From: a virus
Reading direction: 5' to 3' (one strand)
Length of the DNA: 18,833 bases
Virus genome (UHGV): UHGV-0152950
Part shown: positions 1-18,833 of the stretch, piece by piece
How positions within the stretch are numbered: the stretch's first letter is position 1
How the letters are laid out: every line of letters begins with the position of its first letter
Position numbers and translations under genes: made by a program
The notes under the pieces: model-generated
Databases searched by the model: none
What the model was told of the DNA's origin: nothing
What the model saw: the letters and a program-made list of their open reading frames with translations, nothing else

Positions 1-330
1 GCAACCAGAAAACCGACGACCGTAGGTGATATCCTTCTGTACGAATACCTGGAGCCGTTAGAGCTGAAGATCAACGAGTTAGCAGAAATACTTCATGTTC
101 ATCGTAACACCGTAAGTGCTCTTGTTAATAATAATCGTAAGCTAACGATGGATATGGCATATCGCCTGGCAAAAGCATTCGATACTTCTGTAGATTTTTG
201 GATTAATCTTCAGACCGCAGTAGATCTGTGGGAAGTCGAAAATGATATGCGCGTTCAGGAAGAGTTAAGTCGTATCAATACTGCTGAAAAATTTATTTCT
301 CAGCGGAACCTGAATAAAAAAGCAGCCTGA
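1..330 (+). CDS. higA: HigA-family antitoxin (HTH, addiction module antidote protein), 5'-truncated by window edge
   Basis: Frame 1 is open from base 1 to the TAA at 328-330. Translation ...TVGDILLYEYLEPLELKINELAEILHVHRNTVSALVNNNRKLTMDMAYRLAKAFDTSVDFWINLQ matches the HigA-family HTH signature from memory. A hairpin terminator follows. Confidence 0.8.
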   Translation, partial: ATRKPTTVGDILLYEYLEPLELKINELAEILHVHRNTVSALVNNNRKLTMDMAYRLAKAFDTSVDFWINLQTAVDLWEVENDMRVQEELSRINTAEKFISQRNLNKKAA

Positions 331-348
331 TATAGTAAAACACATACA

Positions 349-379
349 AAAAGCCCACTTAGCAAGTGGGCTTTCCTTT
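349..379 (+). terminator. Rho-independent terminator-like hairpin after higA
   Basis: Stem gcccact (353-359) / agtgggc (365-371), then T-rich tttccttt. An A-run precedes it, so it could act in both directions. Confidence 0.55.
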
Positions 380-386
380 GTAATTA

Positions 387-587
387 ATGAACATTAAACC
401 TATCCGTACAGAACAAGATTATGAGGCCGCACTGCGTGCGGTCGAACCGATGTTCGATAACGAACCGGAAATGAATACTCCGGAAGGTGATTTCTTTGAG
501 GTTATGAGTCTTCTCATTGAGGAGTACGAGAAGAAACATTACCCAATTCAGCCACCATCACCTGTTGAATCTTTTAACTATCCATAA
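387..587 (+). CDS. Small protein resembling the N-terminal (non-HTH) domain of HigA-type antitoxins; possibly a gene remnant
   Basis: 66-aa ORF MNIKPIRTEQDYEAALRAVEPMFDNEPE...EEYEKKHYPI. No clear Shine-Dalgarno upstream of ATG 387 and no HTH domain follows; ends with tandem stops TAATAA. Confidence 0.4.
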   Translation: MNIKPIRTEQDYEAALRAVEPMFDNEPEMNTPEGDFFEVMSLLIEEYEKKHYPIQPPSPVESFNYP

Positions 588-608
588 TAAAAGTAATCAG
601 GATAAGCT

Positions 609-1337
609 ATGATGTCAGAAAAAGTTACAGATAATCCGTCTATAAATGAAACAGAACTAAAATCATTTTCTGAAATAATAAAAGATAAAATATTTAACAA
701 GGTTTTTGCATATGTTGTCATTTCTTTTCTAATTTTTAACTGGAAGGATATTTTAATTATATTAAAGTCAAAGGATGACATCCTATATACATTATCTATT
801 GTTTTTGTTGGTGGTAATGTCCCGTTCTTTGATAATTGGATTGTATCCCCGTGGGTTTATCACGTTGTAATCCCATTTGTTTATGGAGTATTTGCATCTG
901 TGTTAGCTCCTATTCTCACACTGAAGATATCTAAGCTAACAAGTAAATTATACACTGAAATAAGATATTTAGATGAAGCTGCTGATTATGATAAAAGAAT
1001 AGAATTGCAAAGAAAGAAAACAAAGTTAAATCAAGCAACCAATGACGCTAAATATTCAAAACAAATCTTAGATGAAAATGAAAATAAACTTAATGACCTG
1101 GCTAAGAAACAGCGAGAAATTTGCGGCGCGATAAAACTATTGCATACTGATGTTGGCAGTATTATTGAGCTATATAAAAATAAGGGGGTTAGCATTGAAT
1201 CTCCGCAAGATTTATGTGATTTTATAGTCGCTATAAAAAGCACATCATTCTATAATGATGACAAGCATTTTAATAAATTGGTGTCTGATATTTCCAGTTT
1301 GTTTGATAATACTGGAATTGATCTTTCAAAAAAATGA
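609..1337 (+). CDS. Hypothetical membrane protein, AT-rich; N-terminal hydrophobic helices plus Lys/Glu-rich coiled-coil-like C-terminus
   Basis: 242-aa ORF with SD AGGA 6 nt before ATG 609. Hydrophobic segments VFAYVVISFLIFNW, LYTLSIVFVGGNV, VYHVVIPFVYGVFASVLAPILTL. G+C is visibly far lower than flanks (roughly 30% by eye). Terminator hairpins flank it on both sides. Confidence 0.75.
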   Translation: MMSEKVTDNPSINETELKSFSEIIKDKIFNKVFAYVVISFLIFNWKDILIILKSKDDILYTLSIVFVGGNVPFFDNWIVSPWVYHVVIPFVYGVFASVLAPILTLKISKLTSKLYTEIRYLDEAADYDKRIELQRKKTKLNQATNDAKYSKQILDENENKLNDLAKKQREICGAIKLLHTDVGSIIELYKNKGVSIESPQDLCDFIVAIKSTSFYNDDKHFNKLVSDISSLFDNTGIDLSKK

Positions 1338-1342
1338 AAGCC

Positions 1343-1381
1343 CAGCATAAACTACTAGGCTATGTGTGGTTTATGCTTTTT
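1343..1381. terminator. Bidirectional terminator-like hairpin between convergent genes
   Basis: Inverted repeat agcataaac ... gtttatgct followed by TTTTTT on plus and a T-run on minus. It overlaps the stop of the minus CDS ending at 1371. Confidence 0.5.
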
Positions 1382-2564
1382 TCACGTACTCTATAAACAT
1401 CTTCTCAGCCTGTTCTTGTGGCGTTCCAGCCATGACAAGCGCATCAATGAACGCCTGCTTCTTCAGTGCGAACTGATCGGCAAGGCGTTGCTGAAGTTCC
1501 TTATTTTTCTGTTTCTCACGTTGCAAGGCCGCTTCTTTTGCAGCCGCCCGTTTTTTCTGTGCGTCTGACAACTTTCTGGCCCTGGTCAATTGGTCACGTA
1601 GCTTGTCGATCTTGCCGTTGTCCTTTGCCAGTTTTGTACTTAAAGCGGCCTGGCGCTTCTGATAGAGCCTCCATTCGCGCTTGGCGGCGTCAACGTTCGT
1701 TTTACTGCTACGATTGCGATTAAACTCCTTCTCGTCTTCTTTTGAGAAGTGTTTGGTTGTACGGCGCCGATCGTCACCAAATGCAATTTGCGTTGCGGCC
1801 TTTTGTAACGCACGAGCAATACTCATTTGCCAACTGGCGGACTGTAACCGCGTCATTGAGTGGATCACGTGTTTACAGGCGACGCCTTGTAGCTTAGGGT
1901 TACGAACTTTTGGATAGGCGTATTCTTTTGGCGGGGCCAGGGCAAAGTTACCCGCAGTAGCGATGTAACGATACCAGTATTGATGACGACCACAGTCACA
2001 ATCGAAAGACACCCGCCCAGCGCACAGTGATTTAGTGATTTTCAGAGCTGATTTATCGTCTTCTGCGATGTCATCGACCATCTGATCCCATTCTTCAAAG
2101 CGTATCCGGACGATATGGTGCTGGTGGACGGATATATCCGATGCTTCTACGCGGATATTAATCACGTTGTGGCGAAGAGATACGGGTGTAGCTCTTTTGA
2201 TACCAGATCCGTCATCCACGGCGTTATTTGCACGCTTAATATCGATTGCCTGGCTGGATGCCACCAGCTGGGCGTATGTGATGCCAGCCGTCTTGCTGTC
2301 ATATTTTTCGCGTGTTTTACTCCGTAGCTTTTCGAAACCTTTCAGGTCGTCTCGCGTGAAGAACGTGCCGCCTTTTTTCTTCCCTAACTTGAGAATATCT
2401 TCGGCGGATTTGTTCCTCAGTCTACCTGGCGTCAGCGTCCGGTGAGCTTGTCGGCGCTTACGGGTTTGTTCTTTCCTGATAAGGTCGAATAAACGCGTGA
2501 AGTCCTTAGAGGACAGGCCGTCAGTGATATAGCGCCCGTCCTGGTTTTTCAGGAAATCAGGCAT
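1371..2564 (-). CDS. Hypothetical protein with basic N-terminus, SWIM-like Cys/His motif (CxC...CxH) and long Lys/Arg/Gln-rich coiled-coil C-terminus
   Basis: 397-aa ORF. ATG at 2564 overlaps the stop of the upstream gene by 8 nt, suggesting translational coupling. Motif SFDCDCGRHQYWYRY...GVACKHVIH. No family recognised by eye. Confidence 0.8.
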   Translation of the reverse strand: MPDFLKNQDGRYITDGLSSKDFTRLFDLIRKEQTRKRRQAHRTLTPGRLRNKSAEDILKLGKKKGGTFFTRDDLKGFEKLRSKTREKYDSKTAGITYAQLVASSQAIDIKRANNAVDDGSGIKRATPVSLRHNVINIRVEASDISVHQHHIVRIRFEEWDQMVDDIAEDDKSALKITKSLCAGRVSFDCDCGRHQYWYRYIATAGNFALAPPKEYAYPKVRNPKLQGVACKHVIHSMTRLQSASWQMSIARALQKAATQIAFGDDRRRTTKHFSKEDEKEFNRNRSSKTNVDAAKREWRLYQKRQAALSTKLAKDNGKIDKLRDQLTRARKLSDAQKKRAAAKEAALQREKQKNKELQQRLADQFALKKQAFIDALVMAGTPQEQAEKMFIEYVKKA

Positions 2565-2886
2565 TTTCTATCTCCGGTTCCGCGCTCGCGTAATCACGGA
2601 TCTTGTTCCTCAGCCATGCCACATCAGGAAGAGTTAACGTGGTCCCGGCGGGCATTTCTTCCATTTCTGACTCATGGCCCACCAGCACCCGGAATACCCA
2701 GCGCAAATCTGCATTGCCATACGCCCTGTAGGCTGCAAGGTCTGAACGATATACTTCATCAATCTTTATCGTGTACTGGAAATTATCAGAGTGATACTCC
2801 GATACCCGCTTAATCATTTCCTGGTGAAACAGCGCACGAAAAATATCGTCTTCAATGTACCTGTCGTCGAGTCTGCTATAGCCCAT
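2557..2886 (-). CDS. Hypothetical protein, first gene of a two-gene operon
   Basis: 109-aa ORF with ATG at 2886 and SD-like GAGAGG upstream. Overlaps the downstream 397-aa gene. Confidence 0.7.
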   Translation of the reverse strand: MGYSRLDDRYIEDDIFRALFHQEMIKRVSEYHSDNFQYTIKIDEVYRSDLAAYRAYGNADLRWVFRVLVGHESEMEEMPAGTTLTLPDVAWLRNKIRDYASAEPEIENA

Positions 2887-3079
2887 AACAAAGCCTCTCA
2901 GTCATAACCTGGGGGAAACTGTATGCAGGGTGTGAAATGTGAGAAACAGACAGGCCACCAGTTCAGGGGGATGTGGTTCATAAATCCCCTCACTGGTGAC
3001 AAGTGACTTTCATTAATCTTTGTGCGGGGGCCAGCTTCATTTGCTGGCATTAGATTAAAAATTAAACGGAGTGAATGAC

Positions 3080-3214
3080 ATGGATGTTATATTCGAATTA
3101 TTAATGCTAATTGATCTGTTTATGAACGCTTCATTGACCACGCAAATACTGGCGTCAATATTTTTGTTACTCTTCTACCTGGTATTGAGGGAGTTAACAA
3201 AGCTACTAATGTGA
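3080..3214 (+). CDS. Putative small hydrophobic peptide (44 aa), candidate membrane peptide
   Basis: Not in the ORF track (under 60 aa). SD ACGGAG about 8 nt before ATG 3080. Product MDVIFELLMLIDLFMNASLTTQILASIFLLLFYLVLRELTKLLM. AT-rich; its stop abuts the stop of the convergent minus CDS. Confidence 0.3.
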   Translation: MDVIFELLMLIDLFMNASLTTQILASIFLLLFYLVLRELTKLLM

Positions 3215-3868
3215 TCAAAGTATCACGGTATCTTCATCAACTTCTTTCCCAGCCAGTGACTTTGGCTGGGAGGTGCCTGCTTCAACTTTTTCATGCCCAA
3301 TAATGGACAGGAACGAAGCGAGTATGCCTGTTTTTTGCTCTTTCTCGACTGCGCCGGTCATCTGCTCTACGTAATCCGCACTGGCAACGTTGTGGTATAC
3401 GGTCGCGTAGCAACACAGGATCATAAGAATATGTTCCGGCCTGATGTCCTGCCAGTTCACCCGGTAGACTTCTTCTCCGTTACCATTGTATTCGGTATCA
3501 ACGATAGAGTCGGGGATTTCGAAAGCACCTTTGTTATTTTGCGGCAGGGATAATAGTTTCTGGAGTTTTAACTCTCTGTATCTTTCCATCCCGACGATGA
3601 TTGCTGCTCTACCATCGGCATGACGGGTCTTGAGAGTCACCTGACTTGCTCCGGTGCCAGCGGAGATCGTTGGCGTAATTTCGTCTACCAGTACCTTAAA
3701 TTTGCTTTTCCGCAGGGCTGCTATAGCTGGAGGAATTTTTTGCTTTTGCTCCAATGCTGACGCGGGAAGGGGTTTTACTTCGTTAATAATGAGAGCACCG
3801 TCTTTCAGTATTGCAGTGAGCATTTGAGGCTTGCTGGTGGTCAGGCTGAATATTGCGATCTTTTCCAT
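3215..3868 (-). CDS. Hypothetical protein
   Basis: Strong SD GGAGGAAGG before the internal ATG at 3868 (MEKIAIFSLTTSK...). The longer ORF to 3910 lacks an SD. 217 aa, no recognised motifs. Confidence 0.7.
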   Translation of the reverse strand: MEKIAIFSLTTSKPQMLTAILKDGALIINEVKPLPASALEQKQKIPPAIAALRKSKFKVLVDEITPTISAGTGASQVTLKTRHADGRAAIIVGMERYRELKLQKLLSLPQNNKGAFEIPDSIVDTEYNGNGEEVYRVNWQDIRPEHILMILCCYATVYHNVASADYVEQMTGAVEKEQKTGILASFLSIIGHEKVEAGTSQPKSLAGKEVDEDTVIL

Positions 3869-3890
3869 TGTCCTTCCTCCACGGATGACG

Positions 3891-3916
3891 GATACAAAAA
3901 AAGGCCGCACATGGCG
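3891..3916 (-). other. GC-rich hairpin with flanking T-run, terminator-like, immediately upstream of a gene start
   Basis: ggccgc acat gcggcc with A7 on plus (T7 after the hairpin on minus). It sits between the hairpin-less divergent intergenic region and the start of CDS 3215-3868. Confidence 0.3.
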
Positions 3917-4136
3917 GCCTGCTTTGGCGTTATGACTCCCTACCGCGCTTCGGCTGAAAGTTAATCGTCAAAAGAACCTTCAACGGGAGCCGTTAGCGCG
4001 ATGGATTATGTGCAGTTTGTGATTTCCAAAATAGTGTCAACCACTTTTTGTGGATTTTATTTTTTGACCGAAATTTGGCCTAAATCATGTTGATGTAGTT
4101 AATTGTTTTTATAACATAAAACTTCATTTTGTTTAC

Positions 4137-4760
4137 ATGAAGGATGGTGTAGTGAAGTTAAGGGTTTTAGGGGCCGCGCTCGCGGCTATGTTGGGATGCG
4201 TATCTGCTAATACTGCCAATGCAACTGCGTTACCTGCACAATTCAGGGCAGGGCAGCAGGTTATGAATAACGCTGGTGGGGATCATTCACAAGCGGCCAT
4301 TATGGACTTTTGCAAGAGGGAGGGCATTCCATTACGGCCTGTTGGAACTCAGTTTATTGGTAAAACTGACTTTTGCGTTTTTGCATATACAGCATATCTG
4401 ACGGACAAAGCTATAACAAAAACAGGTTATTCAACCAAAGATACTCTTTCCAGATTAAGTCAGGGATGGCAGCAATTCGAAGTGTATCGCCAGCAAGGAT
4501 TAGGTGAGTTATTGCAACCACTTTTTATGCTTGCGTTGGTGCCAGAGGGGCAGCAATTTTTGGTTAAAAAGGGAATGCTTCGCCAAAGTGATATTGCCGG
4601 GTTCGATAGCATGATGGCTTATGAGCGCAAACTAACCGAGCAGCGAAATAAAAAACCATCTGCTTCATGTGTGCAAAGTAAAACAGCAGAATACAGTGCA
4701 GTAGCCGGGCCTTTAGCCAAACAAATGGCAGAGCAATGGTGTAAAAAATACGGGCAATAA
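4137..4760 (+). CDS. Hypothetical secreted/periplasmic protein (Sec signal peptide)
   Basis: 207-aa ORF. Signal-peptide-like N-terminus ...KLRVLGAALAAMLGCVSANTANA. The alternative GTG start at 4152 has a better SD (AAGGA). Confidence 0.7.
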   Translation: MKDGVVKLRVLGAALAAMLGCVSANTANATALPAQFRAGQQVMNNAGGDHSQAAIMDFCKREGIPLRPVGTQFIGKTDFCVFAYTAYLTDKAITKTGYSTKDTLSRLSQGWQQFEVYRQQGLGELLQPLFMLALVPEGQQFLVKKGMLRQSDIAGFDSMMAYERKLTEQRNKKPSASCVQSKTAEYSAVAGPLAKQMAEQWCKKYGQ

Positions 4761-4780
4761 GTTACGCAGCGGAGGCAGAA

Positions 4781-5173
4781 TTGAAAAGATTGGCTATTGC
4801 TTTACTGGCGTCTTTCCCTTTGATCGCGAGCGCCGGAAATTTACAAGTTAAGTGCGGTCGGTTTGATATAAAAATCTATCCGGATGCCATATTTCTGAAT
4901 GGGAATAAGGTTGATAACGCACACCGAAAAACTGAATCTGACGTAATGAGCTATGTGTTCCAGGAGTATGCGGAGATGGGGGGAACTTACACGCTGTACT
5001 CGCTGGATGTTCCTTCTCGCGGTGATATGACATTATCCCATCAATGGCAGAACGCCGATGGCGAAGCTCTGCGCGAGGTTAAAACAGAAAAATGTGGCAC
5101 TTTCCATTCTTTTAAAGGGAAAGCGCCAAATGTTAAATCTGTGCTTGAAAAACAGCGCGCAGGTGAGCTTTAA
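4781..5173 (+). CDS. Hypothetical secreted protein (Sec signal peptide)
   Basis: TTG start at 4781 with strong SD GGAGG 5 nt upstream. N-terminus MKRLAIALLASFPLIASAGNLQ. 130 aa. Confidence 0.7.
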   Translation: MKRLAIALLASFPLIASAGNLQVKCGRFDIKIYPDAIFLNGNKVDNAHRKTESDVMSYVFQEYAEMGGTYTLYSLDVPSRGDMTLSHQWQNADGEALREVKTEKCGTFHSFKGKAPNVKSVLEKQRAGEL

Positions 5174-5481
5174 ACACCTTTAACCACGGAGATGCCGTTC
5201 CCTGCACGATAGCGGCGGGGAACGGAATTCTCCATCAGGTCACGAATTACTCCCGCCTCATGTAGTTCCTCTGTTTCCCAGTATCTGTTTGTCACCAGAT
5301 CGAGGCTGGCTATGACCTTGTGCCGGTCATTAGGCATAGCCAATTTTTCTGCTATAACCATCAGTGAAAACTCTTCATCCAGTAGGATTTGATACCAGAC
5401 TTTTGACAGTTCCAACTCTCTAATGAGGGTGAAGCGCCGCTCAAGTGTGGCGGCAGAATAAGTGAAATCTATTTTTTTCAT
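5170..5481 (-). CDS. Hypothetical protein
   Basis: 103-aa ORF; weak SD; its 3' end overlaps the preceding plus gene by 4 nt. Confidence 0.5.
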   Translation of the reverse strand: MKKIDFTYSAATLERRFTLIRELELSKVWYQILLDEEFSLMVIAEKLAMPNDRHKVIASLDLVTNRYWETEELHEAGVIRDLMENSVPRRYRAGNGISVVKGV

Positions 5482-5514
5482 CGTGCGGATAATCCGATTA
5501 TTTGGCAGTTAAAT

Positions 5515-5531
5515 CCCCGGCGTCGCCGGGG
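5515..5531 (-). other. GC-rich hairpin downstream of the antirepressor gene (possible weak terminator)
   Basis: ccccggc gtc gccgggg; the flanking U-tract on minus is poor (AUUUAA). Confidence 0.3.
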
Positions 5532-5540
5532 ATGCAGCAT

Positions 5541-6482
5541 TTAACTAACAATCCAGTCCATAGCAATAACATCCTCTGGAGCTAAATCAATAGCATGGAT
5601 TTTCCCGTCACGGATGGTGCGCCAGTGCTTTCGTGATCCACCTTCGGGCCACACCCATATACCTTCAGGCCAGGAAGAACGACGACACACTGTTGCGTAT
5701 CCAGTCCTGAGCTTCTCTCTGACGGTATGTAGTGACAGATTATCCTTTGGGCTTTCAGGCACAGGATGGTGGATTGCCTGAAACATCCCCATCTTTGGAT
5801 GATACCAGCGTTTATTGCGTGGTTCTGCCTCCGACATCACCTGCTTAAAGGCTTTCCGGAAGGGGGCCAGGGCCACAATGGAGCGTCGCGCAAGCAAACC
5901 ATCTGGAGTTAAAAACTCATGCGTATCGGTGGGAATCCGGAAAGCGTTAACCAGGTTGCGACATTTGGCTTCAGTCAGGCCACATTTCGCCGCCAGCTGG
6001 CGGTAGCCAATGTAGCCTTCCGGAATATTGCCTTTCTTTATTTGCTCGAGTGTTTCAGCGACCATCGATACTTGTGCTGATACCTCGGCTACCTGGGCAT
6101 TTACGGCGTTGATCCGGCGTTCATGCTCAAGATGCATTTGCGCCATTTCAGCCAGAATTTCGGCTTTTGATTTTAACTGTACCCGGGCATTCTCCAGTTC
6201 GCGCCAGCGGTCCACCAGCCGGGCGGTGAATTCCGGAGAGAGCTGCGCGACGACAATGATGCTGTCTCGTTTTCCTTGTTCGCCTTCAAAGATGTAAGCC
6301 TTGGAAAATCGACGAGGGCCAACTGATTGTTTATTTTCAATTTCCACAGATTGTGGAAATTGGATCACACTCTTTTTAGCCAGTGTTTCGATAGTTCTCT
6401 TCACACTATCTGGGCGACTTCCTACCAGTTCCGCGATCTCAATACTGGTCATTGTCGCTTTTTGAGAGATGGACAGATTCAT
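5541..6482 (-). CDS. ant: Phage antirepressor, Rha/Ant family
   Basis: 313 aa. N-terminal MTSIEIAELVGSRPDSVKRTIETLAKK resembles the Rha regulatory-protein domain. Its ATG overlaps the stop of the upstream Icd-like gene (ATGA), as in the P1 immI icd-ant arrangement. Confidence 0.75.
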   Translation of the reverse strand: MNLSISQKATMTSIEIAELVGSRPDSVKRTIETLAKKSVIQFPQSVEIENKQSVGPRRFSKAYIFEGEQGKRDSIIVVAQLSPEFTARLVDRWRELENARVQLKSKAEILAEMAQMHLEHERRINAVNAQVAEVSAQVSMVAETLEQIKKGNIPEGYIGYRQLAAKCGLTEAKCRNLVNAFRIPTDTHEFLTPDGLLARRSIVALAPFRKAFKQVMSEAEPRNKRWYHPKMGMFQAIHHPVPESPKDNLSLHTVREKLRTGYATVCRRSSWPEGIWVWPEGGSRKHWRTIRDGKIHAIDLAPEDVIAMDWIVS

Positions 6483-6697
6483 CAGTGCACCTCCACGCAG
6501 TTCATCGGCAGATTCCAGTAATTGAGGATCTCCATCGCATCAAGAGTGAAGCGAGCAGCAAAAATGCAGGGTTCTTCGGGAAGGTATGAGCGCGCTTCTG
6601 CTTCGGTTGCAGCCATGACGCAGATATACAGGTGTTTTTGGCAGGAATAGAAACGCCAGATAAATTCAGAATGAGTTGGGGTAGGGGTAGTAGCCAT
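6482..6697 (-). CDS. icd: Icd-like protein (host cell division inhibitor family)
   Basis: 71-aa ORF MATTPTPTHSEFIWRFYSCQKHLYICVMAATEAEARSYLPEEPCIFAARF... resembles the Icd-like family from memory. Perfect SD AAGGAGG upstream; translationally coupled to ant. Confidence 0.6.
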   Translation of the reverse strand: MATTPTPTHSEFIWRFYSCQKHLYICVMAATEAEARSYLPEEPCIFAARFTLDAMEILNYWNLPMNCVEVH

Positions 6698-6754
6698 AAT
6701 GGCAGCCTCCTTTTGCTAATTTAAGGAGCTACCGCGTGAGGTTCCAATCTCAAT

Positions 6755-6835
6755 GGCGGTAGCACTGACTGGGTTGGAACTACCGGCGCAAAAGGGAACC
6801 GGCCTGCCTTTCGGCAGCCCAGCCAGCACTACCAT
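6755..6835 (-). ncRNA. Candidate C4-like antisense RNA (boundaries uncertain)
   Basis: Minus-strand hairpins GGCUGCC-GAAA-GGCAGGCC and GGUAG-(loop UUCCAACCCAGUCAGUG)-CUACC. The loop GUUCCAA is complementary to UUGGAAC upstream (about 6930) and just before the icd SD (about 6745). The RNA could instead be the 6883-6960 hairpin plus terminator. Confidence 0.3.
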
Positions 6836-6882
6836 TGATCTCTGAGCTAAACGCTACGTATGGCTGTGCGATGGCATGACAC

Positions 6883-6904
6883 AAAAAAAGACGCTTTCGG
6901 CGTC
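6883..6904 (-). terminator. Rho-independent terminator (minus strand)
   Basis: Hairpin gacgc tttcg gcgtc (6890-6904) followed on minus by a U7 run (plus A7 at 6883-6889). Confidence 0.5.
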
Positions 6905-7009
6905 TGTGTCGCCTTTTGCATTATCCGGGGTTCCAATCCCGGCACCCGTTTTTCTAAGGTGCCGTAGAAATATACCCCACGATAATGCCAGGGCGCAACA
7001 GTCAGTATT

Positions 7010-7177
7010 TTATGCTTTGGCGGATTTCTTCCGGGCTTGCTTGCAGGCGTAGGCCATTGCTTTAGCTTTCACTTCATCCAGCTTCCCGGTGATCACTTCT
7101 TTTCCGAGAGTGACAAACCAGTCATAGCAACCGCCAGTGATGTTCTGGATTTGAAAGTTGAGGTAGCGAACGGTCAT
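7010..7177 (-). CDS. Putative small protein (55 aa) with basic C-terminus
   Basis: Not in the ORF track. Hand translation MTVRYLNFQIQNITGGCYDWFVTLGKEVITGKLDEVKAKAMAYACKQARKKSAKA, with a G-rich SD-like sequence upstream. The overlapping plus ORF 7037-7255 lacks signals. Confidence 0.35.
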   Translation of the reverse strand: MTVRYLNFQIQNITGGCYDWFVTLGKEVITGKLDEVKAKAMAYACKQARKKSAKA

Positions 7178-7508
7178 TTTGACACCCCCAGCGCGAGTAA
7201 AGAATGCAGATTATCGCGTGAGTGGCGGACAACGAGTGATGGGAAAAGACAGTAGCTGTTCATAGTGTAGTGACTCCTTGCTTTCGGAGCCGCCATCGAC
7301 TGTTCCACGGTCTGGTGGCGGCGCAATAAAGGCTGGAACACCGTGAGTCAACGGGGGCTTTTCAGCCACCTATATTGCACCGCCATTGGTATGGCGGCGG
7401 CAATCATACGAAAAACTAAATAGTTTGTCTCAAAAAGTTGACCGGTGTGCCAATGGGTAGTGAATGTACATCGGAGCATTTTTCAATTCAACTTAAAATG
7501 TTAGAAAA

Positions 7509-8087
7509 CTAATTTATCAATTCAATCGCCATCTGATACAACGCCATTTCATCGGCATTGTGCCGCATGAAATCTGCTTTTCCGCCTATTTTTCCGTCAG
7601 CATGAACAGGGACCAGCCAGGGATATTGTTCTCGGACCTCGGCTGGCGCTGCGTACTGGTGGTGCCATTTACACAAAGGGAGGACATATTTATGCGCGTT
7701 CTCTGCCGTTCTCCCGAAGATATGGTGCAGGGATACCACTGGGCTATGTTGCCCGTGAATATGGCAGGCAATGCAGGGGAGAGTACCGATAGCGGTCTGT
7801 ATCCGGCGTTCATCGGCTGTGAGTGATCTGCCCTTCAGGCCGCGTGACGTGCGTGTTTTTTTGGACGGAGTGGATACAGCTTTCTCTTTTCTCCGCTGGT
7901 CATATTGCTTTGCTTTTTCAATTCTCTTTTGCCGATATTCAGGCGATGCGGCTTTTTCTCTCGCTCGTTGCTGCTGGCGTTGAGCTTGTTGAAGGCGCTT
8001 TGCCCTTTGTTCCTCTCGCCAGGCTGGGTCAGCCAATTTTTGCATGGCTTTTTGTCTCTGTTTCTCCCAATAGCTCTGTTTCTGCAT
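7509..8087 (-). CDS. ref: Ref-like recombination enhancement function protein (HNH-type nuclease)
   Basis: 192 aa. Highly basic low-complexity N-terminus, then Cys/His core CIACHIHGQHSPVVSLHHIFGRTAENAHKYVLPLCKWHHQ typical of P1 Ref-family HNH proteins. Confidence 0.7.
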   Translation of the reverse strand: MQKQSYWEKQRQKAMQKLADPAWREEQRAKRLQQAQRQQQRAREKAASPEYRQKRIEKAKQYDQRRKEKAVSTPSKKTRTSRGLKGRSLTADERRIQTAIGTLPCIACHIHGQHSPVVSLHHIFGRTAENAHKYVLPLCKWHHQYAAPAEVREQYPWLVPVHADGKIGGKADFMRHNADEMALYQMAIELIN

Positions 8088-8136
8088 GATGGCTGCCTCT
8101 TACTTTTCAGCTATTTTTCTATGATTGATCTAAATG

Positions 8137-8164
8137 GTTAGATATTCAAAATTGATTTTCTAAC
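8137..8164. promoter_or_regulatory. Operator-like palindrome GTTAGA-N16-TCTAAC overlapping a sigma70-like promoter (-35 TTGATT)
   Basis: gttagatattcaaaattgattttctaac. The -35 TTGATT (8152-8157) lies inside the palindrome, with TAATAT about 16 nt downstream. A near-identical 28-bp site occurs at 11238-11265. Confidence 0.4.
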
Positions 8165-8207
8165 ACAAAACATTAATATCATTCCTGATAACTGTTTGGA
8201 GGACATG

Positions 8208-8360
8208 ATGCTTATAGCTTTAAGTGCGATCCACCAGCCATCTGTGAATGAGATTGGCCTGTTCTATGTGTTGTTTTTCGGGGCGCTGGCGCTACTTGAG
8301 CTTGGTATTGAGCTTTTCGCAGTGCTTATGTTTTGCGTCACGATTTTGGGGAAATTTTGA
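8208..8360 (+). CDS. Putative small membrane protein (about 50 aa), translationally coupled to the next gene
   Basis: Not in the ORF track. SD GGAGG at 8198-8202 before ATG 8205/8208. Product MLIALSAIHQPSVNEIGLFYVLFFGALALLELGIELFAVLMFCVTILGKF. Its stop TGA overlaps the ATG at 8360 (TGATG). Confidence 0.35.
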   Translation: MLIALSAIHQPSVNEIGLFYVLFFGALALLELGIELFAVLMFCVTILGKF

Positions 8361-8983
8361 TGGTGAAACGTGTTTTGAAAATTTACATCGCGGGGCCGAT
8401 GACTGGTTATCCAGACTACAACCGTGCGGCGTTTAATGCGAAAGCGAGCGAGCTGATGTCTGAAGGGCATATCGTTCTGAATCCAGCTGTGTTACCTGGT
8501 GGCCTTTGTCAGAGTGAATACATGGATATTTGCCTGGCAATGGTGCGTTCTGCTGATGCTATCTATCTGCTTAAGGGCTGGGAAGCGTCCGCAGGAGCAC
8601 GAGCAGAACACGCCCTGGCTGAAAAACTGGAGCTGACGGTAATTTATGAAGCGCCATCTGACACAGATTGCAGAATGGCAGCGCATATTTACCGCGAACT
8701 GGTCGATGCGTTACGTGATGTTGCTATTGAATGTCACGGCACGGATCAGCTTCGCGCTCGCTTAAGCAATACCCTTTCCAGTTACCTGTCTTTAGCCGAA
8801 GGATACAACCTCCGACAGCGGAGAATGGTCAAATTAATCACGCGTTTATCTCAATCCCTGGCAAATGCCGAACCAACTAATCCGCTACCTAATGACGCAA
8901 TGAATTATCTGAAGTCATGCGGCGTTGTTTCTGAAGATGCAGTTCGTTTTGTGGAGTTTATGTCTCAGAGGATGTCGGCGTGA
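8360..8983 (+). CDS. DUF4406-like protein (nucleoside 2-deoxyribosyltransferase-like fold) with C-terminal extension
   Basis: ATG 8360 chosen; the track start at 8333 is a TTG. N-terminal KIYIAGPMTGYPDYNRAAFNAKASELMSEGHIVLNPAV...LLKGWEASAGARAEHALA matches the DUF4406 pattern from memory. Confidence 0.7.
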   Translation: MVKRVLKIYIAGPMTGYPDYNRAAFNAKASELMSEGHIVLNPAVLPGGLCQSEYMDICLAMVRSADAIYLLKGWEASAGARAEHALAEKLELTVIYEAPSDTDCRMAAHIYRELVDALRDVAIECHGTDQLRARLSNTLSSYLSLAEGYNLRQRRMVKLITRLSQSLANAEPTNPLPNDAMNYLKSCGVVSEDAVRFVEFMSQRMSA

Positions 8984-9297
8984 GCTGGCGGGGATGGGGA
9001 AGGGCAGAAATCATGATACTCCGCCAGTGCGCCGGAACTATGACGGTCGAGAGTATCGGGAAGCTGATCGGTCGTACCGGTGATGCCGTCAGGACTAAAG
9101 CGCGAGAGCTGGGGATCAGAATGATTCTGAAAGGTGACTTTCACCAGTCAGCCAAATATCGGCAGAGCGATATAGAGCTGGCGCGGCAGCTTCATCAGTG
9201 CGGTGTTCCCCGCCGTGAGATCGCAGAAAAACTCGAAATGCCCCTGGGCATGATTAATCAGTACGTTTATTTCGAAAGGAGAGTGCATGAAGTCTGA
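8980..9297 (+). CDS. Small putative DNA-binding (HTH-like) protein
   Basis: GTG 8980 overlaps the upstream stop (GTGA); alternative ATG at 9013. Segment MTVESIGKLIGRTGDAVRTKARELGI looks HTH-like. Confidence 0.6.
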   Translation: MSWRGWGRAEIMILRQCAGTMTVESIGKLIGRTGDAVRTKARELGIRMILKGDFHQSAKYRQSDIELARQLHQCGVPRREIAEKLEMPLGMINQYVYFERRVHEV

Positions 9298-9721
9298 AGG
9301 TTTAACGCCAGAGCAACTGGCGGAGCGTAACGCTCAGTATGTGACGGAAATTTTCCGTCTTGAGAAAGAGCGCGCGGCGCTGGCGGCGGAGAATGCAGGG
9401 CTAAAGGCGATATGTGATGACTGTCGCAGGTTCATCATGAATGGGGTGCAGATGGGTTATGTCAAGGTGCCAACAGCGGAAACAGATCCAGACCTTGAGA
9501 CAATACGTATTGCTATATCACCACAAAAGCCCATTCCAGCCACCGATGCTTTCCTGGCTGAAGTACGGGCGCAGGGGGTAGAGATGTACGCAGATAACCT
9601 CGACAACGGAGCAGACGACGCAGAACGAGGTGGTTTTGATTATGCCGTTAAGTTTCTACGCAGTGAAGCGTCTAGTGTACGTTTGTTCGCCGACCAGCTT
9701 CGCAAAGGAGGCAGCCAGTGA
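9287..9721 (+). CDS. ead/Ea22-like family protein
   Basis: SD AAGGAG 6 nt before ATG. C-terminal TDAFLAEVRAQGVEMYADNLDNGADDAERGGFDYAVKFLRSEASSVRLFADQLRKGG is shared almost exactly with CDS 12604-13197. Confidence 0.8.
   Translation: MKSEGLTPEQLAERNAQYVTEIFRLEKERAALAAENAGLKAICDDCRRFIMNGVQMGYVKVPTAETDPDLETIRIAISPQKPIPATDAFLAEVRAQGVEMYADNLDNGADDAERGGFDYAVKFLRSEASSVRLFADQLRKGGSQ
9536..9720. repeat. Direct repeat copy 1 (about 185 bp, 2 mismatches versus copy 2)
   Basis: Aligned by eye to 13011-13196. Covers the 3' coding end of an Ea22-like gene plus the SD and start codon of the next gene. Confidence 0.85.
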
Positions 9722-9993
9722 ATATCGACACGACAATAACGATCGATACGCTCCTAAATTCCGGTCTGGCACTTCTCGGTTGGCTTTACATCATGTTCAG
9801 TGCGGGGAAGTGGGCGGCCTCTGTTTTTCTAAAGCAGTGGGGAAAGCGCCGCAAACAGGAGAGACGCCAGAAAGCGTTAGAGGCGTTCTATGACGCATTT
9901 GAACTTAGCCGCATTGAGCCTGGCACAACAGCCAGGATAGCGACAAAAGGCGACCTGATGATAGTGATGTTCAGACAGGAGAAAACAAAATGA
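9718..9993 (+). CDS. Small membrane protein
   Basis: GTG start overlapping the upstream stop; SD AAGGAGG. One hydrophobic helix LLNSGLALLGWLYIMFSAG followed by a basic segment. Confidence 0.6.
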   Translation: MNIDTTITIDTLLNSGLALLGWLYIMFSAGKWAASVFLKQWGKRRKQERRQKALEAFYDAFELSRIEPGTTARIATKGDLMIVMFRQEKTK

Positions 9994-10214
9994 CAGAACA
10001 GACGATGACAAATCGCGAACTTGTTGATGCCGCGATTGAACTTGCTGGCGATTTTTATTCCATGATGGGTTACGAGCATCGACCTGGTTTTAAGTATTGG
10101 GAGTCACCGCATCCGCAAGAACAACAGGTGTTTGAAATGGCCTGCCGTGCTTTTGAGGTTATTCGCGGTTCTGATGTGATGGATGCCGTTGCCGACTTGG
10201 AGGATGAAGAGTGA
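9990..10214 (+). CDS. Hypothetical protein
   Basis: ATG overlaps the upstream stop (ATGA); SD-like CAGGAG; 74 aa, acidic C-terminus. Confidence 0.65.
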   Translation: MTEQTMTNRELVDAAIELAGDFYSMMGYEHRPGFKYWESPHPQEQQVFEMACRAFEVIRGSDVMDAVADLEDEE

Positions 10215-10522
10215 GCATCATTAAAGAAATGCCGGTAGAACGTGATGAATATGGCTGCTGGACACATCCGGAGTATGAAAAGTTTTGCGCAGGTCGTGAA
10301 TATATATCCACTGAGGAATTTGACGCCTGGATGAAGGAAAATAATCTTCAGTGGACTATTCGCAGTATGGATGAAGATGATTTTGATCTGGACGCAGCTG
10401 GTCCCGATATTGCCGCCTGGGAACCGGAGCGACCAGAGGGTGAAGGCTGGTTTGTTGGCTCTATTCATGACACTGAAGATGGTCCAGTTTGTATCTGGCT
10501 GCGGGAGAAGGTTGCCGCATGA
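10211..10522 (+). CDS. Hypothetical protein
   Basis: GTG start overlapping the upstream stop; 103 aa. Confidence 0.6.
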
Positions 10523-11211
10523 TCCAGGCTATGCATGAAGTGAATTTATATAGCCGTATTGATGGTTCTGGCTACAGAAACATATGGGTAGTTGGTGATC
10601 TGCATGGTTGCTACACCAGACTGATGTCCGAACTCCATCGTGTGGATTTTGACCCGGCGCAGGATTTACTGATATCGGTTGGCGACCTTATCGATCGCGG
10701 TACTGAAAATGTCGAATGTCTGGAACTATTGCAGATGCCCTGGTTCAGGGCAGTAATGGGGAACCATGAGCGGTTGATGCTTGATGCGTTAAGTCCTGAT
10801 GGCAACGTGAATAACTGGCTAATGAATGGCGGACAATGGTTCTTCATGCTGGACACTGATCAGGAAATATTAGCCAAGGCGCTGGTGGAGCTGGTAAAGC
10901 GTCTGCCATATATCATTGAGTTGAACACCGGACATGAAACTATCGTTATAGCCCATGCCGACTATCCAGGTGGAGAGTACCAGTTCGGTAAGGATGTATC
11001 GCTTTTTGATGTTGTCTGGTCGCGCAGTCGCGTCGGTGATTCGATAGATGGCATTGGTGGAGAAATCACAGGCGCAGATCGCTTTATCTTTGGGCACACA
11101 CCGGTACGAAGACCAAAAGCATACTGGAATCAGCACTACATAGACACGGGCGCGGTTTTTTGTGGAAATCTGACGCTAATGCAGGTGAAGGGAGGGCAGC
11201 TTAAAGTCTGA
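10519..11211 (+). CDS. Serine/threonine protein phosphatase (lambda PPase / PrpA-like metallophosphoesterase)
   Basis: Motifs GDLHGC, GDLIDRG, GNHE and IAHADYP present. ATG 10519 overlaps the upstream stop; the track start at 10489 is a TTG. Confidence 0.9.
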
Positions 11212-11237
11212 TCAAATCATTTACGCACTCAAAATGC

Positions 11238-11265
11238 GTTAGAATATTGATTTTAGTTTTCTAAC
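11238..11265. promoter_or_regulatory. Second operator-like palindrome GTTAGA-N16-TCTAAC overlapping a promoter (-35 TTGATT, -10 TATTTT)
   Basis: gttagaatattgattttagttttctaac. TTGATT at 11247-11252 and TATTTT 17 nt downstream. Lies in the only sizeable intergenic gap of the plus-strand array, upstream of the DUF968 gene. Confidence 0.4.
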
Positions 11266-11308
11266 ATATTATTTTACCACTCGGAACAAAACAGAGTCGG
11301 TATGCATT

Positions 11309-12304
11309 ATGAGTGCAATAATCACCCCATATGTCGTAAATGAAACTGGTGTGGCTGTCTTTCCGGTAGACAAGCCCACCAGCAACTACATCGGCGCAGG
11401 TCGCCGTTTCATTATCTCACCACTTCCGCGAGAACAGGCTGAAAACACTCCAGATGGCGTAGTGGATCTGAATTATTCGCTGGTTGCCAACCAGTCGCTG
11501 AAACCATTTTTTCAAAGCGAGCGCGTATTTAACGCGTTAGGCGGTGAAGATTCGCTTGTTCATTGGGTAAGTTCCAATATCCACGATTGCCAGGCGCACG
11601 ATAAGCGCGATTGCAGCCACCAGCTAACCACTCATTTCTATAACGGCTCTGCCGTTCGCCTGTGCTGGAAGCATGATGCGGAATACATGATGAAGGGGTA
11701 CAGCAAGCTGGACGACCAGTTATCCCTGAATCGCGCCAACTGGGTTATGAACTGGGCTGCGAGCGAGTTAAAACTACCGCCAGAACGCGATCTGAGCATG
11801 GTTGAACTCACTTTTTGGGCCATTCGCCGGAATCTGAAAGATGAGCTGCCAGATGAAGCCGGGCGCATTGCATTTTGTCAGCCAAAAACTGAAATCCCTA
11901 CCGGTGCGCTGAAAGAATCAGATATCACCTGGGAGCGCAGTACGCGCGAGCTGGTGGACATAACCGCAGAGCAGATCGTCAACCTGTCTGTAGATGAGGA
12001 TTCTGGCCTCCTATATATGCGCCGTCCAAAAACCTTACTCGGAAAAAGCCCGGCTTATCTCCGCTTTGTGGTTTCTCGTCCGTGCATCGGATGCGGTGGC
12101 AAAGTTAACCACCCGTTCATGTACCGCGCCCGCTCGTTAAACGAACACGACCGCTGGGCTGTTCCTCTTTGCGATGACTGCGCCAGAAGCGCAGAACACG
12201 ATGTCCGGGCATGGGAAAAAGCACATGGCATACGCCTTTATGTAGTCGCTAACCAGCTTTTCGACTTCGCCATCGAGCGCGGAGTGATCACGTTTAATAA
12301 CTGA
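11309..12304 (+). CDS. DUF968-like prophage protein with C-terminal Cys/His (HNH-like) cluster
   Basis: 331 aa. C-terminal CIGCGGKVNHPFMYRARSLNEHDRWAVPLCDDCARSAEHD resembles DUF968 proteins of lambdoid nin-type regions (from memory). Confidence 0.75.
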   Translation: MSAIITPYVVNETGVAVFPVDKPTSNYIGAGRRFIISPLPREQAENTPDGVVDLNYSLVANQSLKPFFQSERVFNALGGEDSLVHWVSSNIHDCQAHDKRDCSHQLTTHFYNGSAVRLCWKHDAEYMMKGYSKLDDQLSLNRANWVMNWAASELKLPPERDLSMVELTFWAIRRNLKDELPDEAGRIAFCQPKTEIPTGALKESDITWERSTRELVDITAEQIVNLSVDEDSGLLYMRRPKTLLGKSPAYLRFVVSRPCIGCGGKVNHPFMYRARSLNEHDRWAVPLCDDCARSAEHDVRAWEKAHGIRLYVVANQLFDFAIERGVITFNN

Positions 12305-12317
12305 TGGGAACAACGCA

Positions 12318-12617
12318 ATGAGTCAAGGTAACGGTGACGGAGCTGCAAAGTGCAGAATCTCCACTTGTTTGATTAATGGCAGAAAAATAGAACCGTGCGC
12401 GGCGCTGGCACAATCTCTGGAGCAGGATGCTGAATACACGACGCGAAAAGGCCTGCTGAAATACAAAGTCTATAACCATGAATTAATTCATTCACAGGAC
12501 CTGATCATGCTGCGGTCTGGTGAATTTTCTAAATCGCCTATTCGAGTTTCATTTTGCCCATTCTGTGGTGAAAGTCTGAAAACGTGGGAAGCGGAGGCAA
12601 CCAGTGAGCAAAATTAA
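12318..12617 (+). CDS. Small Cys-containing (zinc-ribbon-like) protein
   Basis: 99 aa with CRISTC ... CPFCG pairs; weak SD. Confidence 0.55.
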   Translation: MSQGNGDGAAKCRISTCLINGRKIEPCAALAQSLEQDAEYTTRKGLLKYKVYNHELIHSQDLIMLRSGEFSKSPIRVSFCPFCGESLKTWEAEATSEQN

Positions 12618-13197
12618 CTATCAAGAACTGCGCGAGGCGGCGGAACAGGCAACGCAAGATGAATGGGTAGCATATATTTTGCCGGGTCATAACGGCATTT
12701 ATCCTGCGCGCACGTCTGAGGGTAGGCATTGCGGATACTTTATTGACTGGCCTGGCGTCTGTCAGGGGCGGGAGAGCATCAGCATCAGAACCTACGCAGT
12801 GAATTGCAATGACGCATGGCTAAACACCGAAGGTGATGACATCTCCGGCTCATACGTTAAGTACAAAGACCATCAGGAAGTGGTTGCCGCTCTTGAGGCC
12901 AAGTGCGCGGCGCTGGCAGTGGAGAATGCGGCGCTTAAACAGTCGGAGAAGGAATTTAATAACTTCTGTCGTCAGGAGTACTACGGTTGGGAGGACAACT
13001 TCACGGAAACCCCAGCCACCGATGCTTTCCTGGCTGAAGTACGGGCGCAGGGGGTAGAGATGTACGCAGATAACCTCGACAACGGAGCAGACGACGTAGA
13101 ACGAGGTGGTTTTGATTATGCCGTTAAGTTTCTACGCAGTGAAGCGTCTAGTGTACGTTTGTTCGCCGACCAGCTTCGCAAAGGAGGCAACCAGTGA
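12604..13197 (+). CDS. ead/Ea22-like family protein
   Basis: GTG start with SD GGAGG. N-terminus MSKINYQELREAAEQATQDEW; C-terminal 60 aa near-identical to CDS 9287-9721. Confidence 0.8.
   Translation: MSKINYQELREAAEQATQDEWVAYILPGHNGIYPARTSEGRHCGYFIDWPGVCQGRESISIRTYAVNCNDAWLNTEGDDISGSYVKYKDHQEVVAALEAKCAALAVENAALKQSEKEFNNFCRQEYYGWEDNFTETPATDAFLAEVRAQGVEMYADNLDNGADDVERGGFDYAVKFLRSEASSVRLFADQLRKGGNQ
13011..13196. repeat. Direct repeat copy 2
   Basis: See copy 1 at 9536-9720. Confidence 0.85.
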
Positions 13198-13748
13198 GCA
13201 AGATTGACTATCAGGCACTGCGTGCCAAGGCAGAAAAAGCAACGTGTGGTGAGTGGTCGCTCGAATATGGAGAGGAGAGATTTGATGCTGGTGATGCGCT
13301 AATTCATCGTGAAGTTGTTGGATATCTTCCCATTTGCAGAATTGAAGGAGCGCATCCTGAAAGCGGTTTCGATGAAGATTTCCAGATGGAACAGCAGGCC
13401 AATGCTGAATTTATTGCTGCCTTTAATCCAAAGGTTGCTTTGGCACTACTGGATGAACGGGAAAGAAACCAGCAATACATCAAATCCCGCGACCAGGAGA
13501 ACGAGGATATTGCGCTAACGGTAGGGAAGTTGCGCGTTGAGCTTGAGGCAGAAAAACAGCGGGCAAAGGATCTGTTTATGGAAAATGCTCGGCTTAAGTC
13601 AGGTATAGCCGGTCTGATACACCTCGGTATTCGATATGCAGATGTTGATGTCATGAAAATTGCTGGAGATGCCCAGCTTTCTACCCCATGCACTGACAGC
13701 ATCATAAACAGCATTGCAACAGGCATTCGCATCAACGGAGGTGAGTAG
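13194..13748 (+). CDS. ead/Ea22-like family protein (N-terminal paralog, different C-terminus)
   Basis: GTG start overlapping the upstream stop. N-terminus MSKIDYQALRAKAEKATCGEW parallels that of 12604; coiled-coil middle. Confidence 0.75.
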   Translation: MSKIDYQALRAKAEKATCGEWSLEYGEERFDAGDALIHREVVGYLPICRIEGAHPESGFDEDFQMEQQANAEFIAAFNPKVALALLDERERNQQYIKSRDQENEDIALTVGKLRVELEAEKQRAKDLFMENARLKSGIAGLIHLGIRYADVDVMKIAGDAQLSTPCTDSIINSIATGIRINGGE

Positions 13749-13920
13749 TGCGTGTGGCATGTATTGGCTTGTTACCGTACCCGACTCGTTTTTGGGCTTC
13801 TGCGCTAATTGCAAAGCCACAGGTCCTGATGGCTGACAACATCACCCCAGCACCAAAGCGCCGCCATACCGGTATTGCAGCGGCACGACGAGCAGCAAAG
13901 AGACGCAGGAGAGCAAAGCG

Positions 13921-14097
13921 ATGAAAAACCGTAAGGCAAAACGACTTTTTTTACAGCGACCTGTGCGTGTGGTGGAGCTGGTTATTAGCAACCATAAGAT
14001 AGCGGTACTCCATCCATTTGGTCAGGTGGCTTTTGCCGCAAAGCGTAAGCCTACTGCGTCACAGAACAGGCGGAAGAAAGGGTACGCAGTAAGATGA
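13921..14097 (+). CDS. Putative small basic protein (58 aa)
   Basis: Not in the ORF track. Begins ATGAAAAACCGTAAGGCAAA, nearly identical to the start of the next ORF; its stop overlaps the next ATG. Confidence 0.3.
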   Translation: MKNRKAKRLFLQRPVRVVELVISNHKIAVLHPFGQVAFAAKRKPTASQNRRKKGYAVR

Positions 14098-14282
14098 AAA
14101 ACCGTAAAGCAAAGATTCTGTTAGTTCGTAGAAACGCTCCTGGCGTCTGGCAGTGGGTGAGACTCAGCAACCGACGGATGGGGTTGATGAAATATTACGG
14201 GATGATGGATTGTGGTTTTTGCAAAAAGCCCAGCGCGGCGCAAAACCGCTGGAAAAACCATTTGCGCACTAAAGGAGAGTGA
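14094..14282 (+). CDS. Small basic Cys-containing protein
   Basis: 62 aa, MKNRKAKILLVRRNAPGVWQW...CGFCKK. Confidence 0.5.
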   Translation: MKNRKAKILLVRRNAPGVWQWVRLSNRRMGLMKYYGMMDCGFCKKPSAAQNRWKNHLRTKGE

Positions 14283-14283
14283 T

Positions 14284-14493
14284 ATGGCTATTGCCGCAAG
14301 TTACACCATGCATCTCTATTGTGACTGCCGCCAGTGTACGGAAGGTGTATATCCAGTGCCAGACTTCGGTGAATATATCGGTACGTCATGGGCTGGCTGT
14401 GCAAAAGAGGCACGTAAGGATGGCTGGCGAATAAGCAAAGACAAAACACGTGCTTTTGCGCCCGGGCATAAAGTTTTGAGGATTAACAAATGA
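14284..14493 (+). CDS. Small Cys-rich protein (69 aa)
   Basis: Consensus SD AAGGAG 6 nt before ATG 14284. The track start 14212 overlaps the upstream gene and lacks an SD. CDC..C motif. Confidence 0.55.
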   Translation: MAIAASYTMHLYCDCRQCTEGVYPVPDFGEYIGTSWAGCAKEARKDGWRISKDKTRAFAPGHKVLRINK

Positions 14494-14750
14494 CCACTTT
14501 AACCGACAAAGAACTGATTAAAGAAATCAAAGAGCGTATCAGCAGCCTGGACGTTCGAGACAATATTGAACGCCGGGCTTATGAAATTGCACTGGCATCG
14601 CTGGAAGCAGATCCAGTTGCTTATATTTTCAAACATCCGGCCGGGAAATTATTCTGGGCTTTAACGGATGAAAGCAATAAAGAGCAAGCGGACGTTATTC
14701 CTGTTTATGCCGCCCCCTCCAGTACCAGTAGTACCTGCTGCATTACCTGA
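14490..14750 (+). CDS. N-terminal part of a DUF551-like protein (frame 0), probably interrupted by a frameshift
   Basis: ATG overlaps the upstream stop. Ends ...VIPVYAAPSSTSSTCCIT just after a C5 run (14713-14717). The +1 frame continues with a Pro-rich linker and the DUF551-like domain. Confidence 0.55.
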   Translation: MTTLTDKELIKEIKERISSLDVRDNIERRAYEIALASLEADPVAYIFKHPAGKLFWALTDESNKEQADVIPVYAAPSSTSSTCCIT

Positions 14751-15258
14751 GAACGACGATGAGGACGGGCATGACATTGATTATCTTGAGCCATCTGAAG
14801 TTTACTCGCTTGGGCGAACAGCTGGCTGGAACGCCTGCCGTGCTGCCATGCTTCATGGTGCCGAACCTGTAAGCCAAACTTACAAGTTGCCTCCCCTGTC
14901 ATCCAACGAAGTAAACGACGCGGCATGGAAATTACACAACATGCTGACTGAACACGGCCCGCTAAATGGGCGTCAGTTCAACAATCTGAAAGGTTGCTTC
15001 TATGAGGCATTAAAGGTCGCAATGCGCAACTATCCGGTAATTCCGGATAGTTGGATAAGCTGTAGTGAGCGAATGCCGGATACCAAAACAGCCGTTCTTG
15101 TTGCCAGGGAGTTTGACAGGAAAGGTGACTGGCGAATGAAATGGGCGACTTACATCCCGGGGCATCCTGACGCTAATGATGGGTGGGTAATACCTGGTGC
15201 GTCGTGGATACCATCACACTGGATGCCGCTACCAGAACCGCCGCAGGAGGCAAAATGA
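14707..15258 (+). CDS. DUF551-like protein, C-terminal part (frame +1)
   Basis: C-terminal WISCSERMPD...W...HWMPLPEPPQ resembles the DUF551 signature (tentative, from memory). The ORF opens at 14668; ATG 14707 limits the overlap. Confidence 0.6.
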   Translation: MPPPPVPVVPAALPENDDEDGHDIDYLEPSEVYSLGRTAGWNACRAAMLHGAEPVSQTYKLPPLSSNEVNDAAWKLHNMLTEHGPLNGRQFNNLKGCFYEALKVAMRNYPVIPDSWISCSERMPDTKTAVLVAREFDRKGDWRMKWATYIPGHPDANDGWVIPGASWIPSHWMPLPEPPQEAK

Positions 15259-15515
15259 TGGATGTAAAAGAGAAGGTTTTGCAGGTGATACGTTCCCGTG
15301 CGGCCCTGCAAGAGAAAGCTCTCGGCGGGGAATATCCATTCACGATAGCAACCTGGAATCTGCGGTTGGCAATGGAGAAGGAATTTCCTGATGAAGAATG
15401 GCGCTCGGCAGATTTGCGCAAAATTCTTATGGAGATGGCTAAAGACGGAACAGTATCCAAAGATACCCATGCCAGCCGGATTGGTCAGGCGGTATGGAGA
15501 CTGGAGGTGAGGTAA
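15255..15515 (+). CDS. Hypothetical protein (86 aa)
   Basis: SD AGGAGG 6 nt before ATG 15255; overlaps the upstream stop. Confidence 0.65.
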   Translation: MMDVKEKVLQVIRSRAALQEKALGGEYPFTIATWNLRLAMEKEFPDEEWRSADLRKILMEMAKDGTVSKDTHASRIGQAVWRLEVR

Positions 15516-15552
15516 TGGCTAACCTGCAACTTGCCGTCAAAGGTGAAAAGAT

Positions 15553-15774
15553 TTGAGGATTCGCATCATTAATAACACCGACAAGCATCCGGAAGATTAT
15601 TTGGATTGCTCGTTAGCAGAGTGCGGTATTTCCGTATGGGATGAGTTCGATGTGATGCGTAAAACCGCTTACGGCTATGTCGTAATTCATAACGGAGAAG
15701 AATTATTTGTTCGTCGGTCAGAATGCGTGGAATTGATAGAAGAGAATCTCCGCACATCGGCAACACACAGCTAA
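15553..15774 (+). CDS. Hypothetical protein, putative TTG start
   Basis: AGGTGA SD-like about 5 nt before TTG 15553. No in-frame ATG near the 5' end, so the start is uncertain. Confidence 0.35.
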   Translation: MRIRIINNTDKHPEDYLDCSLAECGISVWDEFDVMRKTAYGYVVIHNGEELFVRRSECVELIEENLRTSATHS

Positions 15775-15800
15775 ATATGTTCGCAATAAAGGTTAAATCA

Positions 15801-16217
15801 ATGGCTAAATTTCAAAGAGCTATTATTTTTCTGGCTATGTTATCAGCCAGTCATTTATCCCACGCGTCAGTTGTTGCCGCTGGAGCGGCGGCAACAGCAG
15901 CGACCACGGCGGCAGTAAATGCTTCTATCGCTAGCGAGCAAGCGCGGCGTACTGCAATCAATGCATCTGCCAATACCACCATGGTATCAGCAACACAAGA
16001 AAAGCCGAATATCGGCTTTGTTACTTGTGGCAAGCGATATGGTGAAATGGTTGGCTCTCTTGGTTGCGTAATGTGGCAAGACGACGACCGTACAGAAATT
16101 CCGTGGAACTCATGGCCTGGCTACATTCTTGGTAAGAAGCTGCCCACCAGCTATGAAGTAAATGCTATTTCGTTCGACCAATATAACAGTGTTGCAACGG
16201 TATATTTCTCTTATTAA
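15801..16217 (+). CDS. Hypothetical secreted protein (signal peptide), Ala/Thr-rich N-terminal region
   Basis: Internal ATG 15801 gives MAKFQRAIIFLAMLSASHLSHA, then Ala/Thr-rich low complexity. The longer track ORF start overlaps the upstream gene. Confidence 0.6.
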   Translation: MAKFQRAIIFLAMLSASHLSHASVVAAGAAATAATTAAVNASIASEQARRTAINASANTTMVSATQEKPNIGFVTCGKRYGEMVGSLGCVMWQDDDRTEIPWNSWPGYILGKKLPTSYEVNAISFDQYNSVATVYFSY

Positions 16218-16229
16218 CACGGAGTAATT

Positions 16230-16523
16230 ATGTGGCGAGGTAATAATCATGGCGGAAGCCAGATGATACTTACCGAATATACATTCGACCACAAAACCAA
16301 TAAATCACGTTCAGTATATTTGCTTCGGCACAATAGCCGCGTAAGGAATACCGTGCTGGAGCAAAATCTGACCGTTGAAATGGATAATTACGGGGGCTTC
16401 AAGCCAACAATTTCGCTTGATGATTTTCCTCGTGGTTTAAGCGAAAGAGAAGCAATGCTGAAATTAGCAGAATGGCTACAAAGATTAAGCATTGCTATTG
16501 AAGATAACTGGTCTGAACCTTAA
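16230..16523 (+). CDS. Hypothetical protein
   Basis: SD GGAG 7 nt before ATG 16230; 97 aa. Confidence 0.6.
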   Translation: MWRGNNHGGSQMILTEYTFDHKTNKSRSVYLLRHNSRVRNTVLEQNLTVEMDNYGGFKPTISLDDFPRGLSEREAMLKLAEWLQRLSIAIEDNWSEP

Positions 16524-16529
16524 GTTTAT

Positions 16530-16904
16530 ATGATGACACTAAAACATTTTCTTGACCGCCCATTATGGGCGGCAGCCGCAGGCTATGACTTTAATTATAT
16601 GGATTGCATGTCTTATACCGCCAATGCATACGACCATTCGTTCAGTCTGCTGTTTAATTCTTTAAGAATATTGCCGCAAACAGAAGTTGGAGAGCTTCAT
16701 TTATGGCTATTGGGCTTTATCGCGGCTGTAGTTGGTATTGCTGTATGGCCTTTTATTTTCTGGCTGGTGGCTGTTGTCGTGTGGTTTAAGTGCAAGGCAT
16801 ACCGGAAAAAGTATTTCTTAGGTGATGGAATGACTGATATTGCCAAAATGAACATTGAAAAATGGACTAAGGAATGTGAAAAGAAATGGCGCAAAAAGAA
16901 ATGA
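16530..16904 (+). CDS. Hypothetical membrane protein
   Basis: 124 aa. Hydrophobic helix LHLWLLGFIAAVVGIAVWPFIFWLVAVVVWF followed by a Lys-rich tail. Confidence 0.6.
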   Translation: MMTLKHFLDRPLWAAAAGYDFNYMDCMSYTANAYDHSFSLLFNSLRILPQTEVGELHLWLLGFIAAVVGIAVWPFIFWLVAVVVWFKCKAYRKKYFLGDGMTDIAKMNIEKWTKECEKKWRKKK

Positions 16905-17659
16905 CAAGAATCACTAAAGAACGCATATCAGAGATTATCGCCCGTATCGAAATGTATGGTCACGGTGCTGGATATACGGCAGATGAAGTATTGGCACTTG
17001 CCCAAATGGCTTTGGCGGCTTGCAAAGATGATAAAAAAATGAAGCTTATCGACTTGTTAGTGAAGGAGCTGCCTAAGTGCGGCGGGTGGCCTGATGGTAT
17101 GATCGATTGTCGCCTGCTCAGTGCCAATTTAATGGCGCCATGCGCGACTTTTGCTTTTGGCTCAGACCACAAAAAAGACACGTTCTTTGGGCGCAATTTT
17201 TGTTGTGAGATTGAGCTTCCAATTGGTGACCTTGATAGCGATGAATACCTGTCAGTTGTCACTCGCGAACAATACGAATCAGCTCTCATAGCGTCGCAGA
17301 AAGTCGAGTTCAATGGTGATGAACTTGAAAGTAAGACTTACAGGTTGGATTTTGGGCAATGGCTGGAACAGCAACGCGGGAAAATCGATGTGGACTGTGG
17401 TTGTGTGTCCACTGAAACATTCATGCACTGGCTGCGGGTAGCTTACGAGGCTGGCAACCATCCGGATTTTCCGGATAGTTCCCAACAATCGCCCAAGAAA
17501 AGCGTAAAAACCACTCTGGAAAGAGGCTATCTTGAGGCCGCATTAAAGATTAAGCCGGGCCATACGCTAGGCGTCATTGATGCCATGTTGGTTCATGAAA
17601 TGGCGAAGGCTTTATTGCCGCTGGTGGCTGATAAAATTCCGAATAAGGCCGATATCTGA
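16886..17659 (+). CDS. Hypothetical protein, Cys-containing
   Basis: 257 aa. The alternative ATG at 16901 overlaps the upstream stop (ATGA). Confidence 0.7.
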   Translation: MAQKEMTRITKERISEIIARIEMYGHGAGYTADEVLALAQMALAACKDDKKMKLIDLLVKELPKCGGWPDGMIDCRLLSANLMAPCATFAFGSDHKKDTFFGRNFCCEIELPIGDLDSDEYLSVVTREQYESALIASQKVEFNGDELESKTYRLDFGQWLEQQRGKIDVDCGCVSTETFMHWLRVAYEAGNHPDFPDSSQQSPKKSVKTTLERGYLEAALKIKPGHTLGVIDAMLVHEMAKALLPLVADKIPNKADI

Positions 17660-17670
17660 TCACCATGCTA

Positions 17671-17702
17671 AAATCCCCTCAATTCACAGAGGGGATTTTT
17701 GT
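17671..17702 (+). terminator. Rho-independent terminator ending the long plus-strand array
   Basis: aaatcccctc aattcaca gaggggattttt: GC stem followed by a T-run. Confidence 0.7.
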
Positions 17703-17704
17703 AT

Positions 17705-17971
17705 ATGTTGCATAGAGTTTTATGGAAAAGCGTTATTGTCGGCGCGATACTGGCTATATCTGGGTGTGCAATGGTGCAATACAACGACGGTGAAAAGGTA
17801 AGCATACAGTCAGATGGTTGGTATGGCCTGGATAGCCTGCAAAAAACCGCAGATAAAGCCTGTCAGCAATATGGGAAGTCTAAAGCAGTATATCAGCATA
17901 GCGCGAACGCTAACCCTCATCTAGCGCCCGGTTCTGGTGTTCAGAATACCATCTGGAAATGTGAGCCTTAA
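17705..17971 (+). CDS. Putative lipoprotein
   Basis: ATG 17705 (TTG at 17699 is in frame). N-terminus [21 protein letters not shown] has a lipobox-like ISGC. Confidence 0.65.
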
Positions 17972-17973
17972 AT

Positions 17974-18225
17974 ATGAGCGACTGGAATATTGCAGCTAAA
18001 AGTCAGGAAGAACGGGATAAGGTTAACGTTGATCTGGCTGCCAGCGGTGTGGCGTACAAAGAGCGATTGAACATACCTGTCATAGCTGAACAGGTAGCCC
18101 GCGAGCAACCAGAGAATCTGCGCGCCTATTTCATGGAACGGCTACGGCACTACCGGCAGTTAAGCCTCCAGTTGCCAAAAGGGAGCGATCCGGTGTATCA
18201 GAACGAGGATGCACCAAAAAAATAA
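17974..18225 (+). CDS. Hypothetical protein (83 aa)
   Basis: ATG 3 nt after the upstream stop; weak SD. Confidence 0.6.
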
Positions 18226-18310
18226 CGGCAAGATGGGGGAGAAATGTGATTAGCCCCCAGCGTGGCGCGCCTACAAACCCCGCTTTCACAAACTATGCCT
18301 TTTCAATGTA

Positions 18311-18330
18311 TACTGTATGAATAAACAGTA
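18311..18330 (+). promoter_or_regulatory. LexA (SOS) box
   Basis: TACTGTATGAATAAACAGTA matches CTGT-N8-ACAG with flanking TA/TA, 19 nt upstream of the UmuD'-like gene start. Confidence 0.8.
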
Positions 18331-18348
18331 TCATTGAGGTAAAACGCT

Positions 18349-18738
18349 ATGGGCTTCCCTTCTCCTGCGGCGGATTATGCAGAGAGCCGCATTTCTCTTG
18401 ATCAGCAACTAATCAGACATCCTTCCGCGACCTACTTCATGCGGGCGGCAGACAGCCATCACCGTGAGGGAATATTGCAAGGTGCTTTGCTGGTGGTTGA
18501 TTCCTCACTTACTCCGGTTGATGGTTCACTGCTTATATGCGCTATGGAGGGTGAATATCGCATAAAGAGATACAGGAAGTATCCGCGCCAGCACCTGGAG
18601 GATTTAAGCACCGGGAAGAAAGAGGCGTTACCAGTAGATGACGATGGATGCACGGGCAGTAATGCTGTGTTTGGTGTGATCACTCATGTCATTAATGATG
18701 CCCGAAGTGGGGAGTTTGATTATAGACCTGTGATTTAA
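18349..18738 (+). CDS. humD: UmuD'-like S24 peptidase-family protein (HumD-like, lacks the cleavable N-terminal arm of UmuD)
   Basis: [33 protein letters not shown]... aligns from memory with E. coli UmuD beginning at the post-cleavage Gly25 ([33 protein letters not shown]). No umuC-like gene follows. Confidence 0.8.
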   Translation: [129 protein letters not shown]

Positions 18739-18749
18739 GGCGCATAAAG

Positions 18750-18777
18750 AAGCCCGCCAGACCTGGCGGGCTTTTTG
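18750..18777 (+). terminator. Rho-independent terminator
   Basis: agcccgccag acc tggcgggct followed by TTTTT. Confidence 0.7.
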
Positions 18778-18833
18778 TTGATATCATTCAATGATTTTTT
18801 CGGCTGTCAGCCAGCTAATTTCGTGCCTGTCTT

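Follow-up and report, generated by a model that had tools for sequence, protein, structure and literature searches.

The question raised by this locus is what a strongly AT-rich gene is doing inside a block of phage tail genes, on the opposite strand and next to the remains of a toxin-antitoxin module. The gene occupies positions 609..1337 on the plus strand of the window (the whole stretch of 18,833 nucleotides of virus genome UHGV-0152950 that was analysed). It starts with ATG, encodes a predicted membrane-anchored coiled-coil protein of 242 aa, and has a Shine-Dalgarno-like AGGA at 598..601 (+), read from the sequence, 7 nt ahead of the start codon. It belongs to the D6 orf73 family (phrog_8191), and its counterpart orf73 in Escherichia phage D6 carried the name "hypothetical protein" in D6, in the RefSeq plasmids and in every cluster member read. 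The frame was judged to be a real gene under purifying selection because dN/dS was 0.13-0.78 within the allele of the window and 0.25 between the two commonest alleles, and because all copies (51/51) among 5,426 complete E. coli genomes were full length, all of them on plasmids of about 75-216 kb.

Positions 300-1450 matched D6 with 80.5% nucleotide identity and matched 112 plasmids of E. coli, Salmonella and Shigella, mostly of about 75-95 kb, with up to 99.8% identity, while the remainder of the window matched D6 and partly also P1. These matches, along with the C4 antisense RNA of the immI region, identified the window by sequence as a piece of a D6-like, P1-related phage-plasmid. The C4 RNA (76.7 bits) was located at 6752-6839 (-) and an isrK Hfq-binding RNA (62.5 bits) at 6884-6962 (-), and together they corresponded to the immI (c4-icd-ant) region expected for P1/D6-like elements; the window contained no tRNA, and the gene at 609-1337 and its close surroundings matched no Rfam family. 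One D6-like plasmid, NZ_CP100729.1 (L002), was typed by MOB-suite as conjugative (MOBP relaxase, MPF_T) and the other 110 matches as 'non-mobilizable', and this conjugative typing may reflect a hybrid or a typing artefact.

The tail/baseplate genes 26-25-7-24-6-5 form a single block in P1, with a gap of 3 nt between 25 and 7, whereas in D6-like elements the homologues of P1 genes 7 and 25 were separated by an opposite-strand cassette of about 2.1 kb containing higB (PF05015), higA (TIGR02607), orf72 and orf73. The right-hand boundary of the cassette was the tail gene at 1371..2564 (-), the P1 gene 25 homologue (phrog_1722, E = 1.6e-196), with 98% identity to D6 orf74 and 57% to P1 gp25. The orf73 gene was absent from P1 and from the other P1 relatives in the phage collection. 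Compared with D6, identity was about 100% to the left of 555, 55-80% within 555..1440, and 96-100% beyond 1440, and given these sharp breakpoints the orf73-type gene and the 3' part of orf72 were exchanged as one unit. Both the gap in P1 and the swap breakpoints bore out the horizontal acquisition proposed in the original prediction. Inserted between genes adjacent in P1, deviant in composition, provided with its own terminator and placed opposite to the late operon, the gene resembled phage morons of the Hendrix type. It differed in that moron hotspots usually hold unrelated cargo genes, whereas the orf73 locus held a series of homologous but very divergent alleles. Between the homologues of gene 26 and mat, some D6-like elements had about 1 kb of additional inserted DNA (~8427-8657 in L033 and ~9190-9402 in L042, equivalent to ~2886-3215 in the window), which contained another HigA-like gene with 30% identity to the higA of the window, so that a second variable spot lies near the first.

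The gene had a G+C content of 29.5% (GC3 23%); the window as a whole had 47.2%, and the adjacent tail gene 49.5%. Among all 729-bp segments of the window (mean 47.3%, sd 4.2), 609-1337 had the lowest value, about 4 sd under the mean, and no segment of this size under 38% was found outside 1-1660. The drop to roughly 30% that had been estimated by eye was therefore confirmed by the windowed calculation, but the upstream flank had a G+C of 41-42% instead of the supposed 50%. Many database copies of the gene (protein clusters P0001 and P0004) were 'partial' proteins, varied in length, that lay where contigs of about 55 kb ended, and therefore draft assemblies often break inside the genes of this family; the extreme AT content, through coverage drop-out, is a likely cause.

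The gene ended in an intrinsic terminator at 1344..1382 (+), which consisted of a 12-bp stem (1344-1355/1366-1377) followed by T6, with a dG of -18.1 kcal/mol and z = -3.6, and which overlapped the stop codon of the opposite-strand tail gene 25. An alternative hairpin with a T-run toward the minus strand, at the end of gene 25 (1339..1361, -), overlapped this terminator. The two hairpins within 1339-1382 thus formed a bidirectional terminator between the gene and tail gene 25, which was found in the same place in L032, L033 and L034. The changes in the minus-facing stem between alleles, read from the sequences, were paired (AGCCTAGC/GCTAGGCT versus AGCCTGG/CCAGGCT), which suggests that this stem is functional. 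On the upstream side, a G+C-rich hairpin lay at 350..374 between higA and the next ORF (dG -17.9 on the plus and -19.6 on the minus strand; z = -5.3 and -4.3). It resembled a terminator on either strand, the minus strand having the better T-tract, and it preceded the 66-aa ORF at 387-587 and not directly the gene at 609-1337; folding detected nothing terminator-like between 587 and 609. The proposal that terminators insulate the gene on both sides consequently held for the downstream side, whereas the upstream insulation was only loose in the window. In most other alleles insulation on both sides did hold: all alleles ended in a hairpin homologous to that of the window, and those with an intact orf72 had a hairpin and T-run between orf72 and the orf73 gene as well. 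A promoter consensus scan gave no plus-strand site in 132-736, and a possible extended -10 element, TGATATAGT, read from the sequence only, was located at 328-336, ahead of the 350-374 hairpin. Late transcripts entering from genes 26-25 would encounter two terminator-like hairpins on the minus strand (348-376 and 1339-1361) and the antisense cassette before gene 7, which in P1 follows directly after gene 25; the D6-like genes 7-24-6-5 might have a separate late promoter.

The 242-aa protein matched phrog_8191, a family of unknown function, over its full length (residues 1-242 versus positions 1-242 of the 242-position profile, E = 1.8e-122), and its N-terminal part gave weaker matches to phrog_13369, phrog_22645 and phrog_4780, all likewise of unknown function. 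There was no Pfam match at E ≤ 0.1, SieB being among the Pfam families, nothing meaningful in NCBIfam, nothing in a PDB sequence search, and no match in PADLOC-DB v2 at E ≤ 1. When 31 family members were scanned against Pfam, none matched at E ≤ 0.01 and only coiled-coil noise was seen; five other family members gave nothing meaningful in PADLOC, one of them showing LmuB/JetC coiled-coil noise. The expectation that the protein has no recognised family was thereby upheld, the PHROGs families being of unknown function. The relationship to SieB and Abi proteins suggested by its architecture was not upheld, since Pfam, PHROGs and PADLOC gave none, and homology to SieB was rejected, with hhalign of the family profile against lambda SieB returning a probability of 0.2%. 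No sequence or fold similarity to a known defence, Sie or Abi protein was detected. A word-indexed protein search recovered only close relatives; the wider family became visible through an exhaustive HMMER search over 1.84 billion representatives, which gave 41 matches at E ≤ 0.001, 18 at E ≤ 1e-10 and 8 at E ≤ 1e-30. The loci of the relatives were collected with the nine closest sequences. In the literature on D6-like prophages, phage-plasmid defence and PD-lambda-2, no mention of an orf73-family gene, its allele series or its synteny with HigBA was found. The family is undescribed, the gene being already in databases as a hypothetical protein and an unnamed PHROG.

The protein contained two strong hydrophobic segments (31-53 and 81-106) and a short one (58-69), followed by a region (107-192) in which 37% of the residues are charged and which was predicted to be a single long helix, with a heptad register consistent over about 128-190 (P ~0.01-0.02 versus shuffles). 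Of the three hydrophobic helices and coiled-coil C-terminal part described in the original prediction, two were thus strong segments and the third a short one, and the charged heptad helix was found as well. An AlphaFold2 model built with 31 sequences had a mean pLDDT of 82 (with 2 sequences the pLDDT was 51 and the model unusable). In this model, an amphipathic helix (12-28), a kinked helix (31-43/45-53) and a short helix (58-65) were followed by a continuous helix of about 110 residues (81-192) and a small helical domain (199-234), so that two helices were predicted to span the membrane. In the alignment of 31 full-length members, N44 and P89 were invariant and S39 and P101 near-invariant, all of them within the two hydrophobic helices, and W45 was invariant among close relatives. 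The Lys/Arg counts favoured an N-in/C-in topology, although the positive-inside call was modest, and the product is probably an inner-membrane protein with both ends in the cytoplasm.

The alleles of the gene diverged strongly within nearly identical surroundings. In elements from IMG/VR and PLSDB, the flanking proteins gp24, gp7, HigB, HigA, orf72, gp25, gp26 and Mat mostly showed 96-100% identity to those of D6, whereas the orf73 proteins encoded in these backbones were 35-67% identical to the window protein and to each other. At least nine allele classes were present in such backbones (the window type, D6, L033, L034, L037, L038, L040, L042 and L050), all of them AT-rich (29-35% G+C versus 46-51%). 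The divergence was uneven along the protein. The mean pairwise identity of the alleles was 55% in the membrane module (residues 24-122; 678..974, +), which comprises the helices 31-53, 58-65 and the one starting at 81, but 21% in the charged long helix or coiled coil (residues 123-192; 975..1184, +) and 30% in the small helical C-terminal domain (residues 193-242; 1185..1334, +). A conserved membrane module combined with a variable stalk and C-terminal domain is the pattern that would be expected of a constant effector with a variable specificity part. The allele series and its domain-wise variation are new findings, and they mark a gene that has repeatedly been swapped among nearly identical phage-plasmids. 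Two alleles, L039 and L044, were broken, and with the truncated copies in Klebsiella described below they show that the gene is dispensable.

As the original prediction had stated, a higA antitoxin gene lies nearby: its 3' part occupied 1..330 (+) and matched NCBIfam antidote_HigA TIGR02607 (E = 7e-30) and Pfam HTH_3. Its PF05015 higB partner lay just left of the window, and the two genes carry the annotation HigB/HigA in both D6 and plasmid NZ_CP100729. Between higA and the gene lay another HigA-type ORF, which was truncated. This ORF of 66 aa (387..587, +), which PGAP calls a pseudogene 'missing C-terminus', was the remnant of a K-12-type HigA; it retained the N-terminal domain and had lost the HTH, and it matched positions 1-65 of 402 of PADLOC PD-Lambda-2_B (E = 2.5e-16) as well as phrog_10398/phrog_1373. 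It equalled D6 orf72 (119 aa) up to about residue 55 and then diverged to its stop codon, and this remnant form was the commonest state of the locus in the plasmid collection. Full-length D6 orf72, with the N-terminal domain and the HTH, matched PD-Lambda-2_B over positions 1-119 (E = 4e-43). In L038, L040, L041, L044, L045 and E. coli p95_MLI121, the PF05015/TIGR02607 pair was missing and a PF09907 HigB preceded orf72, matching PD-Lambda-2_A over its full length (E = 2.6e-42). Judged from this gene order and the resemblance of the pair to PD-Lambda-2 A and B, orf72 is the cognate antitoxin of the PF09907 HigB. The PF05015 HigB of the D6-type elements gave no PD-Lambda-2_A match, an A-like HigB being present only in related cassettes such as that of L038.

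A second cassette type, in which HigB has 103 aa and HigA 139 aa, occurred in the more divergent phage-plasmid L043 and in the Enterobacter plasmid pJBIWA008_2; it was also present in 54 large Klebsiella IncFIB plasmids, whose third gene was truncated and often lay beside IS903B. In L047 (6153-7432) and L051, both Klebsiella IncFIB plasmids, a HigB-HigA pair 99% identical to that of the Enterobacter phage-plasmid was followed by a truncated family gene, often adjoined by IS903B or ISKpn26. These pairs are evidence that the triad moves between phage-plasmids and ordinary plasmids. Between the two cassette types the identity was 26% for HigB, 28% for HigA and about 40% for the third protein, and because these values are so low the HigB-HigA-X gene order, where X is the orf73-family gene, is old. 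Within a cassette type, HigB and HigA were 99-100% identical and the third gene 37-95%. In the lineage of D6 and the window the PF09907 higB was replaced by another higBA pair, and in the window the orphaned higA decayed while the third gene stayed intact. The toxin-antitoxin link thus proved stronger than had been claimed, the triad recurring across different replicons, and the place of the X gene as third member of a HigB(PF09907)-HigA triad is a new finding. The 242-aa protein itself gave no HigB, RelE or HTH match in Pfam or NCBIfam and no match to any PD-Lambda-2 profile in PADLOC, which makes it a neighbour and not a member of the toxin-antitoxin modules.

More distant homologues, with 20-24% identity, lacked a HigBA neighbour. 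In E. coli, Citrobacter and metagenomes, the four of them whose context was looked up (P0042, P0048, P0053 and P0056) lay at the margins of prophages or small islands, and all four were convergent with, and 3-14 nt from, a small serine recombinase gene (154-190 aa). A solitary copy without an adjoining HigBA was found in one Enterobacter chromosome. Small serine recombinases were reported in a 2026 study to be genetically linked to anti-phage defence genes (PMC13552941). The distant members resemble the RADS cargo genes of that study (PMC13552941) in lying directly beside such recombinase genes at prophage or island edges, but the convergent orientation means that they are not co-transcribed, and the copy in the window had no recombinase neighbour.

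What could such a protein do? The explanation that we prefer, tentatively and at somewhat less than an even chance, is that the gene encodes a phage-exclusion factor of the Sie or Abi kind expressed in the lysogen. The gene would be an autonomous accessory gene, or 'moron', of a D6-like phage-plasmid, antisense to the late tail operon that it splits, and would presumably be expressed in the lysogen. Its product would be an inner-membrane protein consisting of the conserved membrane module, a long cytoplasmic coiled-coil stalk and the small C-terminal helical domain. The variable cytoplasmic part might determine the invader or partner to be recognised, while the action itself, through permeabilising the membrane or blocking DNA entry, might come from the conserved membrane part. 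Several lines of evidence argue for this explanation: the AT-rich, opposite-strand insertion between genes that abut in P1, with its own terminator and a further one upstream in the alleles with an intact orf72; the nine or more alleles, 35-67% identical, between flanking genes of 96-100% identity; the conservation of the membrane module (55%) and not of the coiled coil (21%) or C-domain (30%); purifying selection (dN/dS ~0.25) with 51/51 intact copies; and the Lys/Arg counts favouring N-in/C-in. The HigB and HigA of the triad also resemble A and the N-terminal part of B of PD-lambda-2, an experimentally shown defence system (PMC9519451), and the distant homologues adjoin the small serine recombinases reported as markers of defence genes (PMC13552941). 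On the other side, the protein resembles no known defence, Sie or Abi protein in sequence or fold, the promoter scan of 132-736 was blank on the plus strand, and in the window the gene directly follows a pseudogene, so that its expression in the lysogen is assumed. Moreover, the gene is dispensable (broken in L039 and L044, truncated in Klebsiella), D6-like elements may share this context simply by common descent, and the evidence from hypervariability and neighbourhood is circumstantial and would agree as well with a different conflict function or with immunity to a toxin that acts on membranes.

The proximity to HigBA raises the main alternative, that the protein is a working third component of a tripartite toxin-antitoxin system, a membrane tether, sensor or effector dependent on HigB and HigA, of which the copy in the window would be a leftover. 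The conserved HigB(PF09907)-HigA-X order in two cassette types with HigB and HigA only 26-28% and X about 40% identical, found in E. coli and Enterobacter phage-plasmids and the 54 Klebsiella IncFIB plasmids, is what such a system would produce, and HigBA-like three-part defence systems such as PD-lambda-2 do exist (PMC9519451). We nevertheless regard it as unlikely, since the gene was retained after the loss of its cognate HigB and HigA: the PF09907 higB is absent in D6 and the window and the orf72-type higA of the window is cut to 66 aa, yet the gene is intact in 51/51 copies and under purifying selection. A terminator separates higA from the gene in most alleles, the distant relatives and the Enterobacter chromosomal copy have no HigBA neighbours, and where X shows 37-67% identity HigB and HigA show 99-100%, a contrast that speaks against tight co-evolution of the proteins with each other. 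The position inside the tail/baseplate cluster, and membrane helices joined to a coiled coil as in spanins and some holin regulators, would also suit a role in the cycle of the phage-plasmid itself, for example in lysis timing (holin/antiholin-like), DNA entry, tail assembly or membrane attachment of the prophage. Such a role seems clearly improbable for a gene that is missing in phages with functional virions, namely P1 and its other relatives in the phage collection, that has a foreign base composition on the strand opposite to the late operon, that is broken in some elements, and that has homologues on non-phage IncF plasmids and alone in a chromosome. Holins are small membrane proteins (~70-150 aa) encoded in the lysis cassette; at 242 aa the protein exceeds the size of a typical holin, its gene is located among tail genes outside the lysis cassette, and the protein has a cytoplasmic helix of about 110 residues and gave no holin match in Pfam or PHROGs. 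Equally doubtful is a lysogenic-conversion factor unrelated to phages, such as an envelope modulator or a protein that confers immunity to a contact-dependent toxin or to a bacteriocin acting on the membrane. Immunity to pore-forming toxins is typically conferred by polymorphic inner-membrane proteins and the gene varies strongly between alleles, but no toxin gene accompanied it in any context examined, and the variable part is predicted to be cytoplasmic and not in the membrane. Least credible of all is a pore-loop ion channel, with a helix, a short re-entrant helix, a second helix and a cytoplasmic bundle as in KcsA/MthK. The five best Foldseek PDB matches of the model were K+/cation channel pore domains with a similar helix order, but a significant fold match together with a conserved selectivity-filter signature was not obtained, and the K+-channel-like topology was rejected as unsupported.

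In its architecture the protein loosely resembles membrane exclusion proteins of the SieA/SieB type. SieA is a prophage-expressed inner-membrane superinfection-exclusion protein (PMC10883804), and SieB of lambda/P22 and SieA of P22 are, like the gene studied here, single prophage-borne accessory genes among or next to essential phage genes, which encode small inner-membrane proteins with a cytoplasmic tail. They share no detectable homology with the 242-aa protein, which in the model also has a C-terminal domain of its own beyond a helix of about 110 residues. PD-lambda-2 (Vassallo et al. 2022, PMC9519451), for which defence was demonstrated by experiment, comprises a HigB-like A, a HigA-peptidase B and C. 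It is likewise a three-gene arrangement on mobile elements, and the upstream genes of L038 and L050 matched A over its full length and B over 1-119. The peptidase domain of B and component C are however absent from the triad, whose third gene encodes an unrelated membrane protein, and in the window A is missing and 66 residues of the B-like gene are left. The tripartite toxin-antitoxin-chaperone systems CmdTAC and HigBAC, found in variable parts of temperate phage genomes, likewise have a conserved third gene behind a HigBA-type pair, but their third gene encodes a SecB-like soluble chaperone, whereas here it encodes a membrane coiled-coil protein that was kept after the loss of HigB and HigA.

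E. coli and Salmonella from clinics and livestock commonly carry phage-plasmids of the P1/D6 group, which spread resistance genes; of the complete E. coli genomes, about 1% contain this one allele, that of the window. To learn what governs how these elements compete with other phages, it makes sense to start from a single gene in which elements that are otherwise the same differ strongly. The family, for which neither sequence nor fold gave a described relative, is small enough for easy cloning and offers a natural set of alleles for domain swaps, and its links to HigBA and to small serine recombinases are two independent genomic hints at a function in conflict. If the exclusion explanation is true, the family would be new among the membrane defence or exclusion systems that consist of a single gene, and it would exemplify toxin-antitoxin cassettes in which a third gene evolves fast. 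More speculatively, and in our judgement with a low probability, these proteins could represent a new class of polymorphic membrane-anchored sensor-effectors of mobile elements, in which the two-helix module would damage or gate the membrane and the diversifying cytoplasmic module would recognise invading phages or plasmids; they would have begun as the third gene of HigBA-derived tripartite defence cassettes and be able to work alone. In that case, the allele series of the D6-like elements would be a balanced polymorphism deciding which related elements exclude each other.

What the first reader, a model, noticed from the sequence alone, without database searches (positions are those of the whole stretch)
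1371..2886. Overlapping two-gene operon of unknown function with a SWIM-like Cys/His motif: candidate novel system
A 109-aa gene and a 397-aa gene overlap by 8 nt on the minus strand, implying coupled expression. The large protein has a basic N-terminus, a CxC...CxH motif (SFDCDCGRHQYW...CKHVIH) and a long Lys/Arg/Gln-rich coiled-coil tail (KRAAAKEAALQREKQKNKELQQRLADQ). Neither matches a family I can name, and the pair sits in accessory DNA between the higA locus and the immI-like module.
Basis: partly seen in the sequence, partly recalled or inferred. Interest (0 to 1): 0.55.

Follow-up and report, generated by a model that had tools for sequence, protein, structure and literature searches.

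The report
Phage P1 tail genes 26 and 25
The two overlapping genes are not a new system but the already annotated copies, in a D6/P1-type phage-plasmid, of phage P1 late tail genes 26 (a solved baseplate protein) and 25 ("tail stability"), although the larger protein does carry a conserved SWIM-like zinc-finger core and its molecular role is still unknown.

Summary
ORFs 2557-2886(-) (109 aa) and 1371-2564(-) (397 aa) overlap by 8 nt. The large protein is basic (pI 10.1), carries CxC...CxH and ends in a long helix.

The interpretation does not hold. The window is a D6-like P1-family phage-plasmid (96.8% nt identity to phage D6). Both genes are annotated there as homologues of P1 genes 26 and 25.

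P1 gp26 is the baseplate "plug", related to T4 gp53, and is modelled in two P1 cryo-EM structures. P1 gp25 is the genetically defined "tail stability" protein. It was weakly detected in virions, is absent from both cryo-EM models, and HHpred gave no match above 50% probability.

Defence-system models give no significant hit. The 26-25 pair is core late-operon DNA. The accessory cargo (higBA, orf73) is inserted beside it.

Verdict: already known genes, with a modest residual question about how gp25 works.

The parts
2557..2886 (-). Gene 26 orthologue (109 aa, acidic, pI 4.8). It is the baseplate 'plug' or wedge-to-hub glue protein, related to T4 gp53.
   Evidence: PHROG 1269 'baseplate wedge subunit', E 2.3e-36. 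PDB chain 9ay5_S/9vzk 'Gp26' of P1, E 1e-16, 40.6% identity to P1 gp26. D6 orf75 is annotated 'similar to P1 gene 26'. The structural role comes from PMC12810830 and bioRxiv 10.1101/2025.07.21.665459.
1371..2564 (-). Gene 25 orthologue (397 aa, 45.6 kDa, pI 10.06), the P1-type 'tail stability' protein.
   Evidence: PHROG 1722 'tail protein', E 1.6e-196 over residues 2-396. 98.2% identity to D6 orf74 and 57% to P1 gp25 over residues 1-334. 298 database relatives, the named ones called 'phage tail protein' or 'tail stability protein'.
2557..2564 (-). The 8-nt overlap ATGCCTGA (start of gene 25 and stop of gene 26). A GGAG Shine-Dalgarno lies at 2575-2572.
   Evidence: Sequence read. The same -8 spacing occurs in 55 of 79 related loci.
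2295..2564 (-). gp25 residues 1-90: basic, helical N-terminal region (25 K+R against 13 D+E, pI 10.4).
   Evidence: This region is absent from the short homologues in Gram-positive myophages.
1779..2294 (-). gp25 residues 91-262: conserved core domain, a three-stranded sheet plus helices that carries the SWIM-like site.
1845..2012 (-). SWIM-like motif, residues 185-240: C189-x-C191 ... (38 residues including the invariant E214, P218, N222, G227) ... C230-K-H232.
   Evidence: These residues are invariant in alignments of 18, 25 and 72 sequences. The motif is present in 141 of 149 representatives. Pfam SWIM is a weak hit in 21 of 72 members, best E 0.0024.
1431..1694 (-). gp25 residues 291-378: one long K/R/Q/E-rich helix, a probable coiled coil, followed by a short helical end module.
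   Evidence: DSSP on the AF2 model gives H291-378 and H383-396. The P1 record notes myosin-like similarity for residues 277-403 of gp25. The sequence is poorly conserved but the character is kept.
1339..1361 (-). Terminator-like hairpin followed by a T-run, 10 nt after the gene 25 stop codon.
   Evidence: AGCCTAGTAGTTTATGCTGGGCT TTCATTTTTT. It is a consensus match only and has not been tested.
2894..2899 (-). GAGAGG Shine-Dalgarno, 7 nt upstream of the gene 26 ATG.
   Evidence: Sequence read.
3215..3910 (-). mat (maturation control protein) homologue, the next gene upstream on the same strand. No terminator-like site is predicted between it and gene 26.
   Evidence: D6 orf78 is annotated 'similar to P1 gene mat'. 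PHROG 1837. Terminator scan.

Best explanation
The locus is the first part of the P1-type late tail operon (26-25-7-24-6-5 in P1), carried here by a D6-like phage-plasmid.

Gene 26 makes the small acidic baseplate 'plug'. Six copies glue the wedge ring to the central hub.

Gene 25, translationally coupled to it, makes a 45-kDa, strongly basic protein with three parts: a basic helical N-terminus, a compact core held by a SWIM-like Cys2-Cys-His (probably zinc) site, and a roughly 90-residue coiled-coil helix.

Shown: the identity of both genes, conservation of the pair, the conserved metal-ligand signature, and the placement of core-domain homologues in tail or neck gene clusters of four distant myophages and next to baseplate wedge genes in a fifth.

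Inferred: gp25 acts late in tail or neck completion, most likely as a low-copy, flexibly attached and therefore unresolved virion-associated protein. The SWIM-like core would dock it onto a partner or onto DNA. The coiled coil would oligomerise it. Without it, finished tails do not stay extended or joined (the 'tail stability' phenotype).

My confidence is about 0.97 for the identity and about 0.4 for this mechanism.
For: Identity: 96.8% nt identity to phage D6, with D6 orf74 and orf75 annotated as P1 gene 25 and 26 homologues. PHROG 1722 and 1269 match over full length. P1 Gp26 is in PDB 9ay5 and 9vzk. The P1 operon LP26-26-25-7-24-6-5 is annotated in the P1 record.

Pair conservation: 79 of 80 loci. 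A gp26-like gene is also upstream in the distant phage ABMM1 and in loci L006, L009 and L010.

gp26 role: the two cryo-EM papers.

gp25 phenotype and virion signal: it is annotated 'tail stability'. It gave 2 peptides and 8.4% coverage in purified P1 virions. That paper grouped gp25 with gp7 and gp16 as weak virion signals; gp7 also gave 2 peptides, and both gp7 and gp16 were later built into the cryo-EM models as stopper and wedge. CRISPRi knock-down gave an efficiency of plating of 0.11.

Morphogenetic placement of core homologues: Bacillus HSE3 and SP-15, Listeria LIS04 and Streptococcus GXN1 carry it between the neck and sheath genes. Thermus phiLo carries it beside a baseplate wedge gene.

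Basic character: all 129 full-length representatives have pI above 9.4, median 10.0.
Against: gp25 is not among the proteins modelled in either P1 cryo-EM study and has no sequence relative in the PDB. A purely transient assembly role is therefore equally compatible with the data.

The virion MS signal is weak. CRISPRi scored gene 25 as non-essential, with only about a 10-fold drop in plating.

I could not read the original mutant description (Walker & Walker 1983), so 'tail stability' rests on annotations derived from it.

No promoter was identified upstream of gene 26 in this window.
Confidence: 0.6

Rival explanations
1. gp25 is a non-structural assembly factor: a chaperone or catalyst for tail completion, neck or baseplate assembly, comparable to the roles proposed for T4 gp26 and gp51. 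It leaves before the virion is finished, and the peptides seen in virions are carry-over.
For: It is absent from both P1 cryo-EM models and no family member is in the PDB. The MS signal is weak, and the authors themselves raise a co-factor role. Knock-down has only a mild effect, which fits a catalytic requirement.
Against: gp7 and gp16, the other two proteins that paper listed as weak virion signals of unclear role, proved to be true virion parts. A 45-kDa protein with a 90-residue coiled coil and pI 10, kept across 622 clusters, is an unusual design for a chaperone. Unresolved does not mean absent: the tape measure Sit and the fibres are also unresolved.
Confidence: 0.3
2. gp25 is a DNA-end-binding or pilot protein carried in the neck or tail lumen. 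It would leave with the DNA and protect or hold its ends, functionally like T4 gp2 or Mu N.
For: The whole family is strongly basic. The core is SWIM-like, a fold I recall being found in DNA-binding proteins. The virion signal is low-copy. A lumenal or DNA-bound protein would be invisible to symmetric reconstruction. T4 shows a positional parallel: gene 53 lies next to 4 (head closure), 2 (DNA end protector) and 3 (terminator), and P1 has 26-25-7 (stopper)-24 (terminator).
Against: There is no homology to T4 gp2, which has no cysteine (hhalign probability 0.1%). The recorded phenotype concerns tails, not DNA fate. There is no direct evidence of DNA binding. SWIM domains, as I recall, also mediate protein-protein contacts.
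Confidence: 0.12
3. One reading: a novel two-gene accessory or defence-like system located in accessory DNA.
For: Pfam, NCBIfam and PADLOC give no significant hits for the large protein. Toxin-antitoxin and immunity genes lie nearby.
Against: Both genes are orthologues of P1 late morphogenetic genes. The pair belongs to the conserved 26-25-7 block, and it is the neighbouring DNA that varies. gp26 is a solved baseplate protein. PADLOC E-values of 0.017 are noise.
Confidence: 0.01
4. gp25 is a DNA-binding regulator of late gene expression rather than a morphogenetic protein.
For: It is a basic zinc-finger protein. The Xanthomonas phage Rb1 homologue is annotated 'transcriptional regulator MvaT'.
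Against: The MvaT label has no support in my family scans. P1 annotations describe a tail defect with particles made. It was detected in virions. It is always encoded inside structural gene clusters.
Confidence: 0.03

Closest known systems
Phage P1 gp25 / phage D6 orf74 ('tail stability' protein; PHROG 1722)
   Same: It is 98.2% identical to D6 orf74 and 57% identical to P1 gp25 over residues 1-334. It has the same length, the same position after gene 26, the same Cys/His signature, and a coiled-coil tail.
   Different: The C-terminal ~60 residues diverge from P1. In the D6 lineage the gene is separated from gene 7 by inserted cargo and is followed by a terminator-like hairpin.
Phage P1 Gp26 (PDB 9ay5, 9vzk), the baseplate plug related to T4 gp53
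   Same: It is 40.6% identical over 96 residues (E 1e-16 to the solved chain). It matches PHROG 1269 'baseplate wedge subunit', has the same operon position and is similarly small and acidic.
   Different: It is 16 residues shorter at the N-terminus than P1 Gp26. The Pfam Phage_gp53 and Phage_tail_X matches are below threshold.
SWIM zinc finger (Pfam PF04434; for example ZSWIM8, PDB 9rwz)
   Different: The spacer of 36-45 residues holds a conserved insert (E..[FY]PK[IV]RNP), which from memory is much longer than in typical SWIM fingers. Scores are below Pfam's gathering cut-off. Metal binding is untested.
T4 gp2 (DNA end protector) and the T4 53 | 4-2-3 neighbourhood
   Same: It is a basic protein encoded between the gp53-type baseplate gene and the head-closure and terminator genes, so the position is analogous.
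   Different: There is no sequence relationship (hhalign probability 0.1%). T4 gp2 has no cysteine at all. This is an analogy only.
Short SWIM-core proteins of large myophages (Bacillus HSE3 gp067, SP-15 gp038, Listeria LIS04_65, Streptococcus GXN1, Maribacter Molly gp126, Thermus phiLo_129; PHROG 4315)
   Same: The core is homologous (hhalign 98.9%, E 2.7e-17) and carries C-x-C...P-[AD]-x-x-N-P...C-K-H. The genes lie in neck, tail or baseplate clusters.
   Different: They are only 130-289 aa and lack the basic N-terminus and the long coiled coil. Their neighbours are not detectably gp26-like or gp7-like.

Membership tests
P1 gp25 family (PHROG 1722, 'tail stability protein') | Full-length sequence similarity to P1/D6 gp25 | tested here: met
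   PHROG 1722 E 1.6e-196, residues 2-396 on profile positions 3-403 of 410. tblastn gives 98.2% to D6 and 57% to P1.
P1 gp25 family (PHROG 1722, 'tail stability protein') | Position in the late tail operon, directly after gene 26 and before gene 7 | tested here: met
   The gene 26 homologue overlaps it by 8 nt. A gp7 homologue lies downstream on the same strand in D6 and in 76 of 76 loci with enough flank, here beyond about 2 kb of inserted cargo.
P1 gp25 family (PHROG 1722, 'tail stability protein') | Loss of function gives unstable or defective tails | not testable with these tools
   This is known only for P1 amber mutants, through record annotations and PMC9024508. The original paper is not held.
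P1 Gp26 / T4 gp53-type baseplate plug (PHROG 1269) | Sequence similarity to the solved P1 Gp26 chain | tested here: met
   9ay5_S E 1e-16 over residues 4-99. PHROG 1269 E 2.3e-36.
P1 Gp26 / T4 gp53-type baseplate plug (PHROG 1269) | Match to the Pfam models Phage_gp53 or Phage_tail_X (LysM-like) above the curated cut-off | tested here: not met
   13.6 and 13.2 bits against cut-offs of 21 and 22. The relationship to T4 gp53 rests on HHpred and cryo-EM in the cited papers.
SWIM zinc finger (Pfam PF04434) | CxC-x(n)-CxH ligand signature, conserved across the family | tested here: met
   C189, C191, C230 and H232 are invariant. The motif is present in 141 of 149 representatives. The spacer of 36-45 residues is atypically long.
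SWIM zinc finger (Pfam PF04434) | Score above Pfam's gathering threshold (19.6 bits) | tested here: not met
   The native protein gives no hit. It reaches 13.6 bits only after the insert is deleted. 21 of 72 relatives give weak hits, best E 0.0024.
SWIM zinc finger (Pfam PF04434) | SWIM-type fold (strand-CxC ... CxH-helix) | tested here: inconclusive
SWIM zinc finger (Pfam PF04434) | Binds zinc | not testable with these tools
   This needs metal analysis of purified protein.
Known anti-phage defence systems (PADLOC) | Significant match of either protein to a defence-system model | tested here: not met
   The best hits are E 0.017 (PDC-S66 and GajB fragments), which is noise.
T4 gp2 DNA end protector | Sequence or profile similarity to T4 gp2 | tested here: not met
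   hhalign probability 0.1%. T4 gp2 has no Cys.

The most novel reading that the evidence does not exclude
The gp25 family is a zinc-finger (SWIM-like), DNA-binding, low-copy virion protein. It would sit in the neck or tail lumen of P1-type and many other myophages and leave with the genome. It could then be the unidentified protein that, as I recall from the classical literature, holds the ends of P1-delivered linear DNA together and protects them, including the stable circular protein-DNA complexes of abortive transductants. That would make it a functional analogue of T4 gp2 or Mu N with an unrelated fold.
Probability: 0.12. Interest if true: 0.7.

Novelty: already known. Interest (0 to 1): 0.27.

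Why it matters
As submitted, a candidate novel system, the finding does not matter: the genes are annotated orthologues of two classical P1 tail genes.

The residual value lies in gp25. It is one of the few P1 proteins reported as virion-associated (weak MS signal) that the two cryo-EM studies read here did not place, and HHpred gave no clue to its role.

This analysis adds three observations:
- Its conserved core is a SWIM-like Cys2-Cys-His module.
- The family is uniformly very basic.
- The core alone recurs in neck or tail gene clusters of distant myophages infecting Bacillus, Listeria and Streptococcus, and beside baseplate wedge genes in a Thermus phage.

Together these give concrete, cheap experiments (ligand mutants, zinc content, DNA binding, virion copy number) for a protein needed by the standard transducing phage and by the widespread P1/D6 phage-plasmids that carry resistance genes.

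Tried and rejected
- Pfam, NCBIfam and PADLOC scans of both proteins and their neighbours found nothing significant for gp25.
- PDB sequence searches with the protein and with a 25-sequence profile found no relative of gp25.
- Homology to T4 gp2 (DNA end protector) is rejected: there is no Cys in gp2 and hhalign gives 0.1% probability.
- A Pfam scan of the C-terminal end modules of ten members, looking for a SAP/HeH-type DNA-binding motif, gave no consistent hit.
- A search for a P1 LP26-type late promoter motif upstream of gene 26 found no match there. The sigma-70 scan found nothing above chance.
- The search for related loci with the diverse alignment A2 failed because it had no conserved stretch. 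I used A1 instead.
- I first took the ~170-190-aa gene downstream of gp25 in the most distant clade (ABMM1, Rb1, L006, L010; PHROG 4597) to be gp7-like. hhalign and BLAST show no detectable relation to P1 gp7, so that claim is dropped. gp7 linkage holds only for P1/D6-like loci and for L007-L009.
- The neighbours of the short Gram-positive homologues are not detectably gp26-like or gp7-like.
- Walker & Walker 1983, Lobocka 2004 and the D6 genome paper are not held in the library.
- The literature searches I ran for SWIM plus phage terms, and the P1 papers I read, made no link between P1 gp25 and SWIM.

Full report
**1. Observation**

The ORF listing returns a 397-aa ORF at 1371..2564(-) and a 109-aa ORF at 2557..2886(-). 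On the minus strand the junction reads GGAGATAGAAAATGCCTGA. The ATG of the large gene (2564-2562) lies 8 nt before the end of the TGA of the small gene (2559-2557), and a GGAG sits 7 nt upstream. A GAGAGG precedes the small gene.

The large protein has pI 10.06, with 84 K+R against 49 D+E. It has a basic N-terminus (residues 1-90, pI 10.4) and the motif C189-D-C191 ... C230-K-H232. The AF2 model gives a single helix over residues 291-378. The description is therefore accurate.

**2. Identity**

The stretch 1200-4000 is 96.8% identical to Escherichia phage D6, a P1-family plasmid prophage. The first 6 kb are 99.3% identical to ~92-kb Shigella and E. coli plasmids.

In the D6 records the two genes are orf74 ('tail protein, similar to P1 gene 25') and orf75 ('baseplate, similar to P1 gene 26'). 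The next gene upstream is the mat homologue.

PHROGs matches both proteins over their full length: phrog_1722 'tail protein' at E 1.6e-196 and phrog_1269 'baseplate wedge subunit' at E 2.3e-36. Pfam, NCBIfam and PADLOC give nothing significant.

The small protein matches the solved chain 'Gp26' of P1 (PDB 9ay5_S, 9vzk) at E 1e-16. The large protein is 98.2% identical to D6 orf74 and 57% identical to P1 gp25 over residues 1-334.

In P1 the genes form the start of the late operon LP26-26-25-7-24-6-5.

**3. What is known about the two proteins**

Two P1 cryo-EM studies place six copies of gp26 between the wedge (PmgA, gp16, BplA) and the hub, as a 'plug' related to T4 gp53.

For gp25 the record is thinner:
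- It is annotated 'tail stability', from the amber mutants of Walker & Walker 1983.
- It gave 2 peptides and 8.4% coverage in purified P1 virions.
- HHpred found no match above 50% probability, and the authors left open a structural or a co-factor role.
- Neither cryo-EM paper lists it among the modelled proteins.
- No family member is found in the PDB, by single sequence or by profile.
- CRISPRi knock-down lowered plating to 0.11 and the gene was scored non-essential.

That MS study listed gp7 and gp16 alongside gp25 as weak virion signals of unclear role. gp7 also gave 2 peptides. Both were later built into the models, as the stopper and a wedge protein.

**4. Is the pair conserved together?**

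In 80 related loci from IMG/VR, a gp26-like gene lies directly upstream on the same strand in 79. In 55 of them the overlap is the same 8 nt.

A gp7-like gene follows on the same strand in all 76 loci with enough flank. It abuts gene 25 in 44 loci. In the other 32, all of the D6 type, it is separated by 294-2878 nt of inserted DNA. In the window that insert holds the higBA remnants and orf73, and a terminator-like hairpin (1361-1339) follows gene 25.

So the pair is core DNA, and the accessory DNA is the neighbour. A gp26-like gene also precedes the gp25 homologue in much more distant elements:
- It is adjacent in Acinetobacter phage ABMM1 and in the metagenomic phage-plasmid loci L006 and L009.
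- It lies 490 nt upstream in L010 and 1242 nt upstream in L008.
- It was not detected in Xanthomonas phage Rb1.

In that distant clade the downstream ~170-190-aa gene belongs to another family (PHROG 4597). It is not detectably related to P1 gp7.

**5. The SWIM-like core**

An exhaustive profile search finds 622 cluster representatives at E <= 0.001. Of the 149 listed sequences, 141 contain C-x-C-x(36-45)-C-x-H, and 7 of the 8 without it are fragments of 93-230 aa.

C189, C191, E214, P218, N222, G227, C230, K231 and H232 are invariant in alignments reaching down to 23% identity.

A model of residues 88-262 built on 72 sequences has pLDDT 94.8 and pTM 0.90. It places CxC just after a strand and CKH at the start of a helix.

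When the 72 family members are scanned singly against Pfam, SWIM (PF04434) is by far the most frequent weak hit: 21 members, best E 0.0024, against 4 members for the next family. The window protein itself reaches SWIM only when the 22-residue insert is removed (13.6 bits against a cut-off of 19.6).

I conclude that it is SWIM-like, with an unusually long and conserved insert. It is not a Pfam-level member, and metal binding is untested. The papers I could search or read make no such link for P1 gp25.

**6. Wider distribution of the core**

Short proteins of 130-289 aa carry the same core (C-x-C...P-[AD]-x-x-N-P...C-K-H). They occur in Bacillus phages HSE3 and SP-15, Listeria phage LIS04, Streptococcus phage GXN1, Maribacter phages Molly and Colly, and Thermus phage phiLo.

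They hit PHROG 4315 and 1722. They align to the gp25 family with hhalign probability 98.9% and E 2.7e-17.

- In the four Gram-positive phages the gene lies between the gp13-like neck gene and the sheath gene, close to 'tail completion/Neck1' and 'sheath stabilizer' matches.
- In phiLo it lies beside baseplate wedge genes.
- The Maribacter neighbourhood is unannotated.

Wherever the neighbourhood is annotated, it is a tail, neck or baseplate gene cluster.

**7. Mechanism**

Shown: the identity of both genes, translational coupling, conservation of the pair, the conserved ligand set, the basic character of the whole family (129 of 129 full-length representatives above pI 9.4, median 10.0), and the morphogenetic gene context.

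Inferred: gp25 acts at a late step of tail or neck completion. I favour a low-copy, flexibly attached virion-associated protein, at about 0.4. The reasons are the virion peptides, the later structural confirmation of gp7 and gp16, which that MS study had listed with gp25 as weak signals of unclear role, and an architecture of docking core plus coiled coil.

A transient assembly factor is nearly as likely, at about 0.3.

A DNA-end-binding or pilot role is the most interesting reading that the data do not exclude, at about 0.12. It rests on the basic charge, the SWIM-like fold and a positional parallel with the T4 neighbourhood 53 | 4-2-3. There is no homology to T4 gp2.

A defence system or a transcription regulator is very unlikely.

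**8. Verdict**

However, the 'novel system in accessory DNA' is an annotated pair of classical P1 tail genes, so the finding is already known.

The residual interest is modest. It is a conserved SWIM-like zinc-finger tail or neck protein whose place in the particle is still unknown.

Noticed in passing
window 1-1370 (between gene 25 and the gene 7 homologue, which lies outside the window): The gap between genes 25 and 7 is a cargo insertion site in the D6 lineage. In 32 of 76 related loci it holds 294-2878 nt of variable DNA, and in the other 44 the two genes abut. In the window it holds HigA-like genes and orf73 (609..1337, PHROG 8191, unknown function).
   Followed up: partly
window 387-587 (+), with 569-677: The second HigA-like gene is only 66 aa here against 119 aa in D6 (orf72). 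The window aligns to D6 at 1-568 and at 678 onward, with about 200 nt fewer in between, so the gene appears truncated by a deletion or replacement.
   Followed up: partly
window 6752-6839 (-) and 6884-6962 (-): Rfam finds a C4 antisense RNA (76.7 bits) and an isrK RNA (62.5 bits) just upstream of the icd-like (6482..6697) and Ant/Rha-like (5541..6482) genes.
   Followed up: no
window 9536-9721 and 13012-13197: A 186-nt direct repeat, 99% identical, forms the C-terminal ends of two otherwise different Ea22-like ORFs (9287..9721 and 12604..13197). It looks like recent recombination or gene conversion between paralogues.
   Followed up: no
window 4137-5173 (+): Two ORFs with signal-peptide-like N-termini (207 aa and 130 aa; PHROG 12786 and 13864, unknown function) lie roughly where D6 has its simB-like gene. 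The nucleotide alignment to D6 stops at about 4188, so this cargo differs from D6.
   Followed up: no
L004 5800-6879 (Xanthomonas phage Rb1, PQ569993): The gp25-family homologue of phage Rb1 is annotated 'transcriptional regulator MvaT'. This is probably a mis-annotation, since it carries the full gp25 core motif and lies two genes upstream of the major capsid gene.
   Followed up: partly
L093 3741-4670, L095 3923-4939, L098 3919-4944: In Bacillus and Listeria myophages the gene just upstream of the short SWIM-core gene encodes a protein with an acidic N-terminal half and an extremely basic stretch (for example KKKKKKRLSPAQKQALAKARKKANTGAAKKARAKSMKVRRNR). This resembles the basic regions that are fused to the core in P1-type gp25.
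   Followed up: no
L024 (IMGVR_UViG_2526164601_000021): This is the only one of 80 related loci where no gp26-like ORF was detected upstream of gene 25. It may be a frameshift or an assembly error.
   Followed up: no

Follow-up and report, generated by a model that had tools for sequence, protein, structure and literature searches.

The window analysed here is an 18,833-nt stretch of viral DNA (UHGV-0152950), in which the minus strand from 6998 to 5541 very likely represents an operon for secondary immunity of the P1 immI type, carried by a D6-like phage-plasmid of E. coli. In DNA comparisons the window shares 94.6% identity with D6 across this locus and 99.9% with E. coli plasmids of roughly 92 kb, and matches are found in 328 E. 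coli records. On the minus strand the elements follow in the order promoter-like site, IsrK-type leader (with a1, b1 and a terminator), C4, a2, b2, icd and ant, as specified below:

6998-6969, minus strand: promoter-like site (-35 TTGCGC at 6998-6993, 18-nt spacer, -10 TATATT at 6974-6969)
6962-6883, minus strand: IsrK-type leader RNA, counterpart of the P1 a1/b1 leader, with an Rfam isrK match
6936-6930, minus strand: a1, UUGGAAC, in the loop of leader hairpin 2; complement of C4 a'
6919-6912, minus strand: b1, GCAAAAGG, complement of the C4 b' loop
6905-6883, minus strand: intrinsic terminator AGACGC-CGAAA-GCGUCU followed by seven U (stem-loop 6905-6889), also returned by the terminator scan
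6839-6752, minus strand: C4 antisense RNA, Rfam C4 (RF01695)
6835-6716, minus strand: 39-aa ORF over C4, RefSeq 'ash family protein'
6795-6788, minus strand: b', CCUUUUGC, in the C4 hairpin-2 loop; partner of b1 and b2
6780-6774, minus strand: a', GUUCCAA, in the single-stranded C4 junction; partner of a1 and a2
6747-6741, minus strand: a2, UUGGAAC, directly 3' of C4, within a small hairpin loop
6716-6706, minus strand: b2, GCAAAAGG (6716-6709), with the Shine-Dalgarno AAGGAGG (6712-6706); the icd AUG is at 6697
6697-6482, minus strand: icd-like gene, 71 aa, with P1 Icd homology and NCBIfam and PHROG matches
6482-5541, minus strand: antirepressor-type gene, 313 aa, with a Rha/Roi-like N-terminus
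5531-5515, minus strand: GC-rich hairpin CCCCGG-CGACG-CCGGGG with a weak U-run, directly 3' of the ant stop, read from the sequence

RNA family matches, fold, complementarities, co-variation, Icd homology and gene overlap can all be seen directly for this operon. A preliminary description had proposed a P1 immI-like module with the order C4, icd and ant, and both the RNAs and the gene layout, compared with the P1 annotation, bear this out. The upstream edge that it placed at 6960 needs a slight extension, as the transcript start most likely lies at about 6962 and the promoter-like hexamers reach to 6998. We take 6998-6969 as the putative operon promoter, with transcription predicted to start around G6962. 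The -35 sequence TTGCGCC and its distance to the RNA 5' end are preserved in divergent leaders (for instance L037 and L040); a consensus promoter scan did not return the 6998-6969 site. At the other end, the hairpin at 5531-5515 probably marks the end of the operon. The P1-type C1 operator ATTGCTCTAATAAATTT has no match anywhere in the window at up to three mismatches. A sub-threshold RybB match on the plus strand (6326-6401, E = 0.053) falls inside ant and was put down to chance.

Two RNA families are found above their gathering scores, adjacent to each other and on the same strand. The leader (6962-6884) matches isrK (RF01394) with 62.5 bits over model positions 1-77, against a gathering score of 50. 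It consists of hairpin 1 (6962-6942), hairpin 2 (6941-6926, with a1 in its loop), a single-stranded b1 and the terminator, and thus shows the three hairpins, the last one an intrinsic terminator, by which the isrK family is recognised. The terminator hairpin announced earlier for 6883-6904 is indeed present, as a stem-loop at 6905-6889 followed by seven U down to 6883, and it coincides with the 3' hairpin of the Rfam match. Other types, as well as P1, preserve the hairpin and U-run with stems that differ in sequence. The c4-a1b1 model (RF03163) gives only 22.4 bits for the leader (6975-6922), below its gathering score of 46.7; the homologous P1/P7 stretch scores 51-55 bits with c4-a1b1 and 35-44 bits with isrK. 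The leader does the job of c4-a1b1, in that it bears a1 and b1, but its sequence type is isrK. RNAalifold on 21 leaders recovered just the three isrK hairpins with little covariation, a poor yield that is due to the poor alignment around the U-run.

The second RNA, at 6839-6752, matches the Rfam C4 model over its full length (model positions 1-87) with 76.7 bits (E = 8.9e-14; gathering score 45). Based on alignment to the annotated 77-nt C4 of P1, the mature form is predicted to comprise 79 nt (6833-6755); the 5' context AU|GG and the 3' sequence ...ACCGCCA align with the annotated P1 ends. Its minimum free energy (MFE) fold reaches -46.6 kcal/mol (z = -5.27) and has the C4 architecture, with a long closing stem around two hairpins and a single-stranded 3' junction, as RF01695 requires. 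This fold exposes b' in a loop and leaves a' unpaired. Among nine C4 sequences, compensatory changes occur at 16 of the 23 consensus pairs. When the whole leader is folded, the MFE structure pairs a1 and b1 in cis with a' and b'.

The complementarities around C4 involve two short motifs. Between them, b' and a' are complementary to two downstream sites, one of which lies on the ribosome-binding site, the arrangement by which RF01695 is characterised, and b2 overlaps the icd Shine-Dalgarno in the same layout as the annotated b2 site of P1. The direct repeat reported in the preliminary description is exact: the 10-mer GGTTCCAATC occurs on the plus strand at 6740-6749 and 6929-6938 and nowhere else in the window, and the UUGGAAC of a2 and a1 forms the core of these two copies. 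Exact copies are expected 0.04 times, and two were reached in one of 200 shuffles (61 of 200 if one mismatch is allowed). For the inverted copy, which had been assigned to a stem-loop at 6758-6784, a complement does exist, though it is limited to the 7-nt core GUUCCAA (6780-6774); it has no hairpin of its own and sits in the single-stranded C4 junction, the assigned range being this core together with the 3' strand of the closing stem. The b motif, with GCAAAAGG present twice and CCUUUUGC in the C4 loop, had gone unmentioned, and it is this pair that covers the icd Shine-Dalgarno. Likewise, the upstream copy of the repeat was found to lie within an IsrK-type RNA, where only a terminator inside the leader had been described.

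The gene called icd-like beforehand proves to be a true Icd homologue: its product shares 62.7% identity (tblastn, residues 8-66) with Icd of P1 and matches NCBIfam NF033153 (phage_ICD_like) with 49.5 bits at a cut-off of 25, as well as phrog_1426 at 1.2e-40. An Icd-like label is already present in the D6 and RefSeq annotation. For the downstream gene, the earlier assignment as antirepressor is retained in one respect and lost in another. The 313-aa protein matches phrog_63 ('anti-repressor Ant') at 3.4e-60 and is 85% identical to the 'putative anti-repressor' of D6, but it is not an orthologue of P1 Ant1/2. Its Pfam Phage_pRha match (26.2 bits) stays below the cut-off of 29.9, so an antirepressor function is suggested by the PHROG name and the context. 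No similarity to P1 Ant1 is detectable by BLASTP (E = 0.32), nor is there real homology to the protein encoded after the isrK-C4 tandem of Stx2 phage F039 (E = 0.019), which argues that the RNA cassette has been joined to different cargo genes. RefSeq labels this intact gene a pseudogene. The two genes do not overlap by ATGA as first proposed: the junction reads UGAUG, with the icd stop at 6484-6482 and the ant AUG at 6482-6480, an overlap of 1 nt. A paralogous module on the same plasmid type shows the same 1-nt stop/start overlap with its own icd.

The motifs were compared over 26 b'/a' specificity types from IMG/VR viral contigs, and D6, P1, P7 and others were compared as well. Conservation of the motifs is not all that homologous leaders of many specificity types show: the C4 loops and both of their targets change together. 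Site a1 co-varies with a' in all 26 types and a2 does so in 25. For b1, a cognate complement of 7 nt or longer exists in 20 types out of the 26, compared with 13 of 644 non-cognate pairings; for b2, the figures are 22 of 26 and 15 of 644. Taken over all sites, an exact complement of this length is present in 20-26 of 26 cognate cases and in 2-13% of the non-cognate ones.

Closely related leaders give the same picture. The leader of the window and that of D6 are 98% identical and differ at about 11 positions, six of which arise from one two-base swap repeated in concert at each of a1, a' and a2: the a allele is UUGGAAC in the window and UUGAGAC in D6, at all three sites. Among D6-type leaders the a and the b motif each occur as two alleles; all four combinations are represented, and the three sites always match. 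One natural leader (L038) forms an exception, its a1 being mismatched to its own a' and a2, which means that a1 matching is not absolutely required. A crude duplex-energy matrix of C4 loops against target leaders does not separate all cognate from non-cognate pairs cleanly; the D6 C4, for instance, ties on the window target owing to an AUUGAG repeat. Our conclusions on specificity therefore rest on the exact-complement tables and not on this matrix. Overall, there is strong in-silico support that the upstream sites a1 and b1 are functional partners of C4 alongside the downstream targets.

Together these features suggest the following course of events. Transcription of the minus strand would start at about 6962, and many transcripts would end at the terminator (6905-6883), yielding a small IsrK-like RNA, about 79 nt long, on which a1 and b1 are exposed. 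Transcripts that read through would contain the C4 precursor, which, judging from P1 homology, would be cut by RNase P at U6834/G6833 and trimmed from the 3' side to about 6755. Mature C4 would then base-pair with the same mRNA species, b' (hairpin-2 loop) with b2 and a' (junction) with a2. Because b2 covers the icd Shine-Dalgarno, this pairing would mask it and leave icd, a cell-division inhibitor gene, untranslated; and because the ant start overlaps the icd stop (UGAUG), ant would need icd translation and would be silenced too. With ant silent, the lytic repressor would stay active and the prophage quiet. Sites a1 and b1 can pair with the same C4 loops: in cis while they are part of the precursor, and probably also in trans when they sit on the terminated small RNA. 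They would thereby act as a decoy tuning the level of free C4. The a and b sequences would set the specificity, a phage being repressed only if its motifs match (heteroimmunity, compare P1/P7). We infer C4 processing, translational repression, icd-ant coupling, the decoy role and the antirepressor activity of the 313-aa protein from P1 and Gifsy-1.

A P4-like control deserves to be weighed, although we regard it as rather unlikely. Here C4 would act on nascent a1/b1 to set termination at 6905-6883, and pairing at a2/b2 would be secondary. Indeed, a1 and b1 are located immediately 5' of the intrinsic terminator, and they co-vary with C4 as tightly as a2 and b2 do, which indicates that pairing there is under selection. 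On the other hand, b2 is positioned on the icd Shine-Dalgarno in every type examined, as in P1, and the terminator scan found no terminator-like site after a2/b2. A helix across the terminator, in which GACAC (6910-6906) pairs with GUGUC (6882-6878), would suit such control; 29 of 34 flank combinations have it, and it is kept weakly across types. A candidate antiterminator hairpin next to b1 (GGCG 6914-6911 with CGCC 6902-6899), seen in the MFE structure, might have competed with the terminator and made termination depend on C4 binding, but its pairing is not conserved across types and it was dropped. Hershko-Shalev et al. (PMC4825925) call IsrK a structural homologue of P4 SeqA and bring up the possibility that the downstream processed RNA modulates termination at the IsrK terminator. 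When the Gifsy-1 downstream RNA was co-expressed, however, it did not act the way a termination factor would (PMC4825925). Control of termination and a block of translation are not mutually exclusive.

It is improbable that the C4 stretch is instead, or in addition, a translated leader ORF (6835-6716, compare orf45 of Gifsy-1) whose translation opens the ribosome site of icd and couples downstream expression to it. RefSeq annotates this 39-aa ORF. Its AUG lies 138 nt from that of icd and shares its frame, and in 20 of the 33 specificity types the frame continues uninterrupted into the gene downstream; in the window it is closed by a UAA at 6718-6716. For Gifsy-1, PMC4825925 describes a tagged orf45 and a role of its start codon in the translation of anrP, but the amino acids of orf45 are reportedly variable and its nucleotides conserved (PMC12197685). 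The C4 model, for its part, scores far above threshold here with abundant compensatory pairs, the peptide has no NCBIfam family match, and the predicted RNase P site splits the ORF AUG (6835-6833). A stop codon ends the frame within the hypervariable b' loop in about 7 of the 33 types, including P1, close to the 18% expected for four random codons, so that this loop has no sign of coding selection. Most likely, the 'ash family protein' ORF is not a gene. That the repeats are functionless remnants of a duplication, in an operon controlled at the promoter alone, is hardly credible: a 10-mer present twice could arise by duplication and 61 of 200 shuffles reach two matches once a mismatch is allowed, but exact copies are far rarer by chance, the three sites per motif change jointly in dozens of lineages, a two-base swap is found at three sites between leaders that are otherwise 98% identical, and one crossover cannot yield a matched set because the sites are interleaved (a1, b1, b', a', a2, b2).

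Further upstream, a tandem C4-like module is located, with an operator-like motif, a promoter-like site, a C4-like RNA and two small ORFs:

7508-7010, minus strand: upstream tandem C4-like module
7508-7494, minus strand: operator-like motif TTTTCTAACATTTTA, about 500 nt further upstream of the operon promoter
7491-7463, minus strand: promoter-like site (-35 at 7491-7486, -10 at 7468-7463)
7390-7311, minus strand: C4-like RNA, sub-threshold Rfam C4
7307-7301 and 7276-7271, minus strand: putative targets a2 (UGGAACA) and b2 (GAGUCA, on a Shine-Dalgarno)
7263-7174 and 7177-7010, minus strand: two overlapping ORFs of 29 aa and 55 aa

The C4-like RNA scores 39.5 bits with the Rfam C4 model, below the gathering score of 45, and folds into the same architecture as C4 (z = -4.46). 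The module is conserved in 28 D6-like loci, with a few compensatory changes in its stems, and TTTTCTAACATTTTA is enriched on a sister plasmid (10 copies against 2.3 expected). No earlier report of the module was found in the D6 record, RefSeq or PMC6799933, the D6 genome paper being outside this scope.

We tentatively raise the possibility that D6-like phage-plasmids use a combinatorial, RNA-only lock-and-key code, with up to three orthogonal C4-type locks per genome and, in each lock, the IsrK-type leader as a key acting in trans. If this were true, the window would carry two locks in tandem, the upstream one guarding two tiny ORFs, and the terminated IsrK-type RNA would open the operon as an anti-antisense decoy, by titrating C4. 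Three interleaved sites changing in concert would create new specificities, which would account for the dozens of alleles as well as the free assortment of a and b among near-identical leaders.

Returning to the immI-type operon itself, the copy found here is ordinary but intact, and the kind of system is already known from P1/P7, from IsrK of Gifsy-1 and from D6-like plasmids. It is an antisense switch of the textbook type that adds little in terms of principle, and its practical value concerns annotation: the two RNAs are unmarked both in the D6 GenBank record and in the RefSeq plasmids, and RefSeq overlays C4 with an 'ash family protein' and gives the antirepressor gene as a pseudogene. Beyond that, the locus offers a natural experiment in which three interleaved short sites change in concert within leaders that are otherwise 98% identical. 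In the P1 annotation a1 and b1 are 'putative' target sites only, and the co-variation links the P1 literature to that on Gifsy-1 IsrK. Clinical E. coli and Salmonella commonly harbour D6-like phage-plasmids, which can bring resistance genes with them; with their immunity alleles known, it would be easier to predict which of them can coexist in one cell or induce each other.

One of the closest known systems is the immI operon of P1/P7, reportedly described by Citron and Schuster in 1990 with the order c4, icd and ant1/2. In P1, translational repression via b2 on the icd Shine-Dalgarno has been demonstrated. The mechanism of P1 immI, with C4 antisense RNA, icd and ant, is described in PMC8198154. 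Both systems share the order a1, b1, C4 (b' loop, a' junction), a2, b2 on the icd Shine-Dalgarno, icd and an overlapping ant; their C4 RNAs belong to the same Rfam family, their Icd proteins are 62.7% identical, and in both the specificity comes from short motifs that differ between relatives. Differences are seen in the antirepressor, which is of the Rha/Roi type here, dissimilar to Ant1/2 and without evidence for two in-frame products, and in the gene overlap (AUGA, 4 nt, in P1 against UGAUG, 1 nt, here). Moreover, the C1 operator was not found in the window, the leader fits isrK (62.5 bits) and not c4-a1b1 (22.4 bits), and the motifs are UUGGAAC and GCAAAAGG here but UUGACAG and GUUAGUG in P1.

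The RNA part of the operon has its counterpart in Gifsy-1 (isrK - STnc1160/orf45 - anrP), where a processed C4/CI-like RNA and an antirepressor-type gene with coupled translation likewise come after a terminated IsrK-type leader, and where the leader is complementary to the downstream RNA. From experiments in Salmonella only, IsrK is known to bind Hfq and to switch on, in trans, the translation of the antirepressor gene that follows; a processed CI/C4-like RNA, STnc1160, lies downstream of IsrK (PMC4825925). An annotated tandem of 'isrK' and 'C4 antisense RNA' is also present in Stx2 phage F039, and DNA matches to the isrK and C4 tandem are found in 139 phage records. Gifsy-1 and the Stx phages lack icd, whereas a true icd stands between RNA and antirepressor here, and the protein under control is a different one (E = 0.019 in the comparison with that of F039). 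The published model for Gifsy-1 treats the C4-like stretch as a translated ORF remodelled by IsrK; here we read it as a P1-type antisense RNA.

Among the D6-like elements, D6 itself (MF356679) has icd and a 'putative anti-repressor' annotated, with a different a allele (UUGAGAC against UUGGAAC in the window), and neither its record nor RefSeq annotates the two RNAs. For the D6-like plasmid pYU39_89, PMC6799933 reports c4 and icd together with an antirepressor and, in addition, another c4/icd region, which is found on the sister plasmid as well. The immunity system of P4 (CI RNA; seqA, seqB/CI and seqC), with which we compare by description only, similarly depends on a small RNA that is processed from a leader and pairs both upstream and downstream of itself. 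P4 uses premature termination of transcription and has no icd/ant cargo, whereas the downstream site in the present operon lies on a ribosome-binding site.

On the minus strand of the window two Rfam families adjoin, and both exceed their gathering scores: isrK (6962-6884) with 62.5 bits against 50, and C4 antisense RNA (6839-6752) with 76.7 bits against 45. Aligned with the 77-nt RNA that is annotated in P1, the mature C4 is predicted to span 6833-6755 (-); it folds into a long closing stem that encloses two hairpins (-46.6 kcal/mol, z = -5.27), and nine C4 sequences show compensatory changes at 16 of the 23 consensus pairs. Two sets of short motifs, a and b, run through the region:

6936-6930 (-): a1, UUGGAAC, loop of leader hairpin 2
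6919-6912 (-): b1, GCAAAAGG, leader
6905-6889 (-): terminator stem-loop, followed by U7, between b1 and C4
6795-6788 (-): b', CCUUUUGC, loop of C4 hairpin 2
6780-6774 (-): a', GUUCCAA, unpaired C4 junction
6747-6741 (-): a2, UUGGAAC, 3' of C4
6716-6709 (-): b2, GCAAAAGG, overlapping the Shine-Dalgarno sequence AAGGAGG (AUG at 6697)

The preliminary description had proposed a P1 immI-like module here, and its observation and interpretation were correct with minor corrections only. The two exact copies of the 10-mer GGTTCCAATC that it listed (6740-6749 and 6929-6938) occur nowhere else in the window (0.04 expected; two copies reached in 1/200 shuffles), and the terminator hairpin that it placed inside the leader is real. 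The complementary copy exists as well, though as a 7-nt core only (GUUCCAA, at a'), and the second set, made up of both GCAAAAGG sites and CCUUUUGC, had been overlooked.

Judged by its sequence, the 71-aa ORF downstream (6482-6697, -) is an Icd homologue (62.7% identity to P1 Icd; 49.5 bits with NCBIfam phage_ICD_like, cut-off 25). The 313-aa ORF that follows (5541-6482, -) belongs to PHROG 63, 'anti-repressor Ant' (3.4e-60), and has a Rha/Roi-like N-terminus. Both genes overlap as had been described, but by 1 nt (UGAUG) and not through AUGA as in P1. RefSeq labels the antirepressor gene (12674-13384 in L085, a stretch of the sister plasmid NZ_CP116996.1) a pseudogene ('missing C-terminus'); despite this label the 313-aa ORF is intact, and along its entire length it has 85% identity to D6. 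Its tail, residues 255-312, matches a PHROG of its own (phrog_7385) and is missing from a 235-aa paralogue; the 313-aa protein thus resembles a fusion in which a further C-terminal domain has been added.

The window leader scores 22.4 bits with c4-a1b1 (Rfam) and far higher with isrK, whereas the equivalent stretch in P1 and P7 shows the reverse (51-55 bits with c4-a1b1, 35-44 bits with isrK), which indicates a single element that comes in two sequence types, IsrK and the a1/b1 leader. In Gifsy-1, IsrK acts in trans to activate translation of the downstream antirepressor, and a processed RNA downstream of it has complementarity to it (PMC4825925). Since the terminated leader matches IsrK, and a1/b1 pair with a'/b' in the whole-leader MFE, the leader would act as a decoy for C4. 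We further infer C4 processing, translational repression and icd/ant coupling in the window by homology with P1, whose mechanism (summarized in PMC8198154) is the basis of our reading: C4 would be cut out of a read-through transcript and pair with a2 and b2, blocking translation of icd and, via the stop/start overlap, of ant too.

Just 5' of the leader terminator, GACAC (6906-6910, -) can pair with GUGUC (6878-6882, -) just 3' of the U-run; given the latter position, this helix would form in read-through transcripts only. When flanks of other leaders are combined, 29 of 34 combinations have a terminator-bridging helix of 5 bp or more, and some of the changes in it are compensatory; non-cognate flanks pair too in 48% of cases, so that its support is weak.

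The leaders of the window and phage D6 are 98% identical, and 6 of the ~11 differences belong to a single concerted exchange of two bases at each of a1, a' and a2 (UUGGAAC/GUUCCAA in the window, UUGAGAC/GUCUCAA in D6). In a set of 80 IMG/VR loci that have Icd relatives, leaders of the D6 type carry two alleles of a and two of b; each of the four possible combinations occurs, with all three sites matched every time; the same three-site matching is obeyed by P1, P7 and the leaders L010, L033 and L037 (the last through G-U pairs). A further search, for which a conserved 14-mer of the leader served as query, yielded 80 distinct real leaders, which fall into 26 b'/a' types.

Pairing of C4 motifs with leader and target sites in the 26 types (counted where the exact complement spans 7 nt or more)
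b' with b1: cognate 20/26, non-cognate 13/644
b' with b2: cognate 22/26, non-cognate 15/644
a' with a1: cognate 26/26, non-cognate 54/446
a' with a2: cognate 25/26, non-cognate 57/446

The preliminary description had named motif copies that are not conserved in homologous leaders as an outcome that would refute it; in these leaders the a and b sites change in concert with C4 across types. As the a and b sites, six in total, are interleaved (a1, b1, b', a', a2, b2), a matched set is unattainable by a single crossover, and the simplest reading is that upstream as well as downstream sites are under selection for pairing.

One leader upstream of icd, L038 (IMGVR_UViG_2778261639_000014), has a D6-type a1 (UUGAGAC) that does not match its own, window-type a' and a2; its promoter region, upstream, is P1-like. 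It is a natural recombinant, from which it follows that a mismatched a1 can persist. The a2 region of the window (6741-6753, -) holds a short tandem repeat (AUUGAG-AUUGGA, against AUUGAG-AUUGAG in D6), so that a D6-type C4 (GUCUCAA) could still pair beside the window-type a2; such pairing may make the two alleles less sharply heteroimmune.

It might be argued that the system works by P4-like termination, which may coexist with translational repression; however, whatever the type, b2 lies on the ribosome site, and a2/b2 are not followed by a terminator. The C4 stretch has also been read as a 39-aa ORF (6716-6835, -; 'ash family protein' in RefSeq) paralleling orf45 of Gifsy-1, and its frame, from the C4 5' AUG in phase with icd 138 nt apart, runs on without a stop into the next gene in 20 of 33 leader types, but it is closed by UAA in the window, lacks a family match and has stops inside the hypervariable loop at about chance frequency.

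Besides the C4 antisense RNA, a second, tandem C4-type module is seen just upstream (7010-7508, -):

7508-7494 (-): motif TTTTCTAACATTTTA, abutting the -35 of the module's promoter-like site
7453-7444 (-): imperfect a1-like site
7432-7426 (-): imperfect b1-like site
7426-7411 (-): AU-rich hairpin
7390-7311 (-): C4-like RNA, 39.5 bits with the C4 model (below gathering score), folding in C4 architecture (z = -4.46)
7307-7301 (-): a2, UGGAACA, pairing with the junction UGUUCCA
7276-7271 (-): b2, GAGUCA, on the Shine-Dalgarno sequence of the 29-aa ORF, pairing with the loop UGACUC
7263-7174 (-): 29-aa ORF, AUGA overlap with the next
7177-7010 (-): 55-aa ORF, phrog_7786, function unknown

This module is kept in 28 D6-like loci, with a few compensatory stem changes and invariant motifs, and the D6 and RefSeq annotations mark no feature of it. 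Its a' has GUUCCA in common with the main C4, so cross-talk with window-type a sites could occur. On the sister plasmid, TTTTCTAACATTTTA has 10 copies in the first half (2.3 expected at up to 3 mismatches; count reached by 0/100 shuffles), among them 14396-14410, 18183-18197, 36381-36395 and 37788-37802 in L085, and is absent from the second half; it may be a D6-type C1 operator, the counterpart of P1's. The P1 C1 operator itself has no match within the window at up to 3 mismatches.

Outside the window, at 1975-3160 of L086 (another stretch of NZ_CP116996.1; 47.9-49.2 kb), there is a third immI-like module, whose sequence is of the P1/P7 type. It scores 52 bits with c4-a1b1 and 72 bits with C4, and its 235-aa Ant paralogue (66% identity) overlaps the module's own Icd-like gene (45% identity) by 1 nt; its motifs differ (UUAGCAG / ACGAAUG). 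A second region of this kind was already noted in PMC6799933.

The source of the window is a D6-like Escherichia coli phage-plasmid: around the locus, 1.8 kb are 99.9% identical to ~92-kb plasmids such as NZ_CP116996.1, and 94.6% to phage D6 (MF356679). In P1-like phage-plasmids (L034-L036, phages RCS47 and JL22) a leader and C4 that are 93-97% identical to those of the window are joined to a P1-like Icd (~67% identical), so the RNA cassette moves between P1-like and D6-like lineages.

The immI-type system itself has already been described for P1/P7, Gifsy-1 and D6-like plasmids. The layout of elements is identical to that of P1, whose record is annotated in the order a1, b1, c4, a2, b2 (on the ribosome site), icd and ant1/2, and whose sequence places b' in a hairpin loop and a' in the junction. 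Unlike that of P1, the antirepressor of the window has no detected homology to Ant1 (E = 0.32). Stx phages and phiP27 carry isrK and C4 in tandem without icd (so annotated in LC710660), and the cargo protein of Stx2 phage F039 is unrelated to the window Ant except for a short N-terminal stretch. Overall, the cargo gene differs from system to system.

Follow-up and report, generated by a model that had tools for sequence, protein, structure and literature searches.

The divergent region between the nuclease gene ref and a gene array led by a DUF4406 gene contains a palindrome, GTTAGA-N16-TCTAAC, that has the appearance of an operator. Which protein would read this palindrome, in which form it would bind and which genes it would control are the questions addressed here. 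The subject was a stretch of 18,833 nt of UHGV-0152950, and this whole stretch is referred to as the window. A first-pass annotation had proposed that one dimeric repressor, for which it saw no obvious gene in the window, acts on this palindrome and on a second copy further downstream and thereby controls two plus-strand gene arrays.

Bases 7000-12500 of the window shared 95% identity with phage D6 and 99.3% with the E. coli plasmid CP125036 (92 kb), and more than 100 plasmid records covered most of this range. Of 5,426 complete E. coli genomes, 74 carried the control region at 8088-8200, each as a single copy located on a plasmid, and none of these copies fell under an annotated feature. The window is thus part of a D6-like phage-plasmid of the P1 family, that is, of a plasmid prophage. 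In the GenBank record of D6 many genes are labelled "similar to P1 gene ...". Neither this record nor the other GenBank and RefSeq records examined carried an operator annotation at the sites described below. Full-text searching of the literature brought up nothing relevant on the motif or on C1 operators of D6-like elements; an earlier description is possible.

Two palindromes at the heads of gene arrays

The inverted repeat upstream of the first array was exact, without a single mismatch, and so was the second copy with identical half-sites and spacing that the first-pass annotation had listed (Table 1). Besides these two there was no GTTAGA-N16-TCTAAC site in the window, even when one mismatch was allowed. 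The chance expectation, estimated from 200 dinucleotide shuffles, was 0.04 per window, and none of the shuffles gave two matches. The first palindrome lies inside the divergent 120-bp gap between ref on the minus strand and the orf88/DUF4406 array on the plus strand, as had been described. The second is located 44 bp upstream of the DUF968 gene, at the head of the second plus-strand array. In both, the half-site cores are 22 bp apart from centre to centre, and both enclose the hexamer TTGATT. The first-pass annotation had this hexamer flanked and overlapped by the repeat; it does lie within the palindrome, but at site 1 it directly adjoins the right half-site without overlapping it.

Two other readings of the palindromes were discarded. 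A hairpin or cruciform was rejected, single-strand folding giving −3.0 and −3.3 kcal/mol with z-scores of −1.3 and −2.2. A LexA box was rejected as well, for want of any resemblance.

Table 1. Coordinates of candidate regulatory sites, putative promoters and surrounding genes in the window
Feature	Position	Strand	Remarks
Candidate bivalent operator 1, GTTAGA-N16-TCTAAC	8137-8164 (with flanks 8134-8167)		exact match, 0 mismatches; GTTAGATATTCAAAATTGATTTTCTAAC
Operator 1, half-site	8149-8167	+	PWM score 27.8
Operator 1, half-site	8134-8152	−	PWM score 14.8
Candidate bivalent operator 2, GTTAGA-N16-TCTAAC	11238-11265 (with flanks 11235-11268)		exact match, 0 mismatches; GTTAGAATATTGATTTTAGTTTTCTAAC
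Operator 2, half-site	11250-11268	+	PWM score 26.9
Operator 2, half-site	11235-11253	−	PWM score 21.6
Single-copy site, AAATTAGTTTTCTAACATT	7497-7515	−	PWM score 26.9, on par with the best palindrome halves; overlaps the ref stop codon
Putative sigma-70 promoter, orf88/DUF4406...ppp	8152-8179	+	−35 TTGATT 8152-8157; −10 TAATAT 8174-8179
Putative ref promoter	8121-8149	−	−35 TTGAAT 8149-8144; −10 AATCAT 8126-8121
Putative DUF968-operon promoter	11247-11275	+	−35 TTGATT 11247-11252; −10 TATTTT 11270-11275
ref, RecA-dependent nuclease	7509-8087	−	presumed leftward target of operator 1; annotation of 99% and 95% identical records
First plus-strand array	8208-11211	+	presumed rightward target of operator 1; orf88, DUF4406, 8980-9297 product, 3-4 small ORFs, ppp phosphatase
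Second plus-strand array	11309-17800 (end approximate)	+	presumed target of operator 2; DUF968/pdcB-like gene, then many small early genes
isrK-like Hfq-binding RNA	6884-6962	−	Rfam, 62.5 bits
C4 antisense RNA	6752-6839	−	Rfam, 76.7 bits
icd	6482-6697		leftward unit
Rha-type antirepressor	5541-6482		leftward unit

An asymmetric word dispersed over whole genomes

Two complete relatives, plasmid CP125036 and phage D6, were scanned from end to end. They contained four to five palindromes per genome of about 91 kb, only at spacing 16, and this genome-wide search showed that GTTAGA-N16-TCTAAC does not occur at random frequency. In CP125036 four copies with at most one mismatch were present, all with spacing 16: one upstream of rdgC/hrdC, the two sites of the window and one immediately ahead of lpa. 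A further copy, the fifth, had two mismatches and was located upstream of an icd/antirepressor operon. D6 showed the same pattern with a more degenerate copy at lpa (ATTAGG-N16-TCTAAT). At 60 other spacings the mean number of matches with at most one mismatch was 0.12-0.15 per spacing, which gives a Poisson p of about 1e-5 for the four matches at spacing 16. It was also observed that a second icd/antirepressor module exists at another location of the related genomes, with a palindromic copy of the candidate operator at its head.

Every TCTAAC was then considered together with its sequence context, and from 17 sites an asymmetric 19-nt logo and a position weight matrix (PWM) were obtained. Each half of a palindrome turned out to represent a single asymmetric word, about 19 nt long, AAwTTArTTT-TCTAAC-AyA, which spans positions −10 to +8. 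Its core TTTCTAACA occurred 12 times each in D6 and CP125036, where 0.9 copies were expected, a 13-fold over-representation. Eleven of the 12 copies in D6 were intergenic, in a genome that is 89.8% coding (binomial p = 1.4e-10). The motif is specific, and the sites are not due to chance.

Besides the palindromes, single asymmetric copies of the word were found at about eight further promoters of CP125036 and D6; they stood, among other places, in the leader of c1, upstream of repL and of the orf117-dut operon, beside orf52 and around pmgR/pmgS. The c1 leader held one copy and no palindrome. When the window was scanned with the PWM, five strong half-sites at three loci were obtained. Four of these are the halves of the two palindromes, and the fifth is a single copy at the end of ref, absent from the first-pass annotation, which has a counterpart in D6 and in CP125036. 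Position 4100-4118 was dismissed as an additional site, its PWM score of 9.7 being at the level of chance. An inner mini-palindrome, TTAG-N4-CTAA, was also dropped as a recognition unit, its presence being inconsistent across the single sites.

One regulator for both arrays, as the first-pass annotation had suggested, is the natural reading, given that both palindromes and further sites of the element share one recognition word. The proposed dimeric nature of this regulator found no support, however: the same word stands as single asymmetric copies at many promoters, and the spacing of the half-site cores is not that of one helical turn. Since single asymmetric copies are common, the palindrome is probably made up of two oppositely oriented words that overlap by about 4 bp and would accommodate two repressor molecules, not one classical dimer.

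Conservation in relatives

A sample of 35 IMG/VR relatives together with D6 was used to follow the sites through the lineage. Throughout this sample TTAGA, TCTAAC and the internal TTGATT were essentially invariant, and a few sequences had A in place of G as the first base of the left half-site. For operator 1 the half-sites were kept in 20 distinct sequences, except that one sequence class showed this G to A exchange at position 1; the 5 nt to the left of the half-sites varied among relatives. The half-sites of operator 2 were kept in 29 distinct sequences except for the same exchange in two; 3 nt inside and about 5 nt outside of its left half-site varied freely, including insertions and deletions. 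Four relatives had leaders of ref and orf88 that were beyond easy alignment, and there, too, the segment from the ref −10 hexamer through the palindrome was still intact. The two palindromes are real, conserved control sites.

The word could be followed to two distant elements in which C1, the presumed repressor discussed below, is only 52% and 48% identical. In both, lpa was preceded by GTTAGA-N16-T(A/C)TAA(C/A), and the c1 leader held TTTTCTAACA. A homologue of 30% identity (L078) was also present, on a contig too short to yield an operator. No co-variation between C1 and half-site was seen across C1 classes of 100, 97, 90, 81, 77, 52 and 48% identity. Because all sampled D6-type C1 proteins keep the same word, co-occurrence is equally compatible with C1 and with another conserved factor of the lineage.

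In one relative (L020, positions 3669-4957) the two palindromes are just 1.26 kb apart, and the first array consists of a DUF4406 fragment and ppp. The arrays between the operators are therefore highly exchangeable cargo, whereas the operators are fixed.

Putative promoters and gene units at the sites

The idea that the palindrome is embedded in a promoter was supported by promoter-like sequence around both copies. In the putative sigma-70 promoter of the orf88 array, the 16-nt spacer holds the right half-site TCTAAC (8159-8164). On the other strand, the 17-nt spacer of the putative ref promoter holds the left half-site, so that the −35-like hexamers of ref (TTGAAT) and orf88 (TTGATT) stand back to back within the palindrome. 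At site 2, the 17-nt spacer of the putative DUF968-operon promoter holds TCTAAC (11260-11265), and the ATG of the gene is at 11309. The putative orf88 and DUF968 promoters match the consensus at 8 of 12 positions, and a consensus promoter scan of the sequence did not call the promoters proposed here. The hexamers are, however, conserved in relatives. For orf88 the −35 hexamer was invariant, and a −10-like hexamer occupied the same columns in divergent relatives; for DUF968 both hexamers were invariant in 29 of 29 distinct sequences; for ref the promoter block CTATGRTTGATC was conserved even where the remaining ref leader had diverged. The hexamers may act as promoters.

A GATC (Dam) site at 8127-8130, between the presumed ref −10 hexamer and the left half-site, was kept in all relatives despite varying flanks. 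Methylation-sensitive control of ref is a possibility.

As to the genes, the first array opens with an ORF of 50 codons, followed by the DUF4406 gene. In D6 the second array includes a pmgU-like gene. The single copy overlapping the end of ref heads a leftward unit composed of small ORFs, an isrK-like RNA, a C4 RNA, icd and an antirepressor gene. This C4-isrK-icd-antirepressor unit has the layout of the P1 immI operon and can be described as an immI-like module. In P1, immI is one of the operons that control C1 activity (PMC8546580).

The presumed repressor C1

The remark that the window lacks a repressor gene proved right: tblastn searches with the D6-type and the P1 C1 proteins gave no match in it. 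In CP125036, however, a C1-family gene is located at 55117-56154, about 5 kb beyond the equivalent of the right end of the window. The corresponding gene of D6 is orf1, and the family was also present at two further loci (L076 and L077). The D6-type C1 is a "prophage repressor" of 345 aa encoded beside pacB and a cre-like recombinase gene in both CP125036 and D6, as is the case in P1. In a pairwise comparison D6-type C1 was 20% identical to P1 C1. Both proteins matched phrog_1678 from end to end, with E-values of 1.9e-167 and 1.3e-139. According to precomputed annotations all database homologues of the D6-type C1 carry PF27008 (Phage_P7_repressor_C1).

Comparison with P1 operators, lambdoid operators and late promoters

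P1 C1 binds 22 dispersed operators with the asymmetric 17-bp consensus ATTGCTCTAATAAATTT and controls repL and lpa (PMC8546580). The ref gene of P1 is a C1-repressed lytic gene (PMC4713147). The GenBank record of P1 annotates C1 operators at ref, mat, c1/coi, pmgR/pmgS, pmgT and lpa, the pmgT-pmgU-pmgV unit having its own operator OpmgT. It also annotates Oc1ab, a 28-bp bivalent operator that consists of two overlapping 17-mers. The C1-controlled operators of P1 and P7 thus come in bivalent form, like Oc1ab, and in monovalent form, like Oref, Olpa and OpmgT.

The parallels between P1 and the D6-like elements are extensive. In both, one short word is dispersed over a plasmid prophage of about 90 kb, at early or lytic promoters. 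In both, the unit is asymmetric, 17-19 nt long, contains a TCTAA core and occurs in single and in double (28-bp) form, and the cognate repressor belongs to the PF27008/phrog_1678 family. Sites are found in both at ref, lpa, c1, pmgR/S, the immI operon and repL, as well as at an operon with a pmgU-like gene. The genes with the D6-type word are essentially the C1 regulon of P1. Thus dispersed copies, an asymmetric unit in single and double arrangement, a C1-family gene, an overlapping regulon and overlap with promoters, all features of P1-type operators, were found in the D6-like elements.

The words themselves differ. The P1 consensus ATTGCTCTAATAAATTT gave no match with up to three mismatches in the window, CP125036 or D6, compared to nine in 17.3 kb of P1. 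In the same 17.3 kb ATTGCTCTAA occurred eight times, and it was absent from the D6-likes. Conversely, TTTCTAACA was absent from the P1 sequence examined and present 12 times in D6-likes; just the TCTAA core is common to both. The geometry of the double sites differs, too: the cores face outward and are 22 bp apart in the D6-like elements, whereas those of P1 Oc1ab face inward at a distance of 12 bp, so that the units overlap at opposite ends. Furthermore, lpa has a double site in the D6-likes and a single one in P1, and the repressor has 345 aa in the former versus 283 aa in the latter. Since the P1 consensus is not matched, the sites described here are not operators of P1 immunity; they represent a different specificity within the same type of system.

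Operators of the lambdoid OR/OL type are bound by the dimeric helix-turn-helix (HTH) repressors CI and Cro; their half-sites are about one helical turn apart, and they are clustered next to the repressor gene. Like these, the sites of the window are palindromic prophage sites placed over the −35 hexamer and spacer of early promoters, and a site in divergent position can control two promoters. In the D6-like elements, however, two helical turns separate the cores, the sites are spread across about 90 kb, many are single copies and no repressor gene lies beside them. These features speak against lambda-type dimeric HTH operators, and we rejected this assignment. The late promoters annotated in P1 consist of a −22 box, AAGTGACTT or AAGTTACTT (AAGTnACTT type), and a −10 hexamer and lack a −35 hexamer, in contrast to the sites described here with their TTGATT −35 hexamers.

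Proposed function and alternative explanations

Taken by analogy with P1, the palindromes are best explained as bivalent operators of the C1-type immunity repressor of the element, which would occlude weak sigma-70 promoters. We assign this reading a probability of roughly 0.8. The link between the sites and C1 is drawn from analogy and from co-occurrence in the relatives. C1 would most likely recognise the asymmetric word of about 19 nt given above. While the element persists as a plasmid prophage, repressor at 8137-8164 would lie over the back-to-back −35 hexamers and the spacers of the promoters of ref and of orf88/DUF4406...ppp. At 11238-11265 it would cover the −35 hexamer and spacer of the DUF968-operon promoter, and at 7497-7515 it would act likewise on the leftward C4-icd-antirepressor unit. 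RNA polymerase would thus be excluded from three promoters of the window and from one at 7497-7515. Loss or inactivation of C1 would release these units together with lpa, repL and the units at the other sites in the genome. Against C1 we counted its identity of 20% to P1 C1, the differing consensus, the inverted bivalent geometry, the lone copy in the c1 leader and the weakness of the promoters.

Perfect two-fold symmetry and an N16 spacing that is strictly fixed in all relatives would also be expected if the palindromes were operators of a different, symmetric (dimeric) regulator and C1 bound another sequence. The 8980-9297 product, already pointed to in the first-pass annotation as a candidate DNA-binding protein, might be such a regulator in a Cro-like role: it matches phrog_323 ("transcriptional regulator, D5-like") and shows a weak match to the HTH of sigma-70 region 4, and the analogy and co-occurrence that connect C1 to the sites leave some room for such a regulator, which might also be a protein encoded elsewhere. 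This protein is a poor candidate for the repressor, however. It is fragment-like, its HTH match of 16 bits is below the Pfam threshold of 25.7, and L020, which keeps both palindromes, contains no homologue of it in the 11 kb examined. A strictly symmetric dimer, whichever it may be, would not need the good single copies found at about eight promoters including that of c1. Moreover, no alternative word for C1 emerged as over-represented, that of the P1 type does not occur, and the genes under control match the C1 regulon of P1. We therefore regard a different symmetric regulator as unlikely.

Two further explanations appear considerably less probable than that. The sites might reflect promoter architecture or binding of a nucleoid or global protein of the host (H-NS, IHF, Fis or similar), as the region is AT-rich with −35-like hexamers and H-NS binds the ref regulatory region of P1 (PMC4713147). 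But GTTAGA and TCTAAC are invariant while the adjoining AT-rich bases vary freely, the 9-mer is found 13 times more often than expected and nearly always between genes, P1 uses a different word in the same host, and a likeness to the LexA box is missing; this makes a host protein very improbable. Slightly less credence still is given to the word as a Lpa-dependent late-promoter element with the palindromes as activator sites. A palindrome was found directly upstream of lpa in every lineage examined, and some single copies are close to pmgS/pmgR, which bear "morphogenetic" labels. Yet pmgR and pmgS of P1 are themselves C1-controlled, and the word also occurs at c1, repL, icd/ant and ref, which in P1 are early, C1-controlled genes. 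Among 18 late regions checked in D6, including those of lysis, sheath, tube, baseplate, portal, tail fibre, dar and capsid genes, the word in gene orientation was absent upstream of 17, and the capsid region held one TCTAAT. The sites also contain −35 hexamers, which the P1 late promoters with their −22 box do not, and a P1-type box is present separately at 3001-3009.

A possible Tus-like fold of C1

If C1 is the binding protein, the question arises how it reads an asymmetric word. The D6-type C1 gave no match to a Pfam HTH domain. Searches of PDB sequences with both C1 proteins came back empty, and the C1 family has no solved structure. An AlphaFold model was obtained for a homologue of 97% identity from an alignment of nine sequences (mean pLDDT 84.4, pTM 0.57). 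Among solved structures the modelled C1 resembled only Tus, with modest TM-scores of 0.36-0.43. An hhalign profile comparison of C1 and Tus gave a probability of 0.2%, hence no sequence similarity, and a search of a viral structure library with the C1 model produced no significant match. Our literature search found no paper linking C1 and Tus.

Tus, the replication terminator protein of E. coli, is a monomer that clamps an asymmetric site (Tus-Ter). A Tus-like prediction for C1 would fit the asymmetric operators because of this mode of binding. The likeness concerns the presumed binding protein only; Tus-Ter arrests replication forks, whereas C1 presumably represses transcription. With these model scores we put forward only tentatively, and as somewhat doubtful, that the C1 proteins of P1 and D6 share the Tus fold and that the sites are bound by monomers of a Tus-fold DNA clamp and not by an HTH dimer. 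If true, the fold would explain the length and asymmetry of C1 operators, and the bivalent operator of the D6 type would seat two clamps head-to-head, 22 bp apart, in an arrangement opposite to that of P1. The C1 family would then be the first Tus-fold transcription repressor, and one would have to ask whether such sites act as polar roadblocks.

Implications

D6-like phage-plasmids are common. If the operator word is read by C1, it provides a one-line map of the immunity regulon, comprising ref, lpa, repL, two antirepressor modules and two long arrays of early genes. It may allow prediction of which elements are homo-immune and assist in the design of tools for induction or curing, for instance by operator titration; in P1, an operator on a multicopy plasmid is reported to lower lysogenisation or induce the prophage. 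The C1 family would further gain another operator set, divergent from the first and helpful for working out how these unusual repressors read asymmetric DNA. All of this falls within ordinary prophage biology, in a lineage that has been little studied: the P1 paradigm is extended to a sister lineage, and nothing is overturned. The result is useful for annotation and will not surprise the specialist.

Other regulatory sites

Some further sites were noticed in the window and its relatives. A perfect LexA-box core, CTGTATGAATAAACAG, is present at 18313-18328, about 20 bp upstream of humD (umuD-like), and is the one LexA box of the window; a LexA site is annotated in the corresponding position of P1. 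The P1-type late-promoter −22 box at 3001-3009 is a 9-bp palindrome, AAGTGACTT, located between mat and the operon of baseplate gene 26/25. Because only two exact copies of AAGTGACTT exist in the D6 genome, most late promoters of the D6 type must use another box. Outside the window, a lox-like site was found between the cre-like recombinase gene and c1 (8873-8911 in L003, corresponding to about 54873-54911 of CP125036), and also in L076 and L077. It is composed of 13-bp inverted arms ATAACTTTAAATA and the spacer ATGCCAAT, and is annotated as "rox" in the D6 record.

Follow-up and report, generated by a model that had tools for sequence, protein, structure and literature searches.

The palindrome at positions 11238-11265 of the window (the whole stretch of 18,833 nucleotides analysed here), hereafter site 2, is probably a pair of asymmetric operators for the prophage repressor C1 of the phage D6 type, placed on the promoter of an accessory operon; we give this reading a probability of around 80%. 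We infer C1 as the ligand from the position of the sites, from homology and from co-occurrence, and propose from sequence comparisons that the functional unit would be an asymmetric operator of ca. 21–23 nt rather than the 6-nt half-site.

The window is part of a D6-like phage-plasmid of the P1 family: over positions 7000-12500 it shares 95% identity with Escherichia phage D6 and 99.3% with the E. coli plasmid CP125036, the closest plasmid. The c1 gene itself lies outside the window; the C1 encoded by CP125036 shares 97% identity with that of D6, and the motif described below is found 14 nt upstream of the c1 gene of this plasmid. Site 2 is located within the 97-nt gap that separates a ppp-like gene from a DUF968 gene, whose counterpart in D6 is orf98, annotated as 'similar to P1 pdcB'. 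A second palindrome, site 1, is found between ref, on the minus strand, and the rightward orf88/DUF4406 operon, which begins near position 8206. The genes and RNAs that matter for the argument are the following:

3215-3910, minus strand: mat, left neighbour of an operator-like site at 4102-4124
4137-4760: simB-like gene, right neighbour of the same operator-like site
5541-6962, minus strand: immI-like leftward unit, to the left of ref, comprising the next four features
5541-6482, minus strand: antirepressor gene (Ant in the D6 annotation; weak match to Pfam Phage_pRha)
6482-6697, minus strand: icd-like gene (icd in the D6 annotation)
6752-6839, minus strand: C4 antisense RNA (Rfam C4, 76.7 bits)
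6884-6962, minus strand: isrK-like RNA (Rfam isrK, 62.5 bits), just upstream of the icd-like and antirepressor genes
7509-8087, minus strand: ref, RecA-dependent nuclease gene (Pfam RecA_dep_nuc, E = 8.5e-35)
10489-11211, plus strand: ppp-like metallophosphoesterase gene (Pfam Metallophos, E = 5e-16), the last gene before site 2
11309-12304, plus strand: DUF968/pdcB-like gene (Pfam DUF968, E = 1.2e-44), the first gene past site 2

The D6 annotation places a second immI-like module elsewhere in that genome. Some of the related plasmids carry insertions in this gene order: CP125036 has a transposase between gene 26 and mat (L006 16180-17388), and CP028585 has a gene for TnpB, of the RNA-guided endonuclease family, between the orf96-like gene and ppp (L008 3179-4387).

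The initial annotation had described site 2 as the second copy of a GTTAGA-N16-TCTAAC palindrome, and this copy is indeed exact. Site 2 reads gttagaatattgattttagttttctaac and site 1, at 8137-8164, reads gttagatattcaaaattgattttctaac; these are the two exact matches in the window, against 0.01 expected, and none of 200 shuffled sequences contained two or more. The bare hexamer GTTAGA/TCTAAC is not enriched, with seven occurrences in the window against 6.1 expected, and it is likewise not enriched in D6, so that the signal resides in the longer motif and in its pairing. Allowing up to three mismatches in a loose 15-mer produced no overall excess either, and only matches with none or one mismatch were informative. 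An A/T-rich palindrome that arose by chance and has no function would suit the A/T-richness of intergenic DNA, as well as the ordinary frequency of the hexamer, but it would not account for two exact copies, for their conservation within diverged flanks, or for the confinement of the motif family to intergenic DNA (12 of the 14 copies of TCTAACA in D6, a genome that is 90% coding). We thus regard a chance origin as effectively refuted.

It had also been proposed that the two sites share an internal TTGATT. The hexamer is common to both, but it occupies positions 16–21 of the 28-mer at site 1 and positions 10–15 at site 2; being out of register, it is not a shared internal element of the palindrome. 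It is, instead, the best −35-like hexamer at both sites.

The palindrome halves are each part of an asymmetric motif that extends over about 21–23 nt, approximately ATTrGTTTTCTAACAyAwww. For scoring, we used a main matrix of 23 nt, built from 12 intergenic TCTAACA sites of D6, in which the scores of its own sites are circular and whose seeds were picked by their TCTAACA core, and an independent matrix from the nine D6 sites located beyond the part of D6 that is homologous to the window, which addresses this circularity only in part. Five operator-like sites were found in the window by matrix. The palindrome cores and the individual candidates are listed here with their scores in the main and the independent matrix, in this order:

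4102-4124, plus strand: weaker operator-like site, ATTGTTTTTATAACATAAAACTT; 20.0 and 18.5; between mat and the simB-like gene
7491-7513, minus strand: candidate single (monovalent) operator, ATTAGTTTTCTAACATTTTAAGT; 27.0 and 23.4; overlaps the 3' end of ref
8128-8150, minus strand: left-hand candidate operator of site 1, TTTGAATATCTAACCATTTAGAT; 12.1 and 11.5; weak; overlaps the predicted ref promoter
8137-8164: palindrome core of site 1, 28 bp; a conserved island with diverged flanks in the relatives L007 and L009
8151-8173, plus strand: right-hand candidate operator of site 1, ATTGATTTTCTAACACAAAACAT; 29.1 and 27.5; overlaps the predicted rightward promoter
11229-11251, minus strand: left-hand candidate operator of site 2, ATCAATATTCTAACGCATTTTGA; 14.6 and 15.4; weaker, abuts the right copy head-to-head
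11238-11265: palindrome core of site 2, exact GTTAGA-N16-TCTAAC, 28 bp
11252-11274, plus strand: right-hand operator of site 2, TTTAGTTTTCTAACATATTATTT; 30.3 and 27.9; strong candidate

In 200 simulated windows scored with the independent matrix, the 95th percentile was 16.6 and the maximum 19.9. The right-hand operators of sites 2 and 1 and the single site at 7491-7513 (27.9, 27.5 and 23.4, respectively) all exceed this maximum, and the site at 4102-4124 (18.5) lies beyond the 95th percentile and under the maximum. On its own, the left half of site 2 (15.4) stays under the 95th percentile and that of site 1 (11.5) is unremarkable, yet both exactly adjoin a strong site. Because the left halves are weak here outside the GTTAGA, with main-matrix scores of 12–15, the right half may account for most of the action of each pair. 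The related stretch aaaatgttagaaa that had been pointed out at 7493-7505 is present, and it turns out to be part of the full-length minus-strand copy of the motif at 7491-7513. At the weaker site, TAACAT (4112-4117) lies 16 nt past TTGATG (4090-4095), and the operator core may double there as a −10 hexamer.

The same motif occurs throughout the D6 genome. The palindrome, with none to two mismatches, appears at three more places in D6: upstream of hrdC-dmt, where it forms a near-perfect palindrome of 42 bp, between repL and icd/ant, and beside pmgS. All five D6 pairs, which were not chosen by any spacing pattern, are built alike, with a minus-strand operator directly followed by a plus-strand operator, so that their 5' ends meet at the dyad. 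Single copies of the extended motif exist in D6 as well, for instance 14 nt ahead of the start codon of c1 and at the ref 3' end. In all, there are about 16 matrix matches, located upstream of c1, lpa, repL, pmgS/R, hrdC-dmt, pdcB and orf117-dut, within the icd/ant (immI) module, and at mat/simB, ref and the ref 3' end. The weaker ones, immediately in front of lpa, in front of repL and between mat and simB, are all intergenic; since the best score in shuffled genomes, usually 12–15, occasionally reaches 19, these are persuasive mainly by their position. A conserved GGTTTTCTAAAyrAATTGACAA is also found about 100 nt upstream of c1 (L002 = D6, 111-133; L133 and L134, around 5886-5908), with a weak operator-like score of 9.6 and overlapping a perfect TTGACA −35 hexamer; it may represent the c1 promoter with a second autoregulatory site.

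A promoter had been postulated at site 2, with a transcription start just downstream, and a sigma-70-like promoter is predicted there. A permissive hexamer scan gave four candidate promoters at the candidate operators, each with 8 of 12 consensus positions:

11247-11275, plus strand: predicted promoter of the DUF968 operon; −35 TTGATT (11247-11252), 17-nt spacer, −10 TATTTT (11270-11275), start near 11282
8152-8179, rightward: predicted promoter of the orf88/DUF4406 operon; −35 TTGATT (8152-8157), 16-nt spacer, −10 TAATAT (8174-8179)
8149-8121, leftward: predicted ref promoter; −35 TTGAAT (8149-8144), 17-nt spacer, −10 AATCAT (8126-8121)
7525-7498, leftward: predicted promoter of the isrK-C4-icd-ant unit; −35 TTGAAT (7525-7520), 16-nt spacer, −10 TAACAT (7503-7498)

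A stricter promoter scan, with a threshold of 9/12, called none of the four, and neither it nor a terminator scan made any call at site 1 or site 2. In all four predicted promoters, TCTAAC is placed in the spacer or forms the −10 hexamer; that of the DUF968 operon, about 35 nt upstream of the gene, contains it within the 17-nt spacer, and its −10 region is conserved in all relatives.

This arrangement suggests how the sites could work. C1 bound to the pair at site 2 (ca. 11229-11274) would cover the −35, the spacer and the −10 of the predicted sigma-70 promoter, and would occlude RNA polymerase in the plasmid prophage, keeping the DUF968/pdcB-led accessory operon silent; once C1 were inactivated, for instance by the immI antirepressor, the operon would be expressed. 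Site 1 would do likewise for the divergent ref and orf88/DUF4406 promoters, and the single site at 7491-7513, which probably controls the leftward C4-icd-ant operon, for the isrK-C4-icd-ant unit. One protomer of C1 would presumably bind each operator. As there is no leftward gene at site 2, its left operator would most plausibly strengthen the occupancy of the pair.

Alternatively, the inverted repeat of site 2 could work in the RNA, where a weak intrinsic terminator or a processing hairpin would end the ppp-containing transcript ahead of the DUF968 gene. The corresponding RNA folds with −9.5 kcal/mol (z = −2.4 against shuffled sequences) and is followed by a U-rich UAUUAUUUU; nevertheless, its stem is A/U-rich with bulges. 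The motif, moreover, is also found in single, non-palindromic copies, and between genes that diverge (at site 1 and upstream of c1), where no read-through transcript is expected. Relatives, in turn, conserve the DNA motif rather than base pairing, with changes in the left half that are uncompensated in the right half. A role as an RNA hairpin is thus very unlikely. As to a rho-independent terminator in the strict sense, we rejected this candidate: in place of a G+C-rich stem followed by a U run, there is an A/U-rich stem of −9.5 kcal/mol, which the terminator scan did not call.

Comparisons among relatives give what we consider a clear phylogenetic footprint of both pairs. At site 2, D6 and four plasmid relatives all retain GTTAGA, the inner TTGATTTTA and TTTTCTAACA without change. 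A Shigella dysenteriae plasmid, which is 84% identical around site 2, and a plasmid of E. marmotae keep both pairs with the same geometry, and both halves score 19–28 in them, with flanks that have diverged or contain a 32-nt insertion. The homologues of the left halves score 19–20 (site 2) and 22–28 (site 1) in L007 and L009; as they are strong in these relatives, the weak left halves of the window reflect the recent decay of a once symmetric pair. Among the loci retrieved from IMG/VR, 41 of 42 pairs were abutting, although they were fetched with a fixed-gap pattern and so cannot serve as evidence for a constant spacing; the pattern scan of IMG/VR also gave many chance matches. The regulatory role at operon boundaries that the initial annotation had put forward gains support both from these conserved islands and from the genome-wide family of intergenic sites in D6.

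Other conserved stretches lie close to the pairs. The 33-nt leader at 11276-11308, from the predicted −10 to the start codon of the DUF968 gene, has hardly changed, even in the Shigella plasmid of 84% identity, in which the DNA upstream of site 2 has diverged and carries the 32-nt insertion. Beside site 1, all relatives preserve CTATGATTGATC (8119-8130), with its GATC Dam site, within diverged surroundings; this stretch coincides with the predicted ref −10 hexamer, and methylation might affect the predicted ref promoter.

Which protein reads these sites was approached through the homologous repressors. D6 C1 is 21% identical to P1 C1 in Blastp comparisons (E = 2e-8), and the two differ in length, with 345 aa in D6 and 283 aa in P1; both match phrog_1678 (E = 3e-170 and 3e-140, respectively). 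No Pfam domain was found in D6 C1, and no sequence relative of it in the PDB. The type of operator follows that of C1: the motif precedes c1 in elements with a C1 of 68–70% identity to that of D6, and it is retained over the range of 68–100% C1 identity, whereas no D6-type site was detected in 30 kb of a Leclercia plasmid whose C1 is 30% identical, nor in the 20 kb of P1 that were checked and that hold at least 12 P1-type operators. Conversely, searches for P1-type operators (ATTGCTCTAATAAATTT, up to four mismatches) gave no convincing match in the 91-kb D6 genome or in the window. Judging from these sequence comparisons, the D6-type sites would define an immunity specificity different from that of P1/P7. 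Together, the P1-like positions, the homology of the repressors and the tracking of C1 type by the motif lead us to assign the motif to the D6-type C1.

In 30.5 kb of the P1-like Leclercia adecarboxylata plasmid pE1_003 (L011), there are 12 Chi sites (GCTGGTGG). A GAGTGATCAC motif recurs in this plasmid, and a sequence resembling it, GTGATCAC, precedes its c1; this motif may be the operator of the pE1_003 C1 type. In the Salmonella Typhi plasmid pK91 (L134, 7884-12858), a D6-like c1 region is found beside IS26, ISKpn19 and qnrS1. This plasmid, typed as conjugative IncFIB and with a truncated pacB-like gene, gives the impression of a D6-like element, remnant or chimeric, that carries quinolone resistance.

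The sites could, alternatively, be operators for another phage-encoded dimeric protein that reads the two-fold symmetric GTTAGA-N16-TCTAAC, for which the small 'DNA-binding protein' of the rightward operon, the orf72 regulator or a Cro/Coi-like factor would be candidates. The two-fold symmetry and identical spacing of the five D6 sites, the 42-bp palindrome at hrdC and the several DNA-binding proteins annotated nearby would all fit such a regulator. However, about half of the strong sites are single and asymmetric (among them those preceding c1, pmgS and orf52 and the one at the ref 3' end), the genes under control correspond to the C1 regulon of P1, and the TCTAA core and layout are those of the P1 C1 operator, in addition to the co-variation of motif and C1 type across elements. 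We therefore consider another regulator unlikely, and C1 the preferred ligand.

Likewise, P1-family late promoters consist of a short repeat and a −10 hexamer, and the site is intergenic, so that one might think of an Lpa-dependent late promoter element comparable to the inverted repeat at −22 of the P1 late promoters. This is extremely improbable, because the −22 boxes of P1 have AAGTGACTT-like sequences wholly unlike the motif, which precedes immunity and early genes (c1, lpa, repL, icd/ant) and not those for head or tail.

Returning to C1, its D6-type form might have an architecture undescribed for P1, in which long operators arranged head-to-head, each carrying promoter hexamers (ATTGAT as −35, TAACAT as −10), constitute a portable promoter-operator cassette that places acquired mosaic accessory arrays under prophage repression; or else the symmetric sites might be read by another dimeric regulator that shares half-sites with C1. 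We see either as rather unlikely.

Operators of the D6 type belong to a known kind, the dispersed asymmetric C1 operators of P1-family prophages, to which site 2 adds a variant pair geometry and no new principle of regulation. Neither of the two D6 GenBank records annotates the D6-type operator sequence or its head-to-head pairing, and a full-text literature search for D6 operators or for the motif string returned nothing relevant; the D6 genome paper lay outside this search, so an earlier description is possible. E. coli, Salmonella and Shigella commonly harbour D6-like phage-plasmids, some of them with resistance genes: more than 100 PLSDB plasmids cover at least 80% of the region and 149 carry a relative of C1. 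The operator of the master repressor would define a D6-like immunity group distinct from that of P1, and predicts which genes should be silent in the prophage and turned on at induction, namely ref, the DUF4406-to-ppp array, the DUF968-led array and the antirepressor module. The sites are also ready-made for reporters, ChIP and the engineering of an orthogonal repressor-operator pair. While not surprising, the assignment is useful for the annotation of a widespread group of phage-plasmids.

Lambdoid CI/Cro operators resemble the D6-type sites in that a prophage repressor acts on operators of palindromic appearance over early promoters. They differ in the distance between half-site centres (about 10 bp, against about 22 bp here) and in being clustered in OL/OR, whereas D6-type sites are spread genome-wide and full-strength single half-sites exist alone. 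Moreover, D6 C1, with no Pfam domain found, is not of the lambda CI family.

The resemblance to P1 is much more extensive. The C1 repressor of P1 has 22 asymmetric 17-bp operators, with the consensus given above, and repL and lpa are among its targets (PMC8546580); ref, ban, ssb, dmt and kilA are also among the P1 genes under C1 control (PMC4713147). The P1 record annotates Oc1a-e, Olpa, Oref, Omat, OpmgRa/b and others. In both phages, asymmetric operators are dispersed in many copies over a P1-family plasmid prophage, and the D6 sites are found at corresponding places: c1, lpa, repL, immI, ref, the ref 3' end, mat, pmgR/S and dmt. Omat of P1, for example, overlaps the end of ref, as does the candidate operator at 7491-7513. 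The operators cover the −35 hexamer or fall within the spacer of the promoter, as illustrated by P2ref/Oref of P1, in which the operator occupies the spacer. Both share a TCTAA core, a 5' ATTG/ATTA and an A/T-rich 3' tail, although the D6 motif is longer: three bases are added between ATTr and TCTAA, and TCTAA is followed by a C.

The closest parallel to the pairs is the bivalent operator Oc1ab of P1 (formerly Op99a/b), the sole P1 bivalent operator that we inspected, where two inverted C1 operators also form an imperfect palindrome at a promoter; its length, also 28 bp, is a coincidence. In Oc1ab, the A/T-rich 3' tails of the two 17-mers share 6 bp, giving the order TCTAA...TTAGA, whereas in the D6-type pairs the 5' ends abut without overlap, in the order TTAGA-N16-TCTAA, and the pair spans ca. 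42–46 bp in all. The analogy with the bivalent sites of P1 is thus inexact, because the relative orientation of the two operators in Oc1ab is the opposite of that in the D6-type pairs.

Follow-up and report, generated by a model that had tools for sequence, protein, structure and literature searches.

The window analysed here, UHGV virus genome UHGV-0152950 (18,833 nt, one strand), carries at positions 18311-18738 a LexA box followed by a short gene, a unit that its sequence identifies as humD from a P1/D6-like E. coli phage-plasmid. humD was reportedly characterised in phage P1 in 1999, by McLenigan and co-workers in J Bacteriol 181:7005, and the copy in the window is an ordinary member of that established P1 gene family; it is already annotated and holds nothing new. 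The original prediction, an SOS-regulated and naturally truncated UmuD' homologue without a umuC partner, is supported in every element, and its sole correction is that the family had already been characterised. The features of the unit and its immediate surroundings are the following:

18285-18314, + strand: predicted sigma-70 promoter, putatively that of humD (consensus scan)
18311-18330, no strand assigned: LexA (SOS) box TACTGTATGAATAAACAGTA, 20 bp, predicted operator (consensus match)
18336-18339, + strand: Shine-Dalgarno motif GAGG, 9 nt before the ATG, a plausible ribosome-binding site (read from the sequence)
18349-18738, + strand: humD coding sequence, 129 aa, pre-truncated UmuD' homologue (open reading frame, Pfam, NCBIfam, PDB alignment)
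18747-18779, no strand assigned: predicted bidirectional intrinsic terminator between humD and the convergent gene (folding)
18784-18833, - strand: 3' end of the convergent gene (stop codon TGA at 18784-18786), context only and outside the humD unit

Predicted control region and terminator of humD

The palindromic LexA consensus, with up to three mismatches allowed, has a single match in the 18.8-kb window, where 0.01 would be expected (200 shuffles). The core CTGT-N8-ACAG likewise occurs once, with 0.18 occurrences expected by chance. The box is identical in 17 of 20 bases to the E. coli umuDC operator TACTGTATATAAAAACAGTA, as read from MG1655. All seven relatives compared, among them P1, P7, D6, RCS47, 813R1 and Cyrano, have the two arms unchanged, even where the flanks diverge; in Cyrano the upstream flank is otherwise unrelated, yet the box arms and most of the stretch between box and start are conserved. 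The homologous 20-mer carries a LexA binding site annotation in the P1 and P7 records, and the P1 box differs from that of the window at two spacer positions.

The gap between the box and the ATG at 18349 is 18 nt (TCATTGAGGTAAAACGCT), i.e. the last base of the box sits 19 nt before the A of the start codon, which agrees with the spacing of 19 nt originally given. The predicted promoter consists of a -35 element TTCACA (18285-18290), an 18-nt spacer and a -10 element TATACT (18309-18314). It scores 10 of 12 consensus positions, is the only site that the promoter scan returned on the + strand of 17900-18833, and lies in a region conserved in 813R1, RCS47, D6 and the plasmid NZ_CP069886.1. Its -10 element overlaps the left arm of the unique LexA box. 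Promoters repressed by LexA usually have the box in such a position. Between the GAGG and the start codon an in-frame TAA is found (18340-18342), three codons upstream of the ATG, so that the frame read upstream of the start meets a stop after two codons and no N-terminal arm, nor any extra N-terminal residues, can be encoded there.

Downstream of humD, folding gives a hairpin at 18747-18776 with a 13-bp stem (18747-18759 / 18764-18776), a GC core and the loop GACC. It is followed by T5GTT on the + strand and by TTCTTTAT on the - strand, and its energy is -24.7 kcal/mol on the + strand (z -4.8) and -19.3 kcal/mol on the - strand (z -3.0). Since the convergent gene has its stop codon at 18784-18786, the hairpin would serve as a terminator for both genes. 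The terminator expected directly after humD is therefore present by folding, though a simple terminator scan of 17900-18833 listed none; the T run had probably been absorbed into the stem. In N15 and phiKO2, too, a terminator is annotated at this position, behind gene 26 and gene 23, respectively.

In NZ_CP069886.1, a plasmid 99.8% identical over 18200-18833, the gene that ends there on the opposite strand encodes a 364-aa hypothetical protein (WP_097413599.1). There it is the first gene of a block that also contains dut and the genes of a DUF2829 protein and a tyrosine recombinase.

HumD and its relatives

The 129-aa product, identical to RefSeq WP_032342035.1 of plasmid NZ_CP069886.1, matches the NCBIfam equivalog NF051876 ("HumD family translesion DNA polymerase") with 209.4 bits (cutoff 120), its residues 1-129 covering all 129 positions of the model, and Pfam Peptidase_S24 (PF00717) with 35.1 bits against a gathering score of 23.3. 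The UmuD model (NF007621 / PRK10276) scores 86.8 bits, below its cutoff of 110, and with 25.8 bits the LexA model stays far under its own of 110.95. A LexA or phage CI-type repressor is ruled out by the length of 129 aa, the S24 domain from residue 1 and the lack of an N-terminal DNA-binding domain. An autoproteolytic subunit of the UmuD type was rejected as well: the protein has no arm with a Cys/Ala-Gly cleavage site and stays below the cutoff of the UmuD model, although the catalytic dyad is retained.

The solved structures that match best are those of UmuD' (1UMU, E 6e-23) and of Pol V with full-length UmuD (8GMT). Residue 1 of 1umu_A and Gly25 of the full-length UmuD chain 8gmt_B both pair with Gly2 of the window's protein, and the alignment with MG1655 UmuD agrees. 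The product was proposed to start at the equivalent of the UmuD cleavage site, to be checked by alignment with UmuD and P1 HumD, and in these alignments Gly2, directly after Met1, indeed corresponds to Gly25, the first residue of UmuD'. An AlphaFold2 model built from a 102-sequence family alignment, deep but undiverse (65-97% identity), is poor (mean pLDDT 51, pTM 0.38) and was not used; the sequence alone suffices to show homology to the solved UmuD' structures.

E. coli UmuD/UmuD' (b1183; 1UMU, 1I4V, 1AY9, 8GMT) thus shares with the HumD of the window the S24 fold, as judged by sequence similarity, the UmuD' N-terminus and the Ser-Lys positions, with about 43-45% identity over UmuD residues 25-139. 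In contrast, UmuD possesses a 24-residue arm, is cleaved at Cys24-Gly25 with the aid of the RecA filament and has a co-transcribed umuC, whereas the HumD of the window has neither arm nor umuC. UmuD also lacks the C-terminal tail of about 10 residues and a 4-residue insertion present in HumD, and its motif GDSM corresponds to ADSHH in HumD.

The absence of a polymerase subunit gene, likewise part of the original prediction, holds beyond the window. A tblastn search with E. coli MG1655 UmuC had no hit below E = 2.2, either in the window or in the complete 91.6-kb plasmid NZ_CP069886.1, and the annotation of this near-identical plasmid lists neither umuC nor any other Y-family polymerase.

The closest characterised relative is P1 HumD (P1_gp103, YP_006569.1), with an equal length of 129 aa, 95% identity, an identical start and Ser and Lys at matching positions. 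The likeness to HumD that had been proposed is therefore one of orthology and goes beyond analogy. P1 has its LexA box in the same place (19 nt before the ATG vs 18 in the window), lacks umuC and has hot in the region, as does the window. It differs in a divergent 573-bp gene, lxr, which lies between hot and humD and shares the LexA site. The window has no lxr: homology to P1 breaks at 18229-18295, where an unrelated 67-bp spacer takes the place of 696 bp of P1, and neither lxr nor phd nor doc was found in the window or in the whole plasmid NZ_CP069886.1. Without lxr, the box of the window would serve humD alone and no divergent gene. This lxr-less arrangement of hot and humD is common to the window, 813R1 and RCS47. 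Downstream, humD is followed by phd-doc in P1, P7, RCS47 and 813R1 (in D6 after one extra ORF), but by the convergent 364-aa gene in the window. The P1 protein ends in EFDDCPVI and that of the window in EFDYRPVI. The differences between the window and P1 are thus those of context (lxr, phd-doc) and not of kind.

Further relatives were searched by tblastn of phage genomes, in which 81 records matched; six of these were examined (N15, phiKO2, HK639, yong1, pAEv1818 and Oslo). N15 gp26, phiKO2 Gp23, HK639 gp28 and the homologue of Hafnia phage yong1 have an upstream LexA-type box and start with M followed by GFPSPA; Aeromonas phage pAEv1818 has a LexA-type box and the variant start M-GMPKFASPA. 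The distance from box to start is 14-17 nt in N15, HK639 and yong1, and the box lies farther upstream in phiKO2 and pAEv1818. No umuC is annotated within 1.5 kb of these genes in N15, phiKO2, HK639, yong1 and pAEv1818. Phage Oslo, a umuC carrier, encodes a full-length UmuD with an arm (...FFSYLVPC|GFPSPA). Since the same three linked features recur in N15, phiKO2, HK639, yong1 and pAEv1818, the combination of SOS box, pre-truncation and orphan status is the signature of an established family and not a peculiarity of the window.

N15 gp26, phiKO2 Gp23, HK639 gp28 and their like are 62-67% identical to the HumD of the window, share the EFDDCPV tail and have a terminator straight after the gene. 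They differ in their backbones, which are unrelated and have the gene next to sopAB or integrase genes, where the tail-gene cluster ends, and in a Thr at the nucleophile position, where the HumD of the window has Ser. In phiKO2 the LexA site is common to the humD-like gene and a divergent dinI-like gene, which parallels the lxr-humD pair of P1.

In the protein database 514 clusters match HumD at E < 1e-5. The start MGFPSPA is present in 98 of the 103 full-size representatives among the 120 clusters listed. Comparison of humD with six relatives gives dN/dS values of 0.05-0.11 (dS up to 0.7), and the gene is under purifying selection. Database entries of 148-167 aa were considered as possible carriers of real arms or DNA-binding domains and rejected; they are start-codon over-extensions that translate promoter and operator, the added residues of one such entry including YLYCVFIRY. 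Many of these over-extended entries are named "LexA family transcriptional regulator". For some entries of the family this is a misnomer, given the 129 aa, the S24 domain from residue 1 and the low score with the LexA model.

The carrier element and neighbouring genes

Sequence comparison identifies the window as part of a P1/D6-like phage-plasmid. With phage D6 it shares 94% identity across 64% of its length, and with several E. coli plasmids of about 90 kb, classed as non-mobilizable, 95-97% across 82-89%. The humD region is 91-96% identical at the DNA level to those of P1, P7, RCS47, SJ46, 813R1 and D6, where the corresponding features are named humD, UmuD-like or HumD, and the 634-bp stretch 18200-18833 is matched by 641 plasmid records. 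Other features of the window are:

5541-6482, - strand: Rha/Ant-like ORF, downstream of the C4 and isrK matches (sequence)
6752-6839, - strand: C4 antisense RNA (Rfam, 76.7 bits)
6884-6962, - strand: isrK (Rfam, 62.5 bits)
7509-8087, - strand: Ref-type RecA-dependent nuclease (Pfam RecA_dep_nuc, E 8.5e-35)
17974-18225, + strand: hot, Pol III theta homologue (Pfam DNA_pol3_theta, E 6e-34)

C4, isrK and the Rha/Ant-like ORF together form the immI-type immunity region known from P1-like phages. Ref, hot and humD are three genes of the window tied to the RecA/SOS or replication machinery of the host. A study of Ref included humD only as a control gene that C1 does not regulate, and contains no SOS data on it (PMC4713147). 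The hot-lxr-humD segment is reported to vary among P1-like phage-plasmids (PMC9603915).

The gene hot lies directly upstream of humD in the window; in phage D6 it is annotated at only 147 bp. A database protein of 133 aa, named "DNA polymerase III subunit theta" and known from one contig, joins Hot residues 1-44 in frame to HumD residues 40-129 (junction ...VARE/GIL...), presumably the result of a deletion between short similar sequences.

Proposed role of HumD

The unit very probably delivers, under repression by LexA, a ready-made UmuD' that joins the UmuC and RecA of the host in a Pol V-like enzyme. This reading builds on what is observed here: the anatomy of the unit, its orthology, purifying selection, the conservation of the operator, and the absence of umuC from window and plasmid. 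In an undamaged lysogen, host LexA bound to the box over the -10 would keep humD off. Upon DNA damage, RecA-stimulated self-cleavage of LexA would free the promoter, and a monocistronic message would be made that ends at the hairpin just past the stop codon. The 129-aa product would start, after Met1, where RecA-mediated cleavage of UmuD yields UmuD', and so would need no post-translational activation. By analogy with P1 HumD, it would dimerise and join host UmuC and RecA filaments (RecA-ATP) to form a Pol V-like translesion polymerase, and the element would gain lesion bypass and SOS mutagenesis without a polymerase gene of its own.

The P1 literature is the source for LexA binding, dimerisation, binding of UmuC and RecA, and complementation of UmuD', all of which may be expected of the unit in the window as well. 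P1 HumD, the only member for which functional replacement of UmuD' is known, is said by McLenigan and co-workers (1999) to restore mutagenesis in recA430 lexA(Def) cells and to complement UmuD'. The same study reportedly found dimer formation by P1 HumD, binding to UmuC and to RecA filaments, and poor native expression. A secondary source describes P1 HumD as a replacement for UmuD' (PMC7092418), and humD is dispensable for lytic growth of P1 (PMC10695390). In the sequence data no evidence against this mechanism was found; the allele of the window carries a DC-to-YR change in a nearly invariant tail.

One alternative holds that HumD mainly modulates the host replisome or a DNA-damage checkpoint through contacts with Pol III, like UmuD/UmuD', possibly together with Hot. 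The position of hot directly upstream of humD in the window and beside the humD region in P1, RCS47, 813R1 and D6 would suit it, as would the Hot-HumD fusion and a conserved C-terminal tail that UmuD lacks and that suggests an extra partner. However, hot and humD are separate units, as P1 has hot under a late promoter and humD in a region of its own controlled by LexA, and no hot is annotated within 1.5 kb of the humD-like genes of N15, phiKO2, HK639, yong1 and pAEv1818. P1 HumD, moreover, reportedly complements UmuD' in mutagenesis, and we consider a mainly replisome-directed role unlikely.

The Ser-Lys dyad raises a second alternative, in which HumD is an active S24 serine protease acting in trans, e.g. 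on host UmuD or another LexA-like substrate, and not only a structural subunit. Ser36 (18454-18456) and Lys73 (18565-18567) of the window's protein correspond to Ser60 and Lys97 of UmuD, and of 102 close family members 59 carry Ser and 42 carry Thr at position 36, while 99 keep Lys73. The motif GDSM is, however, degraded to A-DSHH in the window, with a one-residue deletion, and the dyad is lost in the distant pre-truncated homologues of HK639 (Thr/Met), yong1 (Tyr/Arg) and pAEv1818 (Gln/Arg). Catalysis is therefore not a requirement of the family, and these sequences argue against proteolysis as its function; UmuD' itself has no need of the dyad and yet retains it. A protease role is thus very improbable. 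That the ORF is a pseudogene with a fossil operator, left by decay of a umuDC operon whose 5' end and umuC were lost, would account for the missing arm and partner but is refuted by the conservation data, i.e. the low dN/dS over a dS of up to 0.7 and the almost constant MGFPSPA start, besides an intact promoter, operator, Shine-Dalgarno motif and terminator, the 514 database clusters and a curated equivalog model.

Under the preferred reading, a ready-made UmuD' for the host's UmuC, humD would let temperate phages and phage-plasmids tap the SOS mutagenesis of the host with one small gene, skipping RecA-dependent activation. The copy in the window leaves the known picture of humD unchanged. The gene is common, judging by the plasmid records and protein clusters counted above, and bears on stress-induced mutagenesis in E. 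coli that carry P1-like phage-plasmids; resistance genes are present on some of these elements (PMC9603915).

The C-terminal tail of about 10 residues is present in 8 of 8 pre-truncated, umuC-less homologues compared and is nearly invariant among the 102 family members (consensus GEFDDCPVM). In the window the extension EFDDCPV[MI] is present as a variant, encoded by the last 10 codons (18706-18735): GEFDYRPVI keeps V and I and differs from the consensus by D125Y and C126R, and this variant is common to 3 database clusters. Aligned in register from the C-terminus, the HumD tail resembles the E. coli SSB tip MDFDDDIPF: both show Phe at -7, Asp at positions -6 and -5 and an acidic residue at -8, and both end in a hydrophobic residue. 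The HumD tail differs in Pro at -3 instead of -2 and in Met/Ile instead of Phe as last residue. The SSB tip is recognised through its last hydrophobic residue, the carboxylate of the latter and the run of Asp (PMC10164576). That the HumD tail mimics the SSB tip, docking on SSB-interacting proteins or competing with SSB at stalled forks, is a doubtful though conceivable reading of this resemblance; such mimicry, if true, would give HumD a function beyond plain replacement of UmuD'.
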